DNA of 51,745 bases, taken from the NCBI GenBank assembly GCA_041164085.1, contig JBEAQC010000001.1:1-51745 (forward strand), written 5' to 3'. The DNA comes from Actinomycetota bacterium. Its GTDB lineage: Bacteria; Actinomycetota; Actinomycetes; S36-B12. The notes under the pieces were generated by a model. It was not told where the DNA came from. It saw only the letters and a list, made by a program, of their open reading frames with translations, and ran no database searches. The stretch's first letter is position 1. Each line of letters opens with the position of its first letter. The position numbers and the translations under genes were made by a program. Positions 1-51,745 of this stretch are shown in pieces.

Positions 1-1164
1 GAGGATGAGATCGACGAGGTGGCCGACGCGACGTACCCGGTCGACACCGACCTGCTCGACGGGCTCGCTGACCGCCCCGGCACCGGCTCCCCTGGCCCCA
101 GCGGCGACCGAGTCGCGGCACGAAGTGAGGACGGCCGACTCAACGCGAAGTACACCTTCGACACCTTTGTCATCGGCTCCTCCAACAGGTTCGCCCATGC
201 GGCAGCGGTCGCGGTGGCGGAGCAGCCAGCCAAGGCCTATAACCCGCTCTTCGTGTACGGCGGCTCAGGACTGGGCAAGACCCACTTGCTCCACGCCATC
301 GGCCACTACGCGCGCACTCTCTACAAGGGCACACGGGTGCGCTACGTGAGCTCGGAGGAATTCACCAACGAGTTCATCAACTCGATCCGTGACGACAAGT
401 CCTCTGCATTCCAGCGCCGCTATCGGGACATCGACATCCTGCTCGTCGACGACATCCAGTTCCTCTCCGGCAAGGTGCAGACGCAGGAGGAGTTCTTCCA
501 TACCTTCAACACCCTGCACAACGCCAACAAGCAGATCGTCATCACCTCCGACCTCGCGCCCAAGCAGTTGCAGGACTTCGAGGACCGGATGCGCTCGCGC
601 TTCGAATGGGGCCTCACGACGGACGTGCAGCCCCCCGACCTCGAGACCCGCATCGCCATCCTCCGTAAGAAGAACGCGCAGGAGCGGCTTCAGGCACCGC
701 CTGAGGTCTTGGAGTTCATCGCCTCCAAGGTGTCCAGCAATATCCGTGAGCTTGAGGGTGCGCTCATCCGTGTGACGGCGTTTGCCTCCCTCAACCGCTC
801 CGCGGTCGACCTGGGCCTCGCGGAGTTGGTGCTCAAGGACCTCTTCCCCTCGGAAGCCGGCCCGGAGATCACCGCTGCGGAGATCATGACGACGACCGCC
901 GCCTACTTCGGCGTCACCGTGGACGACCTCTGCGGCACCTCCCGGTCACGGGTCCTCGTTACCGCACGCCAGATCGCCATGTATCTGTGCCGGGAGCTCA
1001 CCGACCTGTCCCTGCCCAAGATCGGTCAGGCCTTTGGTGGCCGTGACCACACCACGGTCATGCACGCCGACCGTAAGATCCGCCAACTGATCGGCGAGCG
1101 CCGCAGCCTGTACAACCAGGTTGCGGACCTCACCGCGCGGATCAAGTCACAGTCACGCGGCTAG
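1..1164 (+). CDS. dnaA: Chromosomal replication initiator DnaA (5'-truncated by window edge)
   Basis: Frame is open from base 1. [13 protein letters not shown], Walker A GGSGLGKT, Walker B LLVDDIQF, domain IV signature [20 protein letters not shown]. Domain I lies upstream of the window. Confidence 0.99.
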
Positions 1165-1197
1165 TCACATCAGTCCCAAAGTCACCGTAAGATCACG

Positions 1198-1440
1198 GCA
1201 TCCCCAGAATGGGGACAGCCTGTGGACAACTTAGGCTGGCTCCCTCACAGGCTTCGTAAATCTGTGGATAACTGCCCGTCCTCTCACAGGCCCCCAGGCC
1301 GAATGGCCGTCGATCGGCGGGCCGTACACATCGCTCCCCACCGTGTCCACAGTGGCTGTGCATAACCTTTGCGCCTCTGACGTGGGCGGGTCGTGGTTGT
1401 CCCCATCGTCCACCGACGCTACGACGAAGACGAGTACATA
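1198..1440. other. oriC (dnaA-dnaN intergenic DnaA-box cluster)
   Basis: TGTGGACAA 1221-1229, perfect TGTGGATAA 1263-1271, GTGTCCACA 1343-1351, TGTGCATAA 1357-1365, TTGTCCCCA 1397-1405, TCGTCCACC 1406-1414, TGGGGACAG 1210-1218. A 3-nt-periodic tract follows at 1419-1437. Confidence 0.92.
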
Positions 1441-1571
1441 CATCTAGGACTCCAGAACCCCAGTAGGCCGGGCCTGATCTGTGCACATCGAGAGCACCCC
1501 TAGCCGCGCTCAGGTCACGGTGGCAGGATGACGCGTCTGCGGGCGCACACGTGCCCACCCCGGAGGTCCTA

Positions 1572-2684
1572 GTGAAGTTCCGCGTCGAGCGCGATGCCCT
1601 CGCCGACTCAGTCGCCTGGGCGGCACGCACGCTCCCCAGCCGCCCGTCGCTGCCGATCCTCGCGGGATTGCTCTTGGAGACGGATGCATCCGGCCTCATC
1701 GTGTCGAGCTTCGACTATGAGACCTCCTCACGTGTTGGCGTGGATGCAGACGTCACCGAACATGGACGAGCACTGGTGCCGGGCCGGCTGCTCGCGGACA
1801 TCAGTCGCGCGCTTCCTGCAGCGCCAGTGAACATCAGCCTCGAGGGATCGCGCGTAAGCGTGGTGTGCGGCAAGTCGACCTTCGCTCTGCCGACATTTCC
1901 TGTTGAGGACTACCCCAGCCTGCCTGCGATGCCGGAGTCATCAGGATCGTTGGGCGGTGGCGAGTTTGCACACGCCGTAGCCCAGGTCGCGATCGCCGCC
2001 GGTCGTGACGACACGCTGCCCACACTCACCGGCATTCGCGTGGAGATTGATGGTGCGACCGTGACGCTTGCCGCGACGGATCGCTATCGGCTGGCCGTGC
2101 GTGAATTCACCTGGACTCCGGCATCCCCCAAGCTGGAGGTGCAGGCACTTGTGCCGGCGCGCACACTGGCAGACACAGCCAAGTCACTCGCTGGCGCTGA
2201 GCTCGTGAATCTCTCCCTCGCGGAAGGCGGCGAAGGGCTCATGGGCTTCGAAGGGGACGGGCGACGCACCACCACCCGGCTTCTCGACGGAGAGTTTCCC
2301 AAGTACCGCTCTCTGCTGCCGTCCGAGAGTCTCGCGGTGGCTTCGATCTCGACAGCGCAGCTGGTGGACTCCGTCAAGCGCGTGGCCCTGGTCGCCGAGC
2401 GCAACACCCCCGTGCGCCTGGCGTTCTCAGGCAATGAGGTCACCCTGCGCGCCGGTGCGGGGGATGAAGCGCAGGCGACCGAAAGCCTGGACTGCACCTT
2501 CGACGGCGACGACATCGACATCGCCTTCAACCCGCAATACCTGCTCGATGGTCTGAGTGCCCTCGATGCCGCCGAGACGCGCATGTCCTTCACGCAGTCC
2601 ACGCGCCCCGCCGTGCTGAGTGCCGGCGGCGATGACGATGGCGACTATCGCTACCTGCTGATGCCGGTGCGACTCGCCGGCTGA
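1572..2684 (+). CDS. dnaN: DNA polymerase III beta sliding clamp
   Basis: MKFRVERD start (GTG 1572 after GGAGG), [36 protein letters not shown]-terminus; follows oriC. Confidence 0.98.
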
Positions 2685-2692
2685 TCCGGCCG

Positions 2693-3844
2693 ATGGCCGC
2701 ACCGACCGATCCGCCTGTGCTGGTGAGGCACGTCTCGCTGGCCGATGTACGCAACTACGAGACCCTCGAGGTCAGCCTCGAGCCCGGCATCAATGCCTTC
2801 GTCGGTCCTAACGGCCAGGGCAAGACCAACCTCGTCGAAGCGGTCGCCTACCTCTCCACCCTGGGCAGCCACCGCGTGGCCACCGATGCGCCCCTGGTCC
2901 GGCGCGGAGCCGAGCGAGCGGTGATCCGCGCCGATGTGACCCGCGACGACCGCTCCCTGCTTCTAGAAATCGAGGTCACTCCCGGCCGCGCCAACCGTGC
3001 TCGCATCAACCGTGCACCGGTCACGAAGACACGGGAGATTCTCGGCATCCTGCGCACGGTGGTCTTCGCACCGGAAGACCTGGCGCTCGTCAAGGGAGAC
3101 CCCGGTGAGCGGCGCCGCTTCCTCGACGACCTGCTCGTGCAACGCCACCCACGTCTGGCAGGCACACGCGCCGACTACGACCGCGTCCTGCGCCAACGCA
3201 ATGCCCTACTGAAATCGTCTGGAGCGGCACGGCGCACCAACCTCGAGGAGGTGGTGCGCACCCTTGAGGCCTGGGATGAGCAACTCTCTCGCCTGGGAGC
3301 GGAGATCATCACGGCGCGAAGGGAACTCACCGCGGCCCTCGCCCCCCTCGCGTCTCAGGCCTATCAGGAACTCGTCCCCGCATCGGACACGATCGGATTG
3401 CGGTACCGGAGCGTGATCGACGACGTCGAGGCACCGGATGTGACCGCGGCCCTGCTCTCGGAGATCGATAGGCGCCGCAAGGAGGAACTCGATCGAGGCA
3501 TCACGTTGGTCGGACCCCACCGCGATGATGTGGACGTGACCCTCGGACCCGTGCCCCTCAAGGGCTACGCCTCCCACGGTGAGTCGTGGTCCGCGGCACT
3601 CGCCATGCGTCTGGCGGCCTATGACCTCCTCACCGCCGAATCCGGAGCGCCGGTGCTCGTGCTTGACGACGTCTTCGCCGAGCTCGATGTGCGACGTCGT
3701 GCCCACCTCGCCGAGCGTGTCGCCGAGGCACCCCAGGTGCTCATCACCGCCGCCGTTGCCGATGACGTGCCGGCAGCGATGGCGGGCACGTGGTTCGACG
3801 TCGTTGACGGCAGGGTGACCCGTCGCTCAGGTGGACCAGCGTGA
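2693..3844 (+). CDS. recF: DNA replication/repair protein RecF
   Basis: Walker [34 protein letters not shown]. Start may instead be GTG 2717. Confidence 0.97.
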
Positions 3845-4338
3845 CGGACACCGAGGGTTCAGAAGGCACGAGCGACCTGGCGCGTGCGGCTCTCGCGCGA
3901 GCCAAGGCGAGCAGCCGCGCGAAGCCCCCCCGCGGGGCTCCCCCACGGAGGCGGCCGCAGTACGGCGACGACCGCGATCCCAAGACCCTCGACACGGTCC
4001 TGCAGGGATGGCTACGCGATCACGGCTACGAGTCCCAGGTGGGATCAGGCTCGCTCATCGCCCGATGGCCCGAGATCGTCGGCGATCAGGTCGCTGACCA
4101 CGTCACCCCCGACTCCGTGCAGGAGACCGACGCCGGCCGCGAGCTCATCCTGCGCGCTGACTCGACCGCGTGGGCGACGCAGGTACGCATCCTCATCCCT
4201 CAGATCCACGGCCGCATCGCCACCCTCCTCGGTGCCGGTGTCGTCGACCGGATCAAGGTGATGGGGCCGGCCCCTCCCAAGCGCGAGATGGGCTCTCGGC
4301 GCGTGCCGGGTCGCGGCCCACGCGACACCTACGGCTGA
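3841..4338 (+). CDS. dciA: DUF721 / DciA-family helicase-loading protein (Rv0004-like)
   Basis: [15 protein letters not shown] and C-terminal GRGPRDTYG motifs; 4-nt overlap with the recF stop; canonical position after recF. Confidence 0.88.
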
Positions 4339-4414
4339 GGCGGATTAGGCGATCTCTGCCGCTCGGCGTACCCTCTACGAGGTCCCACCCGGGACCGCTG
4401 GGGATACATCCCCC

Positions 4415-4459
4415 ACCTCCTGCTCCGGAGAGACCGGAGCCGATGAGTCCAGAGGAGGT
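4415..4459 (+). promoter_or_regulatory. S6:S18 ribosomal-protein leader RNA (autoregulatory)
   Basis: ACCTCCT 4415-4421 can pair with the SD AGGAGGT 4453-4459. Inner hairpin GCTCCGG/CCGGAGC 4422-4440, with CCG at its 3' base, directly upstream of rpsF. Confidence 0.7.
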
Positions 4460-4469
4460 CGGCGACCGC

Positions 4470-4760
4470 ATGCGCCGATATGAAGTCATGGTCATCCTCG
4501 ACCCCGATCTCGAGGAGCGCACCGTCGCCCCGTCACTCGAGACCTTCCTTAACGTCGTCAAGCAGGACGGCGGCAGTGTGGAGAAGGTCGACGTGTGGGG
4601 TCGACGACGCCTCGCCTACGAGATCGCCCACAAGCCCGAAGGCATCTACGCCGTCCTCGAGGTCACGTCCTCGTCCGCCGCGGTGGCCGAACTCGATCGC
4701 CAGCTCAACCTCAATGAGGCCGTGCTGCGCACGAAGGTCACGCGCCCGGAGGAGTCGTAG
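4470..4760 (+). CDS. rpsF: 30S ribosomal protein S6
   Basis: [23 protein letters not shown]...[10 protein letters not shown]; ATG 4470 after AGGAGG. The ORF track over-extends the start. Confidence 0.97.
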
Positions 4761-4763
4761 GTC

Positions 4764-5243
4764 ATGGCCGCCGGAGACATCAACGTCACGGTCGTTGGCA
4801 ATCTCACCAACGATCCCGAGTTGCGTTTCACACCGAGCGGTGCCGCCGTCGCATCCTTCACTGTCGCCGCGAGCTCGCGATACCTCGACAAGGCGACCAA
4901 TGAGTGGAAGGACAGCGATCCGGTCTTCATGCGCTGCAGCGTCTGGCGCCAGTACGCCGAGAACGTCGCCGAGTCCCTCCAGAAGGGCATGCGTGTGATC
5001 GTGCAGGGGCGCCTCAAGCAGCGCTCCTACGAGACACGCGAGGGCGAGAAGCGCACCGTCGTGGAGATGGAGGTCGACGACGTCGGCCCGGCGCTGCGCT
5101 ACGCCACCGCCAAGGTCACCCGCACCCAGCGCGGTGACAGCGGCTTCTCCGGTGGCGGCAATTCCGGCGGCGGAGCTCCCGCCGATGATCCGTGGGCGGC
5201 CCCCAGTGGTGGCGGCGCAGCCTTCGACGAACCCCCGTTCTAG
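4764..5243 (+). CDS. ssb: Single-stranded DNA-binding protein
   Basis: [19 protein letters not shown] fold, Gly-rich linker, acidic tail DEPPF. Confidence 0.98.
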
Positions 5244-5272
5244 ACACACACAGTCATTCCGAAGGAGATCCA

Positions 5273-5530
5273 ATGGGCCAGGGACCGCGCCGCGACAAGC
5301 GCTCGAGTGAGCCGGCACGCGTCAAGAAGGGCACGCCGCTGCTTGCACCGGACGTGACATACATCGACTACAAGGACGTCAACCTGCTTCGCAAGTTCAT
5401 CTCCGACCGCGGCAAGATCCGCTCACGCCGCGTCACAGGTCTCACCATGCAGCAGCAGCGGGCGGTCGCCAAGGCCGTGAAGAACGCGCGCGAGATGGCA
5501 CTGCTGCCCTACACGAGCACAGCGAGGTAG
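5273..5530 (+). CDS. rpsR: 30S ribosomal protein S18, Cys-free (C-minus) form
   Basis: [26 protein letters not shown]...AREMALLPY; ATG 5273 after AAGGAG; no cysteine in 85 aa. Confidence 0.96.
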
Positions 5531-5532
5531 CG

Positions 5533-5976
5533 ATGAAGATCATCCTCACCCAAGCAGTCGACGGTCTGGGCATCCCCGGTGATGTCGTCACCGTCAAGGA
5601 CGGTTACGGCCGCAACTACCTCGTGCCGCGCGGCATGGCGATGCCCTGGACCGCGGGCGGCGAGAAGCAGATCGTGCAGATCAAGCGTGCGCGCGATGCC
5701 CGCGAGATCCGCGACCTGGCTCACGCCAAGGAGGTCAAGGAGCAGCTCGAGGGCCTCGCCGTCGTGATCCCGGCACGTGCCGGGGAGACCGGCAAGCTCT
5801 TCGGCTCCATCACCAACGCCGACTTCGTCGCCGCCGTACGCAAGGCCGGCGGTCCGCTCCTGGACAAGCGCTCGGTCGAGGTCTCGCACGTCAAGGCCAT
5901 CGGCAGCCACAAGGCGCGCGTGCGGGTGTCACCGGACGTCACCGCGTCGGTGTCCTTCACCGTGACCGCCAACTAG
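5533..5976 (+). CDS. rplI: 50S ribosomal protein L9
   Basis: MKIILTQAVDGLG..GDVVTVKDGYGRNYLVP, GKLFGSIT. Confidence 0.98.
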   Translation: MKIILTQAVDGLGIPGDVVTVKDGYGRNYLVPRGMAMPWTAGGEKQIVQIKRARDAREIRDLAHAKEVKEQLEGLAVVIPARAGETGKLFGSITNADFVAAVRKAGGPLLDKRSVEVSHVKAIGSHKARVRVSPDVTASVSFTVTAN

Positions 5977-5997
5977 TTCAGACCACTGCTCCACCAC

Positions 5998-6055
5998 GAA
6001 AACGACGCTTCGTGACACGACGGGCCGACCGTCACTGTTACGGAGCGTCGTTTTC
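5998..6055. terminator. 20-bp hairpin between convergent genes; bidirectional terminator / REP-like palindrome
   Basis: GAAAACGACGCTTCGTGACA 5998-6017 pairs with TGTTACGGAGCGTCGTTTTC 6036-6055 (two G-U pairs), ending in a T-rich run. A related copy is at 41051-41108. Confidence 0.7.
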
Positions 6056-6083
6056 TTTGGTCGGAACTCAGGACGCCGAAGGT

Positions 6084-6596
6084 CTACGGCCGTCCCATGA
6101 GGGTCGGTAGATCGGCGATCAATCCATCGGCAGCCGCCTCGATCATGGCGAGTACCTCAATGAACCCGTCATGGGCGCCGAACCACGGATCGGGTACGTC
6201 GAGACGGGGGTCACCGGCCGGCACGTCGCGGAGCGCAGGGTCGAAGGATCTGAACATGCGCACTCGCTCACGTGCGACCGGATCCGGTGCGAGCGCGGTG
6301 ACCGTGGCGTAGTTGCCGGAGTCCATGGTGAGCAGCAGGTCGGGATGGCCAGGCTCAATGAACCACTCGGTGGTGATCTGACGGCCCGAGTGGGCCAGGT
6401 CGTAGCCGGCCGATCGCAGCGTCTGCAGCGCGCGCGGGTCCGCATCCTCACCGATGTGCCAGCCGTCGGTGCCGGCGGAGTCGACGAGCACCTGAGACGC
6501 TAGGCCTGAGTCCTCAACACGTGCGCGGATGACCGCCTCGGCCATCGGGGAGCGGCAGATATTGCCCAGGCACACCGCGGTGATCCGGTACGTCAC
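6084..6596 (-). CDS. Low-molecular-weight protein-tyrosine phosphatase
   Basis: P-loop VCLGNICRSPMAE, DSAGT, and DVPDPW general-acid loop. Confidence 0.93.
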   Translation of the reverse strand: MTYRITAVCLGNICRSPMAEAVIRARVEDSGLASQVLVDSAGTDGWHIGEDADPRALQTLRSAGYDLAHSGRQITTEWFIEPGHPDLLLTMDSGNYATVTALAPDPVARERVRMFRSFDPALRDVPAGDPRLDVPDPWFGAHDGFIEVLAMIEAAADGLIADLPTLMGRP

Positions 6597-7273
6597 GAGA
6601 CGTCCCCCCAGAAGTGATCAAAGAGCCGCAGGCTATCGGCTCGCTGATCGGCCGCACGTGATCGCAGGTAGCGCACCTGCTCGTCAGCAATGTCGCTCGG
6701 TGTGCCCACGTCGACGAACATGTGGGCCAGGATCTCCGCATCGACCTCCGGGTGGAATTGCACACCCCAGGCGCGGCCGTGCCGGAAGGCCACGGGTGCA
6801 TGGTCGGCTTCGGCGAGCACCTCGGCTCCCGGGGGCACCGTGAAGGCGTCATTGTGCAGGAGCACCCACGGCGCATCGAGTTCGTCCAGCGAGGTCTGCG
6901 GTGTCTCCCAGGCGATGTGCGCGGTGCCCTGTCGTGTCACGGTGCCCCCGAGGGCACGACTGAGCAGCTGGCCACCGAAGCAGATGCCCAGCATCGGTGC
7001 ATCCCGGTCGACGCGGCGGCGTACGAGCTCGATCTCCGCGGCGATAGCGTCGGCCGCGTGCGGGGGATCCTCCTCGCCGTCCATCACTCGGGCGAGAGTC
7101 CATTCCGACCCGAGCACGATGAGCAGGTCAGCGTCATCCGCCGCATCGATAGGCAGTACATCGTCACGGATGAGGCGGCGCACCTCGAAGCCCCGGGCAT
7201 CGAGCCACTCACCGAGGTGACCGAGCTCGGCACCGACGGTGGGATTGGAGATGACCACGGCGAGGAGGCTCAT
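6593..7273 (-). CDS. Type 1 glutamine amidotransferase domain protein
   Basis: Nucleophile elbow LGICFGGQLL and VQFHPE (Cys-His-Glu triad); stop overlaps the PTP start. Confidence 0.88.
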   Translation of the reverse strand: MSLLAVVISNPTVGAELGHLGEWLDARGFEVRRLIRDDVLPIDAADDADLLIVLGSEWTLARVMDGEEDPPHAADAIAAEIELVRRRVDRDAPMLGICFGGQLLSRALGGTVTRQGTAHIAWETPQTSLDELDAPWVLLHNDAFTVPPGAEVLAEADHAPVAFRHGRAWGVQFHPEVDAEILAHMFVDVGTPSDIADEQVRYLRSRAADQRADSLRLFDHFWGDVS

Positions 7274-7929
7274 CGTGGCGCTGACTCCGCGATCTGCCCG
7301 GCGACATCACGCAGGTCCACGCCGGTGATGTCGGGTGCGTCGAAGACGGTGGAGGGGTGAGTTTCCTGGCGGGATACCCACGCGGTGCGCAAGCCGGCTC
7401 GGTGAGCACCGTGGAGGTCCCAGGCATGCGCGGCGACCATGGTGACGTCGCGTGGCTGGAGACCTAGGGCCAAGCATCCGGCGAGGTAGGGAGCAGGTGC
7501 CGGCTTCCACCGCCCGATATCGGCTGCTGACAGATGTCCGACGACCAGGTCGGCCATCCCGTGGCGATCGAAGATGCTGGCGACCATGTCGGCATTGCCG
7601 ACCGTGAGGGTCATCACCGGGATTCCGGCGTCCACGAGCCTGCGCAGCCCCGGTTCGACGTCCGGGTGCGGCGACAACTGCGCGAAGGCCTCGAGTAGGA
7701 CGTCACCGTCCCGGGCAGACAGGCGCCCCGGGTCGAGGGAGACGAGGGCGTCTCGCGCGACATCAGCGAATGTCCGACAGTCTCCACTGGCCGCGAGCGC
7801 GAATCCGTTGCGCAGCGTGAGAGCGAACCACACGGGCATCGCGTCGGGCAGGCCGATGCGATCGAATGCCGGCTGCAGACCTGACAGGTCCAGGACCGTC
7901 TCATTGACATCGAGGAGCACGCCGCGCAC
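7270..7929 (-). CDS. HAD-family hydrolase (haloacid dehalogenase type II-like)
   Basis: LLDVNETVLD motif I, WKPAP, MVAAHAWDL motif. Confidence 0.88.
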   Translation of the reverse strand: MRGVLLDVNETVLDLSGLQPAFDRIGLPDAMPVWFALTLRNGFALAASGDCRTFADVARDALVSLDPGRLSARDGDVLLEAFAQLSPHPDVEPGLRRLVDAGIPVMTLTVGNADMVASIFDRHGMADLVVGHLSAADIGRWKPAPAPYLAGCLALGLQPRDVTMVAAHAWDLHGAHRAGLRTAWVSRQETHPSTVFDAPDITGVDLRDVAGQIAESAPR

Positions 7930-7938
7930 GCGGTGACG

Positions 7939-9255
7939 CTACCGCGGCCGGGTCGCTCCAGTAATGAGCCAGGCACTCCCCCGTGCCCGCCACACGACCA
8001 GGACGGTGCGGACGAGGAGGAACCAGCCCAGCGCCCACCACAGGTCGGCGACGTCGCCGTCGCCCACGAGGACGAGCCACGCCGCCGGCAGGAAGGCGAG
8101 GAAGACCGCCACCTGCGCCCAGGCCAGCCAGCGGGTGTCGCCCGCGCCGATGAGCACGCCGTCGAGTGCGAAGACGATCCCCGCCATCGGCTGGAGCAGG
8201 GCGAGGACAAGGAGGGCGGAGGAGATCAGTGCCGAGACCTGTGCATCGTCGCCGTACCACTGGGGCAGCCACGGTCGCAGCGCCAAGATGATCACCGCGA
8301 GGCCGACACCGAGCCACACCGACCACCAGACAATGCGGCGTGCGATCACCCGCGACTGCGCCACCTCGCCCGATCCGAGCGACTTGCCGGTGAGCGCCTG
8401 TCCCGCAATCGCCACTGCATCGAGTGCCAGGGCGAGGGCGAAGAAGAGTGTGACGGTCACGTGGTACGCCGCGAGCTCCTGATCGCCCAGTCGGGCGGCG
8501 ACGGCAGCCGCGATCACGAGCACGCCACGGAGCGCCGCCGACCGCACGAAGAGCGGAACGCCATCCCGTGCGGCGCGGATGACCCCGACTCCACTCGGCA
8601 CGATTGTGACGCGCGCCCGACGTGCGTTGCGTAGCAGGATGAAGCCGTAGGCGAGCAGGCCGGTGAGTTCAGCCAGTCCGGTGGCGGCGGCACTGCCACC
8701 GATACCCCAGCCAAATCCGAAGATGAAGACGATATCGAGCACGAGGTTGACCACGACCATGACGATCGTGACGTAGAGCGTCGTGCGCGTGTCCTGCAGT
8801 CCGCGCAGCACACCCACTGCAGCGAGCACCCCAAGCACGGCGGGGAAGGAGATGGCAACGATGCGCAGATACGTGACGGCGTACGGCGTCACCTCGCCGG
8901 AGGTGCCGAGCGCGGTGATGAGCGGCTCGGCGAACGCGAACGTGACCGCACCGATGACGACGCCAAGACCGACGCCGAGGGCCATGCCGTCCACACCCTG
9001 TGACAGCGCACCCGCGCGGTCCCCCGCACCGAGTAGTCGCGCGACCGCGGCGGTCGCGGCGTAGGACAGGAAGATGCACAGCCCGACGACAGTGCCGAAG
9101 ATCGTGGATGCGGCCCCGAGCCCGGCGAGCTGCGCGGTGCCGAGGGTGCCGACGATCGCAGCATCGACGAGCAGGAAGAGGGGCTGGGCCAGCAGGGCAC
9201 CGAAGGCCGGGATCGCCAGCCGGGCGATGCCGCGATCGAGGCCCTCGGTGGTCAC
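7939..9255 (-). CDS. MATE (DinF-like) efflux transporter
   Basis: About 12 TM segments; LAIPAFGALLAQPLFLLVDAAIVG, RGLQDTRT, DGVLIGAGD; typical rplI-dnaB neighbour. Confidence 0.92.
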   Translation of the reverse strand: MTTEGLDRGIARLAIPAFGALLAQPLFLLVDAAIVGTLGTAQLAGLGAASTIFGTVVGLCIFLSYAATAAVARLLGAGDRAGALSQGVDGMALGVGLGVVIGAVTFAFAEPLITALGTSGEVTPYAVTYLRIVAISFPAVLGVLAAVGVLRGLQDTRTTLYVTIVMVVVNLVLDIVFIFGFGWGIGGSAAATGLAELTGLLAYGFILLRNARRARVTIVPSGVGVIRAARDGVPLFVRSAALRGVLVIAAAVAARLGDQELAAYHVTVTLFFALALALDAVAIAGQALTGKSLGSGEVAQSRVIARRIVWWSVWLGVGLAVIILALRPWLPQWYGDDAQVSALISSALLVLALLQPMAGIVFALDGVLIGAGDTRWLAWAQVAVFLAFLPAAWLVLVGDGDVADLWWALGWFLLVRTVLVVWRARGSAWLITGATRPR

Positions 9256-9282
9256 CGTGCGGACGCTAGCGTTCGCACGGAC

Positions 9283-9486
9283 GGTGGATAGAGGGTCATC
9301 CGCGGTTCACTCGGGAGCCACGGGCAGGCCATATCGAAGAACTTTTCCTGCACAGCCCCGGGACAGAGTCTTCCCACGTCAGAGGCCACATTGTGGGATA
9401 GATAGGATGTGGGTCCCCAGGTTGTCCCCAGCCTGTGAACGGGCTCCCTGGCGAGTCTCCCCCGGTTATCCACAACCTTGCCCACA
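9283..9486. promoter_or_regulatory. DnaA-box cluster in the MATE/dnaB divergent intergenic region
   Basis: Perfect TTATCCACA 9466-9474, TTGCCCACA 9478-9486, TTGTCCCCA 9422-9430, TGTGAACGG 9434-9442, GGTGGATAG 9283-9291. Confidence 0.75.
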
Positions 9487-9646
9487 GGCCTGATGGACGC
9501 GGGGACCTCCCAGTACCTAGGTTCCTCGGCCGGGGCCCCTGCAGATCAGGGGTGCGTCCCTCTGTCGAGGATCCACGACTGTCGGACCCCCGTGATGCAG
9601 TGGTGGGGTCGGCCGCTGTCGCCAGCACGATCGGAGAGGAGTGCGC

Positions 9647-12295
9647 GTGAGCGTCGCTGAACTCCCCGTGCCCTATGACGACGGCGGCGGCCCTCCCTCA
9701 GATCGCACCCCTCCCCAGGATGTCGCGGCGGAGCAGTCCGTCCTCGGCGCGATGATGCTGAGCAAGGACGCGATCGCGGATGTCGTCGAGGTGCTGCGCG
9801 ATGGCGACTTCTATCGCCCGGCCCACGCGACCATCTACGACGCGATCATCACGATCTACGGCAAGGGCGATCCCGCCGACGCCGTTACCGTGGCTGCTGA
9901 GCTCACTCGCACCGGCGAGATCGGCCGCATCGGTGGAGCGTCGTACCTGCATACGCTTGTGTCGCTCGTCCCGACGGCTGCCAATGCGGGCTATTACGCC
10001 GCGATCGTCAAGGAGCGCTCGATCCTGCGCCGCCTGGTCGAGGCGGGCACCCGCATCGTGCAGATGGGCTACGCCGGCGAAGGCGACGTCGACGACGTCG
10101 TCGATCGGGCGCAGGCCGAGGTCTACGAGGTCACCGAGCGACGCACAGCCGAGGACTACCTCCCCCTGCGGGACCTCATGGACGGCGCACTCACCGAGAT
10201 CGAAGCGATCGCCAACCGCGGTGGCCAGATGGTGGGTGTGCCGACCGGCTTCTCCGATCTTGACGCGCTCACCAATGGTCTGCACCCCGGTCAGCTCGTG
10301 ATCCTGGCGGCGAGGCCTGCTCTCGGAAAGTCCACGGCGGCTTTGGACTTCGCGCGATCAGCGAGCATCAAGAACGGCCTGGCGAGCGTCATCTTCTCCC
10401 TGGAGATGGGGCGCAATGAGATCCTCATGCGCCTGCTGTCGGCTGAGGCACAGATTGCCCTGCATCACATGCGCAGCGGAAACATGAGCGACAACGACTG
10501 GCAGAAGCTCGCCACCAAGATGGGCACTGTGAGCGATGCCCCACTCTTCATCGATGACTCACCCAACCTCACAATGATGGAGATCCGCGCCAAGTGCCGG
10601 CGCCTGAAGCAGCGTCACGACCTGCGTCTCGTCGTCGTCGACTACATGCAACTCATGACAAGCGGCAAGAAGGTCGAGAGCCGCCAGCAGGAGGTCAGCG
10701 AGTTCTCCCGCTCACTCAAACTCCTGGCCAAGGAACTCGACGTCCCCGTGGTCGCGGTGAGCCAGTTGAATCGCGGGCCGGAGCAGCGCACCGACAAGCG
10801 TCCGATGCTGTCGGACCTACGCGAATCAGGATGCCTCACGGCATCGACTCGCATCATGCGCGCGGACATCGGGTCCGAGGTCACCATCGGCGATCTGATG
10901 GAGAGCGGGGAGCGACTCATCCCGGTGTGGTCACTCGATGATTCGCTGCGCTACGTCCCACGGATCATGACTCACGTCTTCTCGACCGGGCGCAAGGAGG
11001 TCTTCAGGCTGACGACGGCGAGCGGCCGGGTCGTGGAGCTCACCGCCAACCATCCCCTGCTGACCTACCGCGGCTGGCGAAGCCTCGGCGAACTTGAAGC
11101 GGGAGATCGCATCGCCACCCCGCGTCACGTACCTGCTCCCGAGGTCGAGTTCGACATGTGGACCGATGACCACTTCGTGGTGCTCGCCCACCTCATTGGC
11201 GACGGTTCGATGCTGCCGCGTCAGCCACTGCGCTACGCCACCAAGGACCCTGCGAACCTCGAGGCCGTTCGTGGTGCGGCGACTCGGGCCTTCGATGTGC
11301 GCGCATCGGTCGATGACTATCCCCAGGCCCGCTGCCTCACCCTTCGACTGGCATCGAATCGGCCGGTGACGCACGGCGTCCGCAATCCCATCAACGCGTG
11401 GCTTGACGAGCTTGGCCTGTTCGGCAAGCGCAGCCACGAGAAGTTCGTCCCGGCAGAGGTCTTCTGTGCCCCCAAGCAGCAGATCGCACTTTTCCTACGC
11501 CATCTTTGGGCGACGGATGGGTCCATTCAGATCACTCGTTCAGGCAAGGGTGGTCGGATCTACTACTCCTCCACGAGCCGTCGCCTCACTGATGACGTGG
11601 CGCGGCTGCTCCTGCGCTTTGGAATCATTGCCCGCATTCGCACAGTGGCCAAGGCGGGGTATCGGCCCTGCTACTGGGTCGATATCTCAGGGGCTGCCGA
11701 CCAGAAGGTCTTCCTGCGCCGTATTAATGCGCACGGTGAGCGGGGCCAGATCGGCAGGCGATTGCTTGCAATCCTGGAGACGATCGAGCCCAACACCAAT
11801 CGCGACACGGTGCCGCGCGAGATCTGGGACGACGTCAAGCAGGTCATCAGTGATGCAGGGATCACCCACCGTGAATTCGCTACGGCAATGGGCACCTCCT
11901 TCTGTGGCAGCACCATGTGGAAGCACGCACCCAGTCGTGAGCGACTGGGACGAGTCGCCACCGTCCTGGAGTCAGCAGACCTTGAGCTCATGGCCACCAA
12001 TGATGTGCACTGGGATGAGATCACCTCGATCGAGTCCCTCGGCGTGCAGGAGGTCTACGACGCGACCGTCCCCGGCACACACAATTTCATCGCCGATGGC
12101 ATCGCCGTGCACAACAGCCTCGAGCAAGATGCTGACATGGTGATCCTGCTGCACCGCGAGGACGCCTACGAGCGCGAGTCCCCGCGCGCGGGCGAGGCTG
12201 ACTTCATTGTTGCCAAGCACCGCAACGGCCCCACCTCGACGATCACCGTGGCCTTCCAGGGCCACTACTCCCGCTTCGTCGATATGGCCCAGTAA
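9647..12295 (+). CDS. dnaB: Replicative DNA helicase DnaB, interrupted by an intein
   Basis: PPQDVAAEQSVLG, Walker A AARPALGKS, VVDYMQLM, SQLNR, DLRESG|intein|SLEQDADMV, AKHRNGPT. Start GTG 9647 (or 9641). Confidence 0.98.
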   Translation: MSVAELPVPYDDGGGPPSDRTPPQDVAAEQSVLGAMMLSKDAIADVVEVLRDGDFYRPAHATIYDAIITIYGKGDPADAVTVAAELTRTGEIGRIGGASYLHTLVSLVPTAANAGYYAAIVKERSILRRLVEAGTRIVQMGYAGEGDVDDVVDRAQAEVYEVTERRTAEDYLPLRDLMDGALTEIEAIANRGGQMVGVPTGFSDLDALTNGLHPGQLVILAARPALGKSTAALDFARSASIKNGLASVIFSLEMGRNEILMRLLSAEAQIALHHMRSGNMSDNDWQKLATKMGTVSDAPLFIDDSPNLTMMEIRAKCRRLKQRHDLRLVVVDYMQLMTSGKKVESRQQEVSEFSRSLKLLAKELDVPVVAVSQLNRGPEQRTDKRPMLSDLRESGCLTASTRIMRADIGSEVTIGDLMESGERLIPVWSLDDSLRYVPRIMTHVFSTGRKEVFRLTTASGRVVELTANHPLLTYRGWRSLGELEAGDRIATPRHVPAPEVEFDMWTDDHFVVLAHLIGDGSMLPRQPLRYATKDPANLEAVRGAATRAFDVRASVDDYPQARCLTLRLASNRPVTHGVRNPINAWLDELGLFGKRSHEKFVPAEVFCAPKQQIALFLRHLWATDGSIQITRSGKGGRIYYSSTSRRLTDDVARLLLRFGIIARIRTVAKAGYRPCYWVDISGAADQKVFLRRINAHGERGQIGRRLLAILETIEPNTNRDTVPREIWDDVKQVISDAGITHREFATAMGTSFCGSTMWKHAPSRERLGRVATVLESADLELMATNDVHWDEITSIESLGVQEVYDATVPGTHNFIADGIAVHNSLEQDADMVILLHREDAYERESPRAGEADFIVAKHRNGPTSTITVAFQGHYSRFVDMAQ
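10832..12115 (+). mobile_element. 428-aa intein with LAGLIDADG homing endonuclease in dnaB
   Basis: Begins Cys (CLTASTRIM) after RESG; block B TANHP; LAGLIDADG-like VLAHLIGDG and FLRHLWATDG; block F/G VYDATVPGTHNFIADGIAVHN followed by Ser+1. Confidence 0.96.
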
Positions 12296-12379
12296 GCGCG
12301 ACGATCCTGGTGTGCTGCCAGTGTCCCGATTTCGTCCGCCGCGGTGACACACGCCACCCGTGGGGCCTACCCTGCGCCC

Positions 12380-13210
12380 ATGAGACTTCGAACTCTCGGC
12401 ACAGGTCTCGCGCTAGCCCTCATGGCAACCCTCGCGACCATTCCTCCGGCGACGGCCGCTGATCGAGCGACCACCGAGGTGAGCGACGAGAAGTGGCAGG
12501 AGATCTGGGCGGACGTCGGTTACCCCAATACGGAGGACAAGCGCGATTGCTACGGACGCCCGCTGCAGTTCACGCGCGACCCGAATTGGGTCATCGTCGG
12601 GTATCGACCTAAGTCGACACCGGAGTGTGCAGGTGTCGCGGGTGATCCCTATCCCGAGCTCGTCACCAAGGAGGGGGGATCGTGGCAGGACGTGTCGCTC
12701 CTGGGTCCCTGGCCCTGTTCGGATGCCGGTGACCTGGCCTTCGCCAAGGGTGCACCTCACCGAGTCGTCAAGGACCTCATGAAGGATGGCTGGTGCGATC
12801 CCTCGCCCATGTGGCGCGGCTACATGGAGCGCTTCCTCAACACCCGGGCATGCCCTGACGATTTGACCGTACGGCCGAACAAGTATCGAGTCGGCTACAT
12901 CGGTCGCCAGGTGGATGGCCGCAAGATGGAGGACGGAGTTGTTGCCTGGACCTGTGCCCGAGGAGCGGGTGGCGCCCAGGACCAGTTCTTGACCGTCTTC
13001 CTAGCCGGCAAGCAGCCGCGCCAGATCACGATTCGCCTTGAGATGTTCCAATTCACGTCGCTCGCGATCAAGCACAACCGCATCGTGGTGGCGGGTGGAA
13101 GTTACACCGCAGACGCTCCGCGGTGCTGCCCCGATCTACTGGTCACCGACACCTATCAAATTCGGGACAACAAGCTCGTGAGGCTTAAGCAGAAGGTGAG
13201 TCCCCTCTAG
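12380..13210 (+). CDS. Secreted Cys-rich protein with C-terminal LppP/LprE-like domain
   Basis: Signal peptide MRLRTLGTGLALALMATLATIPPATA; C-terminal YTADAPRCCPD...YQIRDNKLV; several other Cys. Confidence 0.6.
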   Translation: MRLRTLGTGLALALMATLATIPPATAADRATTEVSDEKWQEIWADVGYPNTEDKRDCYGRPLQFTRDPNWVIVGYRPKSTPECAGVAGDPYPELVTKEGGSWQDVSLLGPWPCSDAGDLAFAKGAPHRVVKDLMKDGWCDPSPMWRGYMERFLNTRACPDDLTVRPNKYRVGYIGRQVDGRKMEDGVVAWTCARGAGGAQDQFLTVFLAGKQPRQITIRLEMFQFTSLAIKHNRIVVAGGSYTADAPRCCPDLLVTDTYQIRDNKLVRLKQKVSPL

Positions 13211-13284
13211 ACAACGTTCACATAGGCACATTGGCCCTGGACGAGTGGAGATAGGAGGCGCACACTCGCTCAAGGAGGTGCGTC

Positions 13285-14079
13285 ATGCAGTTGTCCGGGA
13301 AGGTCTTCGTTGTCACAGGGGCTGGGAGTGGCATCGGACGTGCCACTGCCCTGCAACTTCTCGGCCGCGGTACGCGTGTCGCGGCGGTGGATCTGCACGG
13401 CGACGCGTTGGAGCAGTTGGCCACGCTGGCGCGGGCGGGCAGTCGACTGAGCCTTCACCCCATGGATGTCTCCGACATGTCCGCAGTGGGGGCGCTGCCC
13501 GATGCCGTCATCGCTCACCACGGCCACGTCGATGGCGTGCTCAACATCGCGGGGATCATCCAGCCCTTCGATCCCGTCATGGAGTTGCCACTTCCCGTCG
13601 CTGAAAAGGTCATGGCGGTCAACTTCTGGGGCACCTACTACGTCACGACCACCTTCCTGCCGCTCCTCGTGCAGCGACCCGAGGCCGTCGTGCTGAACAC
13701 GTCGAGCATGGGTGCGCTCGTGCCCGTGCCCGGCCAAGGTGTGTACGGAGCCAGCAAGGCTGCGGTCAGCCTGCTCACCGAGTGCCTCTACGCCGAGCTG
13801 AAGGACACTGCCGTGTCCGTCGTCCTCGTGATCCCCGGCGCGGTCGGCACCAACATCACCACGAACTCCGGTGTGGAGACTCCGACGATGCCAGACGGCG
13901 CCGCGTCCAAGATGACATCGGCCGATGAAGCCGCGCATCAGATCGTGGAAGGCGTGCGTGAGGGTACCTTCCGGATTCTCATCGGATCCGATGCCCGCAT
14001 GCTCGACCGCCTGTCTCGTGTCGCCCCGGTCAAGTCGATTGGGATCGTCGCGGATCGGATGAAGGCTCTTCTCGGCTAG
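13285..14079 (+). CDS. Short-chain dehydrogenase/reductase
   Basis: TGAGSGIG, NIAGI, NTSS, YGASK; RBS AAGGAGG. Confidence 0.93.
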   Translation: MQLSGKVFVVTGAGSGIGRATALQLLGRGTRVAAVDLHGDALEQLATLARAGSRLSLHPMDVSDMSAVGALPDAVIAHHGHVDGVLNIAGIIQPFDPVMELPLPVAEKVMAVNFWGTYYVTTTFLPLLVQRPEAVVLNTSSMGALVPVPGQGVYGASKAAVSLLTECLYAELKDTAVSVVLVIPGAVGTNITTNSGVETPTMPDGAASKMTSADEAAHQIVEGVREGTFRILIGSDARMLDRLSRVAPVKSIGIVADRMKALLG

Positions 14080-14117
14080 GGGATGAGTGCTCGTGCGCGC
14101 ACCATAGACTCGCGGCC

Positions 14118-15137
14118 ATGTGCACAAGCCTTCGCATCCGCGCGACTGACGGGACTCCCGTCACGGGTCGCACCATGGAGTTCCCCGTCCTGCTCGATGC
14201 CACACTGTCGGTGATTCCGCGTGGCATCCAGCTCACCAGCGCGACATCAGCCGGCGCGCCGGGCGCGACCTGGACCACCGTGCACGGAGTCGTCGGGGTC
14301 AATGCCTTCCCCGCTATGGCCGTGGAGGGCCCGATCGGTCTCACCGATGGTCTCAACGAGAAGGGCATGTACGGCGGACTGCTCTACATGCCGGGCTTCT
14401 GCGACTACGGCGACGCGTCGGACGTGCCAGCGAACCAACAGCTCATTGCGACGCACGTCATCGCCTACGTCCTCAGCACCTGCGCCACAGTCACCGAGGC
14501 CCGTGACGCGCTCACACGAGTCCACGTCGTCAACTGGTCCGGCAGCCCCGTCTCACTCGACGTCCACTTCAGGTTCGACGACGCAGCCGGCAACGGAATC
14601 GTGGTGGAGTGGCAGTCGGGCGCGATGACGATCCATGACAACCCCATCGGCGTCATGACGAATGCGCCGTACTTCGACTGGCACCTGACCAATCTGCGCA
14701 ATTACGTCAATCTCAATCCGGTCAATCCCGCCGGAGTGACGCTCAACGGTGTCGCCCTCGCTCCACTCGGTGCCGGCGAGGGCATGCGGGGCATCCCCGG
14801 CGATGCGACTCCTCCAGGGAGGTTCGTCAGGGCTGCGGCCTACGTCGCGACAGCGGACGCCAGTGCTGACGGCGCTGCCGCGGAGATGTCGATGATGCAC
14901 ATGCTCAATAACTTCGACCTGCTCCCGGGATTCGCCAAGGCCAGCGCGAACACACAGGAGCAGGATCAGACCCTCTGGTCGACGATCGCCAATCTCACAG
15001 AGGCGACGTACAGCCTGCGCACCCATGGGGACGTCTGCTTCCGCAAGATCACCCTCACCGATGTGGACTTCACGGGCGAGCAGGTGCAGACGCATTCGTT
15101 GCCTGGCGCGTCCACGTTCCCCGCCCTGACGCTCTAG
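14118..15137 (+). CDS. Choloylglycine hydrolase / penicillin V acylase family (Ntn) hydrolase
   Basis: N-terminal M-C-T nucleophile, GRTMEF, DGLNEKG, GVMTNAP, GIPGDATPPGRF. Confidence 0.92.
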   Translation: MCTSLRIRATDGTPVTGRTMEFPVLLDATLSVIPRGIQLTSATSAGAPGATWTTVHGVVGVNAFPAMAVEGPIGLTDGLNEKGMYGGLLYMPGFCDYGDASDVPANQQLIATHVIAYVLSTCATVTEARDALTRVHVVNWSGSPVSLDVHFRFDDAAGNGIVVEWQSGAMTIHDNPIGVMTNAPYFDWHLTNLRNYVNLNPVNPAGVTLNGVALAPLGAGEGMRGIPGDATPPGRFVRAAAYVATADASADGAAAEMSMMHMLNNFDLLPGFAKASANTQEQDQTLWSTIANLTEATYSLRTHGDVCFRKITLTDVDFTGEQVQTHSLPGASTFPALTL

Positions 15138-15140
15138 GAC

Positions 15141-16541
15141 TCAGATCACCGGACGCGGTGCCGGATGCACGGACTCGTAGGCACGGGCCGCACGCAGGAC
15201 CGTGACATCGTCATGCGCACGGCCGACGATCTGCAGCCCGACCGGCAGTCCCGCTGAGGTCAGCCCGCACGGCACGGTGATGGCTGGCTGCTGGGTGAGA
15301 TTGAAGGGATAGCTGAAGGGCGTCCACGACAGCATGGACTCGGGTGTCATCGGCACTGCACCGGCAGGGCGAGCCTCGAAGGCCGGGATCGCGACCGCGG
15401 GGGTCACCAGGACGTCGTATCGCGTCATGAAGTCACGCATCGAGGTCCCCAGCGCGTTGCGCTTAAGGGTGAGCAACTGCACGTCCTGGGAGCTGAACTC
15501 CGCGCCCTGGTCCGCCTGCGCCGCGAAGTCTGGATCGGTGACGGCCTGCCCCTGCGGCCCGAGTGAGTCGTAGACCGTCTTGGACGCGACGAACCACAGC
15601 CCGGTCGAGATGTCGAGCGGATCCTCGAAGCCCGGATCGACCTGCTCGACGAGGGCACCGAGCGACTCGAGTTCGCGCACGGCCGCCTCGACAAGTCCGG
15701 CCACCTCGGGATCGACCTTGGCGTAGCCAAGGGTCGGCGAGTAGGCGATACGCATGCCACGGATACCCGCATCGAGATCGACGAGGTAGTCCACACCGTC
15801 GTAGGGCAGGGACGTCCAGTCGCGTGGGTCCGGCTGCGCGATGACATTCATCATGAGCGCGCAATCCATGACGCTCATGGTGTGGGGGCCGACATGCGCC
15901 ACGCTGCCGAAGGGTGACAGGGGGTACGCCGGCACGCGCCCAAAGCTCGCCTTCATGCCGACGTTGCCGCAGAAAGCGGCGGGGATGCGGACACTTCCCG
16001 CGCCGTCGGTGCCCATGCTGAGCTGGCCCAGACCAGCGGCGATTGCAGCAGCCGTGCCGCCGGAGGATCCGCCGGGCGTGCGCGTGGGATCCCAGGGATT
16101 ACGGCTGATGCCGGTGAGTGGGGAATTGGTCTCGGCCTTGCACCCGAACTCCGGTGTGGTGGTCTTGCCGAACATCGCGGCTCCGGCATCACGTAGACGC
16201 GCGACCGATGGCGCGTCGGCGTCCCACGGTTGGTCCGGACTGATCGCGCGGCTGCCGCGCAGGGTCGGCCAGCCCTTGGTCCACAGGATGTCCTTGATGG
16301 TGGTCGGCACTCCCTCGACCGCACCGACGGGCGATCCGTCCCGACGGTGGGCGACCCAGCGGTCCTCGCTCGCCCGCGCGGCTGCGAGGCCAGCGTCGGC
16401 ATCGACGAGGATGAAGGCGTTGATGAGCGGATCCACGCGCTCGACCCGCTCGAGTGTCTGCTGCATCGCCTCGACAGGGGAGGCCTCGCCGGTGCGGTAG
16501 AGCTCGATGAGCTCGGTGGCGGTGAGTTGGGTGAGATCCAT
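15141..16541 (-). CDS. Amidase-signature family amidase
   Basis: GVPTTIKD, GGSSGG, GTDGAGSVRIPA. Likely start ATG 16541 (MDLTQL). Confidence 0.93.
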   Translation of the reverse strand: MDLTQLTATELIELYRTGEASPVEAMQQTLERVERVDPLINAFILVDADAGLAAARASEDRWVAHRRDGSPVGAVEGVPTTIKDILWTKGWPTLRGSRAISPDQPWDADAPSVARLRDAGAAMFGKTTTPEFGCKAETNSPLTGISRNPWDPTRTPGGSSGGTAAAIAAGLGQLSMGTDGAGSVRIPAAFCGNVGMKASFGRVPAYPLSPFGSVAHVGPHTMSVMDCALMMNVIAQPDPRDWTSLPYDGVDYLVDLDAGIRGMRIAYSPTLGYAKVDPEVAGLVEAAVRELESLGALVEQVDPGFEDPLDISTGLWFVASKTVYDSLGPQGQAVTDPDFAAQADQGAEFSSQDVQLLTLKRNALGTSMRDFMTRYDVLVTPAVAIPAFEARPAGAVPMTPESMLSWTPFSYPFNLTQQPAITVPCGLTSAGLPVGLQIVGRAHDDVTVLRAARAYESVHPAPRPVI

Positions 16542-16594
16542 GCGCGGAGTCTGCCAGCGGACCCCGGTTCCGGAATTCCCCTTGCACTCTGAGG

Positions 16595-16608
16595 TACCCC
16601 TGGGGGTA
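16595..16608. promoter_or_regulatory. CsoR/CstR-family operator palindrome, copy 1, overlapping a sigma-70-type promoter
   Basis: TACCCC-TG-GGGGTA; TTGCAC 16582-16587 and TATGCT 16607-16612; ATG 16619 six nt after the -10. Confidence 0.72.
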
Positions 16609-16618
16609 TGCTGATAGA

Positions 16619-17131
16619 ATGGTCGAGACCGCACCGAAGAAGCCCGGCGGGCCGGCGAAGCCGTCCCTGTCGGGCTGGACCGCTCGCCGCTGGCGCGTGG
16701 CCGTGCTCGGAGGCGTCGCCACGGCCATCCTCGTGGCGCTGCCGACCGCTGTGATCCCCAATCCGGTCTTCGGCCGGGCGATCGAGGTGACCTGGTGGTC
16801 CTACCCCATCGTGGTGCTCACCGGCATCCTGGGCGGACTCCTCATGGCGACCTACGTCAAGGAGCCGTGGCAGACCGACACCGAATCCACAGGCGAGGCA
16901 GGGGAGGAAGCCAAGGCGTCCAAGCTCGGCATCGCCGGTGCCTTCGTCGCCTACTTTGCCGTGGGCTGCCCGGTCTGCAACAAGCTCGTGCTCATCGCGC
17001 TGGGCACGTCCGGTGCGATGACATGGTTCGCGCCCGTGCAGCCGTTCCTTGCGGTGGCGTCGGTGATCCTCATGGCGGTCGCCCTGCGTATCCGGCTGAG
17101 GAATCAGATCAGCTGCTCAGTCTCCGCCTAG
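16619..17131 (+). CDS. Small 4-TM membrane protein with CxxC motif
   Basis: Hydrophobic segments; FAVGCPVCNKLV; C-terminal SCSV; preceded by operator copy 1. Confidence 0.8.
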   Translation: MVETAPKKPGGPAKPSLSGWTARRWRVAVLGGVATAILVALPTAVIPNPVFGRAIEVTWWSYPIVVLTGILGGLLMATYVKEPWQTDTESTGEAGEEAKASKLGIAGAFVAYFAVGCPVCNKLVLIALGTSGAMTWFAPVQPFLAVASVILMAVALRIRLRNQISCSVSA

Positions 17132-17913
17132 GCGATGACGACCTGGATGCCACGCGCATCGAGCGCGCTCGCGACGTCTGTCGTGATCCCGTCGTCGGTG
17201 ACGAGCACGTGCACGGCGCTGAGCGGTGCGATGCGTCCCGGCAGCACTCGACCCACCTTGCTCGAGTCCGCGACCACGATGACGCGCTCCGCCCGCTCGA
17301 GCAGCACGGCGTTGGTACGGGCCTCGACCGGATCATGCGTGGTCAGGCCCTCAGCTAGATCGATCCCGTCGACCCCGATGTATGCCGTTCCGATGCTGGC
17401 CTGAGCGAGCGCCGACTCTGCCCAGGGGCCGACGAGCTCGGTGCTCTGCGAGCGTGCGACACCCCCGGAGACCACGACACGGATGCGCGGCTTGGCCGCC
17501 ATTTCGCTGGCGATATTGAGCGCATTGGTGACGACGACCAGGTCCAGGCGAGAGGAAAGCACGCGCGCGATCTCACTGGTCGTCGTGCCGCCAGTGAAGC
17601 CCACGGTCTGCGGCCCCGAAGGGAGGAGTTTCGCGGCTGCGGCCGCGACGGCGGCCTTCTCCTTCTTCGAACGCCTATCGCGGTAGGCGACGGGGAGTTC
17701 GGTGCTTGATTCGGTCGGGACGGCGCCGCCGTAACGGCGCGTGCACAGGCCCTGCTCTTCGAGAATGGCGAGATCACGGCGCAATGTCGCCTGCGAGACA
17801 CCGAACTCTGCCGCGAGATCGGTCGCGTGCACTTCTCCATGCTCGCGCAGGCGGACGAGGATGGCGGCCATGCGCTCGCCGCGCAGGGCGCCGTCAGCGG
17901 AGCGGGCGGGCAT
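17128..17913 (-). CDS. DeoR/GlpR-family transcriptional regulator
   Basis: HTH LAAEFGVSQATLRRDL..RRYGGA; GGTTT, VVTNALNIA, VADSSK. Confidence 0.93.
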   Translation of the reverse strand: MPARSADGALRGERMAAILVRLREHGEVHATDLAAEFGVSQATLRRDLAILEEQGLCTRRYGGAVPTESSTELPVAYRDRRSKKEKAAVAAAAAKLLPSGPQTVGFTGGTTTSEIARVLSSRLDLVVVTNALNIASEMAAKPRIRVVVSGGVARSQSTELVGPWAESALAQASIGTAYIGVDGIDLAEGLTTHDPVEARTNAVLLERAERVIVVADSSKVGRVLPGRIAPLSAVHVLVTDDGITTDVASALDARGIQVVIA

Positions 17914-17949
17914 GACCCCTCCGGCGTGGGACGGCAGGTGCGGGGTCGG

Positions 17950-18066
17950 CTAGCGGCAGGTGCAGCGCTGAGGCTCGGGGATCTGCGCCATGACCTGATC
18001 GACGTGCTCGCCACAACCGGACCAGGTGACCTTGCCGCAGGAGTGGCAGGGAGCGGGGCTGCACAT
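17950..18066 (-). CDS. Unannotated 38-aa Cys/His-rich peptide MCSPAPCHSCGKVTWSGCGEHVDQVMAQIPEPQRCTCR
   Basis: Translated by hand (below the ORF-track size). RBS AAGGAG at 18075-18080; fills the intergenic gap; has its own promoter/operator; 6 Cys and 2 His. Confidence 0.85.
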   Translation of the reverse strand: MCSPAPCHSCGKVTWSGCGEHVDQVMAQIPEPQRCTCR

Positions 18067-18090
18067 GGGTCGTTCTCCTTCTCTCGGGTC

Positions 18091-18117
18091 CGACGAGTAT
18101 ACCCCCTGGGGTATTCC
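18091..18117 (-). promoter_or_regulatory. ECF promoter (GGAAT-N17-CGTCG) containing operator copy 2
   Basis: Minus strand reads GGAATACCCCAGGGGGTATACTCGTCG; palindrome ATACCCC-CT-GGGGTAT at 18099-18114. Confidence 0.72.
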
Positions 18118-18168
18118 GATCGCACCGTGGCGGGGTCACCCGGTCCCCCGATGTGGTGTCATCGGCAC

Positions 18169-18711
18169 ATGATGCCCCTGGGCACCCTCGATGTCACCCC
18201 TGCGCTCGAGCGTGTGGATCTCCTGGCGACTCCGACGGCCGCCGCTCTCGAGAATTGGAGCGAAGCGGACTCCGTCGGTGTGGCCCCCATCGACGCCGAC
18301 CTCGCCGACACCGCAGCCTTCTGCGCGGCCTATGCCGTGCCGCTGGAAGCGTCGGCCAACTGTGTCGTCCTTTCCGGCAAACGCGAGGGCCAGGTGCGCA
18401 TGGCCGCGTGCCTGGTGCTCGCAACGACGCGCGCTGACGTCAACGGTGTCGCGCGCCGATGGCTCGACGTCCGCAAGATCTCCTTCGCCTCGATGGACGA
18501 TGCCGTGGAGATGACGGGGATGGAGTACGGCGGCATCACGCCGATCGGCTTGCCGTCAGATTGGCCCATCCTGGTGGACTCCCGCGTCGTCGAGCAGCCG
18601 GCCATCGTCATCGGAAGTGGTGTGCGCCGATCCAAGATCGTGTTGCCTGGAGCGGCGATCGCACAGTACCCGGGCGTGCATGTCATCGATGGGCTCGCGA
18701 ATTCGGCCTAG
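18169..18711 (+). CDS. YbaK/EbsC (aminoacyl-tRNA editing) family protein
   Basis: SANCVVL, RADVNG, TGMEYGGITPIGLP, GSGVRRSK. The ORF track over-extends the start. Confidence 0.88.
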   Translation: MMPLGTLDVTPALERVDLLATPTAAALENWSEADSVGVAPIDADLADTAAFCAAYAVPLEASANCVVLSGKREGQVRMAACLVLATTRADVNGVARRWLDVRKISFASMDDAVEMTGMEYGGITPIGLPSDWPILVDSRVVEQPAIVIGSGVRRSKIVLPGAAIAQYPGVHVIDGLANSA

Positions 18712-18736
18712 CCTGCGCACCGGCGGCGCCTGACCG

Positions 18737-19816
18737 TCAGGGGGCGGGGGCGAAGAAGGTGGTCACCGCAATGGCGATCGCCTCGCTGAGGGTGTCCCGG
18801 AAACGCGGATCGCTCAACCGCGCGGCATCGCCCGGGTGGGAGAGGTAGCCCATCTCGACCCAGACGGTGGGCATCGTCGTCAGGCGCAGCAGATCCCAGG
18901 TGCGCGGGTGGCTTCGGCAGTCGGTGAGGTCCGTGCGGGTGCACACCTGCTCCTGAATGTGCTCGGCCACGACACGCGCCCCGGCGGAGTGCGGACCGCC
19001 GAGCGGTGCACCGAAATAGAACGTGGAGAAGCCATTGGCACCCGGCAATTCGACGCGCTCGACATGCAGGGATAGCAGCAGATCGGCGTTCGCGGCGTTG
19101 GCGTGGGACGCACGCTCCGCCTCGTTGACGAGCTCAGGCGTTGGCGTCCGGGTGTAGATCACCTGGGTGCCGAGCGCGGCAAGACGCCCCTCGATGCGCG
19201 CACACACGTCCGCCACAATCGCCGCCTCGGCGAGCGCATAGCGCTGGTCCGCGTCAGCACCGCCGGGATCGAGTGCGATCACCTTGCCGGCTACACCCGA
19301 TCGCATGGCGTCCATGGCCTGGCGCTCGCGGATCGCGACCGCATCGCCGTCACCGACGGTGCGCGTCAGGCGCTCGAGCGCCCAATAGGTCGTGAAGCCG
19401 CAGGTGCCATCGGGCTCCATGCCGACATTGCGCTGGAATTCGCGCAGCGCGGAGTCCGTCAGAGGGCCGAAGATCCCGTCGGGGCGCCCGCAGTCGAAGC
19501 CCATGCGCGTGAGGCGCTGCTGGAGGTCGAAGACGTCGTCGCCGCGGATGAGGTGGCCGGGGGTGAAGGCCAGGACCCGATCACCGAGCCCCCAGCGCGC
19601 CTCTTCGAGGTGCCGCATCGTCTGAGGACCGCAGATCCCATCGACGGAGATGCCGCGCTGCTGCTGGAAGGTGCGGACAGCGCGCTCGACATCGTCGTCG
19701 TACTCCGCATCATCCAGGGGCGACTCGGAGTCAGGATCGAGCAGGCGCAGTCGCACCAGGCGCGCGCGGATATCAGCGACTGCGACGCCGGTGTCCCCGC
19801 GGCGGAGGACGGCCAT
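18737..19816 (-). CDS. cwlM: CwlM-like N-acetylmuramoyl-L-alanine amidase with two peptidoglycan-binding domains
   Basis: LRRGDTG..FQQQRGISVDGICG and GDDV..FQRNVGMEPDG repeats; Amidase_3-like LLSLH, LLRLTTMPTVWVEMGY; located after trxA. Confidence 0.85.
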   Translation of the reverse strand: MAVLRRGDTGVAVADIRARLVRLRLLDPDSESPLDDAEYDDDVERAVRTFQQQRGISVDGICGPQTMRHLEEARWGLGDRVLAFTPGHLIRGDDVFDLQQRLTRMGFDCGRPDGIFGPLTDSALREFQRNVGMEPDGTCGFTTYWALERLTRTVGDGDAVAIRERQAMDAMRSGVAGKVIALDPGGADADQRYALAEAAIVADVCARIEGRLAALGTQVIYTRTPTPELVNEAERASHANAANADLLLSLHVERVELPGANGFSTFYFGAPLGGPHSAGARVVAEHIQEQVCTRTDLTDCRSHPRTWDLLRLTTMPTVWVEMGYLSHPGDAARLSDPRFRDTLSEAIAIAVTTFFAPAP

Positions 19817-19823
19817 CTAAGCC

Positions 19824-20147
19824 CTACTGCAGGAAGGGCTGCAGGTCGGCAAGGAGGGCAGCCTTGGGCTTTGCGCCGATGATGGTCTTGACGACATCGC
19901 CGCCGGAGTAGACGTTCATCGTCGGGATCGACGTGATGCCGTAGGACGCGGCCGTCTTGGGGTTCTCGTCGACGTTGAGCTTGGCGATGACGATCTTGCC
20001 GTCGTACTCCCCGGAGATCTCCTCAAGGATCGGGGCGACCATGCGGCATGGCCCGCACCACTCGGCCCAGAAGTCGACGATGACAGGGATGTCGCTCTTG
20101 AGGACGTCGGCATCGAAGGATGCGTCGGTGACGATCTTGGTGGCCAT
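19824..20147 (-). CDS. trxA: Thioredoxin
   Basis: DFWAEWCGPC, SIPT. Confidence 0.98.
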   Translation of the reverse strand: MATKIVTDASFDADVLKSDIPVIVDFWAEWCGPCRMVAPILEEISGEYDGKIVIAKLNVDENPKTAASYGITSIPTMNVYSGGDVVKTIIGAKPKAALLADLQPFLQ

Positions 20148-20189
20148 GGTTCTCCTTCCGGGGCAGTCTCACCCTACGGGTGCGCCCGC

Positions 20190-21122
20190 CTATTCGTGTG
20201 CAGCGAGGTAGCGCTCGGCGTCGAGAGCCGCCGAGCAGCCGGTGCCCGCCGCCGTGATGGCCTGGCGGTAGATGTGGTCCACAAGGTCTCCGGCTGCGAA
20301 GACTCCCGCGACATTGGTGCGCGTGCTGGGCGCCTCGACGAGGACGTAGCCGTTGTCATCGACGGCGACCTTGCCCTTGACGAGTTCGGAGCGCGGATCG
20401 TGGCCGATCGCGATGAACAGGCCCGTGATCGGCAGTTCGCGCGTCTCGCCCGTGACGGTGTCCTTGAGCACGACACCGCTCACCTTGGCGTCACCGAGGA
20501 TGTCGACGACCTCGGAATTCCAGGCGAAGTGGATCTTCGGATCGCTGAAGGCACGCTCCTGCATGATCTTGCTCGCGCGAAGCGAGTCGCGGCGGTGGAT
20601 CAGGGTGACCGACTTGGCAAAGCGCGTGAGGAACGTCGCCTCCTCCAGCGCGGAGTCGCCGCCGCCAACGACCGCGATGTCCTGATCGCGGAAGAAGAAG
20701 CCGTCGCAGGTCGCGCACCATGAGACGCCATGACCGGATAGCCGCTTCTCGTTGGGCAGATCGAGTTCGCGGTAGCCCGAGCCCATGGCCAGGATCACTG
20801 AGCGCGCTTGGTACTCCCGGCCGCTGCCATCGCGCACGGTCTTGATGCCACCGTCGAGTTGGACGTCGACGACGTCATCGGTGATCATCTCGGCGCCGAA
20901 TCGCACGGCCTGGGCCCGCATCTCCTCCATGAGCGCGGGGCCCATGATGCCGTCGCGGAAGCCGGGGAAGTTCTCGACCTCGGTGGTGTTCATGAGTGCG
21001 CCGCCCGCGGTGACCGCTCCTTCGAAGACGAGGGGGTTGAGCTGTGCACGCGCGGTGTAGATCGCCGCGGTGTAGCCGGTCGGGCCGGATCCGATGATGA
21101 TGACGTCGCGGACGTCGGACAC
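20190..21122 (-). CDS. trxB: Thioredoxin reductase
   Basis: [42 protein letters not shown]. Start GTG 21122 with GGAG RBS. Confidence 0.98.
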
Positions 21123-21191
21123 AGTGCACGCTCCAGGGTCGATATCGACGATCATCCTGCCGGGCCGGGCGTCGGCCCGACTAGGCGCAGT

Positions 21192-21218
21192 CAACGAGAG
21201 TACCCCTCGGGGTATTCC
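21192..21218 (-). promoter_or_regulatory. SigH/SigR-type promoter (GGAAT-N18-GTT) containing operator copy 3
   Basis: Minus strand reads GGAATACCCCGAGGGGTACTCTCGTTG; TACCCC-TC-GGGGTA at 21201-21214. trxB is a known SigR/SigH target in actinobacteria. Confidence 0.82.
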
Positions 21219-21224
21219 CCCGCC

Positions 21225-22136
21225 CTAGCGGAGAGGCAGATCCCAGTGGCGGGCAGCGACGACGTCGTCGTCCGTGCACGCCTGGCCGACGGCCACGACG
21301 TGCAGGCTCGCGGGCTGACCCGCGCGATCGAGCTGGCTGGCCGTCACGATGACACTGCCCTCGCGGCCGTCGATCGTGGCCGTGTCGAGCACGAGTGGCA
21401 CCGAGCCGGGAGCCAGACCGAGTCGCTTCATGCAGTCGGCCAACGCCTCAGGGCTCGAGGCCAGGCCGACACCGGGCATGGCGGTGGGTGACGGTGACGC
21501 CGTCATCGCGGTCGCGACCGCTGAGCCATCCGACATACCCGCATCGGCGAGGAGGGTGATGACCTGGGCGGGCAGCCCATCCATGGTGTAGTCCGTCCCG
21601 GTCGACACCATCGCGCGCGGCATGACCGGCTCAGCGATGACGGCAGCGGCTCCCTCGGGATTGCTCGGCGTGGCGACAGGTTCAGGTGCGGGCGAGGCAT
21701 CGGACGGCTGCGGTGCGGCGACCGTGGGCGTGTCGACACCGGACTCGACACCGGGTTCAGCGGAGGCGGCGACCAGGGGCTGCGATGTGGGCGCACCGTC
21801 GGCGACCGGGGCAGGGTCGGCGGAGCGCAGTGAGGGGAGCACGACCGCCCCCACCAGGGCGACACCCGCGGCCCCCGCAAGGATCGGCAGGACACGGCCG
21901 CGACGTCGGCGGGCCCGCGCGGCAGCGAGGTCGACGGGGCCCGACAGAGGCGGCTCAGCCGAGTCGCTGGCCGGAGGCACGGCGCTCGGTGCGAAGGCTG
22001 GCTCGGAGGCCAGGCGGGCCTCAAGGTTCGCCCACACATCAGCGGGCATGGCATCGGGCTCATCGCTGGCGAGCCACGCCGCAAGATCGGGGTCGAGGGG
22101 TGGCAGGTCACCGGAGAAGTCATCTCCCTGACTCAT
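21225..22136 (-). CDS. Anti-sigma factor (RsmA/Rv3912-like), single TM
   Basis: Overlaps the sigM stop; MPADVWANL helix, VDLAAARARRRR+TM, SGTDYT-like motif, two C-terminal Cys. Confidence 0.75.
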   Translation of the reverse strand: MSQGDDFSGDLPPLDPDLAAWLASDEPDAMPADVWANLEARLASEPAFAPSAVPPASDSAEPPLSGPVDLAAARARRRRGRVLPILAGAAGVALVGAVVLPSLRSADPAPVADGAPTSQPLVAASAEPGVESGVDTPTVAAPQPSDASPAPEPVATPSNPEGAAAVIAEPVMPRAMVSTGTDYTMDGLPAQVITLLADAGMSDGSAVATAMTASPSPTAMPGVGLASSPEALADCMKRLGLAPGSVPLVLDTATIDGREGSVIVTASQLDRAGQPASLHVVAVGQACTDDDVVAARHWDLPLR

Positions 22137-22777
22137 GCTCCACCTCCTGTCGATCCCGGTCCGCGCGTCGTGATCTCGTCGTTATCCGGGGGTACGACGG
22201 CACCTGTCCCCTCCTGGTTCCGCAGATGGGCGAGTCTCTCCGCGAGCTTGGCCCGGCCACGGAAGCAGCGGCTCTTGACCGTTCCGACCGGGCACTCCAG
22301 GGCCTTGGCAGCCTCCTCGACCGACCAGCCCTCGAGGTCGACCAGGACGATGGCGGCGCGCTGGTCGGGGGGCAGCGTGTCGAGGGCGGCCCGGACCTCC
22401 GCAACGGTCTCGTTGGTCTCGGCGGCCGCCCGGGGGTCGGCGAGTCGGGACTGGTCGACCAGTGCGGGCCCCTCGCCCTCCTCGGGCAGCGGCACCCAGG
22501 CGCGCACGGAGCGCCGGCGCAGCCTGTCCAGTGAGGCATTGACCACGATGCGGTGCAGCCACGTGGTGACGGCGGAGTCCCCGCGGAAGGTGTCGGCCCG
22601 GCGGTAGGCGGAGATGAGCGCGTCCTGGAGCGCGTCGCTGGCTTCCTCGGGATTGCCGGTCGTGCGCAGGGCCACCGCCCACAGGCGGTCGCGGTGGCGC
22701 CGGACGATCTCGGTGAAGGCATCGGGATCACCCGCGCAGTGTGCGGCGAGCAGTTCGCTGTCGGTCTGCTCGTTCAC
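22133..22777 (-). CDS. sigM: ECF sigma factor SigM
   Basis: RHRDRLWAVALRT, DALQDALISA, FRGDSAVTTWLHRIVVN, GTVKSRCFRGRAKL; conserved position between murJ/kinase and trxB. Confidence 0.92.
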   Translation of the reverse strand: MNEQTDSELLAAHCAGDPDAFTEIVRRHRDRLWAVALRTTGNPEEASDALQDALISAYRRADTFRGDSAVTTWLHRIVVNASLDRLRRRSVRAWVPLPEEGEGPALVDQSRLADPRAAAETNETVAEVRAALDTLPPDQRAAIVLVDLEGWSVEEAAKALECPVGTVKSRCFRGRAKLAERLAHLRNQEGTGAVVPPDNDEITTRGPGSTGGGA

Positions 22778-22799
22778 GTGGCGAGCCTAGTGCGGACGA

Positions 22800-24302
22800 T
22801 CAACGGAAGACGATGACGTCGCGCAGGCCACCTTCGTAGACACCATCCACGAGGGGGAGCTGCGTGAACCAGATGAGCACATAGCGACCGACGACAGGTC
22901 GCGGGGCGCGCAGGTCGATGGCGGTCCCGATCCCCTGCGCGCTCGCGAGTGGTGTCCACTTGCTCGTCTTGCGGTAGGGCTCGGGTGCGACGAGAACCGC
23001 GACCGAGGAGCCCGAGCCGACCAGCTCCAGTCGCACGGCGCTGACCGGCAGCGACTCGCCGAGGTCGAGTACGAGGCCGGTGCCGGGCTTGCCGCCGAGA
23101 TCGGCGGAGTAGTAGGTGTCGGTGGTCCACGCGGTGTCGGAGCGCTCATCGATCGCGTTGGGCACGAGCTCGGGCATCTCCTGCCCGTCGCCGCGCGGGT
23201 CGAAGTCGATCGCGCTCACCGGGGTCAGCTCACCTGGATTACCGCCGAGGTCGGTGGAGGTGGAGACCTCGCCGGTGGCGGTGAGCACGTCGATCGGCGC
23301 CCCCGAGGCGGTCACACCCCATGGCGACTCGGCACTCTGGGCCAGGCGTAGTCCGGCCAGACCCACGCCGGCGACAGCGACGAAGGCCGCGGCCGCGAGT
23401 GCGGCGCGTCCGAGCACACGCAAGGCGCGTCGTCCGCCGCCCGCATCGGTTCTATCCCGCGGGGCCAGGCTCAGCGTCCGCCTGCCGGGGCGCTGCTCCC
23501 ACGCGGTGAGTGCACTCACGATGGCTGCGACGTCGGGGTAGGCGTCGATCCGCTGGTCACCCGTCGCCTCAGGACCGATGGCGCGCATGCAGATTTCGTC
23601 CATGGCCGGGGGTACGTCGGCCACGACCTGGGACGGCGGGAGCAGGCGCTCGCCGATGCGCGGTGCGGGGGACATGCCGTCGACGAGGCCGAGTGGCCAG
23701 CGGCCGGTGAGCATGGCGTAGAGGAGCGAGCCGATTCCGACGAGGTCGTCGTTGCCCGGTCCCTCCTCGGGCCAGAGCGCGGCATCGACGGCAAGCCCGC
23801 GGATTCGCACGACGTTGGTGTCGCCGAGCAGCGTGAAGGGATCGTCGAAGTCCGCGGTCTCGGCAATGAGCAGCGATCCCGGGCGCAGTCGCCGGTGGTG
23901 TACCCCGAGCTCGTGGCTGTGCTGGAGCGCGATGGCCACCTGTCGCATCACCGGCACGACCTCATCGATCTCGATCGGCTCACCCTCACGCTCTTCGTAG
24001 ATGTCCGTGAGGGTGCGGCCCTCGACCCATTCACTGACGATGACGAGGTAGCCCTGTGATGCGGACGGGTCGCCGTCGCCCGAGGTGAGGATGTCGAGCA
24101 CCGCGATGACGCGGCGGTCATCGACGGTGGCCGCCCCGCGTGCCGCAGCCTCGGCAGCCGCCGCCCGGGGGTCGCTCACGGGGACGAGTCGGATCGACAC
24201 CGGCCGGTCCAGTGTCGGATCGAAGCCCTGCCACAACTCGACCGTCCCGGTCTGGGAGACCAGGACGTCGAGGATGTAGCGGCCGATCCGCCTGTCGCTC
24301 AC
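22800..24302 (-). CDS. Membrane pseudokinase with extracellular carbohydrate-binding-like C-terminal domain
   Basis: Kinase-like GRY..D.TLDRPV, VSEW, YAMLTGRWP but HRRLRP and RIRG in place of HRD and DFG; one TM; C-terminal GLVLDLG..RYVLIWFTQLP. GTG 24302 overlaps the murJ stop. Confidence 0.8.
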   Translation of the reverse strand: MSDRRIGRYILDVLVSQTGTVELWQGFDPTLDRPVSIRLVPVSDPRAAAAEAAARGAATVDDRRVIAVLDILTSGDGDPSASQGYLVIVSEWVEGRTLTDIYEEREGEPIEIDEVVPVMRQVAIALQHSHELGVHHRRLRPGSLLIAETADFDDPFTLLGDTNVVRIRGLAVDAALWPEEGPGNDDLVGIGSLLYAMLTGRWPLGLVDGMSPAPRIGERLLPPSQVVADVPPAMDEICMRAIGPEATGDQRIDAYPDVAAIVSALTAWEQRPGRRTLSLAPRDRTDAGGGRRALRVLGRAALAAAAFVAVAGVGLAGLRLAQSAESPWGVTASGAPIDVLTATGEVSTSTDLGGNPGELTPVSAIDFDPRGDGQEMPELVPNAIDERSDTAWTTDTYYSADLGGKPGTGLVLDLGESLPVSAVRLELVGSGSSVAVLVAPEPYRKTSKWTPLASAQGIGTAIDLRAPRPVVGRYVLIWFTQLPLVDGVYEGGLRDVIVFR

Positions 24303-26176
24303 TCCTCGAGGGTACGGGCGTCGCCCGCTGCTTTGCCGGATGAGCGGCGCCACACCTTGCGTTGGATCAGGCTCACCACGTCGCCCACCTCATGAATGCG
24401 CATTGCCCACGCCGCAGCGAGATAGACGCCGAGCCCCACGGCACCGAGTACGACGACATCGATGAGGACCCCGAGAGTGTTGGCGGGGTTGTCTCCGGTG
24501 ACGAAGGCGGTGAGCGCCGCCTCGGTCCCGAACATGACGCAGAAGGCGATGAAGCCGGCGATGAGCATGCGCAGGAGAGACCGGACAGTGGCCCAGGAGT
24601 CCAGGCCGCCGAGGCGTCGGGCGAGCAGGATCCACGCGAGCACGAATGTGGCCCAGAAGCCGCAGACATAGCCGAAGGCCAGCGCTGCGACCTGGGCCCC
24701 GCCGCTCACGGCGTAGAACAGCGGGACGGCGACCCCGAGCGCAACGACGTTCATGAGCAGGCTGGCGAGGAACGGTGTGCGCGTGTCTTCGACGGCGTAG
24801 AAGCCACGGAAGAGCACGTAGAAGAGCGTGAACGGAAGCAAGCCGAGCATGAAGACGCTCGTGATGAGACCGGCGAGCTGCGCCTGGTCCGGCGTTGCTG
24901 CACCGTAGCCGAAGAGCAGGATCGCGATGCCGGGACTGACGATCATGAGCACTGCGCCGATCGGGATGATCAGCGCGGCAACGAGACGCATTGCCCCCGA
25001 CACGTCGGCGCCGACCTGCTTCAACCTCCCAGAATGCGCCACGCGGCTGAGTGCAGGCAGGAGTGCGGTCACGATCGACACGGTGATGACGCTGTGCGGG
25101 AGCATGAAGATGAGGTGCGCCTTCTGGTACGTCGTCAGGCCCGCGGGAGTCGTGCCCGCAGCCGCGGCGTTGACGTTGGCCAGCGTGGCGAGTCGTGTGA
25201 TCACGACGTAGCCGGCCTGATTGACCACGACTAGCAGCAGGGTCCAGATTGCGAGGTGACCGGCCTTGCCGAGACCCGAGCCGCGCCAGTCGAAGCGCGG
25301 CCGCCAGCGGTAGCCCGCCCGCATGAGCACGGGGATGAGGATGAGCGCCTGCAGGGCGACGCCGAGAGTGGTGCCGATGCCGAGGATCGCGATCTGATCC
25401 GGAGTGAGGACCCCGTCGGCTGCGGCCGAGGTGCCGGCGATCGCGATGAAGAGGAGGAAGGTCGCGATCGCGACGACGTTGTTGAGGATCGGCGCGAACA
25501 TCGGGGCGCCGAATCGACCGCGAGCATTGAGCACCTGACTCAGCAGTGCGTAGATGCCGTAGAAGAAGATCTGCGGCAGGCACAGTCGGGCGAAGGCGGT
25601 CGCGAGAGCACGCTGGGAATCGTCGTACGCCGACGTGGCGTAGAGATCGACGAGGATGGGTGCAAGAAGCACCGCGGCGATCGAGAAGACGAGCAGCACG
25701 AGCCCGGCGAGCGTGATGAGCCGATCGGCGTAGGCCTGTCCACCGTCGGCGTCATCCTTCATCCGGCGCACGAGTTGGGGAATGAAGACAGCGTTGAGCG
25801 CTCCGCCGATGATGAGGATGTAGAGGACGTTGGGCATCGTGTTGCCCAAGGAGTAGGCGTCCGAGACGAGGTAGAAGCCGAGGGCCGCCGTGAGCGCGAT
25901 GTCGCGGCCGACGCCGGTGACCCGGGAGATCACCGTGCCGGTGGCCATCACCGCACTCGACCCGATCAGCGATCGTGTGTCGGCACGCGCCGTTTGCTCT
26001 GTGCTCGCCTCGTCGGAGATGCGGACCGGCTCGATCGACGGGGCTACGGCTGCCTCGATCGGGCCCGAGGGCGCGGCGACGAGGGCAGGATCGGCGCTCG
26101 TCCCATCCCCGTCGGGGTAGCCCGATGGAGGCGGCTCTGCCGACTCGCCGGGCGCATCGGTCGGTCGGTCGCTCAT
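24299..26176 (-). CDS. murJ: Lipid II flippase MurJ (MviN)
   Basis: SAVMATGTVISRVTG, NTMPN..GGALNAVFIP, PQIFFYG, RGFYAVEDTRTPF; about 14 TM segments. Confidence 0.96.
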   Translation of the reverse strand: MSDRPTDAPGESAEPPPSGYPDGDGTSADPALVAAPSGPIEAAVAPSIEPVRISDEASTEQTARADTRSLIGSSAVMATGTVISRVTGVGRDIALTAALGFYLVSDAYSLGNTMPNVLYILIIGGALNAVFIPQLVRRMKDDADGGQAYADRLITLAGLVLLVFSIAAVLLAPILVDLYATSAYDDSQRALATAFARLCLPQIFFYGIYALLSQVLNARGRFGAPMFAPILNNVVAIATFLLFIAIAGTSAAADGVLTPDQIAILGIGTTLGVALQALILIPVLMRAGYRWRPRFDWRGSGLGKAGHLAIWTLLLVVVNQAGYVVITRLATLANVNAAAAGTTPAGLTTYQKAHLIFMLPHSVITVSIVTALLPALSRVAHSGRLKQVGADVSGAMRLVAALIIPIGAVLMIVSPGIAILLFGYGAATPDQAQLAGLITSVFMLGLLPFTLFYVLFRGFYAVEDTRTPFLASLLMNVVALGVAVPLFYAVSGGAQVAALAFGYVCGFWATFVLAWILLARRLGGLDSWATVRSLLRMLIAGFIAFCVMFGTEAALTAFVTGDNPANTLGVLIDVVVLGAVGLGVYLAAAWAMRIHEVGDVVSLIQRKVWRRSSGKAAGDARTLEE

Positions 26177-28278
26177 GCCGACTCCGCCGCAGGATCAGGC
26201 CGGCCTCGCCGCCCTCGGGAGCGCCGAACGATGTCGTAGATGACCAAGAGGACGAGCACCACGGCCGCGGCGATGGCCACCCAGAGCGCGGCGCGTGAGT
26301 AGGCCGTGGTGCGAAGTTCCAAGGCGACGGGCTGACCAAAGGGCGTGCCTGCCGGATCGGTGAGCTGCACGGCCACGGTCAGGGCGTCCCCGCCGATGAC
26401 ACGGACAGGCACTTCGAGGCTCGCGCGTCGGCCGGGCTCGATCTGCACCGCTGGGAGTGGCGCGGCATCCAGTCGTGCGGCCGGCTCGCCCGTGAGTACG
26501 AGGCCGACCCGCACGGGCTGGTCGAGGTCGTTGGTCACTGTGACGGGCACGCTGCCCTGGTCGCCACTGAGGACCACGTTGTCGCGGGGTACGACGTACA
26601 CGGTGCCTGCTGTCGTGGCGAGGGAGGCCTCGATGGTGTCGAGGAGGCGGTCGCCTTCGCGTGGACGGGTGCGCCATGCACTCGACTCAGCACGCAAGAG
26701 CGCGGAGTTGAGCGGCATGGTCACCGGGAGTGGATCGGTGAGGACCGTGCGCAGCGACTCGATGTCGCCCTGGATGCGCGTCACGCGGGCGAGGTAGTCA
26801 TCGGCGAGCTCGCGGCCGCGCCGCGCGTCGGGATCGAATGTGCGTCCCGACGTGGACTGCGGAAGGGCGAGGACCGTGCTCACGGGGACGAGTCTGGTCC
26901 ACGGAGTACTTCGCAAGGACGCAAGAATCGCGCGCAGCAGGCGCGGGTTGGCATCCCAGCGCGGACTCGCCGCGGCGGCGATGAGATAGCGCGGCTGGTC
27001 CGCTGGCTCGAGTGCGACGTAGGCCAATTCCGCGAGGAATCTCTGTCGAGCAGCGAGCACCGTCGCCTGATTCCCCTGCGGCAGATCGAGCGCGGTAAGC
27101 AGGCCGGGATCGATGACAAGGGCACGCACCCTGCCACCGGTCGTTTCGATGTCGACGTAGCCGGAGGGCGTGTAGCCCGGATCGATAGTCACGGGTGCGG
27201 CCTTGTCGCGTACCAGGATCGTGCGCACGCCCGCGGACGCGAGCACGTCGAGGGCACCACGATCGACCCTGCCGCCGGCCGCCCACACGAGTGTGCCGTC
27301 GGGGTCACGGTCGAGCTGCCGGGCGGCGATCTCCGGAGCGACGGTCGTCGACCGCACGAGATCCGTCGTGAGTTGCGCGCGCGTGAGTGCGTCAGCGTCG
27401 GGATCGGCGTACGGCATCACCCACATCGCGCGCTCACGCGGGCCCGACCGCCGGGTCACCTCCGGGGTGCCGAGGAGTTCCTGGGCCCGTGCCAGCCACG
27501 ACGCGGCGGCCGCGGCCTGCGTGCCTGCGCGGACCTGCCCCCCCTTGTCCACGAGGTATCCATCGGACATGTCCGAGGCGACCTGGAGCACCTGAGGGTC
27601 GACGACCCACGTGAGCGAAGGAGCCGTCGCTCCCGCGCTGATGAGGTCATCGAGTCGGCCGCCGGGTGCGAGTTCGCGGGGGATGCTCTCTCCGAGCAAC
27701 ACGTCGTCCGGGGCCTGGCCGGGTGTCGTCGCGAGTGGCCATAGCCAGGCGACGCTCACCGGGCTGACCTCGGTGGGGACGTAGGGAATGAGCGTGCGCG
27801 TGGAGTCCAGGATGACGTAGCCGGAGGGTCCGAAGCCGACCACCTCGACGCCGATGACGTAGACGCCGGGTGCTCCGAGCGGCAGGGTCGAGGTGTCTAC
27901 CGAGATCCGATAGTCCGCCTTGGCACCGGGTGCCAGCGACTCCGCGACCGTCGTGGTCGTGGCGAAGACGGGGATGGAGCCGTATCCCCCCTCGGTGTCC
28001 GTGGCCTTGCGAAGCTCGCGGCGCTGCGCCACCGGTCCCGTCGAGAGCGTGAGGCGCACGCTCAAGGCGGTGAGCGTCGACAGCCCGGTGTTAGCCACGG
28101 TGCCGCTCATCGACAACGACGCGCTGGACCCGAGGGCGACCGGCGCCAGACCGGTCATCGTGATGCGCGCCGGGGAAGTCTCTTCGTCACTCGACGCCGT
28201 CGCGGGGATGGTGAGCAGCACGCCGACGACAGCGACGGAGATCGCCCGCGCGATCGAGGAGGTGAGCCCGCGACTCAC
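26173..28278 (-). CDS. DUF6049-family secreted/membrane protein (Rv3909-like)
   Basis: Signal peptide, WLWPL, GGRL, WVVDP, PYADPD, C-terminal TM; conserved position before murJ. Confidence 0.82.
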
Positions 28279-28853
28279 CCGGCGTCCGCGAGCAGATCCG
28301 GCAAGCGGTCGAGCAGACGCCGCTCATCGGCGTAGGCCAGACGCTCCCGGATGTCCGTGAGAGGGAACCACGCGACCTCCACCACCTCGGCATCCTCGTC
28401 GGAGAGTTCGCCCCCCGAGGCCTCCATGAGGTAGTGGTGCACGGTCTTGTGGATGCGTCGGTTCTCCGCGATGAACCAGAAGTCGATGACGCCGAGTGGG
28501 GCGAGGACGCGGCCGCGGATCCCGGTCTCCTCCTCGACCTCGCGGATCGCGGCGTCCTCAGGGGTCTCACCCTCCTCCAGGTGGCCCTTGGGCAGCGACC
28601 ACACGAGCCGGCCACGTCGGTCGTGGCGGGCGATGAGCGCCGCCCTCATCAGGTCGCCCGTGCGATCGACGACCAGGCCACCCGCGGACGTTTCCTCGAC
28701 CTTGGGCATGCGGGGCGAGCGGCGCGCCGGTGCCGCACGCTTGGCCGAGGTGGGGGACGACGAGGTGGCGGACTTCGCCTTGCGCCCCGGGGAGGCGGGT
28801 TTGGCCCCACCGGCTCCCCGCCCGGAGCGCTTCGATGCTCCGGAGTCAGCCAT
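28275..28853 (-). CDS. NUDIX hydrolase (MutT4-like)
   Basis: [15 protein letters not shown], Nudix box [23 protein letters not shown]; basic low-complexity N-terminus. Confidence 0.92.
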
Positions 28854-28915
28854 GCCCCGAGGATAACTGCGGCCGCGGGGGCCTCCCCCGGGGGCGCGCG
28901 GCCTAGGCTCGCCCC

Positions 28916-30358
28916 ATGGCGACGGCGACCCCGGGGTCCACCTCACCCGCGGCGACCCTCCTGGCGGTCGCCGATGGGCTGGGTGGCTTGGCCGCTCGCT
29001 TCGCCGAGGCCGGGCATGAGCTCGCCCTCGTAGGAGGCCCCGTCCGCGACATCATGCTGGGTCGCCCGGGCGTCATGAATGACCTCGATCTGACCACCGA
29101 TGCCCGTCCCGAACGGATCGAAGAGTTGGTCTCCGGCTGGGCCGATCATGTCTGGGACGTCGGCATGCGCTTCGGCACGGTCGGTGCGCGCAAGGGCGAC
29201 CGTCACCTGGAGATCACGACGTACCGCCGCGAGTCCTACGACCCCGACTCGCGCAAGCCGGAGGTGACCTTCGGCGACACGCTCGCCGGTGATCTGGCTC
29301 GGCGTGACTTCACGGTCAACGCCATGGCGGTGAGGCTGCCGACGCTCGAGTTCGTCGACCTCCACGACGGCATGGCCGATCTCGCTGCCGGCATCCTGCG
29401 TACGCCGATCACACCAGAGGAGTCCTTCGGCGACGATCCGCTGCGCATGATGCGTGCGGCGCGCTTCGTGTCGCAGTTGGGATTCACCATCGACGATCCC
29501 GTGCTCACCGCGATGACGGCAATGGCGCCGCGGCTGGAGATCGTGTCGGCCGAACGCATCCGCGATGAGCTGAGCAAACTGCTGCTCTCTGCTCGCCCGC
29601 GACTCGGTCTCGCCGTGCTGGTGGAGACCGGTCTGGCCGACTACGTCCTGCCTGAGTTGCCCGGCCTGAAGCTCGAGATCGACGAGCATCATCGCCACAA
29701 GGACGTCTACGAGCACTCGCTCACCGTCATGGAGCAGGCGATGGACCTCGAGACCTCGCACCAGCCGACGACCGAACCCGACCTGGTCCTGCGGCTAGCC
29801 GCGCTCCTGCATGACATCGGCAAGCCTAAGACGCGACGCTTCGAGAAGGACGGCGGCGTGTCCTTCCATCACCACGAAGTCGTGGGCGCACGCATGGTGC
29901 GCAAGCGGCTGACCGCGCTGCGCTACCCGAACGATGTCGTGGACGACGTGGCCCAACTGACCGAGTTGCACCTGCGCTTCCATGGATATGGCAGTGGCGA
30001 GTGGACGGACTCCGCGGTGCGGCGCTACGTGCGCGATGCCGGCGAGCAACTCACGCGTCTGCACAAGCTCACCCGAGCGGATTCCACGACACGCAACCGC
30101 AAGCGGGCCGAGGCTCTGCAGCGCGCGTACGACAGTCTCGAGCAGCGCATCGCACAACTGTCGGAGCAGGAGGAGTTGGCCGCGATCCGTCCGGATCTTG
30201 ACGGCAATCAGATCATGCAGATTCTCGGGATCCCGCCCGGCCGCGAGGTCGGGGCGGCGTACAACCACCTGCTCGAACTCAGGCTTGATCGTGGTCCACT
30301 CGGACCGGACGAGGCCGAGCGTGAACTTCGCGCCTGGTGGGAGGCCCGAGACAACTAG
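28916..30358 (+). CDS. CCA tRNA nucleotidyltransferase (PcnA-like) with HD domain
   Basis: [44 protein letters not shown]. Confidence 0.95.
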
Positions 30359-31593
30359 GCCGGGACGTCCTCCGTGTCGGCGGTCCGCGTTGTTGCGGCC
30401 CAGACCTGGATCAGCGCGAGGAGGATGAGCGCGATTACCGCGGCCCAGATGGTGCGGGCGACCGACAGGTCATTGCCGATGATGACGATGAGCACGAAGA
30501 TGGCGGCGACCCCGACGCGGAGCCACCGTGCATTGCTGGCCACCCATGCTCCGGAGTTGGTGATCGGGCCTGGCGGGATCGTGCCAGCGATGTCCGACGC
30601 GAGGTTGTTGACCCCGGCCCGCAACTCCGCCGCCCATCGCGCGCCGCAGAGGTAGAGGCCGACGGCCAAGATGATGACGCCGATCACGATGAGGGAGTAC
30701 GCCCCGTTGTAGAGGAACTTCAGCAACTGGTCGTAGAACGTCTGGGATGCCTGCGCGAACGGCGTGTTCTCGAGGGTGTTGACGAAGACCCGCTCGCCGA
30801 TGCCCAGCCCGATGACGAGCCCCAGCCCGCCCACTGCTGCGCCGCCTCCGGCCCACGCGGCCATGCGGGGTCGGCGTCGAGCGAGGAAGACGGCCCCAAC
30901 GAGGAGGATCACCGCGATCCAGATGAGGCTGGCGGCGATCGGGGATGTCAGCGAGTAGATCGTGCGAATCTGCGCGAGCTGGGGGGCCTCAAGCAGGACG
31001 ATCTGGCGATCGGTCTCCGGGACGCTGATGTTGGCTGCGGCGCCGAAGCCCCGATCGACCAGGCCCTGCTTGACCTGGTCGATGAGCGCGCTGATGTCGA
31101 GCACGACCTCATCGCCTTGCAGTGTGACCGGGCCGGCGTCGTTGCCCTCGAGAATGGCCATGATCGACTTCTGCGCCGCGGTGTTGGCGAGATTCCACAG
31201 TTCCTGGAATTGCTCGGATCGCACGAGTCGATCGACGACCTGCGCAATGAGTGAGTCGATTGCGCCCGCCACGATCGGGACGAGGGCCTTGAGGGAGGGG
31301 TACTCCTCGATGAGTCCGGCGAACACCTGGTTGACCAGCGCCTCGGGGTCGACCTGCTCCTCGATCTTGTCGGTGATGAAGACCGACAGGGAGTCTTGGA
31401 TCTGCTCGCTGTAGGCGAGGGGCCCCATCGTCTCGATGTAGCGCTCGGAGTCGGTCACGGTGCGATTGCCCCAGTAGGTGACCGTGCCCAGGGGGAGCAG
31501 GCCGAGGCCCAGGATCAAGGCGACCACAGCCGCGATGGAGCGGGCTCCGATACGTCGCGGGGCTGCCGTGGACTGTGCGGGGGTCTCGGTCAC
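30355..31593 (-). CDS. Multi-TM integral membrane protein of unknown function
   Basis: N-terminal TM, DSERYIETMGPLA, helical extracytoplasmic region, several C-terminal TMs. Likely start GTG 31593. Confidence 0.75.
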   Translation of the reverse strand: MTETPAQSTAAPRRIGARSIAAVVALILGLGLLPLGTVTYWGNRTVTDSERYIETMGPLAYSEQIQDSLSVFITDKIEEQVDPEALVNQVFAGLIEEYPSLKALVPIVAGAIDSLIAQVVDRLVRSEQFQELWNLANTAAQKSIMAILEGNDAGPVTLQGDEVVLDISALIDQVKQGLVDRGFGAAANISVPETDRQIVLLEAPQLAQIRTIYSLTSPIAASLIWIAVILLVGAVFLARRRPRMAAWAGGGAAVGGLGLVIGLGIGERVFVNTLENTPFAQASQTFYDQLLKFLYNGAYSLIVIGVIILAVGLYLCGARWAAELRAGVNNLASDIAGTIPPGPITNSGAWVASNARWLRVGVAAIFVLIVIIGNDLSVARTIWAAVIALILLALIQVWAATTRTADTEDVPA

Positions 31594-31603
31594 GTGCCGC
31601 AGC

Positions 31604-32902
31604 CTAGTCCTCGGCTCGCCGCCTCTCGCGAGCTTTGGCACCGATACCGCGGTACCACGCCGCATTGACCGCGATCAGCACTCCGACGACGACCACGGCG
31701 ATGGGGGCGATTCCGGATTCCGGGCTGGTGAAGGCAACCGCCACGATGCCCGCGACGAGGGCCACATTGACGGCCACATCGAAGAGGGAGAAGACCCGGC
31801 CGAGGTAGTCGTCGTCGATCTCGCGTTGGATGAGGGTGTCGCTCGCGACCTTCGCTGCCTGGTTGGCGAAGCCGAGGGATAGCGCAGCGATGAGGAGCGG
31901 CCACAGCGCCGGCAGGTACATCCCGGCGAGAACGCCTGCGGCGACCACCGGAGCCGCCTGCGCTACGGCGATGACGGTCCACGGCACGTAGCCGATGCGA
32001 CGTACCCGGCCGGGGGTGACGATCGCGCCGAGGAGTGCACCGAGTGCTGCTGCCGCGGTGACGAACGCGAATTGCCCGAGTGCGGCGTCGGCATCACCCG
32101 AGGCATTGAACGTGTTGCGGATGAGGAGGAGCCCGAGCACCGTGAGGGCTCCGAACGCGATGCGTTGGACGATGACGACCACCACCGCGCGACCGGCGAC
32201 CGGGTGCTGGACCAATTGACGGAGTCCGTCGCCGAGCCCCTGGAGGACGCCGAGCAAGGAATTGCGCACGGTGTCTTCATCGGGACCGAGCCGGTCCTTG
32301 GGCAGTGTCGCGGCGATCAGGGCCGCGAGGACGTAGGACGCGATGGCGCAGACGAGGACGACAACGCTTCCGGTATCCCCGCCCCCGGCGACGGCACGGA
32401 TGACAACACCGACCAGGCCTCCGATCGCTGCGGCGATGGTCCCGGCCGTGGGCGTGAGCGCATTGGCGGTGACCAGGAGCGGGCCATCGACCACGTGCGG
32501 CAGGGACGCTGCGACACCTGCCAGCACGAAGCGAGCCACCCCGAGGACGAGCAGCACGCTCACCGCGAGGTCGAGACCGTCATGGCGGACCCACACGAGG
32601 GCGGCGACACCGATGACGAGCAGCCCGCGCAGGAGATTGGCGTAGACGAGCACCTGACGACGCCGCCATTCGTCGAGGAAGACACCGGCGAAGGGACCGA
32701 CGAGCGAATAGGGAAGGAAGAGCACGGCGAAGGCACCGGCGACGGACGCCGCCGTCGGTTGACGCTCAGGTGAAAAGAGGACGAAGGTGGCCAGGGCTGC
32801 CTGGAGCAGGCCATCACCGAACTGGCCGGCGAGGCGGACTCCGAAGAGACGGCGGAAGTCGCGAACAGCGACGACGGCGCGCAGATTGCTCAGGGCCGCC
32901 AC
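31604..32902 (-). CDS. MFS transporter
   Basis: FRRLFGVRLAGQFGDG, GPFAGVFLDEWRRRQVL motif A, YLGRVFSLFD; conserved next to the CCA gene in actinomycetes. Confidence 0.9.
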   Translation of the reverse strand: MAALSNLRAVVAVRDFRRLFGVRLAGQFGDGLLQAALATFVLFSPERQPTAASVAGAFAVLFLPYSLVGPFAGVFLDEWRRRQVLVYANLLRGLLVIGVAALVWVRHDGLDLAVSVLLVLGVARFVLAGVAASLPHVVDGPLLVTANALTPTAGTIAAAIGGLVGVVIRAVAGGGDTGSVVVLVCAIASYVLAALIAATLPKDRLGPDEDTVRNSLLGVLQGLGDGLRQLVQHPVAGRAVVVVIVQRIAFGALTVLGLLLIRNTFNASGDADAALGQFAFVTAAAALGALLGAIVTPGRVRRIGYVPWTVIAVAQAAPVVAAGVLAGMYLPALWPLLIAALSLGFANQAAKVASDTLIQREIDDDYLGRVFSLFDVAVNVALVAGIVAVAFTSPESGIAPIAVVVVGVLIAVNAAWYRGIGAKARERRRAED

Positions 32903-32949
32903 TCGCTCAGGCTAGCCGCAGGCGACCGTGACCTCGCTAGCCTCCGGCT

Positions 32950-33408
32950 ATGGCAGCACCGCGCTTGTCGATCACGATCGACTGCCGCAACCCGGGGCTC
33001 CTCGCCCCCTTCTGGTGCGAGGTCCTCGGGTACATCCCGGAGGCTCCACCTGGGGGTCACGCATCCTGGCTCGCGTACTGGCGCGCGATTGGCATTTCTG
33101 AGACGGAGCTCGAGGGTGTCGATCACAGCACGTGTGATTCGATCGTGGATCCCTCCGGAGTGCGGCCGCGCATCTGGTTCCAGGTCGTTCCCGAGGCGAA
33201 GACGCACAAGAACCGCGTCCATATCGACGTCGATGTCACCGGCGGTCGGTCGGCGGACCTTGCCCGTCGACGTGAGGCCGTGGACGCCGAGGCCGCGCGC
33301 CTGATCGACCTTGGCGCTCAGCTCGTGGCAACACTCGCCCCGGCAGGAGCGGACTACTACGCGGTGACAATGGCGGATCCCGAGGGCAACGAGTTCTGCC
33401 TCTCCTGA
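32950..33408 (+). CDS. VOC/glyoxalase-family protein
   Basis: ITIDC..LAPFW, FQVVPEAK..KNRVHIDV, MADPEGNEFC. Confidence 0.9.
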   Translation: MAAPRLSITIDCRNPGLLAPFWCEVLGYIPEAPPGGHASWLAYWRAIGISETELEGVDHSTCDSIVDPSGVRPRIWFQVVPEAKTHKNRVHIDVDVTGGRSADLARRREAVDAEAARLIDLGAQLVATLAPAGADYYAVTMADPEGNEFCLS

Positions 33409-33458
33409 CTCGGATGAGGGCCGCACGCGGAGCAGCTGAGCCTGGGTCGCAGACCGGA

Positions 33459-34289
33459 CTACGCCTCGTTGAAGTCGTCGGGGTTCGGGCCGGTGCGTCT
33501 CCCCGAGTCAAGGGTGGCGATCGCCGCCATGTCGGTGTCGGCGAGCTCGAAGTCGAAGACGTCGATGTTCTGCTCGATGCGCGCCGGCGTCACGGACTTG
33601 GGCAGCACGATGTTGCCCAGCTGGATGCTCCAGCGCACCATCACCTGGGCGGGCGACTTGCCGTGCTTGGCGGCCACGTCGGCGATCACCGGATCGTCGA
33701 TGAGTCGCCCGGAGCCGAGCGGGCTCCAGGCCTCTGTCTTGATGCCGAGGCGGGCGTCGATATCGCGCATGTGGGTCTGTGGCAGCCACGGGTGGAGCTC
33801 GATCTGATTCATGGCGGGGATCACGCCGGTCTCGTCGATGATCTTGCGCAGGTGCGCCTCGTGGAAGTTGGAGACGCCGATGGAGCGCGCCCGACCCTCC
33901 TCGCGCAGGCGGATGAGCGCGCGCCAGGAGTCGAGGTAGATGTCCCGCGCCGGGGTCGGCCAGTGGATGAGATAGAGGTCGACCTCATCGATCCCGAGGA
34001 GACCTGTGCTCTTGTCGAAGGCACGCAGGGTCTCGTCATACCCGTGATCGGTGTTCCACACCTTGGTCGTGACGAAGACGTCATCACGGTCGAGTCCACT
34101 GCGACGCAGAGCCTCTCCGACACCGCGCTCGTTGTGATAGAGGTACGCCGTATCGATGTGGCGGTAGCCGACCTCGAGCGCCTTGAGCGTGGCGTCGACG
34201 ACCACGTCGTCCGGGACCTGCCAGACGCCGAAGCCGATGACCGGGATAGAACGGCCGTCGTTCATCTCGACGAGCGGGGCGAAGACCAT
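33459..34289 (-). CDS. Aldo/keto reductase (2,5-DKG reductase-like)
   Basis: GFGVWQ, GYRHIDTAYLY, FVTTKVW, DLYLIHWP, SIGVSNF, NQIELHP, LPKS. Confidence 0.95.
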   Translation of the reverse strand: MVFAPLVEMNDGRSIPVIGFGVWQVPDDVVVDATLKALEVGYRHIDTAYLYHNERGVGEALRRSGLDRDDVFVTTKVWNTDHGYDETLRAFDKSTGLLGIDEVDLYLIHWPTPARDIYLDSWRALIRLREEGRARSIGVSNFHEAHLRKIIDETGVIPAMNQIELHPWLPQTHMRDIDARLGIKTEAWSPLGSGRLIDDPVIADVAAKHGKSPAQVMVRWSIQLGNIVLPKSVTPARIEQNIDVFDFELADTDMAAIATLDSGRRTGPNPDDFNEA

Positions 34290-34365
34290 GGTGACTCCCT
34301 CGGGTGACGTGGCGCCCAGTCTCCCAGGGCTCGCCGACGAGGGCGACCCGACCTACAGTGCAGTG

Positions 34366-34596
34366 GTGTCCGCTCCCCTGGCCGATCGCCCGCTCACGCA
34401 GCCGCACCCCTCGCGTCTGCCGGCGACCCACCCGGCGTACGCCGAGATCATCGGGGTGCACGAGGCAGCGATGGCAGCGGGTCAGCCGGGCTACGCCGAT
34501 CCGGTGACGGGCTTTTTCGTCATGACAGCACAGACCCACGCGACCAGGGGTTTCTGCTGCGACAACGGCTGCCGCCACTGCCCCTACGTGGCCTAG
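34366..34596 (+). CDS. Small Cys-rich protein (DUF5522-like)
   Basis: HEAAM..GQPGYADPVTG...RGFCCDNGCRHCPY. GTG 34366 lies six nt after TACAGT. Confidence 0.8.
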   Translation: MSAPLADRPLTQPHPSRLPATHPAYAEIIGVHEAAMAAGQPGYADPVTGFFVMTAQTHATRGFCCDNGCRHCPYVA

Positions 34597-34646
34597 GAGC
34601 GCCAGCGTCACCGCGTCGATTGTGCGGCTGCGTGATGGGGACGTGT

Positions 34647-34695
34647 GAACTTCGGGACGAATGCGCGCGTGGGCGACGCTTTTGTCCCCGCGTTC
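34647..34695. repeat. Long imperfect intergenic hairpin
   Basis: GAAC..GGGACGAA.GCGCGC / GCG.CGC.TTTGTCCC..GTTC arms. Confidence 0.4.
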
Positions 34696-34762
34696 GGGTG
34701 TGGAGCGCCGGGCTCTGTGCGCAGCCCGCGCATCATCGGCCACTCTCGCTTAGGGTGCTGGC

Positions 34763-35281
34763 ATGGCAGAGCCACGGTCGACGAGCACGCGCGGCGCGCG
34801 CGTCATCGGCGAGCGCGGCAAGCCCAAGCCTGAGCGCACCGCGCCGGAGGAGATCGCCAACCCTGCCGCTCAGCGCCGAGTGGTCAACTACGCGCTCCAG
34901 CGACGTGCGGTCCTGCGCGGGCTATACGGCGGACAGGCCTTCAACGGCTTCGACATCTGCGATGCCGATCCCTACCTGCTGCGCGCCGCGCGCTTCCATG
35001 GCACTCCGACCGAGGACCCCTGTCCCGTCTGCCGTGTCACCGACGGCCGTGAGCGACTCACCCACGTCACGTATGCCTACGGCGAACAGCTCGGTCACCT
35101 CGCTGGCTCGGCGGTGGATCCGGCTCGCTTGCCGAGCATGGCCTTTGAGTACGGCGAGTTCCGCGTCTACGTGGTCGAAGTGTGCGCGACCTGCCACTGG
35201 AACCATCTGGTCACCAGTTACGTCCTCGGCGACGGCAAGCCCCGCAAGGCGCCAGCCAAGCCGCGCGACCTGCTCGACTAG
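34763..35281 (+). CDS. DUF5318-family protein (Rv0049-like)
   Basis: VVNYALQRRAVL, CDADPYLLRAARFHG, CPVC, YVVEVCATCHWNHLV. Confidence 0.88.
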   Translation: MAEPRSTSTRGARVIGERGKPKPERTAPEEIANPAAQRRVVNYALQRRAVLRGLYGGQAFNGFDICDADPYLLRAARFHGTPTEDPCPVCRVTDGRERLTHVTYAYGEQLGHLAGSAVDPARLPSMAFEYGEFRVYVVEVCATCHWNHLVTSYVLGDGKPRKAPAKPRDLLD

Positions 35282-36930
35282 GTCCGCGCCGGCTCTGGCG
35301 CGGACTCGTCCTCGTCCTCTCGCCGTCGATCGGCCGGGAGCCCGAACGAGGCAATGAGCGCGATCACCATGGCCCCGCCGGCCACGCCGGCCATGATCTG
35401 CACCGCACGCGTGTAGGACTGCTTGGCCTCCGTGGCGACATCAGCCATCCCCGGCTGCTGCTCCAGCGGCACGATCGCCTCTCCTGAGGAGTCGACCACC
35501 TGATCGACGATCTGCGTGCGCTGCTCCTCGGACAACTGGGGCTGATTGACCGCGAGGTCATTGCTGAGGGCGAGGCCGAGTGACACGAAGAGCACGGTGC
35601 CGAGCATGGCGGATCCGAGCGTGGAGCCGACCTGTCGCAGCGTGGATGTGACCGATGATGCGCCCCCGGAGCGCTGCGGGGGCACGTCCGTGAGGATGAC
35701 GTTGGTGAGCTGTGCGCTGTCGAAGCCGAGTCCGACGCCATAGATGAAGAGTGGGATCGCCATCCACCAGGCGGAGCGGTCGACGCTGATCGTGAGAATC
35801 ACCCCCACGATGCCCAGGATCTCGAGCACCATGCCGAGGCGTACGACGCGTGTGGATCCGAGTGCGGCAGACACGTGCCGCGCCGCTCCGCCGGCCAGCA
35901 CCGCGCCGATGCCGAGGATCGCGAGCAGGGCGCCGGTCTGCAGCGGGCTGAAGGACTGCACGGATTGCAGCCAGAGCGGCAGCGCGAAGAGCACGCCGAA
36001 CTCTCCGAGCGAGACCAGTGTCGCGACGATGTTGCCGTAGCCATAACGGCGGATGCGGAACAGCGACAGGTCCATCAGCACGCTCTTGCCCGCCTTGGCA
36101 CGCCGTGACTGGGAGACGACGAAGAGCGCGAGGAGCAGCGCTCCGATGGCGAGGGTGACGGGCACCGGGGAGAGTGCGCCCGGCTGCAGCGAGATGGGGC
36201 CGAGGTCCCACGAAGTGATGAGCGTCCACCAGCCGAGGGCCTGGCCCTCGATCAGGGCGAAGACGACGAGCCCGAGACCGATCGACGACATGAAGACCCC
36301 GCCGATATCGAGGCGCTTCTTGTCGGATCCCTTCGACTCGACGATGATGAACTTCACCATCACGAGGCTGATGAGCCCGAGTGGCACGTTGATGTAGAAC
36401 GCCCACCGCCAGGATGCGACGTCGGCGAGCCAGCCGCCCAGGAGCGGCCCGAATGCTGCCATGCCGCCGAAGACTGCGCCCCACAGGCCGAAGGCCGCTG
36501 CGCGCATGGGGCCCCGGAAGTTGACGTTGATGATGGCCATGGACGTGGGCAGCATCATCGCTCCGCCCACCGCTTCGCCGGCCCGGGCGAGGATGAGCAT
36601 GTCGCCGCTTTGGGCTGCGCCTGCGAGCAGGTTGAATGCGATGAAGATCGCGGTGCCGATCATGAACATCCGCTTGCGCCCGATGCGGTCGGACAGCACA
36701 CCGAAGGTGATGAGCAGCGCTGCGAAGACCAGGGAGTAGATCGAGGTCACCCAGAGCACCGAGGTCCGGTCGATCCCGAGGTCCTGCACGATGGTGGGGA
36801 TCAGGACGTTGACGATGCTGCCCTCGAGCACGATGAGGGAAACGCCGAGCAGGAGTGCGACCAGGGCGAGCCATGGTCTCGCCTGAGTGCCTGCCTCCGG
36901 TTGACGGGCGGATGCCTGCTGTGTCGTCAC
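35278..36930 (-). CDS. DHA2-family (14-TM) MFS efflux transporter
   Basis: GVLSDRIGRKRMF, GPLLGGWL, WRWAFYINVPLG, DLSLFR. Start GTG 36930 after GGAGG (ATG 36945 is an alternative). Confidence 0.9.
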   Translation of the reverse strand: MTTQQASARQPEAGTQARPWLALVALLLGVSLIVLEGSIVNVLIPTIVQDLGIDRTSVLWVTSIYSLVFAALLITFGVLSDRIGRKRMFMIGTAIFIAFNLLAGAAQSGDMLILARAGEAVGGAMMLPTSMAIINVNFRGPMRAAAFGLWGAVFGGMAAFGPLLGGWLADVASWRWAFYINVPLGLISLVMVKFIIVESKGSDKKRLDIGGVFMSSIGLGLVVFALIEGQALGWWTLITSWDLGPISLQPGALSPVPVTLAIGALLLALFVVSQSRRAKAGKSVLMDLSLFRIRRYGYGNIVATLVSLGEFGVLFALPLWLQSVQSFSPLQTGALLAILGIGAVLAGGAARHVSAALGSTRVVRLGMVLEILGIVGVILTISVDRSAWWMAIPLFIYGVGLGFDSAQLTNVILTDVPPQRSGGASSVTSTLRQVGSTLGSAMLGTVLFVSLGLALSNDLAVNQPQLSEEQRTQIVDQVVDSSGEAIVPLEQQPGMADVATEAKQSYTRAVQIMAGVAGGAMVIALIASFGLPADRRREDEDESAPEPART

Positions 36931-36982
36931 CGTGTCCTCCGTCATCGGGGTCCATCGTGGGATGCACCGTGACGCTACCGAA

Positions 36983-37009
36983 GGAACGTCCCCAGGGAAT
37001 CCTGCGTCA
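36983..37009 (+). promoter_or_regulatory. Candidate SigM-type ECF promoter upstream of ponA
   Basis: GGAAC 36983-36987, 17-nt spacer, CGTCA 37005-37009. Confidence 0.45.
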
Positions 37010-37081
37010 CACCGCGGCGTGCCGTGGCCGGTGAGACGGGTGGGGCACGTGATCATGGAAGGCCGTCTCGAGGAGGACACC

Positions 37082-39166
37082 GTGGCAGCCAAGGGCAGCC
37101 GGCACGCCAGGGCGCAGGCTGAGCAGCCGCGCCGCAAGCGGCGCTGGATCCGAGGCACCTTCCTCACCCTGTTCTTCCTCGGCCTGCTCGGTGCCGGAGC
37201 TTTTGCGGCCGCTGTCTTCCTCACGCCGGTGCCCGACCCCAACGAGGTCGCCCGCACCGAGGCGACGGTCGTCTACTACTCCGACGGCTCGACGGAGATC
37301 GGCCGGCTCGGCGACTCGACCCGCCGTAGCGTCGCGCTGGCTGACGTGCCGCTCGATGTGCAGCGCGCCGTGCTCGCCGCGGAGGATCGCGACTTCTATG
37401 AGCACGGCGGCTTCTCGCCGGTGGGCATTGGCCGCGCGGTCTACAACAACGTCAGCGGAGGCGCGGTCCAGGGCGGATCGACGATCACGCAGCAGTACGC
37501 GAAGAACGCCTACCTGTCGTCCGAGCGTTCCTTCACGCGCAAGGCACGCGAGCTCATCCTCAGCGTCAAGTTGGAAGCGACCGTGGGCAAGGAGGAGATC
37601 CTCGAGGACTACCTCAACACGATCTACTTCGGTCGGGGCGCGTACGGCGTTGAAGCCGCGTCGCGGGCGTACTTCGGTGTCCCAGTGACCGAACTCAACT
37701 ACGAGCAGGGCGCCGTCCTCGCCTCACTCATCAAGGCGCCCAGTTTTTACGCCGACAATCGCAAGGAGCTCAAGGCCCGCTGGCGCTATGTCATCGACTC
37801 GATGGCCCAGGTCGGCTGGATCACCCCGCAGCAGTTGGATCGGGCCTCCTTCCCCCAGATCATCAAGCCCACCAACACCAACCGCCTCGGGGGGCAGGTC
37901 GGCTATCTCCTCGAGGCGGTCAAGGCAGATCTGCGCGCCCTCGGCTACACCGATCAGGAGATCGAGGCAGGCGGCCTGCGGATCATCACGACCTTCGACG
38001 CGGGTGCCCAGGCCGCGGCGGTGGCCGCGGTGCAGGCAGTTGGTCCGACAGAGGGCACCGAGGGCCTGCGCATCGGGCTGGTCGCCGTGCGGCCGGGCAC
38101 GGGCGAGGTGGTGGCGATGTACGGCGGACGTGACTACGTGAGTGACCCGATCAACAACGCCACGCGACCGTTCGCGCAGGCAGGGTCGACGTTCAAGACC
38201 TTCGCGCTCACGGCCGCCGTCGAGCAGGGAATCGACCTCGACTCGGTGTGGGACGGCAATTCGCCGGCGGAGATCCAGGGCTACTCCGTGCGCAACTACG
38301 GCGACGCGTCGTTTGGCGAGGTCAACCTGCGGACCGCGACGGCGGCATCCATCAACACGGCGTATGTCGCCGTCGAGGATCAGGTGGGTGTCGACAATGT
38401 CGCGGATGCGGCGTACCGCCTGGGGCTGCCGGCGGATACTCCGGGACAGTCGCCGGATGCACTGGACCTGACCTTCGTGCTGGGCACTGCGTCACCCTCC
38501 GGCATCGCCATGGCGAATTCATACGCCACGCTCGCGGCGCGAGGTCAGCGCGCGGGCACGACGACGGTCAAGGAGGTCTACGGCACCAACGGCGGCCTGC
38601 AGTACGCGTGGGATCCGCCGCGCGAGCAGGTGGTCAGCAGCGAGGTCGCGGATACGGTGACGTCCGCGCTGCAGTCGGTGATCGCAGGCGGGACGGCGAC
38701 GGGGGCGCAGGCCCTCGGCCGACCCGCTGCGGGCAAGACCGGCACGAGCAATGAGAACAAGTCGATGTGGTTCGTCGGCTACACGCCGCAGTTGTCGACC
38801 GCCGTGCTCATGGCCCAGGAGGACGGCCAGGGCATCCCCATCCCGCTCGACGGCCTCAGCGGCGGTGCACCGGCCTACGGTGGCGGCGGCTACACGGTCG
38901 CGATCTGGACGGCATTCATGCAGGCCGCACTTGCGAGCCTTCCCGTGGCCGACTTCGTCATGCCCATCGTGATCCCGAGTCCGGCGCCCACGAGCGAATC
39001 CCCGTCTCCGACCGAGAGCCCCACCGAGTCCCCGACCCCGGAGCCCTCCCCCACGGAGTCTCCGACGCCGGAGCCGACGCCGACACCCGAACCGACGCCG
39101 ACGCCGGAGCCCTCACCCACGGAGTCTCCAACGCCGGAACCCTCGATCGCAGGAGACCCGGAGTAG
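37082..39166 (+). CDS. ponA: Class A penicillin-binding protein (PonA1-like)
   Basis: Transglycosylase AAEDRDFYEHGG, GGSTITQQYAKN, YLNTIYFGRGAYG; transpeptidase STFK, SIN, KTG; GTG 37082 after GGAGG. Confidence 0.95.
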   Translation: MAAKGSRHARAQAEQPRRKRRWIRGTFLTLFFLGLLGAGAFAAAVFLTPVPDPNEVARTEATVVYYSDGSTEIGRLGDSTRRSVALADVPLDVQRAVLAAEDRDFYEHGGFSPVGIGRAVYNNVSGGAVQGGSTITQQYAKNAYLSSERSFTRKARELILSVKLEATVGKEEILEDYLNTIYFGRGAYGVEAASRAYFGVPVTELNYEQGAVLASLIKAPSFYADNRKELKARWRYVIDSMAQVGWITPQQLDRASFPQIIKPTNTNRLGGQVGYLLEAVKADLRALGYTDQEIEAGGLRIITTFDAGAQAAAVAAVQAVGPTEGTEGLRIGLVAVRPGTGEVVAMYGGRDYVSDPINNATRPFAQAGSTFKTFALTAAVEQGIDLDSVWDGNSPAEIQGYSVRNYGDASFGEVNLRTATAASINTAYVAVEDQVGVDNVADAAYRLGLPADTPGQSPDALDLTFVLGTASPSGIAMANSYATLAARGQRAGTTTVKEVYGTNGGLQYAWDPPREQVVSSEVADTVTSALQSVIAGGTATGAQALGRPAAGKTGTSNENKSMWFVGYTPQLSTAVLMAQEDGQGIPIPLDGLSGGAPAYGGGGYTVAIWTAFMQAALASLPVADFVMPIVIPSPAPTSESPSPTESPTESPTPEPSPTESPTPEPTPTPEPTPTPEPSPTESPTPEPSIAGDPE
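38977..39143 (+). repeat. Pro/Ser/Thr/Glu coding repeats (SPTESPTPEP, PTPEPT) in the PBP tail
   Basis: Repeated CCCACGGAGTCTCCGACGCCGGAG-like units. Confidence 0.8.
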
Positions 39167-39207
39167 GGCACGACGTACCCTGGGCCCTTCAGCGACGAAG
39201 GAGTCAC

Positions 39208-39624
39208 ATGGCCAAGTCCACCCTCAATCCGGTGTGGAAGAAGGAGCCGGATAAGCACGATTATCCCGCGGCGGCCAACTACCTGAGCCTGATCGCCGAT
39301 GAAGCCGTCGTCGCCGACCTTGTCGCACGCTTGAAGAAGGCGCCGGTGACCATGCATCAGGCGAAGGACCTCCTGCGCGCCGCGCAACTGGTGCTCCTGC
39401 CGAGTAGTGACAAGCACGTCGCGGCAGACCTCAACAAGATCGTCAATGGGACGAAGCTCTCTCCGGTGCTGCTCGTACGCGGGGGCATCGAGCAGGGCCT
39501 GCCGTTGACGATCGCGGACGGCTATCACCGGGTGTGCGCCAGCTACTACACCGCTGACGATGCGAACATCCCCGCGCGGCTGGTCGACCTCACCGTGCCT
39601 TCGAAACTGCTGTCAAAGAAGTAG
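39208..39624 (+). CDS. Standalone ParB/sulfiredoxin-like domain protein (138 aa)
   Basis: ATG 39208 after AAGGAG; LSPVLLVRG...LTIADGYHRV resembles the ParB/Srx DGxHR motif; no HTH seen. Confidence 0.6.
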   Translation: MAKSTLNPVWKKEPDKHDYPAAANYLSLIADEAVVADLVARLKKAPVTMHQAKDLLRAAQLVLLPSSDKHVAADLNKIVNGTKLSPVLLVRGGIEQGLPLTIADGYHRVCASYYTADDANIPARLVDLTVPSKLLSKK

Positions 39625-39631
39625 GTCCCAC

Positions 39632-41068
39632 ATGCGCCCGGGATCCGAGCCTGACTTCGTGCTGCCGACGCGGGAGGACCCCGTCGTGCGCGCGAGCACG
39701 GGCTTCATCGGTGGCCCGGTGGGTCGGTTCGCGCGCATCGGCGCGGCCACGTGGTGGACTCCTCTTCGCGTACTCATCCTGCTGGGCATGCTGGCGTGGA
39801 TTGCGGGCGCGACCCTCGACCTGCCGTGCATGTCCAACGCCTGGTCGAGCCCCGATACCTACGAGCACCTGTGCTACTCCGACATCCCGCCGCTCTACGG
39901 CGCGCGCGGCTTCGCCGAGGGCTACCTTCCCTACCTGCAGTTGGAGCCGGGCGGCCGCTACCTCGAGTACCCCGTCCTCACGGGTGTCTTCATGCAGATC
40001 GCCGCGTGGTTCACGAGCCTCGTGCTCGTCATCGTGCCGGGGGCGGGCCCCGCGCTGACGTTCTTCGTCATCAACGCGATCCTGCTCTTCCCGTTCTTCT
40101 TGCTCGCGATCGTCGCCAGCGCGCGCATCGTCAAGGCCCGTCCGTGGGACGCAGCGATGATCGCGCTCGCTCCCACGATCATCCTTGCGGGGCTCATCAA
40201 CTGGGATCTCATCCCGGTGGGTCTCACCATGGCAGCGATCCTTCTGTGGGCTCGGCGGCAGCCGACCTGGGCCGGAGTCGTCCTCGGCCTGGCGATCGCC
40301 GCGAAATTCTTCCCGCTCATCCTGCTCGGCCCATGGCTGCTGCTGTGCGTGCGAGCCGGCCGGCTGCGTGACTTCGGCCGCCTCCTCGGTGGCGCCGCTG
40401 CGGCGTGGATCATGGTCAACCTGCCCTTCATGATCGGCAACTTCGAGGGCTGGGTCCATTTCTACGAGTTCAGCAGCACGCGCGGCATGGACTGGGGTTC
40501 GGTCTGGTACGCCATCACGCTCTGGGGCGTGCCGGCAGTGCCTGCCGAGATGCTCAATGCGGCGGCGATGGGCACGTTCCTGGTCCTGTGCCTCGGCATC
40601 GCTGCCCTCATCTTCTTCGCGCCCAAGCGTCCGCGGCTCATCCCGATGCTCTTTCTTGTCGTCGCGGCGTTCGCCGTCACCAACAAGGTCTATTCACCGC
40701 AGTTCGTCATCTGGCTCGTGCCGCTCGCCGCGCTGGCCCGGCCGAAGTGGCGTGACTTCCTCATCTGGCAGGCGGCGGAGATCAGCTACTTCATCGCGAT
40801 CTGGTGGTACCTCGCGGGCTACGGCATCGAGGATGCCAAGGGCATGACGCCGCAGTGGTACGCCTTCTTCACCTTCGTCCACGTCATCGCGACCGTCTGG
40901 TACGCCGGGCTGATTGTCCGTGATGCCCTGCACCCCGGATGCGACATCGTGCGCACCGACGGCGTGCCCGCCGACGAGGATGATCCCGGAGGTGGGTGCC
41001 TAGACCAGGCGCCCGATGCGCTGCCGTGGCTGCGGCCGCGAGTCGCCGCCGAAAGCGACGCTTCGTAG
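39632..41068 (+). CDS. GT87-family membrane glycosyltransferase (Rv0051-like)
   Basis: CYSDIPPLY, LEYPVLTG, INWDL, GLAIAAKFFP, NKVYSPQF, EDDPGGG; downstream of ponA. Confidence 0.9.
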   Translation: MRPGSEPDFVLPTREDPVVRASTGFIGGPVGRFARIGAATWWTPLRVLILLGMLAWIAGATLDLPCMSNAWSSPDTYEHLCYSDIPPLYGARGFAEGYLPYLQLEPGGRYLEYPVLTGVFMQIAAWFTSLVLVIVPGAGPALTFFVINAILLFPFFLLAIVASARIVKARPWDAAMIALAPTIILAGLINWDLIPVGLTMAAILLWARRQPTWAGVVLGLAIAAKFFPLILLGPWLLLCVRAGRLRDFGRLLGGAAAAWIMVNLPFMIGNFEGWVHFYEFSSTRGMDWGSVWYAITLWGVPAVPAEMLNAAAMGTFLVLCLGIAALIFFAPKRPRLIPMLFLVVAAFAVTNKVYSPQFVIWLVPLAALARPKWRDFLIWQAAEISYFIAIWWYLAGYGIEDAKGMTPQWYAFFTFVHVIATVWYAGLIVRDALHPGCDIVRTDGVPADEDDPGGGCLDQAPDALPWLRPRVAAESDAS

Positions 41069-41108
41069 CGCTTCAGGACCGTCAGAACTGTCACGAAGCG
41101 TCGTCTTC
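41051..41108. repeat. REP-like palindrome / terminator, second copy
   Basis: CGACGCTTCGT 41056-41066 pairs perfectly with ACGAAGCGTCG 41093-41103; shares arms and the GACCGTCA loop motif with 5998-6055. Confidence 0.65.
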
Positions 41109-41139
41109 ACGAGGGCGCACGACCGCGTGGCGGCCCTGG

Positions 41140-41922
41140 CTAGACGGCGAGATCGATGACGACGGGAGCGTGATCGCTCGGACCCTTGCCCTTGCGTGCA
41201 TCCCGGTCGACGTAGGCATCACTCACACGCTCCGCGAACGCAGCATTGGCGTACACGAGATCGATGCGCATGCCCATGCCCTTGTGGAACGCCCCGTCTC
41301 GGTAGTCCCAAAAGGTGAAGGGCTCACCCTTCAGTGCCCGCGGCATGACGTCGGCAAGGCCGGCTTCGCGCAGATCGGCGAGAGCGGCCCGCTCTGCTGG
41401 CGTGACATGCGTGGAGTTGGCGAAGAGCGAGATATCCCAGACGTCGCTGTCCTCCGGCGCGACGTTGAAGTCGCCGATCACCGCGTACGGCAGGGCGGGC
41501 GCCATGGTCATCTCCGACACCACCGTGTCGCGGAGGACCCCGAGCCAGTCGAGTTTGTAGGCGTAGTGGGGGTGGTCCGGCTCCCGTCCGTTCGGCACGT
41601 AGACACTCCAGACGCGCACGCCGCCGCAGGTGGCGCCTACTGCGCGCGGCTCGACGGAACCGTCGTACGCCGGCTGCCCCGGCAGGTCGCGCACGACGTC
41701 ATCGAGTCCCACGCGCGACAGGAGGGCGACGCCATTCCAGCGCCCGTCGCCGTGCGCGGCCACCTCGTAGCCGAGGGCCTGAATGGGCATCTCGGGGAAG
41801 TCCCCCGTGGCGCACTTGAGCTCCTGCAGGGCCACGACATCAGGCTGGGCGGTCTCGAGCCAGTCGACCAGCCGGTCCAGTCGGGACTTGACCGAGTTGA
41901 CGTTCCAGGTGGCGATGCGCAC
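41140..41922 (-). CDS. xth: Exodeoxyribonuclease III / AP endonuclease
   Basis: MRIATWNVNS, LQELK, WNGVALL, YVPNG, GDFN, RID, PSDHAPV. Confidence 0.95.
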   Translation of the reverse strand: MRIATWNVNSVKSRLDRLVDWLETAQPDVVALQELKCATGDFPEMPIQALGYEVAAHGDGRWNGVALLSRVGLDDVVRDLPGQPAYDGSVEPRAVGATCGGVRVWSVYVPNGREPDHPHYAYKLDWLGVLRDTVVSEMTMAPALPYAVIGDFNVAPEDSDVWDISLFANSTHVTPAERAALADLREAGLADVMPRALKGEPFTFWDYRDGAFHKGMGMRIDLVYANAAFAERVSDAYVDRDARKGKGPSDHAPVVIDLAV

Positions 41923-42036
41923 GGCCCGAGGCTAGCGGGGTCGCCCAGCCTCGACCGCAGAGTGGCCGTTCCGGCCGACAGGCGGCCCGGAGAGCCCAAA
42001 ACGCCCCAGGTCAAACATGCCCCACGCGACCCCCCC

Positions 42037-42061
42037 TGTGAATCCGGCACCGTCGTCCACA
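42037..42061. promoter_or_regulatory. Possible DnaA boxes upstream of gyrB
   Basis: TCGTCCACA 42053-42061 and TGTGAATCC 42037-42045, both with mismatches. Confidence 0.35.
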
Positions 42062-42179
42062 GGGCCCCTCTCGGGCATGTTTATGTCCGCCAGAGCGTTA
42101 GGATGAGCAGACTGCTCGTCCCCCCGCTCTCGGGTCGGCCTCGCGCCGGCCCGAGACCTTCGAAGGAGGCCCGCCGCCC

Positions 42180-44144
42180 GTGTCCTACGACGCCAGCGCG
42201 ATCACAGTTCTCGAGGGCCTCGACGCGGTCCGCAAGCGCCCGGGGATGTACATCGGCTCCACCGGCGAGCGGGGCCTTCACCACCTGGTCTACGAGGTCG
42301 TCGACAACTCTGTCGACGAGGCGATGGCGGGATACGCCACCCACATCACCGTCGTCCTTCGCGAGGACGGTGGCGTGCGCGTGTCGGACAACGGCCGCGG
42401 TATCCCGGTCGATGAGCATGCGGTCGAGAAGAAGCCCGCGCTTGAGGTCGTGCTCACCGTCCTGCACGCAGGCGGCAAGTTCGGGGGCGGCGGCTACTCA
42501 GTGTCGGGTGGCCTTCACGGCGTTGGAGTCTCCGTGGTCAACGCGCTCTCGACACGCCTCGAGGTCGAGGTCAAGCGGGATGGCTTCGTCTGGACCCAGT
42601 CCTACGAGCACGGTGTCCCCACGGCGCCACTCAAGAAGGGCCCCGCGACCGACGAGCACGGCACGACCATCACCTTCTGGGCGGACCCCGACATCTTCGA
42701 GACCACGTGGTACGACACCGCCACTCTTGCGCGCCGGTTCCAGGAGATGGCCTTCCTCAATCGCGGACTGACCATCACGCTCATCGATGAGCGACGTCGT
42801 CCGGGCCTGGTTGAGGAGTTCGGCGGCGAGGAGTCCGAGGGCGTCGCCGAGATCACCTACTTCTACGAGGGCGGCATCGCCGACTTCGTCCGCCACCTCA
42901 ACGCCACCAAGGGCGTGGGCAACCCCACCGTCATCGAACTCGCGGCGGAGGATGACAAGAAGGGCCTGCAGGCGGAAATCGCGATGCAGTGGAGTTCCGG
43001 CTTCAACGAGTCGGTCCACACCTTCGCCAACACGATCAACACCACCGAGGGTGGCACCCACGAGGAGGGCTACCGCGCGGCGCTCACCACGTTGATCAAC
43101 AAGTTTGCGCGCGAGTGGGGCATCCTCAAGGACAAGGATCCCAACCTCGCGGGCGAGGACGTCCGCGAGGGCCTGACCGCCATCGTGAGCGTCAAGCTCC
43201 GCGAGCCGCAGTTCGAGGGTCAGACCAAGGGCAAGCTCGGCAACACCGAGATGAAGACGTTCGTGCAGAAGGTCGTCAATGATCAGCTCGGCGCCTGGCT
43301 CGAGCAGAACCCCGCCGAAGGCAAGGAGATCGCCCGCAAGTCGGTCAATGCCGCCACCGCGCGCATCGCCGCCCGCAAGGCTCGCGATCTCGCACGCAAT
43401 CGCAAGGGACTCCTCGGTGGTGCGGGCATGCCCGGCAAGCTCATCGACTGCTCCAGCCGCGAGCCCGAGGAGTGCGAGGTCTTCATCGTTGAGGGCGACT
43501 CCGCGGGCGGCAGCGCCCGGCAGGGCCGTGACCCGCGAACCCAGGCGATCCTTCCCATCCGCGGCAAGATCCTCAACGTCGAGAAGGCACGCATCGACAA
43601 GGTCCTGCAAAACAACGAGGTGCAGGCACTCGTCTCCGCCCTCGGCACGGGCGTGCACGAAGACTTCGACATCAACCGCCTGCGCTATCACAAGCTCGTC
43701 CTCATGGCAGATGCCGACGTCGATGGCCAGCACATTCGCACCCTGCTGCTCACGCTGATCTTCCGCTTCATGCCGCAGCTCGTCACCGAGGGCTTCGTCT
43801 ATCTCGCGCAGCCACCGCTGTTCAAACTCAAGTGGCAGCGTGAGCCCGCGGAGTATGCCTACTCGGACCGCGAGCGCGATGCGCTCATGGAGGCGGGGAT
43901 CGCCGCGGGCAAGAAGCTCCCTAAGGAGGAGGGCATCCAGCGCTACAAGGGTCTCGGCGAGATGAACGCCGACGAGCTCTGGGAGACGACCATGGATCCC
44001 GAACGCCGCGTGCTGCTGCAGGTGACCCTCGATGACGCCGCGCAGGCTGATGAGACGTTCAGCGTCCTCATGGGCGAGGACGTCGAGTCGCGGCGCAACT
44101 TCATCCAGCGCAATGCGCGCGATGTGCGCTTCCTCGATATCTAG
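42180..44144 (+). CDS. gyrB: DNA gyrase subunit B
   Basis: [61 protein letters not shown]. Confidence 0.98.
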
Positions 44145-44183
44145 TCATGACCTTCATCCACCCGCAGCCGACAGGAGCCTGAC

Positions 44184-46760
44184 GTGCCCGATGACATCGA
44201 CGTGATCCCCGCAGGAGGTCGCATCGAGCCGGTCGATCTCCAGAAGGAGATGGAGCGGTCGTACCTCGACTACTCGATGAGCGTCATCGTCTCTCGAGCG
44301 CTGCCTGATGTTCGTGATGGGCTGAAGCCGGTGCACCGTCGCGTGCTCTACGCGATGTACGACGGGGGCTACCGACCCGACCGCAACTTCTCCAAGTCCG
44401 CTCGCGTCGTCGGCGACGTCATGGGCAGCTACCACCCGCATGGCGACACGGCGATCTACGACGCCCTCGTGCGTCTGGCGCAGCCGTGGTCGTTGCGCTA
44501 CCCACTCGTCCAGGGCCAGGGCAACTTCGGCTCGCAGGGCAATGACCCGCCAGCGGCCCAGCGCTACACCGAGTGCCGCATGGCCCCGCTGGCCATGCAG
44601 ATGGTCCGCGACATCGACGAGGAGACGGTCGACTTCGCGCCCAACTACGACGGCCGCACCCTCGAGCCCGTCGTCCTGCCCAGCCGGTTCCCCAACCTGC
44701 TCGTCAATGGCAGTGCCGGAATCGCGGTCGGCATGGCGACCAACATCCCCCCGCACAACCTGCGCGAGGTCGCCGCAGGCGTGCAGTGGATGCTGCAGAA
44801 CCCGGAGGCCAGCCGCGAGGAGGCACTCGAGGCCCTCATCGAACGCGTGAGCGGACCCGACTTCCCGACCGGGGGGCTCATCGTCGGCCGCCGCGGCGTG
44901 GAGGACGCCCTGCGCACCGGCCGTGGATCCATCACGATGCGTGCTGTCGTGGAGGTGGATGAAGACGCCAAGGGGCGCCAACTCCTCATCGTCACCGAAC
45001 TGCCCTACCAGGTGAATCCCGACAACCTGCTCCTGCGCATTGCAGAGTTGGTCAGCGACGGCAAGATCGGCGGCATCGCCGACGTGCGCGATGACTCGTC
45101 CTCGCGCACGGGCATGCGCCTCATCATCGAGCTGAAGCGCGACGCCGTCGCCCAGGTCGTGCTCAACAATCTCTACAAGCACACGCAACTGCAGGAGACC
45201 TTCGGCGCCAACATGCTCGCGCTCGTCGACGGCGTGCCGCGCACCCTGAGCATCGAGCAGTTCGTCCGGTCGTGGATCACCCACCAGATCGAGGTCATCC
45301 AGCGCCGGACCCGCTACCGCCTGCGCAAGGCCGAGGAGCGTGCTCACATCCTGCGCGGCTACCTCAAGGCACTCGACGCCCTCGACGAGGTCATCGCGCT
45401 GATCCGGGCGTCCGCCACGGTGGACGATGCGCGGACAGGCCTCATGGGCCTGCTGGAGATCGATGAGTTGCAGGCCACCGCGATCCTCGACATGCAGTTG
45501 CGCCGACTTGCGGCCCTCGAGCGTCAGAAGATCATCGATGAGTTCGACGAGCTGATGGCGCGCATCGCCGATTACAACGACATCCTCGCCTCGGAGCCCC
45601 GCCAGCGGTCCATCGTGAGCGAGGAGCTCGCCGAGGTCGTCAATGACTACGGCGACGATCGGCGCACGCAGTTCGTGCCATGGGACGGCGATGTCAGCCA
45701 CGAAGACCTCATCGCTGAGGATGATGTCGTCGTCACGATCACGTCCGGCGGGTACGCCAAGCGCACCAAGACCGATCTCTACCGCCAGCAGCGCCGCGGT
45801 GGACGGGGCGTGAAGGGCGCCGCGCTGCGCCAGGACGACGTCGTCGAGCACTTCTTCGTGACGACGACCCACCATTGGATCCTCTTCTTCACCACGAAGG
45901 GCCGCGTCTACCGGGCTAAGGCCTATCAACTGCCCGAGGCAGGCCGTGACGCCAAGGGTCAGCACGTCGCCAACCTCCTCGCCTTTCAGCCGGATGAGGA
46001 GATCGCGCAGGTGCTCACACTGCGCGACTACGAGGCTGCTCCTTATCTCGTGCTCGCTACACGCGGAGGCATGGTCAAGAAGACGCGCTTGTCGGAGTAC
46101 GACTCCAATCGCACCGGCGGTGTTATCGCGATCAATCTTCGCGAGGACGACGAGGTCATCTCCGCACAACTTGTCAGCGAGTCCGACGACCTCCTGCTTG
46201 TATCTCGCAAGGGCATGTCAGCACGCTTCCACGCTGACGACGCCACGCTGCGGCCGATGGGTCGCGCCACGGGAGGCGTGATCGGCATGCGCTTCCGCGG
46301 CGACGACGCGCTGCTCTCCATGGATGTCGTGCAGGAGGGCTCCTTCGTCGTCACGGTGACCGATGGCGGCTATGCGAAGCGGACACCGGTCGAGGAGTGG
46401 TCCCCCAAGGGCCGCGGCATCCTCGGAGTGCGGGCGATGCGCCTGGTGGAGGCGCGCGGTGGCCTGGTCGGCGCGGTCGTCTGCACCGTCGACGATCAGA
46501 TCTTCGCCGTAGCCAATGACGGCATCGTCATCCGCACCCGCGTCGACGAGATCCGCCCCTCGGGACGCGACACGATGGGTGTGCGCCTGATGAACCTCGG
46601 CGAAGATCGCAGCCTTGTCGCGGTTGCTCGCGCAGGCGAGAGCGACGACGACGAGGAGGTCGTCGATGGGGAGATTCTCGAGCAGGAATCGGATGACGAA
46701 TCGGTCTCAACTGACGCCACGACCGGTCAGCAGCCCACCGATGGGCTCCCGCAGGTTTAG
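44184..46760 (+). CDS. gyrA: DNA gyrase subunit A
   Basis: [23 protein letters not shown], catalytic RYTE, GyrA-box QRRGGRG, acidic tail. Confidence 0.98.
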
Positions 46761-46814
46761 TCTGTAGCTCGATAGCCGCGCACTATGCATGAGCGCGCGG
46801 ATGGAGGAGGGGCG

Positions 46815-47384
46815 ATGTCGAGCACGGTGACCCCGGGGCAGCCCACGCCCATCGGTCGCTCGCTCGGCGACACCTCGATCCGGCCCGGTGACGCGACCCC
46901 CGCCCAGGGAATCCCCGTCGCCGCTCCAGCTCCTGCCGCTGCACCTGAGGAGCGGCCGGCGCCGCAAGCAGCCGAGCCGGTCTCCGAGCCGGCCGTCGAG
47001 CCCGCGCGCCGGCGGGCACCGAGACGGGCTCGGCTCTACGTCCACAAGCTGGACGCCTGGTCGGTGATGAAGGTCGCGTTCATGCTGGCTGTGGCCCTCG
47101 GCGTTGTCATCGTGTGTGCGGTAGCCGCGCTGTGGTGGCTGCTCGACTACAGCGGTGTCATCGCCACCCTCGCGCGCAATGTGGACGAGGTCATCGGCTC
47201 GGGCACGACGACGTTCGATCTCGAGGCCGTTCTCGCCTTCGACCGCGTCATGGGGGTCACGGTCCTGGTGGCTGCCCTCGAGGTTGCCCTCGTATCTATC
47301 CTTGCGGGTTTGTTTGCCGTGCTTTACAACCTCACCGTCGGGATCACGGGCGGCATTGAAGCCACCTTTACGGATGCGGTCTAG
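46815..47384 (+). CDS. DUF3566 membrane protein (Rv0007-like)
   Basis: RRARLYVHKLDAWSVMK, LYNL...GGIE; conserved after gyrA; ATG 46815 after GGAGGAGG. Confidence 0.88.
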   Translation: MSSTVTPGQPTPIGRSLGDTSIRPGDATPAQGIPVAAPAPAAAPEERPAPQAAEPVSEPAVEPARRRAPRRARLYVHKLDAWSVMKVAFMLAVALGVVIVCAVAALWWLLDYSGVIATLARNVDEVIGSGTTTFDLEAVLAFDRVMGVTVLVAALEVALVSILAGLFAVLYNLTVGITGGIEATFTDAV

Positions 47385-47407
47385 TTCAGGCGCGGTAGCC
47401 TCGCACC

Positions 47408-48019
47408 ATGCCCAAGATCGTCGATCATGATGAACGTCGTCGCATCATCGTCGAGGCACTGTGGCGCGTGATTGCGCGCGATGGCGCTCACGAGGTGTCG
47501 GTCCGCCACGTCGCTGCTGAAGCGGGCATGCCCAAGTCGAGCATCGCGCACTATGTCGGCACCATGCCTCAACTGCTGGGCCTTGCGGTCGATCAGCTCG
47601 TCGAGATCAACTCCGACTACATCATGACCCTGGATCTGCTGGAACTCTCCGTTGACAACGCTACAGAGGTGCTGGTCACCATCGTCCCCGCGACGGACGA
47701 GCGCCGTCGCAGGTCCGGCGTGTGGCTGCTCCTCGTCGCGCAGGCCGGCACAGACCCGGAGTACGCCGACGTCCTGCACCGGCTCAACACCGCTGTCGCT
47801 GAGGGCTTGCAGGAGTTGCTCGTCGGCATGCAGAAGCAGGGGCTGGTGCATCCGTCACGCGACGTCGATGCCGAGGCAGCGCGCCTGCACTCCCTCATCG
47901 ATGGCATATCGATCCACTGCATGACCGACCCCGCACGTCGCTCCGAGGAGGAGGTGCGGGCAATCTTCCGCGCCGAGGTGGCTGCCCTCGCGGAACCCTG
48001 CTCGGTCACTGTCCGCTAG
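47408..48019 (+). CDS. TetR-family regulator (BetI-like C-terminus)
   Basis: MPKIVDHDERR, SVRHVAAEAG...HY HTH, LHSLIDGI. Confidence 0.92.
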   Translation: MPKIVDHDERRRIIVEALWRVIARDGAHEVSVRHVAAEAGMPKSSIAHYVGTMPQLLGLAVDQLVEINSDYIMTLDLLELSVDNATEVLVTIVPATDERRRRSGVWLLLVAQAGTDPEYADVLHRLNTAVAEGLQELLVGMQKQGLVHPSRDVDAEAARLHSLIDGISIHCMTDPARRSEEEVRAIFRAEVAALAEPCSVTVR

Positions 48020-48057
48020 GGATCCTGACGCCGCCCTAGGGGGATTAGGGTGCCGCC

Positions 48058-50094
48058 GTGACCATCGAGGCGCCCCCGGCGGGAGTCCTCTCCGCCCGCA
48101 TGCGACTGATCGTCTCCAGTGCGCTCATGCTCTTCGTGCAACTCGCGCTCATCCGCTGGGCCGGCGGGAACCTCGTCCACCTGTCCTACTTCTCCAATCT
48201 CATCCTGCTGGCGTCGTTCCTGGGAATTGGCCTCGGCTTCCTGCGTGCGCGCAAGCCGCGCGATCTCGGTCGCTATGCGCCGGTTGCCATCCTCGTGCTC
48301 ATCGCGTTCATCTTCTTCTTCCCGGCTCGCATCGAGGGCTCCTCCAGCGAACTCATCTTCTTCACCGAGGTCACGCCCACCGGTTTGCCCACGTGGGTGA
48401 CCCTGCCTCTCGTCTTCCTCGTCGTGGCCTTCGCCATGACGCTGCTCGGGGAGATCACCGGCCGCGCCTTCCTCGCCTTCACCGCGCTCGACGCCTACCG
48501 CTGGGACATCGTGGGGTCGCTGAGCGGCACTCTGTTCTTCACCCTCGTCGCGTTCCTGCGGTCGCCGTCGTGGATCTGGCCGACCGTGATGCTCATCGCC
48601 CTCGTGCTTCTCTATGGCAAGGCCTTGCCGGCGGTCTCGTGGCTCGCCGCCGTCGGCATCGTTGTGCTCCTCGTCATCGAGTCACTGACCCCCGGAGTCT
48701 CGTGGTCGCCGTATTACAAGGTGACGACGCAGGACGTCACCGACACTGGACCGGCGCCCTACACGGCGATCCAGGTCAACGGCATCCCCCACCAGAATGT
48801 GCTCGACGCGGAGAAGCGGCTGGAGCTCGAGCCGCTCTACGGCAAGCCCTACGAGCGCGCGGTCGACAATCCGCTGCGCGATGTCCTGGTCATTGGCGCC
48901 GGGACGGGCACCGACGTGGCGCTCGCCCTGGCGCGCGGTGCGCAGCACGTGGACGCGGTCGAGATCGATCCGCGCATCCAGCAGATCGGCATCGAGAAGA
49001 ACCCCAATCAGCCGTACGCCGACCCGCGCGTGACGACGTACATCGATGATGGACGGGCGTTCCTGTCGCGGACGGATCGGGAATACGACCTCATCCTCTT
49101 CGCGCTGCCGGATTCGCTGACGCTCGTCTCGGGTGCAAGCCAGCTGCGACTTGAGTCCTATCTCTTCACCCGCGAGTCGATCCAGGAGGCCTACGACCAC
49201 CTCAGTCCCGATGGGGTCTTCGCGATGTACAACTATTACCGCGAAGACTGGCTGATCAATCGCCTTGCCGGCACGGTTGAGGAGGTGTTCGGCCACGCTC
49301 CCTGCATCGATCGCTTCACGGCCGTGCAATCGCTCGCGGTCATGGCGATCGGCAAGTCGCCGGACAACGCGGTGTGCGATCAGACCTGGGAGCGGGAGGT
49401 CATCGCGGCTGCAGGAGAGGAGATCCCGGCACCGTCGGCCGATGACCGGCCCTTCCTCTATCTCAAGGAAGCGTCGATCCCGCAGCTCTATCTCATCCTC
49501 ATCGGGCTCATCCTCGCCGTGTCTCTCATCGCGATCAGGGTGGTGGGCGGCCCACTGAGGCAGATGCGCGGCTACGCGGACCTGTTCCTCATGGGCATGG
49601 CGTTCCTGCTGCTGGAGACGCGCTCGATCACCACCTTCGCGCTGCTCTTCGGAACGACCTGGCTGGTCAATGCCCTCGTCTTCGCCGGTGTGCTCCTTGC
49701 CGTGCTGCTGGCGATCGAGGTCACCAGGAGGTTCTCCCCGCGCCGGCCGTGGGTGGTGGCCGCCCTCTTCACCTCCCTCGCGATCGCGTGGCTTGTCCCC
49801 AACGCCTGGCTCCTGAGCCTGCCGGTGCCTCTGCGTCTGCTCGTGGCCGTCGCCCTGGCCTTCGCGCCCATCTTCTGCGCGAACCTCTACTTCACCTCTC
49901 GCTTCAAGGACGCGGCGAATCCGACCGCCGCCTTCGCCGCCAACCTCTTCGGGGCGATGATCGGGGGCTGCCTGGAATACCTCTCGCTGCTCACCGGCTA
50001 CCGATTCCTGCTCGTCGTGGCGGCGGTGATCTACCTTGCGGCGGTGCTCGTGGGCCGACGCCTGGGGGCGAGAGCCGCCCCTCTCGGGGCCTGA
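48058..50094 (+). CDS. Membrane-embedded class I SAM-dependent transferase (spermidine-synthase-like fusion)
   Basis: N- and C-terminal TM bundles flank VLVIGAGTGTD, AVEIDP, DDGRAFL, DDRPFLY. Confidence 0.8.
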   Translation: MTIEAPPAGVLSARMRLIVSSALMLFVQLALIRWAGGNLVHLSYFSNLILLASFLGIGLGFLRARKPRDLGRYAPVAILVLIAFIFFFPARIEGSSSELIFFTEVTPTGLPTWVTLPLVFLVVAFAMTLLGEITGRAFLAFTALDAYRWDIVGSLSGTLFFTLVAFLRSPSWIWPTVMLIALVLLYGKALPAVSWLAAVGIVVLLVIESLTPGVSWSPYYKVTTQDVTDTGPAPYTAIQVNGIPHQNVLDAEKRLELEPLYGKPYERAVDNPLRDVLVIGAGTGTDVALALARGAQHVDAVEIDPRIQQIGIEKNPNQPYADPRVTTYIDDGRAFLSRTDREYDLILFALPDSLTLVSGASQLRLESYLFTRESIQEAYDHLSPDGVFAMYNYYREDWLINRLAGTVEEVFGHAPCIDRFTAVQSLAVMAIGKSPDNAVCDQTWEREVIAAAGEEIPAPSADDRPFLYLKEASIPQLYLILIGLILAVSLIAIRVVGGPLRQMRGYADLFLMGMAFLLLETRSITTFALLFGTTWLVNALVFAGVLLAVLLAIEVTRRFSPRRPWVVAALFTSLAIAWLVPNAWLLSLPVPLRLLVAVALAFAPIFCANLYFTSRFKDAANPTAAFAANLFGAMIGGCLEYLSLLTGYRFLLVVAAVIYLAAVLVGRRLGARAAPLGA

Positions 50095-50161
50095 CCAGCG
50101 CTCGCTGTGTAGCCTTAGCGGGCTTGTCCGACGGGCGGTCCCGCCGTCCCGCCGGAGGTTG

Positions 50162-50236
50162 GGGCCTATAGCTCAGCTCGGTTAGAGCGCTTCCCTGATA
50201 AGGAAGAGGTCGGTGGTTCAAGTCCACCTAGGCCCA
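50162..50236 (+). tRNA. tRNA-Ile (GAT), CCA not encoded
   Basis: GGGCCTA acceptor / TAGGCCC-A; D-arm GCTCAG..GGTTAGAGC; anticodon loop CT-GAT-AA; T-loop GGTTCAAGTCC. Confidence 0.97.
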
Positions 50237-50237
50237 C

Positions 50238-50363
50238 ATGAAGAAACTGCTGCTGCTCATTGCCCTTGCTGGCGTCGGCTATCTGGTCTACCGCCAGATC
50301 CAGGCAAGCAAGGCGGAGGACGACCTGTGGACCGAGGCGACCTCGGTTCCTGACCTGACCTGA
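50238..50363 (+). CDS. DLW-39 family small protein (41 aa)
   Basis: Hand translation MKKLLLLIALAGVGYLVYRQIQASKAEDDLWTEATSVPDLT; DLW motif; typical position after tRNA-Ile. Confidence 0.88.
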   Translation: MKKLLLLIALAGVGYLVYRQIQASKAEDDLWTEATSVPDLT

Positions 50364-50397
50364 CCTCACCCGGTCAGACCCTGGGGGCGTGTGCGCC

Positions 50398-51745
50398 ATG
50401 AGTAGCGCGACGACACCGCCAGCGGCTCATCTTCGCCTGCTCGTCGCCGGGTCGTCGATCAGTTCACTCGGCAGTGGTGTCGCGAGCCTGGCCTTCAGTT
50501 ACATCTCCTACAAGATCTCGGGCTCGCTCGCGATCGCGGTCGTCGTGTTGGCGCTGCAGTCGCTGCCGTCGGCATTCCTCATCAAGCCGGCTGCCCACCT
50601 GGCCAGCCGCTACGACCTGCGTCTCGTCGTCGCTGGTGCGGAAGCCGCGAAGTGCGTCATTTATGTCGCCGTGGGTGTCCTGGTGCTCATGGGCTACCTC
50701 AGCCTCGGCCTGCTCATGGTCACCGCCCTCGTCTCCGGGTCCGTGTCGGCGCTCAACTATCCGGCGTGGAACAAGCTGCTCGTGCGAGTCGCGCCGCAGG
50801 GCCAACTCGATCGCCTCGATGCCTCGCTGTCGTCATGGGGGGCCGTGGCCGGCATTCTCGGCGTCCTCATCGGCGGTCAGATGCTCGATGGCCTGGGCGC
50901 CGCATCACTGTTCTTTGTCAACGCCATCAGTTACCTCTTCCCGCTCCTCGCGGTCCTGCGCCAGCCGGCGATGCCGCCGGAGCCGCTGCCCCCGGGTACG
51001 AAGTCCGAGTCCTTCGCGTCGGATGCCCGTCTGCTGTTCACCGTGGCCACCCTGCGCCGGGTCGTGATCTTGGCCATCCTCCTCGAGCTCGTCGCCTGGC
51101 CGATCCTCAAGCTGCTGCCCCGCGTCGCGGAGGACGTCGATCCGACGTCGCAGACCTTCTCGCTGCTACTCGGTGCCTTCTACCTCGGCAACTCCGGGGT
51201 GTCGATCTTCCTGGCGCGCGGCAAGAAGCACCACGGCTATCAGGCGATCATGCTCGCGTCACTGGTCGTGCTCGCCATTGCGCTGGTGGCGATGTGGATG
51301 TCCGGGCTCCTACCGGGTGGAGTCGGTCATGTCATCGTCCTCATGCTCATCATCGCGCCCATCGGGCTCGCGCTCAGTCTCGTGGTCACCGTGATCTCAG
51401 CATCCATCCAGCTCGGTGCTCCGGACAGCAAGGAGATCCGGGTCCTCGCGGTCTATTCCGCCGCCGTCACACTCGTCGCTCCGATTGGCGGCCTCGCCAT
51501 CACCGGCCTCGTGGGGGTCCTGGACATCTGGGTGGTGGTCGCGGTCGAGGCGATCGGGGTGCTCGCTCTCGTCGCCTACGTGGGCTGGTCGAGTCTGGGC
51601 AAGGACCTGCGCACGTTCGCAGAGAAGGACCGTGATGGCCTCATGCTCCGACGTCACAGCCGCCACCTGGTGGTGAACTCCCTCGAGCGAGGTGTCGCCC
51701 ATCGCTCAGAGGCGGCGCTCCGCGATCTCGATCACCGAGCGCCCG
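50398..51745 (+). CDS. MFS transporter (3'-truncated by window edge)
   Basis: Open frame from ATG 50398: MSSATTPPAAHLRLLVAGSSISSLGSG...HLASRYDLR...ALNYPAWNKLLVRVAP; multiple TM segments; no stop seen, so it is absent from the ORF track. Confidence 0.8.
   Translation, partial: MSSATTPPAAHLRLLVAGSSISSLGSGVASLAFSYISYKISGSLAIAVVVLALQSLPSAFLIKPAAHLASRYDLRLVVAGAEAAKCVIYVAVGVLVLMGYLSLGLLMVTALVSGSVSALNYPAWNKLLVRVAPQGQLDRLDASLSSWGAVAGILGVLIGGQMLDGLGAASLFFVNAISYLFPLLAVLRQPAMPPEPLPPGTKSESFASDARLLFTVATLRRVVILAILLELVAWPILKLLPRVAEDVDPTSQTFSLLLGAFYLGNSGVSIFLARGKKHHGYQAIMLASLVVLAIALVAMWMSGLLPGGVGHVIVLMLIIAPIGLALSLVVTVISASIQLGAPDSKEIRVLAVYSAAVTLVAPIGGLAITGLVGVLDIWVVVAVEAIGVLALVAYVGWSSLGKDLRTFAEKDRDGLMLRRHSRHLVVNSLERGVAHRSEAALRDLDHRAP

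Follow-up and report, generated by a model that had tools for sequence, protein, structure and literature searches.

The CsoR-family repressor ScCsoR (SCO0620) of S. coelicolor was reported to bind ATACC-N6-GGTAT, to repress pdo-tauE, rhod, and its own gene, and to be released by polysulfide via Cys37 and Cys66 (PMC7533328). Within the same family, SSN cluster 3 was described as candidate actinomycete persulfide sensors with an x-C-x-C motif, and the S. mitis cst core operator as 15 bp long (PMC8643695). For disulfide stress, GGAAT-N18-GTT is the published SigR/SigH-type promoter consensus, and trxB is a SigH target in C. glutamicum.

Three identical 14-bp palindromes in the window (the whole 51,745-nt stretch of DNA analysed here), from an uncultured actinomycete, have the format of the ScCsoR operator, whose sequence contains the 14-bp TACC-N6-GGTA core. 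We consider it probable, at roughly three chances in four, that they are operators of one CsoR-family repressor of the actinomycete CstR-like type, with two sensing cysteines and Gly where copper sensors carry His, which would gate a reactive-sulfur and thiol-stress regulon. The regulator gene would lie in the unassembled part of this 69%-complete genome. Such a regulon would be a wider version of a known system, with predicted repression of thioredoxin genes, sulfur-detoxifying genes, and two unknown Cys-rich genes.

ScCsoR is a CstR-like sulfane-sulfur sensor of SSN cluster 3, and the likeness to it (PMC7533328; PMC8643695) extends to two conserved cysteines without a copper-ligand His, to PDO(-rhodanese), rhodanese, and the regulator's own gene as targets, and to sites overlapping the promoter. 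The predicted regulon here differs in being about three times larger and dispersed, with 10–11 sites per congener genome, and in including trxB-trxA, another thioredoxin, an AhpD-like protein, a peroxiredoxin, and two unannotated Cys-protein families. Genes for a TauE-type exporter were not seen beside the sites, each promoter has one site rather than two, the trxB site lies within an ECF-type promoter, and the regulator gene of the congeners stands beside DtxR and SDR genes rather than pdo. The CstR proteins of S. aureus, Enterococcus faecalis, and Streptococcus spp. (SSN clusters 4 and 10) share the CsoR-family fold, the x-C-x-C dithiol sensor, a GC-tract palindrome flanked by TA, and control of sulfurtransferases and a persulfide dioxygenase. 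However, they form a separate sequence cluster, the 'Y' position is occupied by Gly instead of Asn in the regulator here, streptococci have a longer core operator, and the cst operons are single loci, for which the available part of the source reports no thioredoxin-system control (PMC8643695). Like the SigR-RsrA and SigH-RshA systems, this genome has a GGAAT-N18-GTT promoter before trxB and an RsrA-family ZAS anti-sigma with its sigma factor under an autoregulatory promoter of the same format, but the trxB promoter spacer is filled by a repressor operator, and most of the thiol-stress genes found in SigR/SigH regulons elsewhere (thioredoxins) have a repressor site and a sigma-A-type -10 box here in place of an ECF promoter. 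Cu(I)-sensing CsoR/RicR proteins belong to the same family and use the same general operator design, but those of the same order have C-H-C ligands, 15-bp sites, and copA/copZ neighbours, none of which applies to the system described here.

Predicted operator sites and regulon

Exact matches to TACCCCNNGGGGTA were found at 16595-16608, 18100-18113, and 21201-21214 of the window, compared to 0.00 expected from 100 dinucleotide-preserving shuffles, and these three TACCCC-N2-GGGGTA sites are real and non-random. All three positions given by a sequence-only reading were exact, and each site was intergenic and just 5' of a gene, as that reading had claimed for Cys-motif genes. The minus strand carries both strings it had quoted, GGAATACCCCGAGGGGTACTCTCGTTG on the trxB side and GGAATACCCCAGGGGGTATACTCGTCG on the peptide side. 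The gene for a 170-aa CPVC membrane protein has its ATG 10 nt past the end of predicted operator 1 (TACCCCTGGGGGTA), an arrangement with an orthologous counterpart in G015, a 97%-complete congener. Between predicted operator 2 (TACCCCCTGGGGTA) and the ATG of a 38-aa peptide with 7 Cys lie 33 nt. Predicted operator 3 (TACCCCTCGGGGTA), inside the trxB promoter, ends about 66–78 nt short of the trxB start, and the upstream gene has its stop 11 nt before the operator. The earlier grouping of trxB-trxA and two uncharacterised Cys proteins in one regulon was supported.

The assembly, 1.68 Mb in all, contained 6 exact matches to the pattern, compared to 1 for a reversed control pattern, and one near-site (TACCCCCCAGGGTA) brought the total to seven. 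For all seven sites, the distance to the following start codon is between -1 and about 70 nt, with one site overlapping the final codons of the upstream ORF, and a check of the motif inside coding DNA placed none (0/7) in a gene body. A crude longest-ORF gene caller mislabelled three of the seven because it over-extends 5' ends. Outside the window, the sites precede genes for a 488-aa persulfide dioxygenase-rhodanese (PDO-rhodanese; MBL + rhodanese) fusion on contig C40, a second thioredoxin on C44, a 64-aa paralog of the Cys peptide on C114, and an AhpD-like (AhpD/CMD) protein on C130. A genome scan had been proposed for separating CstR-like from copper control; it yielded a site at the PDO-rhodanese gene and none directly 5' of copA or copZ.

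The predicted regulon of this genome comprises the PDO-rhodanese fusion, trxB-trxA, the second thioredoxin, the AhpD-like protein, the CPVC membrane protein, and two paralogous Cys-rich mini-proteins, to which congeners appear to add rhodaneses, a 1-Cys peroxiredoxin, and the repressor gene. G015 contained 11 sites, compared to 1 for the control pattern. Membership varied, in that the peroxiredoxin gene has a site in G015 and none in this assembly. The targets most widely conserved across actinomycetes were PDO-rhodanese and rhodaneses. Among the loci encoding regulator relatives, that of Phycicoccus, as an example, has extra 14-bp sites 5' of PDO-rhodanese, thioredoxin, and Cys-peptide homologs.

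The Cys-rich peptide (17950..18066, minus strand; MCSPAPCHSCGKVTWSGCGEHV...) is a member of a small-protein family that lacks annotation and has W-x-G-C-G-x-H and R-C as invariant motifs. On the minus strand, the last TA of operator 2 starts TATACT (18096-18101), a predicted sigma-A-type -10 box for this gene, and TAnnnT directly followed the operator in 19/19 operator-bearing peptide loci. The 64-aa paralog had TAnnnT-N7-ATG in 6/6 loci. An ECF promoter at the peptide gene was not supported: its GGAAT (18113-18117, minus strand) is found in only 1/25 congeners, the -10 would be GTC, and the conserved element is TAnnnT. A DeoR-family regulator gene (17128..17913, minus strand; Pfam HTH_DeoR + DeoRC) lies 37 nt downstream of the peptide gene, in the same order in G015, and is possibly co-transcribed with it. 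The divergent gene for a YbaK-like aminoacyl-tRNA editing-domain protein (18169..18711, plus strand; Pfam tRNA_edit, 73.6 bits) keeps this orientation in G015, and since operator 2 sits 55 nt 5' of its start, control by operator 2 is possible.

A probable composite promoter of trxB

The thioredoxin reductase gene trxB (20190..21122, minus strand; Pfam Pyr_redox_2, 163 bits) likely starts with GTG at 21122, and its open frame runs further 5'. Directly 3' of it is trxA, for a 107-aa thioredoxin (19824..20147, minus strand; Pfam Thioredoxin, 110 bits), followed by a CwlM-like amidase gene (18737..19816, minus strand; two PG_binding_1 domains and Amidase_3). The GGAAT-N18-GTT promoter spans 21193..21218 on the minus strand (GGAAT at 21214-21218, GTT at 21193-21195). 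Operator 3 shares the T of GGAAT and occupies 13 of the 18 spacer positions, and a TAnnnT hexamer (TACTCT) also overlaps the promoter. GGAAT was present in 20 of the 26 same-genus trxB upstream regions, with GTT at exactly N18 in 18 of these 20, and both elements were retained in two of the three genomes with a decayed palindrome (G017 and G038). A SigR-like sigma and RsrA pair is encoded on C40 (RsrA: TIGR03988, 88.6 bits against a cut-off of 62.5), and its own promoter, GGAAT-N18-GTTG, has the same format. The sequence-only reading had proposed ECF promoters at both trxB and the peptide gene, and conservation in the genus suggests that the proposal holds at trxB only.

TAnnnT was conserved at trxB as well (18/20 GGAAT-bearing regions), so the ECF reading is not the sole one. 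The promoter might be simply sigma-A-type, with GGAAT and GTT as flanking bases lacking ECF function and with no AND gate. All other regulon operators are paired with TAnnnT and not GGAAT, and an operator-adjacent GGAAT in other families can belong to an extended palindrome, GGAATACCC...GGGTATTCC (L080). We nevertheless regard this explanation as unlikely, given that GGAAT 5' of the operator is conserved at trxB alone, that the N18 spacing is exact, that both elements outlast the palindrome, that the genome's own sigR promoter has this format, and that trxB elsewhere is a confirmed SigH/SigR target in the literature.

An ECF sigma factor gene (22133-22777, minus strand; Pfam Sigma70_r2/r4_2/ECF) and an overlapping gene for a 303-aa putative anti-sigma protein (21225-22136, minus strand; no family by Pfam or NCBIfam) lie directly upstream of trxB, together covering 21225..22777. 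The sigma factor acting on the trxB promoter may therefore not be SigR, and the neighbouring ECF sigma is a second candidate. In the trxB leader, a conserved element (GGCAGGATG; 21153..21161, minus strand) was found in 24/26 same-genus upstream regions, with or without the operator. In some genomes the ATG of this element is not in frame, which indicates that the element is not coding; a second, constitutive promoter for basal trxB expression may have its -10 here (cAGGAT).

The candidate regulator and competing readings

No CsoR-family (PF02583) gene was found in this assembly (G000), an absence that is not decisive since the assembly is only 68.85% complete. The search succeeded in relatives, where 12/18 same-genus genomes have exactly one copy, and the regulator proposed for this genome is modelled on theirs. 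The congener protein has 92 aa, a C-G-C (x-C-x-C, non-copper) pattern with Cys38 and Cys67, and a Gly in the alignment column of the Cu-ligand His in Geobacillus CsoR and of Asn55 in S. pneumoniae CstR; the protein matched the structure of the latter, 7MQ1, with a phmmer E of 7.5e-11. The same position was Gly in 6/6 low-scoring loci and His in 6/6 copper-type loci.

A 14-bp site preceded the regulator gene in 3/3 same-genus loci first examined and in 71/80 actinomycete loci encoding relatives, compared to a 15-bp site in 1/80. Those loci span many actinomycete families. Within the same order, 15-bp sites were found at 6/6 C-H-C (copper-type) genes and 14-bp sites at 4/6 C-G-C genes, the other two lacking any site. 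The rule of 14 bp for persulfide and 15 bp for copper sensors, given in the sequence-only reading, thus stands within this order and is not general for CstR because of the 15-bp S. mitis operator (PMC8643695). A C-G-C regulator with a 14-bp site, together with a site format equal to the ScCsoR operator, points to a CstR-like reactive-sulfur regulon and not to copper, in agreement with the earlier assignment of the palindromes to the CsoR family and its preference for a thiol or persulfide sensor.

The operator was present at trxB or the peptide gene in 13 of the 18 congeners. The search for the regulator gave a match in 11 of them, compared to 1 of the 5 congeners lacking the operator at both genes; as the congeners are kin, such counts reflect few independent events. 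The PF02583 search gave no match in the operator-bearing G001 and G010, and G009 has the regulator yet only one site. In G001, the nearest congener (94% complete), the contig stops at an operator adjoining the DtxR gene, at the expected regulator position. The DtxR gene was absent from G000, and the SDR neighbour had no close homolog there (34% identity at best, in a partial alignment).

Alternatively, with repressor and operators unchanged, the sensor could respond to thiol oxidation or electrophiles in general (disulfide, peroxide, quinone) and govern a broad antioxidant regulon, a reading that we consider possible but not favoured. The regulon is rich in general antioxidant genes (trxB-trxA, the second thioredoxin, and the AhpD-like gene, with the 1-Cys peroxiredoxin in G015), so the inducer may be broader than persulfide. 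One target's promoter is common to the disulfide-stress sigma system, and CstR was also described to leave DNA upon tetrathionate-induced disulfide formation (PMC8643695). On the other hand, the predominance of PDO-rhodanese and rhodaneses among widely conserved targets favours a persulfide sensor, the characterised relative ScCsoR responds to polysulfide, and thioredoxin systems can serve persulfide reduction, sulfane sulfur being reducible by thioredoxin according to the introduction of the ScCsoR study (PMC7533328).

Binding by a non-CsoR regulator, such as the DeoR-family protein whose gene follows the peptide gene, is very improbable. The lack of a CsoR-family gene in G000 and the conserved DeoR gene behind an operator-controlled gene, which would fit autoregulation, are outweighed by the same-format sites before CstR-like genes in many actinomycete families, by the co-occurrence of sites and CstR-like gene in the genus, and by the match to the experimentally defined ScCsoR site (PMC7533328). 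Least probable of all is control by a copper-sensing CsoR/RicR, in which case the Cys peptide would be a metallothionein-like copper buffer. The palindrome is similar to Cu-CsoR/RicR sites, small Cys-rich peptides are members of the mycobacterial RicR regulon, and the distance between the C130 operator and a CopA-like ATPase gene is about 430 nt. However, that operator and the CopA-like gene are separated by a CsbD-like gene, and the CopA-like gene has a GGAAT-N18-GTT-like sequence of its own; the only PF02583 protein of the genus lacks the copper-ligand His, and the copper-type CsoRs of this order use the longer sites.

If a CstR-like repressor controls the regulon, its reduced form would occupy each operator. 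In the majority of targets, the operator and the predicted -10 box of a sigma-A-type promoter overlap, with either the last TA of the operator starting a TAnnnT hexamer or the half-site TACCCT being the hexamer. Reactive sulfur species (persulfides, polysulfides), and possibly other thiol oxidants, would modify the cysteine pair, and the modified repressor would leave the DNA and allow expression. At trxB alone, where the operator is also within the spacer of the SigR/SigH-type promoter, we infer that stress-induced trx transcription from that promoter would need both free sigma and released repressor, while the downstream leader element may provide basal expression. Several regulon transcripts appear leaderless. 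In public RNA data, used in contig form, no transcription starts were visible.

The CPVC membrane protein

The CPVC membrane protein (16619..17131, plus strand) has about four predicted TM helices and an invariant G-C-P-V-C-N-K motif. Pfam gave no match and NCBIfam only a weak MerT-like one (18.6 bits against a cut-off of 150). It had 2944 homologs, all 'hypothetical' among the matches listed, and its AF2 model had a pLDDT of 67.5. The last TA of operator 1 starts TATGCT (16607-16612), a TAnnnT box only 6 nt before the ATG at 16619, suggesting that the transcript is probably leaderless. In a locus from another family (L018), the CPVC homolog is the first gene of an operon with a thioredoxin, a rhodanese, and a CstR-like gene.

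Predicted operator sites and their target genes

The operator pattern TACCCCNNGGGGTA, a 14-bp TACCCC-N2-GGGGTA palindrome, started at positions 16595, 18100, and 21201 and had no further match in the 51.7-kb window, confirming the three identical operators claimed by the sequence-only reading; 100 dinucleotide-preserving shuffles of the window gave an expectation of 0, against 3 observed. Both composite operator–promoter strings quoted in that reading were found as well, on the minus strand. Site 1 (16595) separates an amidase gene from the gene of a CPVC-containing membrane protein of 170 aa. Site 2 (18100) has on one side a 38-aa ORF containing seven Cys and on the other, in divergent orientation, the gene of a protein with a YbaK-like tRNA-editing domain. 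Site 3 (21201) lies 11 nt 3' of the stop codon of the upstream gene and ~66–78 nt 5' of trxB; trxA and a gene for a CwlM-like amidase come after trxB.

The assembly in which the window is contig C1 (1.68 Mb in 157 contigs, 68% G+C, 68.85% complete) contained the exact pattern six times, versus once for the reversed control pattern, and a single near-site, TACCCCCCAGGGTA, raised the total to seven. All seven sites were promoter-proximal and had the form of a GC-tract inverted repeat with TA flanks. A crude GC3-based gene caller, which picks the longest ORF and for that reason called three of the seven sites "inside" ORFs, was overruled by inspection, as the ORFs in question were 5' over-extensions or on the wrong strand; one of these three sites overlaps the final codons of the upstream ORF. 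Outside the window, the site on contig C40 precedes the gene of a 488-aa protein that fuses a metallo-beta-lactamase to a rhodanese, as bacterial persulfide dioxygenases (PDO) do. On C44, the site precedes a second thioredoxin gene and shares its last base with the start of that gene's ATG. The sites on C114 and C130 precede, respectively, the gene of a 64-aa protein paralogous to the 38-aa Cys peptide and a gene for an AhpD/CMD-family protein.

Same-genus genomes (congeners) were counted with the relaxed pattern TACCC-N4-GGGTA. The 97% complete genome G015 had 11 matches versus one for the control, and the counts were 10 in G001, 10 in G002, 7 in G016, and 1 in G009. In G015, the sites preceded sulfur genes (PDO-rhodanese, a 105-aa rhodanese, and a lipoprotein-like rhodanese), redox genes (a 1-Cys peroxiredoxin, an AhpD-like protein, a thioredoxin, and trxB), genes of Cys proteins (the 38-aa peptide, the 64-aa peptide, and the CPVC membrane protein), and the CstR-like regulator gene itself. 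The shared site format bears out the proposal that trxB-trxA and the two Cys proteins of the window belong to one regulon, and the PDO-rhodanese and the two G015 rhodaneses behind sites agree with its proposed thiol/persulfide nature.

Regulon membership differs among species. The peroxiredoxin gene of the window's own genome has no site. G009 has kept the regulator and lost its other sites; its sole site (L099, G009:C9:10968) is followed almost directly by sequence resembling the middle of a PDO (HFHNDY...), which looks like a 5' deletion of the gene. In other families of the order (L081–L086, L080, L084, L094, and L095), the operator stands 5' of genes for SLAC1/TDT-type transporters and YgaP-like transmembrane proteins, which may be the exporter components that seem to be missing from the regulon of this genus. 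A DeoR-family regulator gene (17128–17913, minus strand) begins 37 nt 3' of the Cys peptide gene, and the YbaK-like gene (18169–18711, plus strand) is divergent from it. The same arrangement is kept in G015, with DeoR downstream of the 38-aa peptide gene and the YbaK-like gene divergent, and both genes may be regulon members.

A probable CstR-like regulator and its operator format

No PF02583 (CsoR-family) protein was found in the window's genome (68.85% complete), either by profile search or by tblastn with the congener protein, while 12 of 18 same-genus genomes carry exactly one copy. This absence probably reflects assembly gaps. Of the genes that flank the regulator in congeners, the DtxR-like gene is missing from the assembly and the SDR gene has no close homolog there (best match 34% identity, partial alignment). 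In G001, the nearest congener, which is 94% complete and likewise has no PF02583 match, the contig stops at an operator adjoining the DtxR-like gene, the place where the regulator gene is expected.

The congener protein has 92 aa, with Cys38 and Cys67 invariant. In phmmer alignments, a Gly of this protein is matched to the His that ligates copper in Geobacillus CsoR (4M1P) and to Asn55 of Streptococcus pneumoniae CstR (7MQ1). With two Cys and Gly instead of His, the protein follows the x-C-x-C pattern of CstR-like proteins. In an initial set of 12 loci of the order, all six high-scoring genes encoded copper-type C-H-C proteins, each with a 15-bp palindrome nearby, and all six lower-scoring genes encoded C-G-C proteins, four of them with a 14-bp palindrome. 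Of 18 congeners, 13 had an operator at trxB, the peptide gene, or both, and the regulator was detected in 11 of these 13; among the five with an operator at neither gene, it was detected in one. Because these genomes are kin, the co-occurrence is no statistical test. The sequence-only reading had probably named the right regulator family.

The same format was found well beyond the genus. Scanning a C-G-C protein alignment against one genome per species yielded 80 loci, from MAGs labelled Nanopelagicales, Actinomycetota, or Actinomyces and from named genera including Streptosporangium, Kineococcus, Actinomadura, Pseudonocardia, Phycicoccus, and Micromonospora. Of the 80 loci, 71 had a 14-bp TACC[CT]-N4-[AG]GGTA site in the 300 nt preceding the regulator gene, and one had a 15-bp site there. 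PDO and rhodanese genes adjoin the regulator in many actinomycetes, and extra 14-bp sites in these loci stood directly 5' of PDO-rhodanese genes and, in L177, L196, L200, L202, and L181, also 5' of thioredoxin genes and homologs of the Cys peptide gene, indicating that the peptide family recurs in the regulon outside the genus. In L018, from another family, a homolog of the CPVC protein is encoded first in an operon with a thioredoxin, a rhodanese, and a C-G-C regulator.

Control by copper was weighed against control by reactive sulfur using the genome scan that the sequence-only reading had proposed for this purpose. The target genes point to a CstR-like system and not a copper system: a PDO-rhodanese gene lies behind the C40 site, and none of the seven sites is 5' of a copper gene. 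A CopA-like gene on C130 was considered as a copper link and rejected, since a CsbD-like gene intervenes between it and the operator. The C-H-C copper ligand set is also absent from the only PF02583 protein of the genus, where Gly replaces His. The closest described counterpart is ScCsoR (SCO0620) of Streptomyces coelicolor, which binds a 16-bp ATACC-N6-GGTAT site, represses pdo-tauE, a rhodanese gene, and its own gene, and is freed from DNA by polysulfide via Cys37, aided by Cys66 (PMC7533328). As given there, the ATACC-N6-GGTAT format is exactly that of the operators described here. A survey of the family puts ScCsoR and Rv1766 in sequence cluster 3, whose 3,175 actinomycete members carry an x-C-x-C motif and are described there as candidate persulfide sensors, for the most part uncharacterised (PMC8643695). 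The rule that a 14-bp site marks CstR holds within this order but not in general, because the core of the streptococcal cst operator has 15 bp according to the same survey (PMC8643695).

Predicted promoters beneath the operators

On the minus strand 5' of trxB, a GGAAT-N18-GTTG element spans 21192–21218. Across 26 same-genus trxB upstream regions, GGAAT was in register with the operator in 20, the palindrome was intact in 17, and GTT stood exactly 18 nt after GGAAT in 18 of the 20. The palindrome had decayed in three genomes, two of which (G017 and G038) kept both GGAAT and GTT; six of the 26 regions had none of the three elements. On C40, an ECF sigma factor gene (Sigma70_r2/r4_2) is followed by a gene for an RsrA-family zinc anti-sigma factor with an H-x3-C-x2-C motif (TIGR03988, 88.6 bits versus a cut-off of 62.5), and GGAATGACCGATCCCCCCTGAGCGTTG upstream of the pair has the same GGAAT-N18-GTTG format. 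The SigR consensus is GGAAT-N18-GTT (PMC2375139) and that of Corynebacterium glutamicum SigH is GGAAt-N18-19-GTT, the trxB, trxC, and trxB1 promoters of that species being SigH-specific (PMC10012870, PMC5483222). From the conserved elements, the sigma/RsrA pair, and the published consensus, we accept the trxB promoter as a predicted SigR/SigH-type promoter with the operator inside its spacer, so the ECF promoter proposed for trxB stands. The SigR-like sigma/RsrA pair (C40:22955–23993, L048) is located ~16 kb from the operator-controlled PDO-rhodanese gene.

Other routes to trxB transcription are possible in the same region. Another ECF sigma factor gene, with a putative anti-sigma gene, lies directly upstream of trxB, and that sigma factor could use the trxB promoter or its transcription could read through into trxB. 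A TAnnnT hexamer is also conserved at trxB (18 of 20 loci). In the trxB leader, GGCAGGATG (21153–21161, minus strand), between the upstream promoter and the start codon, is kept in 24 of the 26 genomes, irrespective of whether they have the operator or GGAAT/GTT; it may act as an RNA element or supply the -10 (cAGGAT) of a constitutive promoter. The ATG within GGCAGGATG was rejected as an alternative trxB start, being out of frame in several congeners. For the SigR/SigH-type promoter, transcription would be predicted to start ~6–8 nt 3' of GTT, with a second predicted start after GGCAGGAT. The minus-strand gene order over 18737–24353 is a 517-aa protein with a weak kinase-like domain, the ECF sigma factor, a 303-aa protein without a family, trxB, trxA, and the CwlM-like amidase, which we take to resemble the mycobacterial mviN-sigM-anti-sigM-trxB2-trxC-cwlM neighbourhood.

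The strict composite pattern was present in 18 of 301 genomes of the order, with none for the reversed control. Outside the genus it stood 5' of trxB only in G114, and elsewhere 5' of rhodanese, YgaP-like, and SLAC1/TDT-type membrane protein genes; in at least one of these matches, L080, GGAAT can be read as lengthening an arm of the palindrome. In the titles and opening lines of abstracts retrieved from a literature with few subscription journals, no CsoR-type operator at a trxB promoter was described. Further GGAAT-N18-GTT matches at promoter-like positions in the window's genome preceded SOUL/heme-binding-like (C5:6041), FtsH-like (C106:17679), and CopA-like ATPase (C130:860) genes, candidate SigR-regulon members identified by eye from N-terminal sequences.

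The second ECF promoter proposed, at the peptide gene, was not supported: GGAAT adjoined the operator in one of 25 same-genus loci, that of the window itself, where the arrangement is a non-consensus GGAAT-N18-GTC with GTC as the would-be -10. The operator was kept in 19 of the 25 loci, and in all 19 its final TA opens a TAnnnT hexamer (TATACT, TATAAT, TATGCT, and others). The arrangement recurs as operator-TAnnnT-N7-ATG in six of six loci of the 64-aa paralog and as TAnnnT-N6/7-start codon at the AhpD-like and CPVC membrane protein genes; the second thioredoxin and lipoprotein rhodanese genes have 7 nt between the half-site TACCCT and their ATG. The -10 element of actinomycetes follows the general rule TAnnnT, and that of C. 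glutamicum is quoted as TANAAT. By this rule, these would be sigma-A-type promoters, several of them leaderless, with the -10 box under the repressor. An E. coli-type promoter and terminator scan of 16400–21400 gave two promoter-like and one terminator-like matches, about the shuffle level, with none at the operators and no terminator-like match between the upstream gene and trxB; such a scan says little about a high-GC actinomycete.

Proposed circuit and its uncharacterised components

In the proposed circuit, a reduced CstR-like tetramer would sit on each operator and block RNA polymerase. The repressor would come off once persulfide or polysulfide, or perhaps another thiol oxidant, had modified its Cys38/Cys67 pair, and stress-induced transcription from the upstream trxB promoter would require both the free sigma factor and the released repressor. 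The CstR-type sensors characterised so far come from a few Firmicutes and a single Streptomyces and govern one small cluster of sulfur-oxidation genes. Compared with the CstR/ScCsoR circuit, the system described here appears as a broadened and dispersed variant in an uncultured actinomycete genus.

The two Cys proteins of the window belong to no Pfam or NCBIfam family, and their ESM Atlas neighbours are all unannotated clusters. The Cys peptide has 90 homologs, all unnamed or "hypothetical"; in the peptide family, W15, G17, C18, G19, H21, R34, and C35 are invariant and C2, C7, and C10 nearly so. Its AF2 model is a beta-hairpin plus a helix (pLDDT 79.5) with no Foldseek match in the PDB at E ≤ 0.001; the weak top matches are small zinc fingers. 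That the peptide carries a small Cys/His site with metal or redox activity is a sensible guess but no more. In the CPVC membrane protein, GCPVCNK is invariant and located at a helix break, and its AF2 model (pLDDT 67.5) likewise had no Foldseek PDB match at E ≤ 0.001.

Taken jointly, a tentative reading, to which we give a probability of about 0.3, is that a CsoR-family dithiol sensor acts as a master switch of cytoplasmic thiol-redox and reactive-sulfur defence. It would gate a SigR-type thioredoxin promoter, have an operator that doubles as the -10 element at leaderless genes, and command the 38–64-aa zinc-finger-like Cys peptide and 4-TM CPVC families, new persulfide-handling components that CstR-like regulons would share across several actinomycete families. 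The window and its relatives provide the large and mostly uncharacterised actinomycete branch of CstR-type sensors with a concrete, testable regulon and nominate two conserved unannotated Cys-protein families for persulfide or thiol metabolism. Such a circuit would tie reactive-sulfur sensing to the thioredoxin system by a simple design, a repressor and a stress sigma factor on one promoter, and the operator rule of the order, 14 bp for C-G-C versus 15 bp for C-H-C proteins, could aid the annotation of CsoR-family regulons in actinomycete genomes. The regulon may overlap the supplementary neighbourhood tables of the family survey (PMC8643695).

Near-identical sequence to 16400–21400 occurred in metatranscriptome runs of several studies labelled marine, aquatic, freshwater, and marsh. 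The RNA runs were compared as assembled contigs, which report presence and not transcript starts, strand, or level, and one run spans the whole stretch, where DNA carry-over is possible. The matches in these water-labelled runs suggest that the population or its close relatives are widespread in waters.
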